Below are positions 1 through 14,754 of a stretch of DNA of 14,754 nt, one piece after another; within the stretch, counting starts at the first letter, position 1; every line of letters begins with the position of its first letter. A program made the translations under genes and the position numbers. The stretch lies in assembly GCA_033764315.1 (NCBI GenBank), contig JANRJA010000001.1, positions 1 to 14,754 of the forward strand, in the 5' to 3' direction. Below the pieces are notes generated by a model. That model ran no database searches, was not told the origin of the DNA, and saw nothing but the letters and a program-made list of their open reading frames with translations. This DNA is from Oculatellaceae cyanobacterium bins.114. Its GTDB lineage: Bacteria > Cyanobacteriota > Cyanobacteriia > Elainellales > Elainellaceae.

Positions 1-140
1 AGAGGCAGGAGCACAAAGCTTTGGTCGGATTCGGGGCTATCTTTCCACTCTTAAAAAGCAGGGGCATCCTCTACTTGATGCCCTAGAACAGCTATTCCTG
101 GGACATCCCATTCCCCTAATTCTTCAGCCTGAGTAGTTAC
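1..140 (+). mobile_element. IS66-family insertion sequence, right end (truncated by window start)
   Basis: Transposase C-terminus runs into the end CCTGAGTAGTTAC (128-140; reverse complement GTAACTACTCAGG), matching the GTAA terminus typical of IS66. Rhs coding sequence starts abruptly at 141. Confidence 0.85.
2..136 (+). CDS. IS66-family transposase, C-terminal fragment
   Basis: Manual translation EAGAQSFGRIRGYLSTLKKQGHPLLDALEQLFLGHPIPLILQPE*; GAxxFxRIRGYLSTLxKQG is the characteristic IS66 transposase C-terminal motif. Confidence 0.85.
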   Translation, partial: EAGAQSFGRIRGYLSTLKKQGHPLLDALEQLFLGHPIPLILQPE

Positions 141-1397
141 GCAACGGGTACAGAGCAGACCGCCTACACCTGGAATGATGAGAATCGCTTGGTTGGGGTG
201 CAGACTGCGGCTGGAGATGTACTTTCTTACGTCTACAACTCGGAGGGTATCCGCACCAGTTCAACGACCAATAGAGCGACGACCGAGTACTTGGTTGATG
301 CCAATCGGGACTATGCTCAAGTTTTGGAGGAGCGAGTCAACGGAAATCTGATCGTCAGTTATATTTATGGGCGGGATCTGATTTCTCAGGAGCGGAGCAA
401 TGTCACATCGTTCTACTTAGTCGATGGGTTGGGGAGTACTACTGCACTAACAGATGTAAGTGGTAATATTACCGATACCTATACTTATGATGCCTACGGA
501 AGAGCGGTTAGTGAAACGGGTAGTACCCAGAATAGCTACCAGTTTGCTGGAGAGCAGTTTGATGAGAATCTAGATGAATATTACTTGAGGGATCGATACT
601 ACAACACAAATGTTGGAAGATTTACTAGAAGGGACTCTTATCCAGGTCATATCTCGAATCCATTAACACTTCACAAATATGTTTATGGGAATATCAACCC
701 TGTTAATCAAATTGATCCGAGTGGTTTAAGTTCCATAACTGCAAGTGAAAGCTCTTGCACGAATTTAATGCTCAATATACTTAACAATATTGGAGCAAGT
801 ATCTCTACTGTAGCTAATCCAACATCCATACAGTTAGCTAAAGCTTGGGGGATTCTATTAGCCGCTGGGATTGGAACAATCTCTTTTCTTGTTCTTAAGG
901 AGATGCAGAGTGATGGAGCAATTGAGTATAAGATTTTACCTGATGCAGAACCTGAACCACAACGTAGAAGAGAGCCAACATCTCCTACTACCTTCCAGGA
1001 TATGAATCAAATGCGGGTACAGGCTCAGGACGCTCCTGGCAATACTTTGGGAGTTCCTATGTACAATGTGCCTGAAGTAGGAGTTACCCTCAGCCAAGTT
1101 TACCAAGGTGTTGGAATACTTTGGCAACAAAGAGATGCGATAAGTGGATGGCTTCCACGGAGTTATGATACAGCTTTTATTAAAGGTATGGCTTATGTAA
1201 CTCAAGCAGCACAAGATATTCAAGAAAATGGTGGCACTTCCGGTCGCGGTGGTGAACAACTGGCAACATACCAATGGGATAGAAATGATGAAAAAGGTAA
1301 TAGAGCAAAAGCTGCTCGTGGCAGTCTTCGGTTTGGAGACAGAAAATACTACAGAATTGATTTTGAAAATCTTCGAGGTCGTAATCTTATCTCTTAA
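141..1397 (+). pseudogene. Rhs/YD-repeat polymorphic toxin, 3' part (Rhs core plus C-terminal tip CT1), cut at its 5' side by IS66
   Basis: Reading frame continues upstream of the ORF-track TTG (189) as ATGTEQTAYTWNDENRLVGV, which is YD-repeat sequence, up to the IS end. Rhs core motifs DGLGST, YTYDAYG, FAGEQFD, YYLRDRYYNxxxGRFTRRD, YVYGNINPVNQIDPSG (DPSG at 714-725), followed by a ~222-aa variable tip. Confidence 0.9.
476..605 (+). repeat. Rhs-core homology block, copy A (inside main Rhs gene), starting with TACCTATACTTATGA
   Basis: By manual alignment ~90% identical to 4374-4472 (minus; 10 mismatches in 99 nt) and to 5521-5647 (plus; 13 mismatches in 127 nt, last 36 nt identical). Confidence 0.95.
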
Positions 1398-1490
1398 GTA
1401 GCTAAGTAGATAATTGAACAGTTCTGCACAATTTGCTTGCATAAGCTTCTAAGAAGAAAAGCTTAATTATTAGAGGTTTGAGTAGCAATG

Positions 1491-1622
1491 GATGCTGTTG
1501 GCGAACGTACTACGCGTAAGATTACGCAAATACGACAGGCTCTGAAATGCTTGCTATCTCATTGCTTATAAAGCTTGTAACACACCTGTAGAAGCATTTG
1601 TAACACTTTCGCCAACAGCATC
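1491..1622. mobile_element. 132-bp MITE with 15-bp perfect terminal inverted repeats and 7-bp target-site duplication
   Basis: GATGCTGTTGGCGAA (1491-1505) / TTCGCCAACAGCATC (1608-1622); flanking direct repeat AGCAATG at 1484-1490 and 1623-1629; no coding capacity. Confidence 0.9.
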
Positions 1623-1764
1623 AGCAATGGAACAGAAAGTTACGCTAAGAGGTGTACCAGTTAAACTTGCCAAGAATTAGAAATCTATAATCTATTGGTG
1701 TTTCAGCATCAACACGAGTTTCTATCCTGTTACTACTCAAACCTCTATTACTAGAATCTTAGAT

Positions 1765-2553
1765 ATGTCCAAACAAAAACTATTAACTGAAATAACGGTT
1801 GAGCAAGAAGATTTAATACCTGTATATTGTAAAAAATGGCTATTGTCTCAAAATCTGACGGAAGTTGTAAACTATTCAGAAGTCATTGAATTAGTTCAGC
1901 TACTTTATAAAGTGAACAACTATCTGGAACCTGAGATACTATTTTATAGTAGTCCGTTTCAAGCGATTGAATCAGTAAAACAAGATAAAAATCTTCAAAG
2001 TCGTTTAGGTCAAAGCATTCAAAATAAAATTTCCAGAAGAACACTTCACCATCTTCAAGACATAATCAAACAACAAATGAGTAGGGAAATTTTTGTTAGG
2101 ATACGAAATCAGACTTTGTTTTCATTGGTTCCATACGACGTTGAACATCTTAAAAATATACCTAATTACTTTCCATATACAATATTAGAGTGCTTAAGAA
2201 GTCAGCTAGTTATAGATCTTGAAAAAAAAGATTCTCGACAAGATTCAATCAGCCTCGATCAACTTATAAATTGTCTAATCAGACCATCAGAGTGGGCGAA
2301 TTGGGGATGTACGATAGATTTTTGTATTTCAGTTCTGCAGCTGAGTTACGATGTTCAGAAATGGCAGATCCTTAGGAATTTAATTTGTCAAACTGGCTTT
2401 TTAATTCCATGCGAAAAAGTTTGTATTCTTTGTGAAAGACCAAGTAAAATTTCTTTTGATGAGAAGAACTTTCTTCATGCTGAAGGGCAACCCGCTCTTC
2501 TATTTAGAGATGATTACAGAGTTTACGCTCATCACGGTAAACACCCTTCTTGA
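1765..2553 (+). CDS. DUF6745-like protein; candidate immunity protein for CT1
   Basis: N-terminal ITVEQEDLIPVYCKKW and C-terminal CILCERPSKISFDEKNFLHAEGQPALLFRDDYRVYAHHG resemble cyanobacterial DUF6745 proteins. It is the first gene downstream of the Rhs tip on the same strand. The immunity role is inferred from position only. Confidence 0.7.
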   Translation: MSKQKLLTEITVEQEDLIPVYCKKWLLSQNLTEVVNYSEVIELVQLLYKVNNYLEPEILFYSSPFQAIESVKQDKNLQSRLGQSIQNKISRRTLHHLQDIIKQQMSREIFVRIRNQTLFSLVPYDVEHLKNIPNYFPYTILECLRSQLVIDLEKKDSRQDSISLDQLINCLIRPSEWANWGCTIDFCISVLQLSYDVQKWQILRNLICQTGFLIPCEKVCILCERPSKISFDEKNFLHAEGQPALLFRDDYRVYAHHGKHPS

Positions 2554-2648
2554 GGAACCTAGTGCAATCGCTAATGCAGTAGCTCAGTGGTGAATTACAA
2601 GACCTGCGATTGCCCTAATACTGCGTGTACAAGTGGAATTATCATGAG

Positions 2649-3536
2649 TTACTGCCTGCGCCGACTTGTCTTCTTCGCCCGCTTCAGCAACGCTTTTGCC
2701 TGTTTGCTAGAAGGACCATCAGGAGCATAGTCCTCAAACAAGTCCTCCATCTCACCCCCAGCAATAGCTTGATAACTCATCGAAATCACCCACCACAAAG
2801 GCATCCCTAGCGCGATCGCTAATGCTTGGTGCCTTACAACGGAGTCTTGGAATCCATCGAGTGCTAACAGTTCCTCGTAGTTCGGAAATGGCGTGAAGCC
2901 AATGTAATTGCTATAGCTGTGAGGTTTACGCAAAATCACCTCAACTTCATCTGCCTTCTCCGGTTTACCGAAAGCAGCAGAGAGTTTTTGAGCATCTCCA
3001 CCTTTAATGTCTACTCCTGTTTCGCTCAAGATGGGTTGTCCAGGTTGCCAATCTTGCTCTGCGTAGGTTGTGTATTCATCAACCATGACTCCATCCTGTG
3101 AGAGGTGATACCAGAACTGGGAGTCATCTCGCAAATAAACTGCTAACGCTGGACAGGAGAATTGAGCAGAAAGATGAGTTGCCCAACACACCAAATTTCC
3201 CTCAATCGTCCCGTGATACTGCTCCAAAATCTCATGCGATCGCACTCCTAAACCTCGGATTTTATTCTGCCCCTCCTGAGAATGAGAAAGGGCAAATCTT
3301 ACATGCGCTAGTACCTCATCATGATGTGTCTCGGGAACTCCTATCAAGGCACTTCTCTCATAAGCTTTGCGTAACTTGTCAGAAATGGAAACGCTTTCAA
3401 AACTGTCATCATAAATTACCGTAAAGCCATTTTCTGTAGGAGAAATATAGCTGTTCTGTTTGATAGACGACAGATAGTCTAGAACATCCTTCTGACTGAG
3501 ACCATACAAAGTGAGATTGGTGTATCGAATTCCCAT
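2649..3536 (-). CDS. Hypothetical protein; candidate immunity protein for the orphan tip CT2
   Basis: 295-aa ORF with ATG start and GAGG upstream, 56 nt downstream of the CT2 stop on the same strand. No family recognised. Confidence 0.7.
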   Translation of the reverse strand: MGIRYTNLTLYGLSQKDVLDYLSSIKQNSYISPTENGFTVIYDDSFESVSISDKLRKAYERSALIGVPETHHDEVLAHVRFALSHSQEGQNKIRGLGVRSHEILEQYHGTIEGNLVCWATHLSAQFSCPALAVYLRDDSQFWYHLSQDGVMVDEYTTYAEQDWQPGQPILSETGVDIKGGDAQKLSAAFGKPEKADEVEVILRKPHSYSNYIGFTPFPNYEELLALDGFQDSVVRHQALAIALGMPLWWVISMSYQAIAGGEMEDLFEDYAPDGPSSKQAKALLKRAKKTSRRRQ

Positions 3537-3592
3537 ATATCCTCTGAAAGCTATTTTGACGGATGTTAGTTTTGGACTGAAGAAGCCGTTTT

Positions 3593-4471
3593 CTAGGTCA
3601 GCAAAGCTGCTGCTGGGGATCTAGAGTTTCGAGCAAGAGCAGCCGAAACCTTGACCATCAACTCCTCGATTGCATGAGCGACGAGCGTGGCACTGGCCCG
3701 GATAACAGTAAAGGCAAGGCGTGTATTAATAAGGTCGTACACAATAATTCCCGGCGAGTGATTTCTAACCACAGCAAAATTCGTGCTACCAGGAATAGGG
3801 ACGATTGGTAGAGGAGTATAGCTAGTACCTCGTCCCCAGTTTGTAAGTCCTACATTAGACGAATGCAACTCGTGTTGAGCTTGAGTGAGTTTGTTCTGTG
3901 CGCTTATAATCTGGCTTGATTTGTTTGGTTTGATTTCATATAGTTCATAAATGTCGAAGTCAGCTAGGTCAGGGATTTGACGATTAATGGCTCGTGCCCC
4001 TGGATGTTGTGGATTACCTGTAGCTGTGCGTATTACCCTTAAATAGGTTGGTCTATTAGCTCCACGACTGAATGGTGGACGAGGATCAAAAACACGGGAG
4101 TACCGAAATATTCCTCTTGGATCGCTTAGGGGATTAGTTCTATTGAAAATACCAGCTTGCCCAAGAAAGTGCCATCCAACTATGTTATGAACCATGTTCC
4201 CTTCATTAAGCACACTCAAGTACCCACTGAAATCAACATAACGTACTGGATTTGAGTTGGCGTAGATGTATTTGTTAAGAGTTAAAGGGTCAGTAGGTCT
4301 ACCTTCCCAATCATCTCTTCTAGTAAATCTGCCAGATTCTGAATTGTAGAATCTGGCACGTAGATAGTACTGGTCTAAATTCTCATCAAACTGCTCTCCG
4401 ACAAATTGATAGCTATTCTGGGTACTACCCGTCCCACTAACAGCTCTTCCGTAGGAGTCATAAGTATAGGT
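3593..4471 (-). pseudogene. Orphan (start-less) Rhs core plus C-terminal tip CT2, PD-(D/E)xK restriction-endonuclease-like toxin
   Basis: Frame is open upstream of the ORF-track start (4219): TYTYDSYGRAVSGTGSTQNSYQFVGEQFDENLDQYYLRARFYNSESGRFTRRDDWEGRPTDPLTLNKYIYANSNPVRYVDFSG. An in-frame TGA lies at 4481-4483 and there is no start codon before the DxxG motif. The tip contains GxxVHxxV and PDLAD...ELYEIKP (3929-3973). Confidence 0.85.
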
Positions 4472-4472
4472 A
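4374..4472 (-). repeat. Rhs-core homology block, copy B (inverted), starting with TACCTATACTTATGA
   Basis: Reverse complement aligns to 476-574 at ~90% identity; similarity stops abruptly upstream of TACCTATAC. Confidence 0.95.
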
Positions 4473-4632
4473 CGGAGCTTTCAGAACACTAAAGATCTCA
4501 GCGACCTACCTGCCTTCTATAGTTGAAATGTCACCCACTGCAACATACGACCCTTTTAGATGAGGATGCGATCGCCTTTCTTCAATAGCAGCGATATGCT
4601 GGAGAAGTACATTGAGGGATTAGTGCTAAACC

Positions 4633-5379
4633 ATGACCATCGATGCAACTCAACAATCCCAAACAGTCGCATCCGGCTGGATACCGCCTGAACCACCAAC
4701 GGACTTAATTTTTGATGACGGAGAACCTTTGGAGACTAACCGCCACCGCATTGCGATGAATGTCCTGATTCGTTCACTGCAACAAGCCATGAGCGATCGC
4801 AAAGACTTTTTTGTGGGTGGCAATATGTTTGTCTACTACAGCCGCAATCAGACCATGAACCGTGACTTTCGTGGTCCTGATTTCTTCGTTGTGCTTGATG
4901 TTGATGGTGAACGCGAACGTCAAGGCTGGGTCGTGTGGGAGGAGCAGGGACGCTACCCTGATGTCATTATTGAACTGCTCTCGATCAGCACTGCTACAAC
5001 CGATCGGGGAGTGAAGAAGGATCTCTATGAACGGGTCTTTAGAACCCCCGATTACTTTATTTTTGACCCATTCGACCCCCAATCTTTAGAGGGTTGGCAT
5101 TTGGAACTGGGACGAGGCTACCAACCATTAACGCCAAACGAACAGGGCCGGTTGTGGTGTGAATCCTTACAGCTTTGGATGGGAACATGGCAGGGAGCCA
5201 TTGACCGAGAGCCACCAACAGGTAGTTGTGATTGGTTGCGCTTCTATAGTCCAAAAGGTAACTTAGTTTTATTACCAGAAGAAGCTGCTCAGCAACGAGC
5301 AGAGCAGGCTGAACAACGGCTCACCGCATTGATGGAACGCCTACAGCAGCAAGGTATTGATCCGGGCGAACTACAGTAA
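4633..5379 (+). CDS. Uma2-family (DUF820) putative restriction-endonuclease-fold protein
   Basis: Motifs DDGEPLETNRHRIAMN, FVGGNMFVYY, GPDFFVV, WVVWEEQGRYPDVIIELLS, DRGVKKDLY, YFIFDP, WLRFY and a coiled-coil tail (AQQRAEQAEQR...QQGIDP), typical of the cyanobacterial Uma2 expansion. Confidence 0.95.
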   Translation: MTIDATQQSQTVASGWIPPEPPTDLIFDDGEPLETNRHRIAMNVLIRSLQQAMSDRKDFFVGGNMFVYYSRNQTMNRDFRGPDFFVVLDVDGERERQGWVVWEEQGRYPDVIIELLSISTATTDRGVKKDLYERVFRTPDYFIFDPFDPQSLEGWHLELGRGYQPLTPNEQGRLWCESLQLWMGTWQGAIDREPPTGSCDWLRFYSPKGNLVLLPEEAAQQRAEQAEQRLTALMERLQQQGIDPGELQ

Positions 5380-5512
5380 CACATGAGCCGCATCCCTATT
5401 ACCAAAACTCTAAAGATGAAATTTGGAATCGGTAGAAATCTTGCTTGAGCGATCGCCTCTTTTATACGCAAATCCTACCAGATTCACGGACTAAAGTTTT
5501 ACTGTACGAATA

Positions 5513-5647
5513 CGTCATAGCTATACTTATGACGCCTACGGAAGAGCAGTTAGTGGAACGGGTAGCACTGAGAATAGCTATCGTTTTACTGGAGAGCAGT
5601 TTGATGAAGAGCTAGATGAATATTACTTGAGGGATCGATACTACAAC
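5513..5647 (+). repeat. Rhs-core homology block, copy C, starting within a 7-8-7 palindrome CGTCATA-GCTATACT-TATGACG
   Basis: 5521-5647 aligns to 479-605 at ~90% identity; the inverted arms are 5513-5519 and 5528-5534. Confidence 0.93.
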
Positions 5648-6433
5648 GCGGAGACTGGACGTTTCACAAGAAGGGATGTGTTTGATGGTAATTTGGCAGA
5701 GCCATTATCTCTACAGAAATACATCTACGTTCATGCAAATCCGGTAAATGCGACTGATCCTACCGGAATGTATCAAGAAACAAGTCTGACGGGAGAAACG
5801 CTGCGTCGTATTTGGGAAGCAGATTTGAGAGCTACCCAGTTTGAGAAGGCTGTTAGTGTTATGGGACTGGTTGCACGAGTTGCCGTACAAGCTGCTGAGG
5901 TTGTTGCTCGAGGCTATATTTATGCTCAACAGATCCCTAGCGCAGTGGTGAGATTCCTTGGGATTCCAGCCATTGTTTGGGGACTAGATTTGCCTTATAC
6001 AACTATCCATATTTTGCGTGCCCAAACAGGCTCAGGTTATACAAGTCACAATCAAAAAGGGGAACTGTTTGGTGCGATGCCTCTTCCTTTGCTACTCAGT
6101 CATGGAGGAAATAATGAACGAGGATGGTACAATTCCCAATGCCCCTGTCAAGGAAGACCCAGTGGTTATTGGTGTGATGAGTACCCTTACAATGCAACGT
6201 GGCAGGGTGGTAAGAAGAATTATGATGCTGGACTTGTTTCTATTCAACCAGTACCAGCTAGAGAGCAAAGGGGAACTGGAAGTCAAGCGGCAAGACTATC
6301 GAGCTTTTATGCTGGAGCTATGGTTCCGCGTGGACAAACAACCAATCCTTTAACTTGGTTCATCACTTTTGCTAATCCTGCAACTCCAACAACTTACTGG
6401 ATCGATCGGCAAGGAAATCGTCAGTCTTTCTAA
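5522..6433 (+). pseudogene. Orphan (start-less) Rhs core plus C-terminal tip CT3, NucA/NucB-type DNase toxin
   Basis: Frame reads YTYDAYGRAVSGTGSTENSYRFTGEQFDEELDEYYLRDRYYN upstream of the ORF-track TTG (5627); in-frame TAA at 5492-5494; NPVNATDPTG (DPTG 5756-5767). The tip has CDEYPYNATWQGG...VSIQPV...EQ...Q...LSSFY, matching the NucA/NucB DEYPxASTxQGG signature. Confidence 0.87.
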
Positions 6434-6458
6434 GAAACTCTTAATTAATTTATGCCTT

Positions 6459-7034
6459 ATGTCAGTTCTACTAGAAACCCTAGAACGAATAATGGGTTGG
6501 TTGCAGCAACATACTCCCACACATGCCGCATCGTTTAGACCTGGGCTTAGATACAACGAAATCTTAGAAGCAGTTGGGTCTCTTCATGCAGAACTACCGA
6601 GTGAATTTTTTGAACTTTATCAATGGCGAAATGGAAGTGAAGATGAACAACACACCCTTTTCTATCCCATAATGCAGTTTTCACCTATTGATGCTGCACT
6701 GATGGATAGTGAATGGATTAGTGAGGATCGTTCAGTTGAGGAAGGGGGATTTAAGTATCAAGGCTACCGTCTTTTCCCATTCATGTGTTTTGAGGGGGAT
6801 TATTATGCAGTCGTATTAAATAGCGTAAGGCAACCCACTTCACCAGTTATTTGGATTCCTAAAGCTGACAATCAGGTAATTCCTTGCTACACAAGTATTA
6901 CAAGCATGATGCTAACCTTTGCGGAGTGTTATGAAACAGGAGCTTACTATTTGAATGAACAGGGTTATCTTGAACAGAATATCCAGGAAGTAGCACAAAC
7001 TTCTCGTAAGTATAATCCTGAAATTGCTAATTAA
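6459..7034 (+). CDS. SMI1/KNR4 (SUKH) family immunity protein for CT3
   Basis: Likely start is the ATG at 6459 (MSVLLETLERIMGWLQQH...). RPGL...EI...LPSEFFELYQWRNG and YTSITSMMLTFAECYETGAY are typical SUKH features. It begins 25 nt after the CT3 stop. Confidence 0.88.
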   Translation: MSVLLETLERIMGWLQQHTPTHAASFRPGLRYNEILEAVGSLHAELPSEFFELYQWRNGSEDEQHTLFYPIMQFSPIDAALMDSEWISEDRSVEEGGFKYQGYRLFPFMCFEGDYYAVVLNSVRQPTSPVIWIPKADNQVIPCYTSITSMMLTFAECYETGAYYLNEQGYLEQNIQEVAQTSRKYNPEIAN

Positions 7035-7275
7035 TTTGACACTTCTCAGATTGCTCTAGGAATTGATAGAGAACGGCGGTCGCAGTTCTTGTGATTCTCT
7101 GGTTGTTCACTAATGCAAGTGACACTCCTCATTATCAGATCACGTTAACAACAGCGTAACACCTCAAAGATGTCTGAAAGGCGATCGCCCCCAAACTAAG
7201 CCTCATCGTCGTCTATCACAGACTGTGAAGCAAGCGTTATCTCCGCAGCTGAACTCTCTAGTGCGATCGCCCTTG

Positions 7276-7304
7276 GTAGGTTGGGTTGACGGAGGAAACC
7301 CAAC
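7276..7304 (+). repeat. REP-like hairpin GTAG-GTTGGGTT-N9-AACCCAAC
   Basis: GTAG tetranucleotide followed by an 8-bp stem, ~40 nt from the 3' end of a RAYT remnant; related copies at 9686-9749, 11578-11643 and 11787-11814. Confidence 0.8.
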
Positions 7305-7346
7305 ATTCGCCTATCTCTTATTCATGACTCATATCCAACTTCCTCC

Positions 7347-7454
7347 TTAAACAAAAGGGTGTTTTACTAACTGATGATGCACCGGATTGTAGTGAATATA
7401 ATCCACATGCTGGCTCAAATCATGCTGATCGCGAATTTGGTGCTCCCAAAAGCG
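7347..7454 (-). pseudogene. REP-associated tyrosine transposase (RAYT, HUH/Y1) C-terminal remnant
   Basis: Manual minus-strand translation RFWEHQIRDQHDLSQHVDYIHYNPVHHQLVKHPFV*, matching the RAYT motif RFWEHxIRDxxD...YIHxNPV. The N-terminal part is absent. Confidence 0.85.
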
Positions 7455-7647
7455 GTCTAACGTCTGTTCCTTGGGTCGCTCCGACACGATTGCCCTGTCC
7501 ATCATAAGTTGATAACCGGGAGTGTAATTGAGAGTGCGATCGCCCCAAAATTTAAGTCAGTTGACTACCCAATCCATCAGAAATAAGGAGCCTTGGGCAG
7601 TGTTGAAAAGTTAGGATGAGGAGGGAGTGAGGCTGCAACCCCTCGAC

Positions 7648-7693
7648 AGGTCATGCAAGTTGCTTTGATGAGAATAAGCTGCCTGCATGACCT
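7648..7693. terminator. Stem-loop just downstream of the HU gene (possible terminator or RNA-stabilising hairpin)
   Basis: AGGTCATGCA (7648-7657) / TGCATGACCT (7684-7693), 17 nt from the HU stop. The T-rich tail is on the plus strand only, so the direction is uncertain. Confidence 0.45.
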
Positions 7694-7710
7694 TGTTGTT
7701 TTAGGGGAGG

Positions 7711-7986
7711 TTAACTCACAACTTTTTCTTTAAACAGCTTTCCGGCACTAAAGGCAGGAACTCGTGTTGCTGGAATCGTCATAGTCTCACCTGTCTTAGG
7801 ATTACGACCTTCACGAGCAGAGCGTTCACGGGGTTCAAAAGTGCCAAATCCAACTAAAGTTACCTTTTCTCCAGATGAAACGGCGTCTTGAATGGTTTCT
7901 AGCACTGCACTGAGAATTCGGTCAGCATCTTTTTTGGAGACATCTGCCTTCTCAGCGATCGCATCAATCAGTTCACCTTTGTTCAT
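7711..7986 (-). CDS. hup: Histone-like DNA-binding protein HU
   Basis: MNKGELIDAIAEKA...VTLVGFGTFEPRERSAREGRNPKTGE...IPATRVPAFSAGKLFKEKV; GAGGAG Shine-Dalgarno upstream. Confidence 0.97.
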   Translation of the reverse strand: MNKGELIDAIAEKADVSKKDADRILSAVLETIQDAVSSGEKVTLVGFGTFEPRERSAREGRNPKTGETMTIPATRVPAFSAGKLFKEKVVS

Positions 7987-8157
7987 ACTTGCAACTCCTC
8001 AAACTAGGGGACAATAAACATCTGAGCAATTGTACTACAACTTTTTAGAAACTTAATCAATCTAAAGATTTTAATCTCACATCTTTCACTGATGAACAAT
8101 ATAAACCGTTTGTTAATAAACCATCTTTACAACCCAACTCTTGACAATACAACCTTA

Positions 8158-8250
8158 TATAGCAGTCCTAAATCATTTGTGAAATTAGGTGTTTGTGTGT
8201 GTCGCACCCCGGTGGGGTGCGACTCTCACAACCCATTTAGGATTGCTATA
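8158..8250. repeat. Small inverted-repeat element (TATAGCA.TCCTAAAT ends) enclosing a GC-rich hairpin
   Basis: Ends TATAGCAGTCCTAAAT / ATTTAGGATTGCTATA; internal GTCGCACCCC-GGT-GGGGTGCGAC (8201-8223). The right arm is shared with 12787-12844. Confidence 0.85.
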
Positions 8251-8287
8251 ACCTTCTAGATAAACCCTATGTACGACTATTTATTCC

Positions 8288-8354
8288 AGATCCCCGGTTT
8301 CTAGGGATGTAACTAGACACCTTTCAGTCAGCTTCAACGAGAAACCGGGGATCT
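8288..8354. repeat. Small inverted-repeat element AGATCCCCGGTTTCT...AGAAACCGGGGATCT
   Basis: 15-bp perfect inverted repeat at 8288-8302 and 8340-8354. Confidence 0.8.
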
Positions 8355-8459
8355 AAACCCCTAAATTGCATATTGCGTAAATAAGGTATTGGGCACTGGT
8401 TCTGCTGTTGGCGTCTGCTCTTCTGGAGGTTCATTTTCCCTGTCATTTTGAGCCATCTC

Positions 8460-9560
8460 CTAGCTCAGGAATAAAGCCCGTTCTGCCTGTCTGCGACGAG
8501 TTAAACCTGCTAACACTTGCCCACCTGCCCGATTCCAGCGCAACAGTTGGTCGGCAGCAGCTTGATAATGCCCCTGGTTTAACAGCTTTAGCAGAGTTGA
8601 AGTTGCTAACGCCCGCTCTCCAGCATTATAGGTAAATACGACCAATGCTGAAAATTGATTACTATTCAGAGGCACTTTCACCAAGCGATCGACAGCGGCC
8701 TCAAATCGTTGTAAATCTCGTTTGAGGAACTCTTCAGCTTGAGCCTGAGTAATTTTTTGACCCGGTTTAACCCCAGATGTTGTGCCATAACCAATGGTCC
8801 AAATCCCAACAGCATCTTTATAAGCTGTGAGCGACAATCCTTCAAAGTTTTTCAACAACTGCAATCCCTTTGCGTTGATGTGCTTGACCTCAGGAGTTGG
8901 CGCAGGCTTTGGAGTGGGTGCAGGAGTCGGAGTTGGCGCAGAGCCATATAAGACTACTTTGCCATCTCGCAAGATCTGCACATCTGGACGAAAAACAAAC
9001 CAAGTTGTGAGTCCTTTGATAAAAAGTTGTTTCCCCTGATTATCAACCCCTAACGTAACTTTCAAATGATTATCTGAAACAGGTGCGTATCCTGAAATTG
9101 GAAAAACCGTATTGTTTTGAATCAGTTGTCGTTGATCGGGAGCCAAGCTAGAACCTGGAGCAGTACTTTGCTTTAACCAGGTATCAGACACCGCCTTTAA
9201 GACCCATTCAGATGCGGTAGGTACAGGGGTTGGAGTAGGTGTAGGGACAGGCACAGGAGTAGATACAGGGCTCGGAACGGCAGAGCCAGTTGGTAAGGAA
9301 ACAGGTACCCCATTCTTTAAGAGTTGTATGTCAGATTTATAAACAAACCAAGTATTACGCCCCTTGAAAAAAATTTGCTTACCTAGAGCATCCCGACCCA
9401 GGGTCACTTGAAAGTGGGTGTTTTTAACGGCTTGAATTCCCGCAATGGGTATTTCAGTTCTTGCTTTGATAAATTGTCGCTGATCTTCAGGAAGGGTCGA
9501 TCCTTGCCCTGTACTCTGTTTAAGCCAGCTATCTAAAACAAATCTAATTGCATACACCAT
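8460..9560 (-). CDS. Modular GH24 (phage-type) lysozyme with two N-terminal repeat domains and Pro/Thr linkers
   Basis: C-terminal INAKGLQLLKNFEGLSLTAYKDAVGIWTIGYG (E-x8-D-x5-T triad), NQFSALVVFTYNAG and GLTRRRQAERALF. Two ~85-aa repeats begin DSWLKQST / DTWLKQST, separated by PVPTPTPTP linkers. Confidence 0.92.
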   Translation of the reverse strand: MVYAIRFVLDSWLKQSTGQGSTLPEDQRQFIKARTEIPIAGIQAVKNTHFQVTLGRDALGKQIFFKGRNTWFVYKSDIQLLKNGVPVSLPTGSAVPSPVSTPVPVPTPTPTPVPTASEWVLKAVSDTWLKQSTAPGSSLAPDQRQLIQNNTVFPISGYAPVSDNHLKVTLGVDNQGKQLFIKGLTTWFVFRPDVQILRDGKVVLYGSAPTPTPAPTPKPAPTPEVKHINAKGLQLLKNFEGLSLTAYKDAVGIWTIGYGTTSGVKPGQKITQAQAEEFLKRDLQRFEAAVDRLVKVPLNSNQFSALVVFTYNAGERALATSTLLKLLNQGHYQAAADQLLRWNRAGGQVLAGLTRRRQAERALFLS

Positions 9561-9685
9561 AAGCTAAACCCCATACCCTGACGCCTTTCACCATAACTTC
9601 TTTGTAGCCTGAGTCAAGTCTCCATCAGCCGTTTTTCTTATCTTAATGGTGTTTTATAAAACAAACGTGAAGCTATTATCAGATG

Positions 9686-9749
9686 GAGCTTGGGTTTTAT
9701 GCTTCAACCCAAGCTCTGTATGGGTTACACGATCGCCAACCCATCCTAC
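9686..9749 (-). repeat. Pair of REP-like hairpins (TGGGTT...AACCCA family)
   Basis: GAGCTTGGGTT-N9-AACCCAAGCTC (9686-9716) and ATGGGTT-N11-AACCCAT-CCTAC (9720-9749; CTAC is the reverse complement of GTAG). Confidence 0.75.
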
Positions 9750-9767
9750 AAATAATGGTGCTTTCCT

Positions 9768-9899
9768 ACTTAGGAACGCAAATTAAATAACATCGATTTT
9801 TTTGTTAAACTGACCTCTCCCCCTGCCCCTCTCCGACTCGGAGAAGGGTGCCATAGGCGGGGAGAGGTTCCTGAAGTTATTTAATCTACGATCCTGAGT
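9768..9899. repeat. Small inverted-repeat element enclosing a CCTCTCCCC...GGGGAGAGG hairpin
   Basis: CTTAGGAACGCAAATTAAATAAC (9769-9791) pairs with GTTATTTAATCTACGATCCTGAG (9876-9898) at 19/23; an internal purine/pyrimidine-rich stem lies at ~9813-9868. Confidence 0.75.
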
Positions 9900-9919
9900 C
9901 ATTGAGATGGGAAACGTCA

Positions 9920-10387
9920 TCAGCCATTTAGATCAGGCGTAAATTGAAAGATTGCCAAACCGATCAAACTAATTAAACAACTGAATTGAATGGCTAGGCT
10001 CATGACTCGTAATCTTGGATCAGCACCCACAATATGGATAATGGAGTGCAACAGTCGGAACGTGATATAAATACTGACCAATACATCGACTGTAACTCCA
10101 GATATCCCCCGTACTGTGAGGAGAAAAACAACTCCTAAATATAGCGGCAGATTTTCAGCCAAGTTAGCCTGGACTCGAAATAACCGCCAAAGCAAGCTGT
10201 CATCGTTGATCACCCCGAAGTCTTTAGGACTGCCTCCTGCTGCCAAATAACGGATTCTTACGGTAATTAAGAGAACCACAACGGCGATCGCCCATAGCGT
10301 GAAAATGACTAGCCCCCAAAGTGGAACCGTCATAGGTAAAATGGATAATTTTTCAGCGATAAGACTTGTACTTTGCATACTTTGCAT
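9920..10387 (-). CDS. MAPEG-family membrane protein
   Basis: About four hydrophobic segments with RLFRVQANLAENLPLY (RxxRxxxNxxENxP) and FRLLHSIIH motifs. The start is probably ATG at 10387 or 10378 rather than 10435. Confidence 0.85.
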   Translation of the reverse strand: MQSMQSTSLIAEKLSILPMTVPLWGLVIFTLWAIAVVVLLITVRIRYLAAGGSPKDFGVINDDSLLWRLFRVQANLAENLPLYLGVVFLLTVRGISGVTVDVLVSIYITFRLLHSIIHIVGADPRLRVMSLAIQFSCLISLIGLAIFQFTPDLNG

Positions 10388-10438
10388 CTTTTTCCAATAG
10401 AGGTTGCTCTTACTGTAAAAAGTCAGTGCATTCAAACT

Positions 10439-10486
10439 CTAGAAAAAAGTTGCGGAGGTTTAGAATATTCTTGCGGTTTTTTAGAG
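10439..10486 (-). promoter_or_regulatory. Putative AraC-family operator: direct repeats with 21-bp period upstream of the MAPEG gene
   Basis: Plus-strand TAGAA-N5-TTGCGG at 10440-10455 and 10461-10476, with TAGA again at 10482. A 21-bp spacing is typical of AraC/XylS tandem half-sites. Confidence 0.6.
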
Positions 10487-10500
10487 CTTGCTCAAGCCAA

Positions 10501-11433
10501 TCACAGAGTGTTGTTAGAATCCGATCGAAATTGCAGGAGTTGTTTGGGTGTAACCCCGATTAGGCGTTTAAAGGATCGAGTCAAATGACTTTGATCACAA
10601 AAACCTGTTTGAGTTGCAATTTCGACGATGCTCAGATTGCTATATTGCAGAAGGTACTTTGCTTGATTCAACCGACATTGCACAATGTATTGATGAGGTG
10701 TTACTCCCATACTTTGTTTAAACAGTCGCAAGAAATGATAGGGACTGAGTTGAGCGATCGCTGCAATCTTATCTAATTTCAAATCTTGATGGAGATGAAC
10801 ATGAATGTACTCTTTTACAAGAGTTAATGTCGCTTGAGATAAACCATTTGGGTAATTGGAGAGTTTGGGTCGAGTAGCACAGTAATGTCGTAGTAAATGA
10901 ATAGCTAACGCAGTTTTAAGACTATCAATGAGCAGATAACCGCCCATTCCACCCATTTCAGCTTCTTCTTTGAGAGCACAAAAAAGACCCTGGATGAATG
11001 CATCTGGCTCACTCATAAATTGAGGTAACAGCTCAATCTGGTCAGGGTTTACCCAGTCCTGTCCTACTTGTCGAAGTAGACTTGGTTCGAGTGCCAGCAC
11101 CATAAATTGAGCCGGATCATCCCAACTACAAGAATGCATAATTCCTGATGGAATAATGGCAATATCTTTAGAACCCCGTCTTTCTCGCGATCGCTTACCA
11201 TCGAGCGATCGCATCCCAGGTGCATTCCTGCTGGATAAGCCAACAAGTCCACATGCCAGTACGTGCATCGTGTGGTGATGTTCACCAGTCGCAAAAGTCG
11301 GTTGTTGATGCAGTTCAAGATGTACTCCATTCCAACCTACGCTCTTTAAGACAGCAGGTCTGGGGACAATTTGATCCGATGCATTCTCCTGGCAATAGTC
11401 CAATAGTTTGACAGCCCGGTTTAGTTTTTTCAT
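10501..11433 (-). CDS. AraC/XylS-family transcriptional regulator
   Basis: C-terminal double HTH: LSPYHFLRLFKQSMGVTPHQYIVQCRLNQAKYLL...IVEIATQTGFCDQSHLTRSFKRLIGVTP; cupin-like N-terminal domain. Confidence 0.96.
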   Translation of the reverse strand: MKKLNRAVKLLDYCQENASDQIVPRPAVLKSVGWNGVHLELHQQPTFATGEHHHTMHVLACGLVGLSSRNAPGMRSLDGKRSRERRGSKDIAIIPSGIMHSCSWDDPAQFMVLALEPSLLRQVGQDWVNPDQIELLPQFMSEPDAFIQGLFCALKEEAEMGGMGGYLLIDSLKTALAIHLLRHYCATRPKLSNYPNGLSQATLTLVKEYIHVHLHQDLKLDKIAAIAQLSPYHFLRLFKQSMGVTPHQYIVQCRLNQAKYLLQYSNLSIVEIATQTGFCDQSHLTRSFKRLIGVTPKQLLQFRSDSNNTL

Positions 11434-11486
11434 AACCTGTCATCGCTAACGGATACCTTTATTGTGCCTAACGTTTACCTTTCTCA

Positions 11487-11520
11487 TTTAATCAGTGACC
11501 ATCTTTAATCAGTGACCATC
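11487..11520. repeat. Perfect 17-bp tandem duplication TTTAATCAGTGACCATC x2
   Basis: Copies at 11487-11503 and 11504-11520, with a degenerate third copy at 11528-11538; lies upstream of the araC start. Confidence 0.9.
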
Positions 11521-11553
11521 ACCCATCTTTATTCAGTGGGAATTTAGTGAGAG

Positions 11554-11675
11554 CTAAGTAGATAGGCACACCTACTTGTAGACTGGGTTACGCGATCGCG
11601 TAACCCATGTAGACGTTGGGTTTCATACTTCAATCCAATCTACATCATCTTATATTTAATTTCACCCACCCACTC
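11554..11675. repeat. Composite REP-like element containing a 24-bp perfect palindrome centred on HIP1
   Basis: CTAAGTAG start; GTAG at 11578; TGGGTTACGCGATCGCGTAACCCA (11584-11607); second hairpin GTTGGGTTTCATACTTCAATCCAATCTAC (11615-11643); degenerate right end ...TTTCACCCACCCACT. Confidence 0.75.
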
Positions 11676-11786
11676 ACCATATGGCATGAGGTTGAGCATC
11701 CATCACAAGGTATAAAATCTCAGAAACGGTGAGCTTCAGGAAACCACCAGGTTTACTTTCTGATTCTAGAAGAATCCTTGTAAACA

Positions 11787-11814
11787 CTAGGTTTCATGCT
11801 TCAACCCAACCTAT
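11787..11814 (-). repeat. Degenerate REP-like hairpin
   Basis: Minus strand ATAGGTTGGGTTGAAGCATGAAACCTAG resembles 7276-7304; shares ATGCTTCAACCCAA with 9699-9712. Confidence 0.7.
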
Positions 11815-11846
11815 TCACACCCTAACTTACTGAAAAGGAAGTGACC

Positions 11847-12395
11847 ATGAAAAAAGTAGCCGTATTTGGCAACGCTGGAGGTGGTAAATCGACTCTCAGC
11901 AGGCGATTATCGGAGATTACTGGCTTACCCCTTTATGTTTTGGATAAGCTTAAATATCAATCGGGGGGCATTGAAACCCCACAAGAAGACTTTAAGCGCA
12001 TCCATCAGGAAATTCTAGCGACTGATCACTGGATTATTGATGGGTTTGGTTGCATAGAGACTCTCTGGATGCGACTTGATATGGCAGATAGTCTGATTTT
12101 CGTTGATCTACCGATTCACATCCATTTCTGGTGGGTAACGAAACGAATGATCACGGGTCACTTTAATCCGCCCGCAGGTTGGCCTGAAAAAAGTCCAATC
12201 ATTAAAAGTTCGATGAATAGTTATCGAGCACTTTGGTTGTGTCACAACTATTTGACTCCAAAATATCGGGAGTATATTAAGCAAGCTCAAAGTACTAGAG
12301 GTGTTTATCACATTCAATCTACTGAGCAAATCTCACAATTTTTTCGGTTGATTGAAGATGAGATCAACTTTAAAAATAGTGCATCCGCTGAGTGA
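11847..12395 (+). CDS. Adenylate-kinase-like / topology-modulation (FlaR-like) P-loop NTPase
   Basis: KKVAVFGNAGGGKSTLSRRL (Walker A), WIIDG and ADSLIFVDLP motifs; AAGGA upstream of ATG 11847. Confidence 0.88.
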   Translation: MKKVAVFGNAGGGKSTLSRRLSEITGLPLYVLDKLKYQSGGIETPQEDFKRIHQEILATDHWIIDGFGCIETLWMRLDMADSLIFVDLPIHIHFWWVTKRMITGHFNPPAGWPEKSPIIKSSMNSYRALWLCHNYLTPKYREYIKQAQSTRGVYHIQSTEQISQFFRLIEDEINFKNSASAE

Positions 12396-12419
12396 CGAAG
12401 TTGTTAGAAATTAGTAATC

Positions 12420-12455
12420 GACGTTTGGCGAAGCTCAGACGTTCGGCGAAGCTCA
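12420..12455. repeat. 18-bp tandem repeat GACGTT(T/C)GGCGAAGCTCA x2
   Basis: Copies at 12420-12437 and 12438-12455 (1 mismatch); a degenerate related copy at 12481-12499. Confidence 0.8.
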
Positions 12456-12566
12456 GTCGAGCCACGGGTTTTGCTCTTATGGCGTTTGGCTGAGGCTCAC
12501 ACAAAGTCTGTGATTTCAATCGCTAAGTATAAAAGATTGGTCACACGGTCAGCTGTTGAAGAGTAA

Positions 12567-12666
12567 TACCGATTTAAACGGATTTTTGGGCAGATCAAAG
12601 TTCAAGAGGGGCTTGGCACTGCCAAGCTCGTACCAGGATCTGTCGTGTTCTCAATTCAAATTGGTA
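12567..12666. repeat. Nested inverted-repeat element enclosing a GCTTGGCA-C-TGCCAAGC hairpin
   Basis: Outer TACCGATTTAAA / TTCAAATTGGTA (10/12), inner CAGATC / GATCTG (12591-12596, 12637-12642), central hairpin 12611-12627. Confidence 0.65.
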
Positions 12667-12786
12667 CAAGATGGCGATCGCTATTGACACAACTCGTGGG
12701 GCAAAGCGTTAGGTAACCGGGAGTTGGTTTACTCAATTCTGAGTGCCTCAACCGTTGAATATAGCTGATCAACTTGTGAAGCTAAT

Positions 12787-12844
12787 ATAGCAATCCTAAA
12801 TGGGTTGTGAGAGGCCCATCTCACAACCCATTTAGGATTGCTAT
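12787..12844. repeat. 26-bp perfect inverted repeat with 6-nt loop (same family as 8158-8250)
   Basis: ATAGCAATCCTAAATGGGTTGTGAGA-GGCCCA-TCTCACAACCCATTTAGGATTGCTAT. Confidence 0.92.
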
Positions 12845-12908
12845 GTCACAAATATTTAAGTCTAGCCCCAATAGTGTCTAACTAACTGCAAGATGTCACC
12901 TAAGAGAG

Positions 12909-14225
12909 ATGTCACAGCAGGAACTTAGTAGTATGTCTATTCGTTTTTTTGCAACGAATCGGGATCAGGATCAGCTGGGTCGCGACTTGAAACGGGATAC
13001 CCGATTAAAGCTTCAGACGGGTGGCTATTACTGGATTGATACACGCGGTTACATGGCTCACTATCTGTCAACAACCGACCCCTCAAAGATGCCCGCCTCG
13101 ACCATTTTCACCAATTCTGAAGCCGAAGTTTTTAAGGTTTTTCTCAATAAACCAGCCGTGAAGCGAGTAATTATTGGAATTCATGGGTTCAATGTTCCCT
13201 TGCAAGGAGCCATTACATCTTTTTCATTGCTAGCAGACATGCTGAAGCAAACTAAGAAATTGGGACCAACCATTGTTACTGATCCAGTTTTAAATATAAA
13301 ACGAAACGCACAAACTCGCCAAATCGAAGAAGTGATCACTGATTGGCGTCATTTAAGTAACTCGGACTCGTCGGAACCCTTGGAACAGATTTTGAAGAAT
13401 TCGGTGATTTGGCGTAAAGTCAAGGATTTAGAACACGTCAATAGTCTGGATGAGCTGAAACAAAAGCAATTTAATCGCTTGGATGACCCTGACGGTGACG
13501 TAACTGCTTTTGTTGGGTTTTCCTGGCCCTCCAATGGCAAAGTGCTCGACTATCAGTTCGATCGCACTGAAGCCGTCTCTAGTGCTCCCATTTTAGGGAA
13601 TTTGATCAGTCGCATTCGCACTCAAAATCCGAGGCTTAAAGTACATGTAATTTCTCACAGTATGGGCAACTACTTGACCTGTCATATGTTGGCTGGGTTA
13701 GTGAATAAAGTGACTGTTCCTCTCGTGGAGGAAGGTAAATCAGACGAAAAAATTAACGCTCAGATTTCCCGTCGAGATCAGGGAGGCGATGATAATTTCT
13801 TTATCGATCGCTACATAATGTTGGCTCCCGATGTAGAACGGCGGGCTGTGACTCAGTGTGATGTAGATGCTATACCAGGAACTCCAGCAGAGTACTTGGG
13901 GCCATTTTATGCGGGGCTATATCACCTGGTAGAGGAAATACATCTGTTTTACTCCGGGTTTGATACTGCATTGCAGGCATCAGTGACTGAAAAAGAAGCG
14001 CGGGAAACATTGGAAAAGGTGAAAACATTCCTTAGTGGGCCAAATCTGGAAAACCGCTGGGAAAGCAGTCTGGGACTAAACCCTCTCCCGCCTCTCGCTC
14101 CTCCCAATATGTATGACCACAATGGCGTAACGCTGACCGATCGCAAACTAGACCACGGTGATTATTTTGATGCTCTGGCTATTGGTGAAAGAATTTCAGA
14201 AATTATTATGTCTTCTAAAGTGTGA
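12909..14225 (+). CDS. Alpha/beta hydrolase, DUF900-like
   Basis: FFATNR, IGIHGFN, GFSWPS, VHVISHSMGN (nucleophile elbow), LAPDV, YSGFDTAL and DHGDYF motifs in the canonical order. Confidence 0.88.
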   Translation: MSQQELSSMSIRFFATNRDQDQLGRDLKRDTRLKLQTGGYYWIDTRGYMAHYLSTTDPSKMPASTIFTNSEAEVFKVFLNKPAVKRVIIGIHGFNVPLQGAITSFSLLADMLKQTKKLGPTIVTDPVLNIKRNAQTRQIEEVITDWRHLSNSDSSEPLEQILKNSVIWRKVKDLEHVNSLDELKQKQFNRLDDPDGDVTAFVGFSWPSNGKVLDYQFDRTEAVSSAPILGNLISRIRTQNPRLKVHVISHSMGNYLTCHMLAGLVNKVTVPLVEEGKSDEKINAQISRRDQGGDDNFFIDRYIMLAPDVERRAVTQCDVDAIPGTPAEYLGPFYAGLYHLVEEIHLFYSGFDTALQASVTEKEARETLEKVKTFLSGPNLENRWESSLGLNPLPPLAPPNMYDHNGVTLTDRKLDHGDYFDALAIGERISEIIMSSKV

Positions 14226-14389
14226 ACAGACAAGGGGCTTATGGAAGTTAAAAAAATAGCTCGGCAATTAATAGAAGGCTTTCAACTGTTTGAGAATATT
14301 GCACTCCCAACAGAGTGTGGTGGTGCCTTCCAAAACACAGGGTGCATGATAGCTAAAGAATCTATGTAAGCCGTGGAAAAGTAGAAGAA

Positions 14390-14503
14390 ACGACTCAAAC
14401 CACAAGCGAGTTCGATACGATCGCCACCTAGCGTTGGGCGATTGAGTCACTTCTGAGGCAAACTAAGCCAGACCAAGTCGTGATAGAGACCAGTTCCATG
14501 ACT
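14390..14503 (+). pseudogene. Possible IS110-family transposase N-terminal remnant
   Basis: Manual translation TTQTTSEFDTIAT*RWAIESLLRQTKPDQVVIETSSMT resembles the N-terminal RuvC-like (DEDD) region around the xVxxE motif of IS110 transposases. It is short and has an internal stop. Confidence 0.35.
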
Positions 14504-14618
14504 AACTTTAGCTGCCCTAGACAGAGATATGGCACCTTATCTTGGGTGCTAGCTGATAACGGTGTACCGCAGTCTTGGTCGATGATTCGACGACTAATAG
14601 GTATGAGAACAGCACTAA

Positions 14619-14754
14619 GAGCCTATCCGAAAACCTGAATTGCCCTTATAGCAATACATGCAAAAGCAAGGTGGATCATCGCTAGATAGTTTTGTGGTTT
14701 CTTCTCCCAACGAATTAATAACCGTCGAAAGCGGTTCATCCATGAGTGTGTTCG
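14619..14754 (-). mobile_element. IS5-family insertion sequence, 3' end (truncated by window end)
   Basis: The transposase stop lies within the terminal sequence GAGCCTATCCGAAAA (14619-14633), preceded by TAA (14616-14618), a plausible target duplication. Confidence 0.82.
14623..14754 (-). CDS. IS5-family transposase, C-terminal fragment
   Basis: Manual translation RTHSWMNRFRRLLIRWEKKPQNYLAMIHLAFACIAIRAIQVFG*, matching the IS5-family (V)ERTxxWxxxFRRLxxRWEK...NY motif. Confidence 0.9.
   Translation of the reverse strand, partial: RTHSWMNRFRRLLIRWEKKPQNYLAMIHLAFACIAIRAIQVFG

Follow-up and report, generated by a model that had tools for sequence, protein, structure and literature searches.

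Switching between alternative C-terminal segments is known from the R64 pilV shufflon, in which the segments lie in both orientations and the tyrosine recombinase Rci uses short sites at the junction of constant and variable parts, with one conserved arm. Phase-variable Type I restriction systems carry silent, 5'-truncated, inverted hsdS cassettes with conserved coding repeats and an adjacent tyrosine recombinase; both site-specific and homologous recombination contribute, and to our knowledge the expressed 5' part of the gene is always present. Orphan rhs-CT/immunity modules occur in Enterobacteria and bee-gut bacteria and are, in the account cited, explained by C-terminal displacement (PMC8125069). 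According to the cited descriptions, dif sites are 28 bp long, with one arm more conserved, palindromic inner parts, and a 6-bp center, and they bound discrete gene modules in either orientation on Acinetobacter plasmids (PMC6449649, PMC10132070). In the Bacteroidales rAID-1 systems, an XerD-family tyrosine recombinase accompanies arrayed orphan genes for immunity to polymorphic toxins; integron-like repeats are present, and active capture of genes has been suggested, as far as the cited reports go (bioRxiv 10.1101/471110, PMC12247911).

Here, we analyzed a window of 14,754 nucleotides from an Oculatellaceae cyanobacterium, whose source assembly (G000) consists of 251 contigs and about 6.6 Mb; the evidence from the genus comes from two genomes, this assembly and the only congener (G001). 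We hold it moderately probable that positions 141-7034 are a headless array of three silent Rhs tip/immunity cassettes bounded by site-specific recombination sites. Each cassette combines an Rhs-associated core of 76 residues with its own unique toxin tip and an immunity gene, and would start at a 28-bp dif-like recombination site. Positions 1-140 (plus strand) are the right end of an IS66-family element, with the transposase C terminus read at 2-133, which cuts the Rhs remnant of copy A. At 100% identity, these bases recur at the ends of two other contigs of the assembly, C48 and C216, and in part on C62; the IS66 assignment comes from a homologue in genome G006 (62% identical) inside an ORF with DDE_Tnp_IS66 (E 1.2e-33). 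IS elements riddle the Rhs-cassette loci.

Cassette A retains about 110 residues of an Rhs YD-repeat body (141-467, plus strand; open frame 120-1397; RHS_repeat, E 7.6e-4). A profile search gave YD_repeat_2x and RHS_core tail matches in this remnant, which aligns with residues 939-1174 of a congener Rhs and shares 88.6% nucleotide identity with C179:4446-4936. The initial annotation had taken copy A for the main Rhs gene, a view that has to be given up, as its frame opens at 120, only 120 codons before the shared motif, it is cut by IS66, and it has no shell. No Rhs shell was found in any of the 251 contigs, in which Rhs bodies are limited to their final 110-270 residues. The core of cassette A (486-728, plus strand) covers positions 1-76 of TIGR03696 (76/76; E 8.7e-17 and 1.5e-16). 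It is followed by toxin tip CT1 (729-1397, plus strand), which is unrelated to the other tips and has no assigned family; there was no Pfam match up to E 5, and its best Atlas score, 0.84, is a lead only. Directly 3' of CT1 lies the intact, ATG-started Imm1 (1765-2553, plus strand; DUF6745, PF20530, E 2.3e-7), whose position suggests an immunity role. The G+C content is 0.33-0.40 over 601-2400 and 0.40-0.50 in the rest of the window.

Cassette B is on the minus strand. Its core (4223-4462) covers TIGR03696 positions 1-75 (75/76; E 2.2e-16), CT2 occupies 3593-4222 in the frame 4480-3593, and the intact, ATG-started putative immunity gene Imm2 (2649-3536), directly 3' of CT2, had no Pfam or NCBIfam match. 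CT1 with Imm1 (120-1397 and 1765-2553, plus strand) and CT2 with Imm2 (4480-3593 and 3536-2649, minus strand) thus lie tail to tail, as first described. The PD-(D/E)xK tip proposed for cassette B has to be worded more cautiously: CT2 possibly has a restriction-endonuclease fold, judging from a match to Tox-REase-9 below the cut-off (E 0.041, 14.5 bits; cut-off 27.3), from Atlas leads scoring 0.90-0.92 that point to Tox-REase-9 (12% of one cluster) and to VRR_NUC (18%), and from a PDL...ELYEIK motif seen by eye. Between the head-to-head sites B and C lies a Uma2-family gene for a putative PD-(D/E)xK-type endonuclease (4633-5379, plus strand; PF05685, E 1.7e-18); this strong match of the PD-(D/E)xK type is a separate gene and not a toxin tip. 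A Uma2 paralogue with 70% nucleotide identity is found 1.3 kb from the cassette pair of the congener. In cassette C, the core (5528-5770, plus strand; open frame 5495-6433) covers TIGR03696 positions 1-76 (76/76; E 2.2e-19), and the tip CT3 (5771-6433, plus strand) is a NucA/NucB DNase (PF14040, E 1.5e-6), in agreement with the initial annotation. The putative immunity gene Imm3 follows (6486-7034, plus strand; SUKH-1/SMI1_KNR4, PF09346, E 5.8e-6). The CT3 cassette is 38% identical over 308 residues to a cassette on contig C83, and Imm3 is 32% identical to the gene 3' of that cassette.

The pattern of three copies joined at one breakpoint was borne out. The repeats lie at 475-718 (A, plus strand), 4244-4472 (B, minus strand), and 5517-5760 (C, plus strand), with pairwise identities of 81% over 159 nt (A/B), 75% over 244 nt (A/C), and 72% over 229 nt (B/C). 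A shared block of about 90% identity had been reported; the first 82 nt are 80-93% identical in 41-nt windows, and 246 nt are 70-75% identical. All three cores have a common first nucleotide, at CTATACTTATG, and read YTYD[A/S]YGRAV in the same frame; in silent cassettes B and C, an in-frame stop lies 4 and 9 codons upstream, with unrelated DNA beyond. With up to 3 mismatches allowed, the window contains three copies of the 16-mer, where 0.12 would be expected (0/200 shuffles reached 3), and all 7 exact occurrences of the 11-mer in the 6.6-Mb assembly are at Rhs core starts. When the 7 copies of this genome were aligned, homology ended at CTATACTTATG at unlinked loci with unrelated upstream DNA. 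Six orphans of the genus have 2, 4, 4, 4, 6, and 9 open codons upstream of YTYD, and in the orphans on C35 and G001:C46 homology ends at 0 and -5 nt from the boundary. Altogether, the two genomes contain ten 5'-truncated copies, 8 of which begin at most 13 nt from one position. The starts of 17 orphans from other genera are scattered, with 4 to 185 open codons upstream (3/17 within 8 codons).

The copies have also exchanged sequence. Copies A and B agree in a run at +45 to +70, and A and C in one at +90 to +127; this mosaic pattern and the high identity at third codon positions over the first 120 nt show homologous recombination or gene conversion among them. These mosaics and homogenized synonymous sites would fit ordinary orphan tips that were produced by C-terminal displacement through homologous and illegitimate recombination and kept similar by gene conversion; the common start would then go back to one founder orphan, and the recombinase described below would be coincidental. 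The 100% identity of C35 and C21 over 89 nt fits as well, and so do three orphans from other genera (L042, L043, and L054) that start 4-8 codons from the core without this recombinase. Displacement is, moreover, the published model for orphan arrays, and orphan-only genomes are also known, according to the account cited (PMC8125069). We nevertheless regard this explanation as distinctly unlikely, as it leaves unexplained why copies at unlinked loci, preceded by unrelated DNA, start at the same point.

The breakpoint has a dif-like 11-6-11 layout, in which two 11-bp arms flank the 6-bp spacer CTATAC; spacer and right arm encode the first codons of the core, Y-T-Y-D-A. We scored sites with a family matrix built from 28 sites upstream of the genes of recombinase relatives in other genomes. 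Site A, of the main-gene type (468-495, plus strand; ATTACCGATAC-CTATAC-TTATGATGCCT), scores 6.2 bits as a full site; its left arm is weak, whereas its right arm is strong, at 10.1 bits within the top 0.01% of genomic 11-mers. Site B (4453-4480, minus strand; AAGCTCCGTAC-CTATAC-TTATGACTCCT on that strand) has a dyad of 5/11 and, with 1.9 bits, is the weakest of the three. Site C is a full site (5510-5537, plus strand; ATACGTCATAG-CTATAC-TTATGACGCCT) with a dyad of 8/11, and its 11.4 bits are the top score within positions 1-7400 of the window, a score reached or exceeded at only 90 of the 6.63 million assembly positions. The cassette boundary also ranked first in C83 and in C21:1-4000, and at 9/10 sites the Rhs-coding right arm was in the top 0.01-0.04% of genomic 11-mers. 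No Rhs site was among the 30 best genome sites under this matrix, and the recombinase-adjacent sites score poorly (4.1 bits on C35, -0.9 bits on G001:C46).

Around the 6-nt spacer, the eight orphans show 49/88 dyad matches, compared to 22.1 +/- 4.0 at random (0/20000 random sets); the six distinct left arms show 37/66, compared to 16.6 +/- 3.5 (0/50000). C, C83, and C21 have left arms that were copied from each other. When centers and spacers were scanned, this axis alone stood out. The dyad comes mostly from the inner 5 nt, the palindromic parts here being CATAG ... TTATG, and the outer 6 nt give 14/36 versus 8.9 +/- 2.6, a value reached by 2068/50000 sets. That noncoding left flanks mirror a coding right arm is a second feature for which ordinary orphan formation offers no explanation. 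We searched for a second site at the 3' ends of the cassettes and found none.

No recombinase is among the domain matches of the window, as the initial annotation had stated, and the tyrosine recombinase beside the breakpoint was found on another contig. On C35, an intact XerD-like tyrosine recombinase gene adjoins the same breakpoint, and divergent ORFs with Phage_integrase and SAM-like domains adjoin the boundary at G000:C35, G001:C46, and G001:C1, with a gap of about 25-60 nt. Three of the four recombinase copies in the genus are thus boundary adjacent, the fourth being a truncated pseudogene; the G001:C1 copy has a frameshift in an A4T7 run. Two paralogues with 56% identity pair with two core types, CTATAC and CTACAC, and the recombinase scores under the XerC and XerD equivalog cut-offs. 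At G001:C1, two tail-to-tail cassettes lie between 258-nt inverted repeats (92% identity) directly beside the recombinase; no Rhs body was found reading into this module, nor into any recombinase-adjacent cassette of the two genomes. Upstream of the relatives' genes (380 nt), 11-6-11 dyads of at least 10/11 were present at 21/78 loci versus 25/1078 control windows, and of at least 9/11 at 36/78 versus 109/1078. In the 29 kb upstream of the relatives, there are 12 occurrences of the motif CATAR-N6-TTATG (6 palindromes), and there are none in 30 kb downstream or in the other 420 kb. Ordinary orphan formation also leaves unexplained this match to the sites of distant relatives and the presence of the same recombinase family at three boundaries, including a 56%-identity paralogue.

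No Rhs core was found near the recombinase relatives (0/80 elsewhere, 0/5 in the order), which adjoin plasmid- or element-type genes (Prim-Pol, ParA/ParB, Fic), so the recombinase family is not dedicated to toxins. These contexts would suit a selfish element that carries the Xer-like recombinase, targets the start of the Rhs core as a good natural half-site, and decapitates Rhs genes, leaving core-tip-immunity stumps that keep an element arm at their left; switching would then not be programmed, and the host would gain nothing from it. The main-gene sites, with a strong right and a weak left arm, resemble attB-like targets; homology between loci stops exactly at the stop codon of the recombinase, with differing gene contexts in the two genomes; and the own genome has only headless remnants, at loci riddled with IS elements. 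We still consider such debris fairly unlikely. In the five orphans of this genome, tip and immunity gene are intact and no two tips are the same, so that equally many Rhs genes would need to have been destroyed separately and to have lost their bodies afterwards. Full sites are still present in orphans that have no recombinase beside them (C, C83, C21, and G001:C1+), and a broken Rhs body that would fit as the other half of an insertion is absent from the congener.

In the reading that we prefer, of site-bounded cassettes, the XerD-like recombinase of C35 and the two congener loci would make its cut within the spacer. Strand exchange at this point would fuse the left-hand sequence in frame to the right-hand cassette, invert the intervening segment between inverted sites (A/B, B/C), and excise or insert cassettes between direct sites (A/C), and it would explain why truncated copies begin so close to one position. 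The sequences show the cassettes, their precise common boundary, the layout of the site, the adjoining recombinase gene, and the likeness to the relatives' sites; the action of the recombinase on the Rhs sites, together with its direction and frequency, is what we infer.

The initial annotation had gone further and proposed a shufflon, that is, an Rhs gene that is expressed and switches actively and reversibly among CT1, CT2, and CT3. Parts of this proposal hold: the breakpoint is precise to the nucleotide and laid out like a tyrosine recombinase core site, a candidate recombinase exists outside the window (3 loci in 2 genomes) with an intact gene on C35, the cassettes lie tail to tail, inverted and direct sites are in one reading frame so that fusions would be in frame after inversion (A x B) or deletion (A x C), and beside the recombinase of the congener there is a compact module of two inverted cassettes. 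However, copy A is decapitated and bodiless, with the IS66 cut 120 codons upstream, and the assembly contains no Rhs shell to re-arm. Sites A and B are the weakest in the window, the window was assembled in a single arrangement with no alternative-junction contig, the enzyme is XerD-like and encoded on another contig, where the neighboring cassette is destroyed by IS, and the copies have also exchanged by homologous recombination or gene conversion. A literal shufflon is therefore highly improbable. With the Rhs shell either lost or missing from the assembly, and with copy A interrupted by IS66, the array is not a working switch in its own genome and is at most an immunity store and cassette reservoir. 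Site-bounded spare cassettes nevertheless hint at a possible new route for swapping toxin warheads, although the body of the weapon is missing here.

Compared to known systems, the array shares with the R64 shufflon C-terminal segments in two orientations, junction sites with one conserved arm, and a tyrosine recombinase. In contrast to R64, the cluster is not preceded by a constant part of a gene that continues into it, the recombinase is outside the window and XerD-like by description, the sites are 28 bp and dif-like, and each segment has its own immunity gene. The hsdS systems are similar in their silent, truncated, inverted cassettes, coding repeats, neighboring tyrosine recombinase, and two modes of recombination, but they concern another gene family and have an expressed 5' part. 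Like the orphan rhs-CT/immunity modules, as the cited account describes them, the cassettes have a 5'-truncated, start-less core remnant, a polymorphic tip, and an immunity gene, with core homology that permits recombination with an rhs gene, and they too occur in an orphan-only genome. Their 5' ends are nucleotide precise rather than scattered and carry an 11-6-11 dyad, with a tyrosine recombinase adjoining at three loci; some are tail to tail on opposite strands, and instead of following a main gene they occupy unlinked loci. With Xer/dif modules, within the scope of the cited descriptions, they share the 28-bp 11-6-11 site with palindromic inner parts and one better-conserved arm, and discrete site-bounded gene modules in either orientation. 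They differ in that the recombinase falls below the XerC/XerD equivalog cut-offs and its gene lies beside its site, and in that the site is inside coding sequence, with the frame preserved, on the 5' side of the cassette only. The rAID-1 systems, as far as they are covered by the cited reports, also link an XerD-type recombinase, likened here by description, with orphan immunity genes, but whereas rAID genes are co-directional with the recombinase, immunity only, and separated by intergenic repeats, the present cassettes are divergent from the recombinase, keep a toxin tip and the Rhs core, and have an in-frame intragenic site.

The three Rhs cassettes of the window start at one boundary and in one reading frame, as the initial annotation had described. 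The repeat finder places their shared block at 475-718 (+) in copy A, 4244-4472 (-) in copy B and 5517-5760 (+) in copy C, with identities of 81% over 159 nt (A/B), 75% over 244 nt (A/C) and 72% over 229 nt (B/C); identity peaks at the start, at 80-93% across the first two windows of 41 nt, and later declines to 56-66%. This block represents TIGR03696, the Rhs-associated core domain (62.8-72.4 bits, cut-off 32.5), aligned from model position 1 at 486, 4462 (-) and 5528, and its motif reads YTYD[A/S]YGRAV in A, B and C. Unrelated DNA with an in-frame stop lies 5' of the motif, 4 codons away in B and 9 in C, and there is no ATG, GTG or TTG between that stop and the motif, so that both copies are start-less. 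With up to three mismatches allowed, the window has three occurrences of the 16-mer, where 0.12 would be expected. The window is one complete contig (C133) of an assembly, G000, of 251 contigs and 6.64 Mb that is 90.7% complete.

Behind the core, each cassette carries its own tip and a putative immunity gene. Cassette A has an open frame at 120-1397 followed by a DUF6745 gene at 1765-2553 (both +), cassette B runs from 4480 to 3593 and on to a 295-residue gene at 3536-2649 with no family named (both -), and cassette C has the frame at 5495-6433, in which the NucA/NucB tip proposed earlier was found, followed by a SUKH-1 gene at 6486-7034 (both +). Homology between the cassettes stops at residues 82-104, around a DPxG motif (DPSGL, DFSGY and DPTGM), and the tips are mutually unrelated except that C resembles a cassette on contig C83. 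The PD-(D/E)xK tip assigned to B holds only as far as weak signs of a REase fold go (Tox-REase-9 at E 0.041, under the cut-off, and leads of the same kind from the Atlas), and the clear PD-(D/E)xK-type match belongs to a separate Uma2 gene at 4633-5379 (+), between B and C. A single-sequence AlphaFold2 model of the B tip, made with no alignment, has a mean pLDDT of 32, too low to be of use, and the Atlas comparison gave no usable match for the tip of A. A Uma2-family gene adjoins the cassette cluster in both genomes of the genus (window 4633-5379 and L029:7698-8240 in the only congener, G001; 70% nucleotide identity), a pairing that may be coincidence given closer paralogues elsewhere in the congener. 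A promoter-like scan returned 11 sites against 14.2 expected, and the TATACT in site C, considered as a promoter element, matches at 9/12 and carries no weight.

Copy A, previously taken for the main Rhs gene, cannot be given that role, being cut by an IS66-family element that leaves just 120 codons 5' of the motif. Positions 1-140 recur unchanged at other contig ends and code for the C-terminus of an IS66-family transposase. A search of the G000 assembly for an Rhs body with PF05593/RHS_repeat found one further short fragment only, on C58 and itself cut by a repeat, and tblastn with the congener's 1328-residue Rhs fragment matched G000 from residue 862 onward only, bar one weak match on C113 (E 2.5e-4). 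Together, these results mean that the array is headless in this assembly, and since the shell is missing from it, the array here can at most store immunity genes and cassettes. Another main-type Rhs 3' end, at G000:C179:4257-5668, shares 88.6% identity with copy A over 491 nt; its tip has a frameshift, and a repeat element separates it from its upstream piece (C58:148-367). The congener also has a remnant of an IS66 transposase C-terminus (locus L168, G001:C46:2429-2554), which has 60% identity to its counterpart at the start of the window and lies 220 nt past the stop codon of a recombinase gene.

The rest of the contig holds further elements and genes. An 80-nt element flanked by GCGATCGC words lies at 7181-7260 and, with 95% identity, at G000:C21:1024-1103, the only two copies in the assembly; both are just 3' of the putative immunity gene of a cassette, but in opposite orientation relative to it. 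At 8460-9560 (-), next to HU (7711-7986) and MAPEG/AraC genes, lies a gene whose 366-residue product carries a phage-lysozyme domain at its C-terminus (E 6.3e-51). A DUF900 alpha/beta-hydrolase gene at 12909-14225 (+; E 1.6e-38) weakly matches the Tle3 phospholipase domain of the T6SS and is possibly a further gene of the antibacterial effector type. Small repeats at 8212-8250, 12786-12844 and ~12465-12670 resemble miniature repeat elements and include a 26-nt perfect palindrome pair and an element of ~100 nt with dozens of copies in the congener at 74-82% identity. The last ~140 nt (14615-14754) are common to the ends of ~20 other contigs and represent another multicopy element, so that both contig ends are repeat-bounded.

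The boundary recurs through the genus. The exact 11-mer CTATACTTATG has seven copies in the G000 assembly, every one at a core start; the core copies of this genome are A, B and C and those on C83, C21, C179 and C35. The congener has one Rhs body, which runs off the end of contig C48, and three orphans, one on C46 and two on C1. Among the ten truncated copies of the two genomes, homology is lost within 13 nt of one position in eight, the exceptions being A, which keeps 120 codons, and C179, which keeps 174. G001:C65, considered as Rhs on weak RHS_repeat matches, was rejected, having no sequence match to C48 and a 746-aa open frame that looks unlike Rhs. Comparing synteny with the congener gave no empty site for the window, whose genes are scattered there over different contigs at 66-94% identity, or for the C21 flank.

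Across the phylum, the core domain is present in 58 of 401 sampled genomes. Twenty regions were fetched around short open frames, and the 17 that are orphans from other genera have 4, 5, 8, 19, 27, 38, 44, 48 and 52 open codons upstream (the nine shortest) or 99, 111, 115, 117, 118, 128, 175 and 185 (the eight longest). Arrays are mostly same-strand; as read off the match tables, opposite-strand pairs are limited to the window, G001:C1 and one contig of another genome (G395:C93). When 401 genomes from the class were searched for ATAGCTAYACTTATG, Rhs sites turned up only in the two of the genus, and three other matches were due to chance. In metagenomes the site pattern matched 11 loci, each an unrelated YD-repeat gene in which the same codons coincide. 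An orphan from another cyanobacterial family (L042:9309, on G452:C372, -) begins at the same core codon, and its own ATG three codons upstream (MAQ-FNYDSFGN) suggests that it may be a free-standing core and tip protein.

At the boundary, the coding right arm has a mirror counterpart in the non-coding left flank across the spacer CTAYAC, giving dif-like 11-6-11 sites at 468..495 (A, +), 4453..4480 (B, -) and 5510..5537 (C, +) with spacer and right arm common to all and in one frame. The site of copy C is ATACGTCATAG-CTATAC-TTATGACGCCT, with a dyad of 8/11. Over eight orphans, the dyad matches at 49/88 positions against 22.1 ± 4.0 with random left arms, and none of 20000 random sets was as high. 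The left-flank word ATACGYCATAG is found only at C, C83 and C21, and these three left arms are not independent of one another; with the six distinct left arms, the matches are 37/66 against 16.6 ± 3.5 (0/50000 random sets as high). Most of the signal is in the inner 5 nt, and the outer 6 nt, at 14/36 against 8.9 ± 2.6, were equalled by 2068 of 50000 random sets. The dif site as set out in PMC6449649 is 28 bp long, with two 11-bp arms, a palindromic inner part and a 6-bp centre, and PMC10132070 describes dif sites of the same layout.

The window contains no recombinase, as had been noted, and the gene is found at the same boundary on other contigs. On C35, an intact tyrosine recombinase of 291 residues starts ~60 nt, by coordinates, from the boundary of a cassette stump that another IS cuts after ~100 nt. 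Its NCBIfam matches are XerD/XerC-like and under the cut-offs (TIGR02225, 184.5 bits against 329.6; TIGR02224, 172.1 against 335.15), and the integron-integrase model TIGR02249 gives 92.9 bits against 265. Matches at E <= 1e-30 occur in only 7/57 genomes of the order, and so the enzyme is no housekeeping Xer. The same divergent position is occupied by an orthologue (87% identity) at G001:C46 and a paralogue (56%) at G001:C1, and the fourth copy in the genus, at G001:C3, is a truncated pseudogene. At G001:C1, two tail-to-tail cassettes lie between 258-nt inverted repeats of 92% identity directly beside the recombinase, and this module likewise has no expressed constant 5' gene part. In the G001:C1 recombinase, a frameshift within an A4T7 run (L029:12795-12840) divides the gene; sequencing error, decay and a slippage switch are possible causes.

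The relatives of the recombinase have comparable sites. A dyad of the 11-6-11 form matching at 10/11 or more occurs in the 380 nt that precede the gene at 21/78 loci from other genomes, against 25/1078 control windows, and one matching at 9/11 or more at 36/78 against 109/1078; the half-site has the consensus ATGCAAGATAA and lies 12-85 nt from the gene start. Scored with a matrix built from 28 such upstream sites in other genomes, the Rhs-coding right arm is in the top 0.01-0.04% of genomic 11-mers at 9/10 sites. Full sites score between 18.0 bits (G001:C1+) and -0.9 (G001:C46), with 6.2 for A, 1.9 for B and 11.4 for C; in each of window 1-7400, C83 and C21:1-4000 the cassette boundary is the top-ranked position, and the 30 best matrix sites of the whole genome include no Rhs site. 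Pattern and matrix scans found no second site or attC-like site at the cassette 3' ends.

Neither the five more distant recombinase homologues of the order nor the 80 relatives in other genomes, at 43-53% identity, have an Rhs core nearby, and the relatives have plasmid- or element-type genes as neighbours. The recombinase may be that of a selfish element with the core start as its integration target and the cassettes as leftover stumps. Such an integrative element would be expected to have its own cassette past the recombinase stop codon, and none is seen at any of the three loci; between these loci, homology covers the recombinase gene only and ends at its stop codon.

The cassettes, their boundary, the layout of the sites, the neighbouring recombinase and the resemblance to the sites of its relatives are observations; that the recombinase catalyses exchange at the cassette sites, and the direction and role of this reaction, we infer. 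The breakpoints would then be sites of a Xer-like recombinase, with strand exchange within CTATAC joining the left partner to a cassette in frame. Recombination of A with B, or of B with C, would invert the intervening segment, and A with C would excise 489-5516 and place the NucA/NucB tip behind the remnant of A. That the contig was assembled in one order counts against such rearrangement. Homologous exchange or gene conversion acts as well, as indicated by informative sites that run in tracts (A=B at +45 to +70, A=C at +90 to +127), by third-codon identity of 0.62-0.80 among the copies in the first 120 nt and 0.39-0.44 beyond, and by the identity of C35 and C21 over 89 nt. Drawing on two genomes of one genus, we see it as a serious possibility, falling somewhat short of an even chance, that a Xer-like lineage has been recruited to polymorphic toxins through an in-frame 28-bp site at the core start, permitting conservative inversion, excision, capture and shell fusion of cassettes.

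Orphan tips of Rhs, CDI and other polymorphic toxins are thought to be born of homologous and illegitimate recombination and to be re-used in a RecA-dependent manner. Shufflons and hsdS inversion systems are among the nearest described systems, and of the R64-type shufflon suggested by the initial annotation, the several inverted sites bounding alternative C-termini are present here, but the expressed 5' part and a recombinase beside the cluster are not. The parts themselves are ordinary orphan Rhs modules, similar to those of PMC8125069, with a TIGR03696 core up to a DPxGL-type cleavage motif, a polymorphic tip with a small downstream gene and 5' truncation; a full-length rhs gene upstream on the same strand is missing. 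What is new is that a site of recombinase type lies in frame where the core begins, together with a linked recombinase, and a search of full-text papers found no description of recombinase-bounded Rhs cassettes. Also among the nearest described systems are the rAID-1 clusters (bioRxiv 10.1101/471110, PMC12247911) and dif modules (PMC6449649, PMC10132070). A rAID-1 cluster, as bioRxiv 10.1101/471110 presents it, is a XerD-like recombinase with at least two orphan immunity genes of low GC behind it, which run in its direction and have conserved motifs between them; the cassettes here differ from that outline in gene layout, being divergent from the recombinase and including toxin tips. The 28-bp site has the layout of a Xer/dif site, but the recombinase does not qualify as XerC or XerD, and an integron would have an IntI-type integrase with attI and attC cassettes, whereas neither such an integrase nor a 3' attC-like site was found here. 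If our reading is correct, this would be a shufflon/integron hybrid for toxin warheads and would account mechanistically for orphan Rhs tips with one exact start. A dedicated recombinase with its site in frame at the edge of the core would offer warheads a second, programmable way to diversify and immunity genes one to spread, and its mechanism would connect Rhs systems with dif modules, rAID clusters and shufflons.

Follow-up and report, generated by a model that had tools for sequence, protein, structure and literature searches.

The three Rhs toxin cassettes in a stretch of cyanobacterial DNA begin at what are probably core-type sites of a dedicated Xer-like tyrosine recombinase (positions 5511-5536, 469-494 and 4454-4479). 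The stretch, called the window below, comprises the 14,754 nucleotides of contig C133 from a 6.6-Mb assembly of 251 contigs that is 90.7% complete. Comparison with related genomes makes ongoing site-specific exchange reasonably likely, and these bacteria probably swap their toxin tips site-specifically, not solely by homologous recombination. Both catalysis at the sites and present-day activity we infer from comparative sequence.

A sequence-only reading of the window had proposed that the YTYD codons of the Rhs core double as a Xer/dif-type site for a host Xer-like enzyme acting in trans. Comparative evidence favours the site itself, through the linkage of a recombinase clade to the cassette boundaries (8/9 copies), the match of one arm and the register of the boundary. 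The enzyme part of the proposal changes, in that the candidate is not the housekeeping XerC/D of the host.

Window layout and the cassette boundary

The final 83 codons of the Rhs core (YTYD...DPxG) are present three times in the window, each time continuing into a different C-terminal domain that is followed by a probable immunity gene. The copies form repeats of 229-244 nt with 72-81% identity, which start at a shared motif, CTATACTTATGA. The features are the following.

1..136, plus strand: 3' end of an IS transposase ORF (ORF end 134-136) and IS terminus (...CCTGAGTAGTTAC)
137..476, plus strand: Rhs core (YD-repeat) coding sequence upstream of site A, matching residues 939-1174 of a same-genus Rhs protein
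469..494, plus strand: candidate site A, with left arm TTACCGATAC (coding), spacer CTATAC and right arm TTATGATGCC
477..1397, plus strand: cassette A, with an 83-aa core stub (477-725, ending DPSG), a C-terminal domain (726-1394) and a stop codon
1765..2553, plus strand: 262-aa ORF with a match to DUF6745 (Pfam PF20530, E 2.3e-7)
2649..3536, minus strand: 295-aa ORF, no family match in Pfam
3593..4471, minus strand: cassette B, inverted relative to A and C, with stub 4471-4223 and a C-terminal domain running to the stop at 3593
4454..4479, minus strand: candidate site B, read on the minus strand, with left arm AGCTCCGTAC (non-coding), spacer CTATAC and right arm TTATGACTCC
4633..5379, plus strand: gene of the Uma2 family (putative restriction endonuclease) between sites B and C (Pfam PF05685, E 1.7e-18)
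5511..5536, plus strand: candidate site C, with left arm TACGTCATAG (non-coding), spacer CTATAC and right arm TTATGACGCC, holding the 7-bp repeat of 5513-5534
5519..6433, plus strand: cassette C, with stub 5519-5767, a toxin domain matching NucA/NucB DNase (PF14040) and a stop at 6431-6433
6369..7034, plus strand: SUKH-1 (SMI1/KNR4) immunity-type gene of cassette C (Pfam PF09346)

The IS at 1..136 interrupts the Rhs fragment that runs into copy A; its 44-aa transposase piece matched no Pfam family. Contig C58 starts with the identical IS end and an 8-bp target duplication (GCAACGGG) and bears the preceding 80 aa of the fragment. Because Rhs core coding continues upstream of site A, copy A is a long-stub Rhs fragment, preceded in its IS-split state by only ~190 core codons (a match to the RHS_repeat family was found on the C179 paralogue). 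B and C are orphans, with stop codons 3 (B) and 8 (C) codons upstream. As in Rhs displacement arrays, the orphans consist of a core fragment (a stub ending in DPxG), a variable toxin and an immunity gene.

The C-terminal domain of cassette A matched no Pfam family. Position suggests that the 262-aa ORF at 1765..2553 is the immunity gene of cassette A and the 295-aa ORF at 2649..3536 that of cassette B. The C-terminal domain of B shares 27% identity with that of the G289 orphan o4, and that of C is related to the domains of the stub on contig C83 and of the G289 orphan next to the recombinase. A homologue of the Uma2 gene (70% identical) lies upstream of a cassette pair in the same-genus genome G001. 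Cassettes A (plus strand) and B (minus strand) are convergent with inverted sites, and the same layout occurs in G001:C1, G427, G352 and G289. Thus alternative C-terminal segments are inverted and bounded by repeats inside coding sequence, as in a shufflon.

All three cassettes in the window start at CTATACTTATG. This 11-mer occurs seven times in the 6.6-Mb assembly, every time at the start of a stub; the four further stubs are on contigs C179, C21, C83 and C35. Five of the seven stubs start at one and the same position, as do stubs in G001, G289 and G352. No invariant run in the six full stubs is longer than CTATACTTATG (11 nt), and the second longest measures 5 nt. Invariant columns number 106 of 249 in these stubs, yet only 10 of 83 third-codon positions are invariant, and four of those ten fall inside the 11-mer. 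The synonymous positions of Y-T-Y are invariant in all seven copies. When codon columns were shuffled, a run of 11 was reached in 246 of 20000 trials.

The sequence-only reading had described the motif accurately at the level of letters. CTATACTTATGA is present exactly three times in the window, at 479 (plus strand), 4458-4469 (minus strand) and 5521 (plus strand), preceded by the hexamers cgatac (A), ccgtac (B) and tcatag (C). At copy C, CGTCATA (5513-5519) and TATGACG (5528-5534) form a perfect 7-bp inverted repeat around the 8-bp spacer GCTATACT (5520-5527). The left arm is non-coding, as an in-frame stop lies 8 codons upstream, and the right arm is Rhs coding sequence in the frame S-Y-T-Y-D-A. 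A bare repeat of this kind is not rare in such a window: perfect 7-bp inverted repeats with 4-10 nt spacers number 20, compared with 6.8 ± 3.5 in 30 shuffles. In place of the proposed 7 + 8 + 7 layout, 10-bp arms around the 6-bp CTATAC are likelier, a layout drawn by analogy with the palindromes of homologous recombinases described below. Around CTATAC, the left arm of site C (TACGTCATAG) and the reverse complement of its right arm (GGCGTCATAA) agree at 7 of 10 positions by visual count.

The two sides of the boundary behave differently. Third-codon positions are conserved on the coding side, as noted above, and the left arm is weak or not conserved at most sites. The sequence-only reading had itself cautioned that the left arms of A and B are only weakly palindromic, and both scored no better than random. 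By eye, site C is the only strongly palindromic cassette end. The flank ACG(T/C)CATAG directly before the 11-mer is common to C, C83 and C21 and is absent from B and C35; further upstream the flanks of C, C83 and C21 are unrelated. The two arms do not co-vary, because C83 and C21 keep the left arm of C despite different right arms. In the lineages of G289, G352 and G422 no conserved or symmetric left arm was found, either by eye or by score.

A Xer-like recombinase beside the stubs and its candidate sites

No recombinase gene or remnant was detected in the window at E<=1. A search of the whole genome with Pfam PF00589 gave six matches, one of which lies beside a stub, on contig C35. This recombinase is encoded by a 291-aa ORF (C35:316-1191; PF00589 match at C35:673-1158, 125 bits), which starts 70 nt from the stub at C35:245 and is divergent to it. 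The same divergent arrangement was found at G001:C46, G001:C1, G289:C40, G289:C66, G352:C2, G427:C33 and G422:C5, the last four genomes belonging to another cyanobacterial family. Overall, a Xer-like recombinase lies ~30-110 nt from a stub boundary in eight of the nine genomic copies of the clade, from six cyanobacterial genomes; the linked copies descend from one ancestral arrangement and are therefore not independent. The copy at G001:C46 is 88% identical to that on C35 and matches PF00589 (115 bits, E 3.2e-33), PF02899 and PF13495. The copy at G001:C1 is 55% identical to that on C35, and its 5' end is apparently shortened or frameshifted. The ninth copy, at G001:C3, is a pseudogene beside parAB with no Rhs stub nearby. 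Stub adjacency has been retained as the recombinases diverged to 54% identity, and the C-terminal toxin domain adjoining the recombinase varies from locus to locus.

In a search of 401 genomes of the class, the clade copies formed the top tier (384-610 bits), followed by a next best score of 328. A quick tree supported the clade with an SH-aLRT of 99; it includes two metagenome sequences without a stub. The two nearest metagenome loci, L136 and L137, showed neither a stub nor a clear site, and at L136 the clade member lies beside parAB. None of the 80 loci kept from a metagenome scan with the recombinase alignment had an Rhs stub; nearly all of them came from a more distant tier.

The C35 enzyme and its relatives combine the tyrosine-recombinase catalytic domain (PF00589) with an N-terminal SAM-like domain, and the residues of the catalytic motifs (ATGAR, GKG.KTR, HWFRH, LGH and Y) are conserved. 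R150, K177, H241, R244, H267 and Y276, which we take to be the catalytic residues from the motifs of the family, are invariant in an alignment of five sequences. The best family and structure matches were XerD, XerC and XerA, and the structure of XerH was also matched. Several known classes were compared with the enzyme and set aside. Scores for XerD and XerC proper were far below the cut-offs (TIGR02225, 184-190 bits vs 329.6; TIGR02224, 172-184 vs 335), as were those for integron integrases (TIGR02249, 93-115 bits vs 265; NF011946, 44-62 vs 435). A housekeeping Xer with a single dif per replicon does not fit, because homologues (E<=1e-20) occur in only 6 of 41 relatives; the motif is present seven times, always at Rhs stubs. 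The genome also encodes two serine recombinases, neither on a stub-bearing contig.

More distant homologues from outside the clade, taken from the metagenome scan, offer a view of what the sites of such enzymes may look like. Upstream of these genes, 16-110 nt before the start, one type of 10-6-10 palindrome recurs as the best one, with the consensus TGCAAGATAA-N6-TTATCTTGCA. The pattern WTAA-N6-TTAW, with arms matching at >=7/10 positions within 160 nt upstream, was found at 19 of 64 homologue loci and at 0 of 55 control regions; note that the pattern was chosen after the palindromes had been seen. The arm reads TTATGATGCA at loci L152, L159 and L162 and TTATGATGTA at L146. Rhs stubs read TTATGATGCC or TTATGATGCT at the corresponding place, and the Rhs codons TTATGATGCC agree with the homologue arm TTATGATGCA of one subfamily at 9 of 10 positions. 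The comparison thus supports a match between the palindrome arm of the homologues and the Rhs sequence TTATGATGC. YD-repeat protein constraint alone could conserve TAT GAT GCN. A synonymous alternative spelling of the coding arm TTATGATGCC is TACGACGCG.

Non-Rhs sites served to build an arm matrix, in which the selection pattern fixes the final four positions. By this matrix the Rhs arm GGCATCATAA is in the top 4e-5 of genome 10-mers. Genome-wide the matrix is unspecific, with 993 positions scoring >=4.5 and the Rhs sites outside the top 40, and the score was therefore used only at the pre-defined register. Within the window, site C ranks 2nd of 14729 positions, with its left arm in the top 0.8%. 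Site A ranks 5th of 14729, with a right arm in the top 4e-5 and a random-like left arm. Site B is the weakest of the three (rank 51 of 14729), its right arm being in the top 0.4% of genome 10-mers. At A, at B and in the lineages of G289 and G352 the left arms are random-like, and these sites have only the coding arm.

The register of the boundary agrees with such a layout. In three lineages, the sequence shared by main gene and orphans begins 0-3 nt upstream of a 6-bp spacer that precedes TTATGA, and 6 bp is the spacer length of the homologues' palindromes. The spacer is CTATAC/CTACAC in G000/G001, CTACCG in G289 and CTCCCG in G352; it is uniform within a recombinase-bearing genome and differs between genomes, including at non-synonymous positions. 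In G289, a 36-nt leader located between the recombinase gene and its stub recurs at every orphan.

Arrays with and without the recombinase differ in their sequence. In the four recombinase-bearing genomes (22 fetched stubs), TTATGAYGC was present in 18/22 stubs, each genome had 1-2 spacer types, and the stubs were mostly short and uniform. In the 24 recombinase-free genomes (62 fetched stubs), TTATGAYGC was present in 10/62, with up to 6 spacer types each and mostly long, variable stubs. TTATGAYGC together with short, uniform stubs and an unvarying 6-bp spacer may thus serve as a marker separating recombinase-driven from homology-driven Rhs arrays.

Rearrangement, proposed mechanism and competing explanations

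A trace of rearrangement comes from the genomes of two species of one genus. The tip carried by the 7064-aa main gene of G352 (338210-339825) is found inverted, beside the recombinase, in G427 (15376-16987). The breakpoint is at the start of the stub, and on either side the two genomes are collinear, across the main gene body and across the recombinase. Such a difference would be expected if the main-gene site and the site next to the recombinase had recombined by inversion. Mapping of the crossover in G427 versus G352 does not distinguish site-specific from homologous exchange, because all stubs are ~80% alike in their 5' part. In G289, G352 and G427, and probably at G001:C46, the orphan next to the recombinase runs opposite to the main gene.

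The alignment of the stubs makes it plain that homologous recombination or gene conversion is at work on them too. Stubs are mosaic, with C83 alternating between C21-like and A-like patches. Their identity is highest at the 5' end and falls from 5' to 3', and two stubs of G427 are identical over 93 nt from the site before they diverge.

In the site layout that we propose by analogy with the palindromes of the homologues, TTATGAYGCN, which encodes Y-D-A in the Rhs frame, would be one binding arm. The preceding 6 bp, CTATAC in the window, would be the strand-exchange spacer, for which identity between partner sites would be required. The other arm would be Rhs coding sequence where the site belongs to a gene body, and a short non-coding leader where it belongs to a silent cassette. 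Recombination of a body-linked site with an inverted silent site would flip the intervening DNA and fuse a new stub-toxin-immunity cassette to the Rhs body, and direct sites would allow cassettes to be excised or inserted as circles. The 250-nt stub would supply the remainder of the core and would probably permit branch migration or gene conversion after the first exchange. For the window, the recombinase encoded on C35 would act in trans, because this only clade recombinase of the genome lies next to another stub.

A broader reading, which we put forward tentatively as a nearly balanced possibility, is that of a dedicated tip-exchange platform, in which a Xer-derived enzyme acts at a site in the last YD repeat, whole cassettes are inverted, excised or inserted, and site-specific exchange forms a hybrid with homologous recombination. 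In such a hybrid the enzyme would carry out just the initial strand exchange, using the single good arm, after which the junction would move along the stub until host enzymes resolve it. A sharp boundary, a weak second arm and a 5'-to-3' gradient of identity with conversion tracts (93 nt in G427) would then all have one explanation.

The main rival is a founder junction spread by homologous recombination, which we consider unlikely. By integrating an island or a cassette into an Rhs gene at this sequence, the recombinase would have made the first junction of non-coding sequence with CTATAC. All displacement and inversion of cassettes, and the copying of the junction, would since have been the work of RecA-dependent exchange in the 250-nt stubs, through circles of the type proposed by Jackson et al., and the sites would be inherited scars. 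Reasoning from the circular intermediates in the part of that article considered here (PMC2935791), a crossover of a circle inside the stub hands the circle's own 5' boundary to the displaced tip, and one founder junction could therefore reach every orphan without further recombinase action. The mosaic stubs that are most alike at their 5' ends, the 93-nt identity followed by divergence in G427 and the mostly poor left arms all fit such a history, and the same 36-nt leader on every G289 orphan and beside the recombinase gene is what common descent predicts. Yet adjacency of recombinase and stub has been kept despite 54% identity and a changed toxin. The spacer is uniform within recombinase-bearing genomes and different between them, including at non-synonymous positions, and the recombinase-proximal orphan lies in every case in the opposite orientation to the main gene. 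None of this would be required of a passive scar.

Homologous recombination alone appears considerably less probable still. Here the shared boundary would be a chance legacy of a single truncated core fragment, the palindrome at C would be fortuitous, and the recombinase would have an unrelated mobile or plasmid-resolution function. Such an account can point to the model published for Rhs tips, as given in the consulted part of PMC2935791, to the ~7 perfect 7-bp inverted repeats expected by chance in the window, to the two clade members that lie beside parAB without an Rhs stub, and to the many cyanobacterial Rhs arrays whose orphans occur without such a recombinase. It is at odds with the eight of nine clade copies that start 30-110 nt from a stub boundary, with a boundary register that equals the 6-bp spacer of the homologues and an Rhs arm that matches one of their subfamilies at 9/10 positions, and with the restriction of long variable stubs and mixed spacers to arrays without the recombinase. 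Finally, some other DNA- or RNA-level role of the 11-mer without recombination, such as a translation or processing signal for independently expressed orphans, would suit the invariant Y-T-Y synonymous positions (7/7) and the orphans' want of obvious start codons at the boundary, but is very improbable given that the spacer sequence varies between lineages while its position is kept, that the boundary showed neither a start codon nor a ribosome-binding motif, and that the recombinase linkage would be left unexplained.

The system in the genome studied here looks decayed. On C35, an IS interrupts the recombinase-proximal stub after its 35th codon, copy A is likewise IS-split, and a search with the G001 protein found no full-length Rhs body in the assembly, which is 90.7% complete. 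What the window holds may therefore be relic sites of a system that G289 and G352 have in intact form.

Relation to known systems and significance

In the IncI shufflon (Rci, sfx), inversion at short sites within coding sequence provides a constant N-terminal part with alternative C-terminal segments. Shufflon sites have one conserved and one variable arm, and the tyrosine recombinase gene adjoins the invertible cluster. Going by this general description, the Rhs loci are similar in their inverted C-terminal segments, the adjoining tyrosine recombinase and the pairing of one conserved with one variable arm. In contrast to the shufflon, the unit at the Rhs loci comprises an entire toxin-immunity cassette (1.5-3 kb) that includes a homologous stub of 250 nt, direct copies occur as well, and the recombinase is Xer-like by its family scores.

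Among Xer/dif systems, single-recombinase forms with the site next to the gene exist, and some elements integrate at dif. The likeness lies in the best matches to XerD, XerC and XerA, the 10-6-10 palindrome of the homologues beside the gene, and the inner ATAA/TTAT with a 6-bp spacer at the Rhs site. The differences are a score of ~186 vs 330 bits, the presence in 6 of 41 relatives, and seven sites per genome in toxin cassettes as opposed to one at the replication terminus.

Integrons consist of the integrase IntI, the attI site and attC cassettes. The integrase gene and the first cassette point away from each other, the site lying in between, and promoterless cassettes are expressed only upon relocation. 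The Rhs loci resemble them in that the recombinase is divergent from the first cassette with the candidate site in between, and the position of expression would be fusion to the Rhs body. Unlike in integrons, the reading frame must be kept, inverted cassettes are the rule beside the recombinase, inspection by eye showed no attC-type hairpins, and the integrase models score below their cut-offs.

The part of Jackson et al. 2009 (PMC2935791) used here describes displacement of Rhs C-terminal regions, with orphan tips, core fragments of variable length and a proposal of circular intermediates. Silent cassettes of core fragment, toxin and immunity gene near an Rhs gene are common to these enterobacterial loci and those analysed here, and homologous exchange of the core is evident here as well. 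In contrast to that account, the fragments here start at one fixed nucleotide and a tyrosine recombinase abuts one of them. The combination of variable core length and absence of an integrase, by which that text characterizes displacement, was not found in the lineages studied here; the recombinase-free cyanobacterial arrays do follow its variable-length pattern.

A further parallel is rAID-1 of Bacteroidales, where, according to the portion of the preprint considered (bioRxiv 10.1101/2025.05.03.651265), a predicted tyrosine recombinase lies beside co-oriented orphan immunity genes that serve in defence. Judged by that description, both systems have a recombinase adjoining a row of short genes that relate to interbacterial toxins, and in both there are conserved motifs between the genes. 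They differ in that the cassettes here carry a toxin tip and a core stub, and the site is within Rhs coding sequence.

In the sections of the literature consulted, the acquisition and switching of tips in Rhs and other polymorphic toxins has so far been attributed to homologous recombination. Full-text literature searches gave no report of a recombinase linked to or acting on Rhs tips, and the main text of a 2023 survey of gene-altering inversions (PMC9881135) contains no mention of Rhs, YD repeat, toxin, cyanobacter or polymorphic. If the link between recombinase and sites holds, tip switching in these cyanobacteria would be a programmed, reversible process, amounting to phase or antigenic variation of weapons used between bacteria, and a new gene family would join the short list of gene-altering inversion systems. 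If the tentative platform reading is true as well, one delivery body of 7000 aa would be re-armed from a silent library, by the first recombinase known to act on Rhs loci and through a hybrid of site-specific and homologous recombination. The link would also imply a compact enzyme-site pair, with the site embedded in coding sequence.

Palindromes beside Xer-like recombinase genes and an arm-matrix match in a toxin domain

A 10-6-10 palindrome was found 16-110 nt upstream of the Xer-like recombinase gene at 19 of 64 homologous loci, versus 0 of 55 controls. Its consensus is TGCAAGATAA-N6-TTATCTTGCA. The recombinase group concerned, which is widespread, includes metagenome loci L139-L212 and locus L111 (G036), and looks like a single-recombinase system with a dif-like site adjoining the gene.

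In scoring with a matrix built from the palindrome arms of non-Rhs sites, two further matches stand out, each ~620-700 nt past the stub start:

Window 6204-6229: AGGGTGGTAA GAAGAA TTATGATGCT, within the toxin domain of cassette C
Contig C179 of the same genome (G000), 5385-5410: a similar match

The window match outscores the real boundaries. This internal match in the cassette C toxin domain could be a second site, or could have arisen by chance.

Recombinases and replicon context

Three loci bear on the setting of the recombinases and the Rhs main gene:

L120 (G001:C3), 4202-7801: Rhs-linked clade recombinase adjoining parA/parB, without an Rhs stub
L136, 2447-5065: clade recombinase in the same setting, also without a stub
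L125 (G001:C48), 454-2430: ResT/TelK-type telomere resolvase gene, separated by ~6 kb from the Rhs main gene's 3' part

The two stubless members adjoining parA/parB suggest that the clade originated from plasmid-resolution recombinases. In G001, a genome of the same genus, the proximity of the telomere resolvase gene to the Rhs main gene hints at a linear replicon.

In G427, a genome from another cyanobacterial family, the main Rhs gene (L216, G427:C33, about 13750-13830) carries a 37-nt tandem duplication ~100 nt past the site and a stop codon 37 codons past it; the gene is therefore probably frameshifted. On the same contig, the junction at about 16987 (L133) lacks ~65 nt between stub and recombinase leader relative to the congener G352. 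One endpoint of this deletion falls at T|TATGATGC, where the putative spacer ends on its right side, and the deletion could reflect an aberrant cleavage-joining event.

Cassette A and other features of the window

Window 1-144 and contig C58:1-379 (G000): Rhs fragment interrupted by an insertion sequence, ending ...CCTGAGTAGTTAC, with an 8-bp target duplication, GCAACGGG
Window 8212-8250: second copy of the hairpin below (90% match), 4.5 kb from the first
Window 8460-9560, minus strand: 366-aa protein with a phage-lysozyme domain
Window 12787-12844: perfect 26-nt hairpin, ATAGCAATCCTAAATGGGTTGTGAGA, with a 6-nt loop
Window 12909-14225, plus strand: DUF900 hydrolase of 438 aa, whose Tle3-like match is weak

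The insertion sequence divides a single Rhs fragment between the window and C58, which makes copy A a long-stub orphan rather than the terminus of a full-length gene. The phage-lysozyme-domain protein and the DUF900 hydrolase, both near the Rhs cassettes, may be additional antibacterial effectors. With its two copies, the hairpin resembles a small palindromic repeat element.
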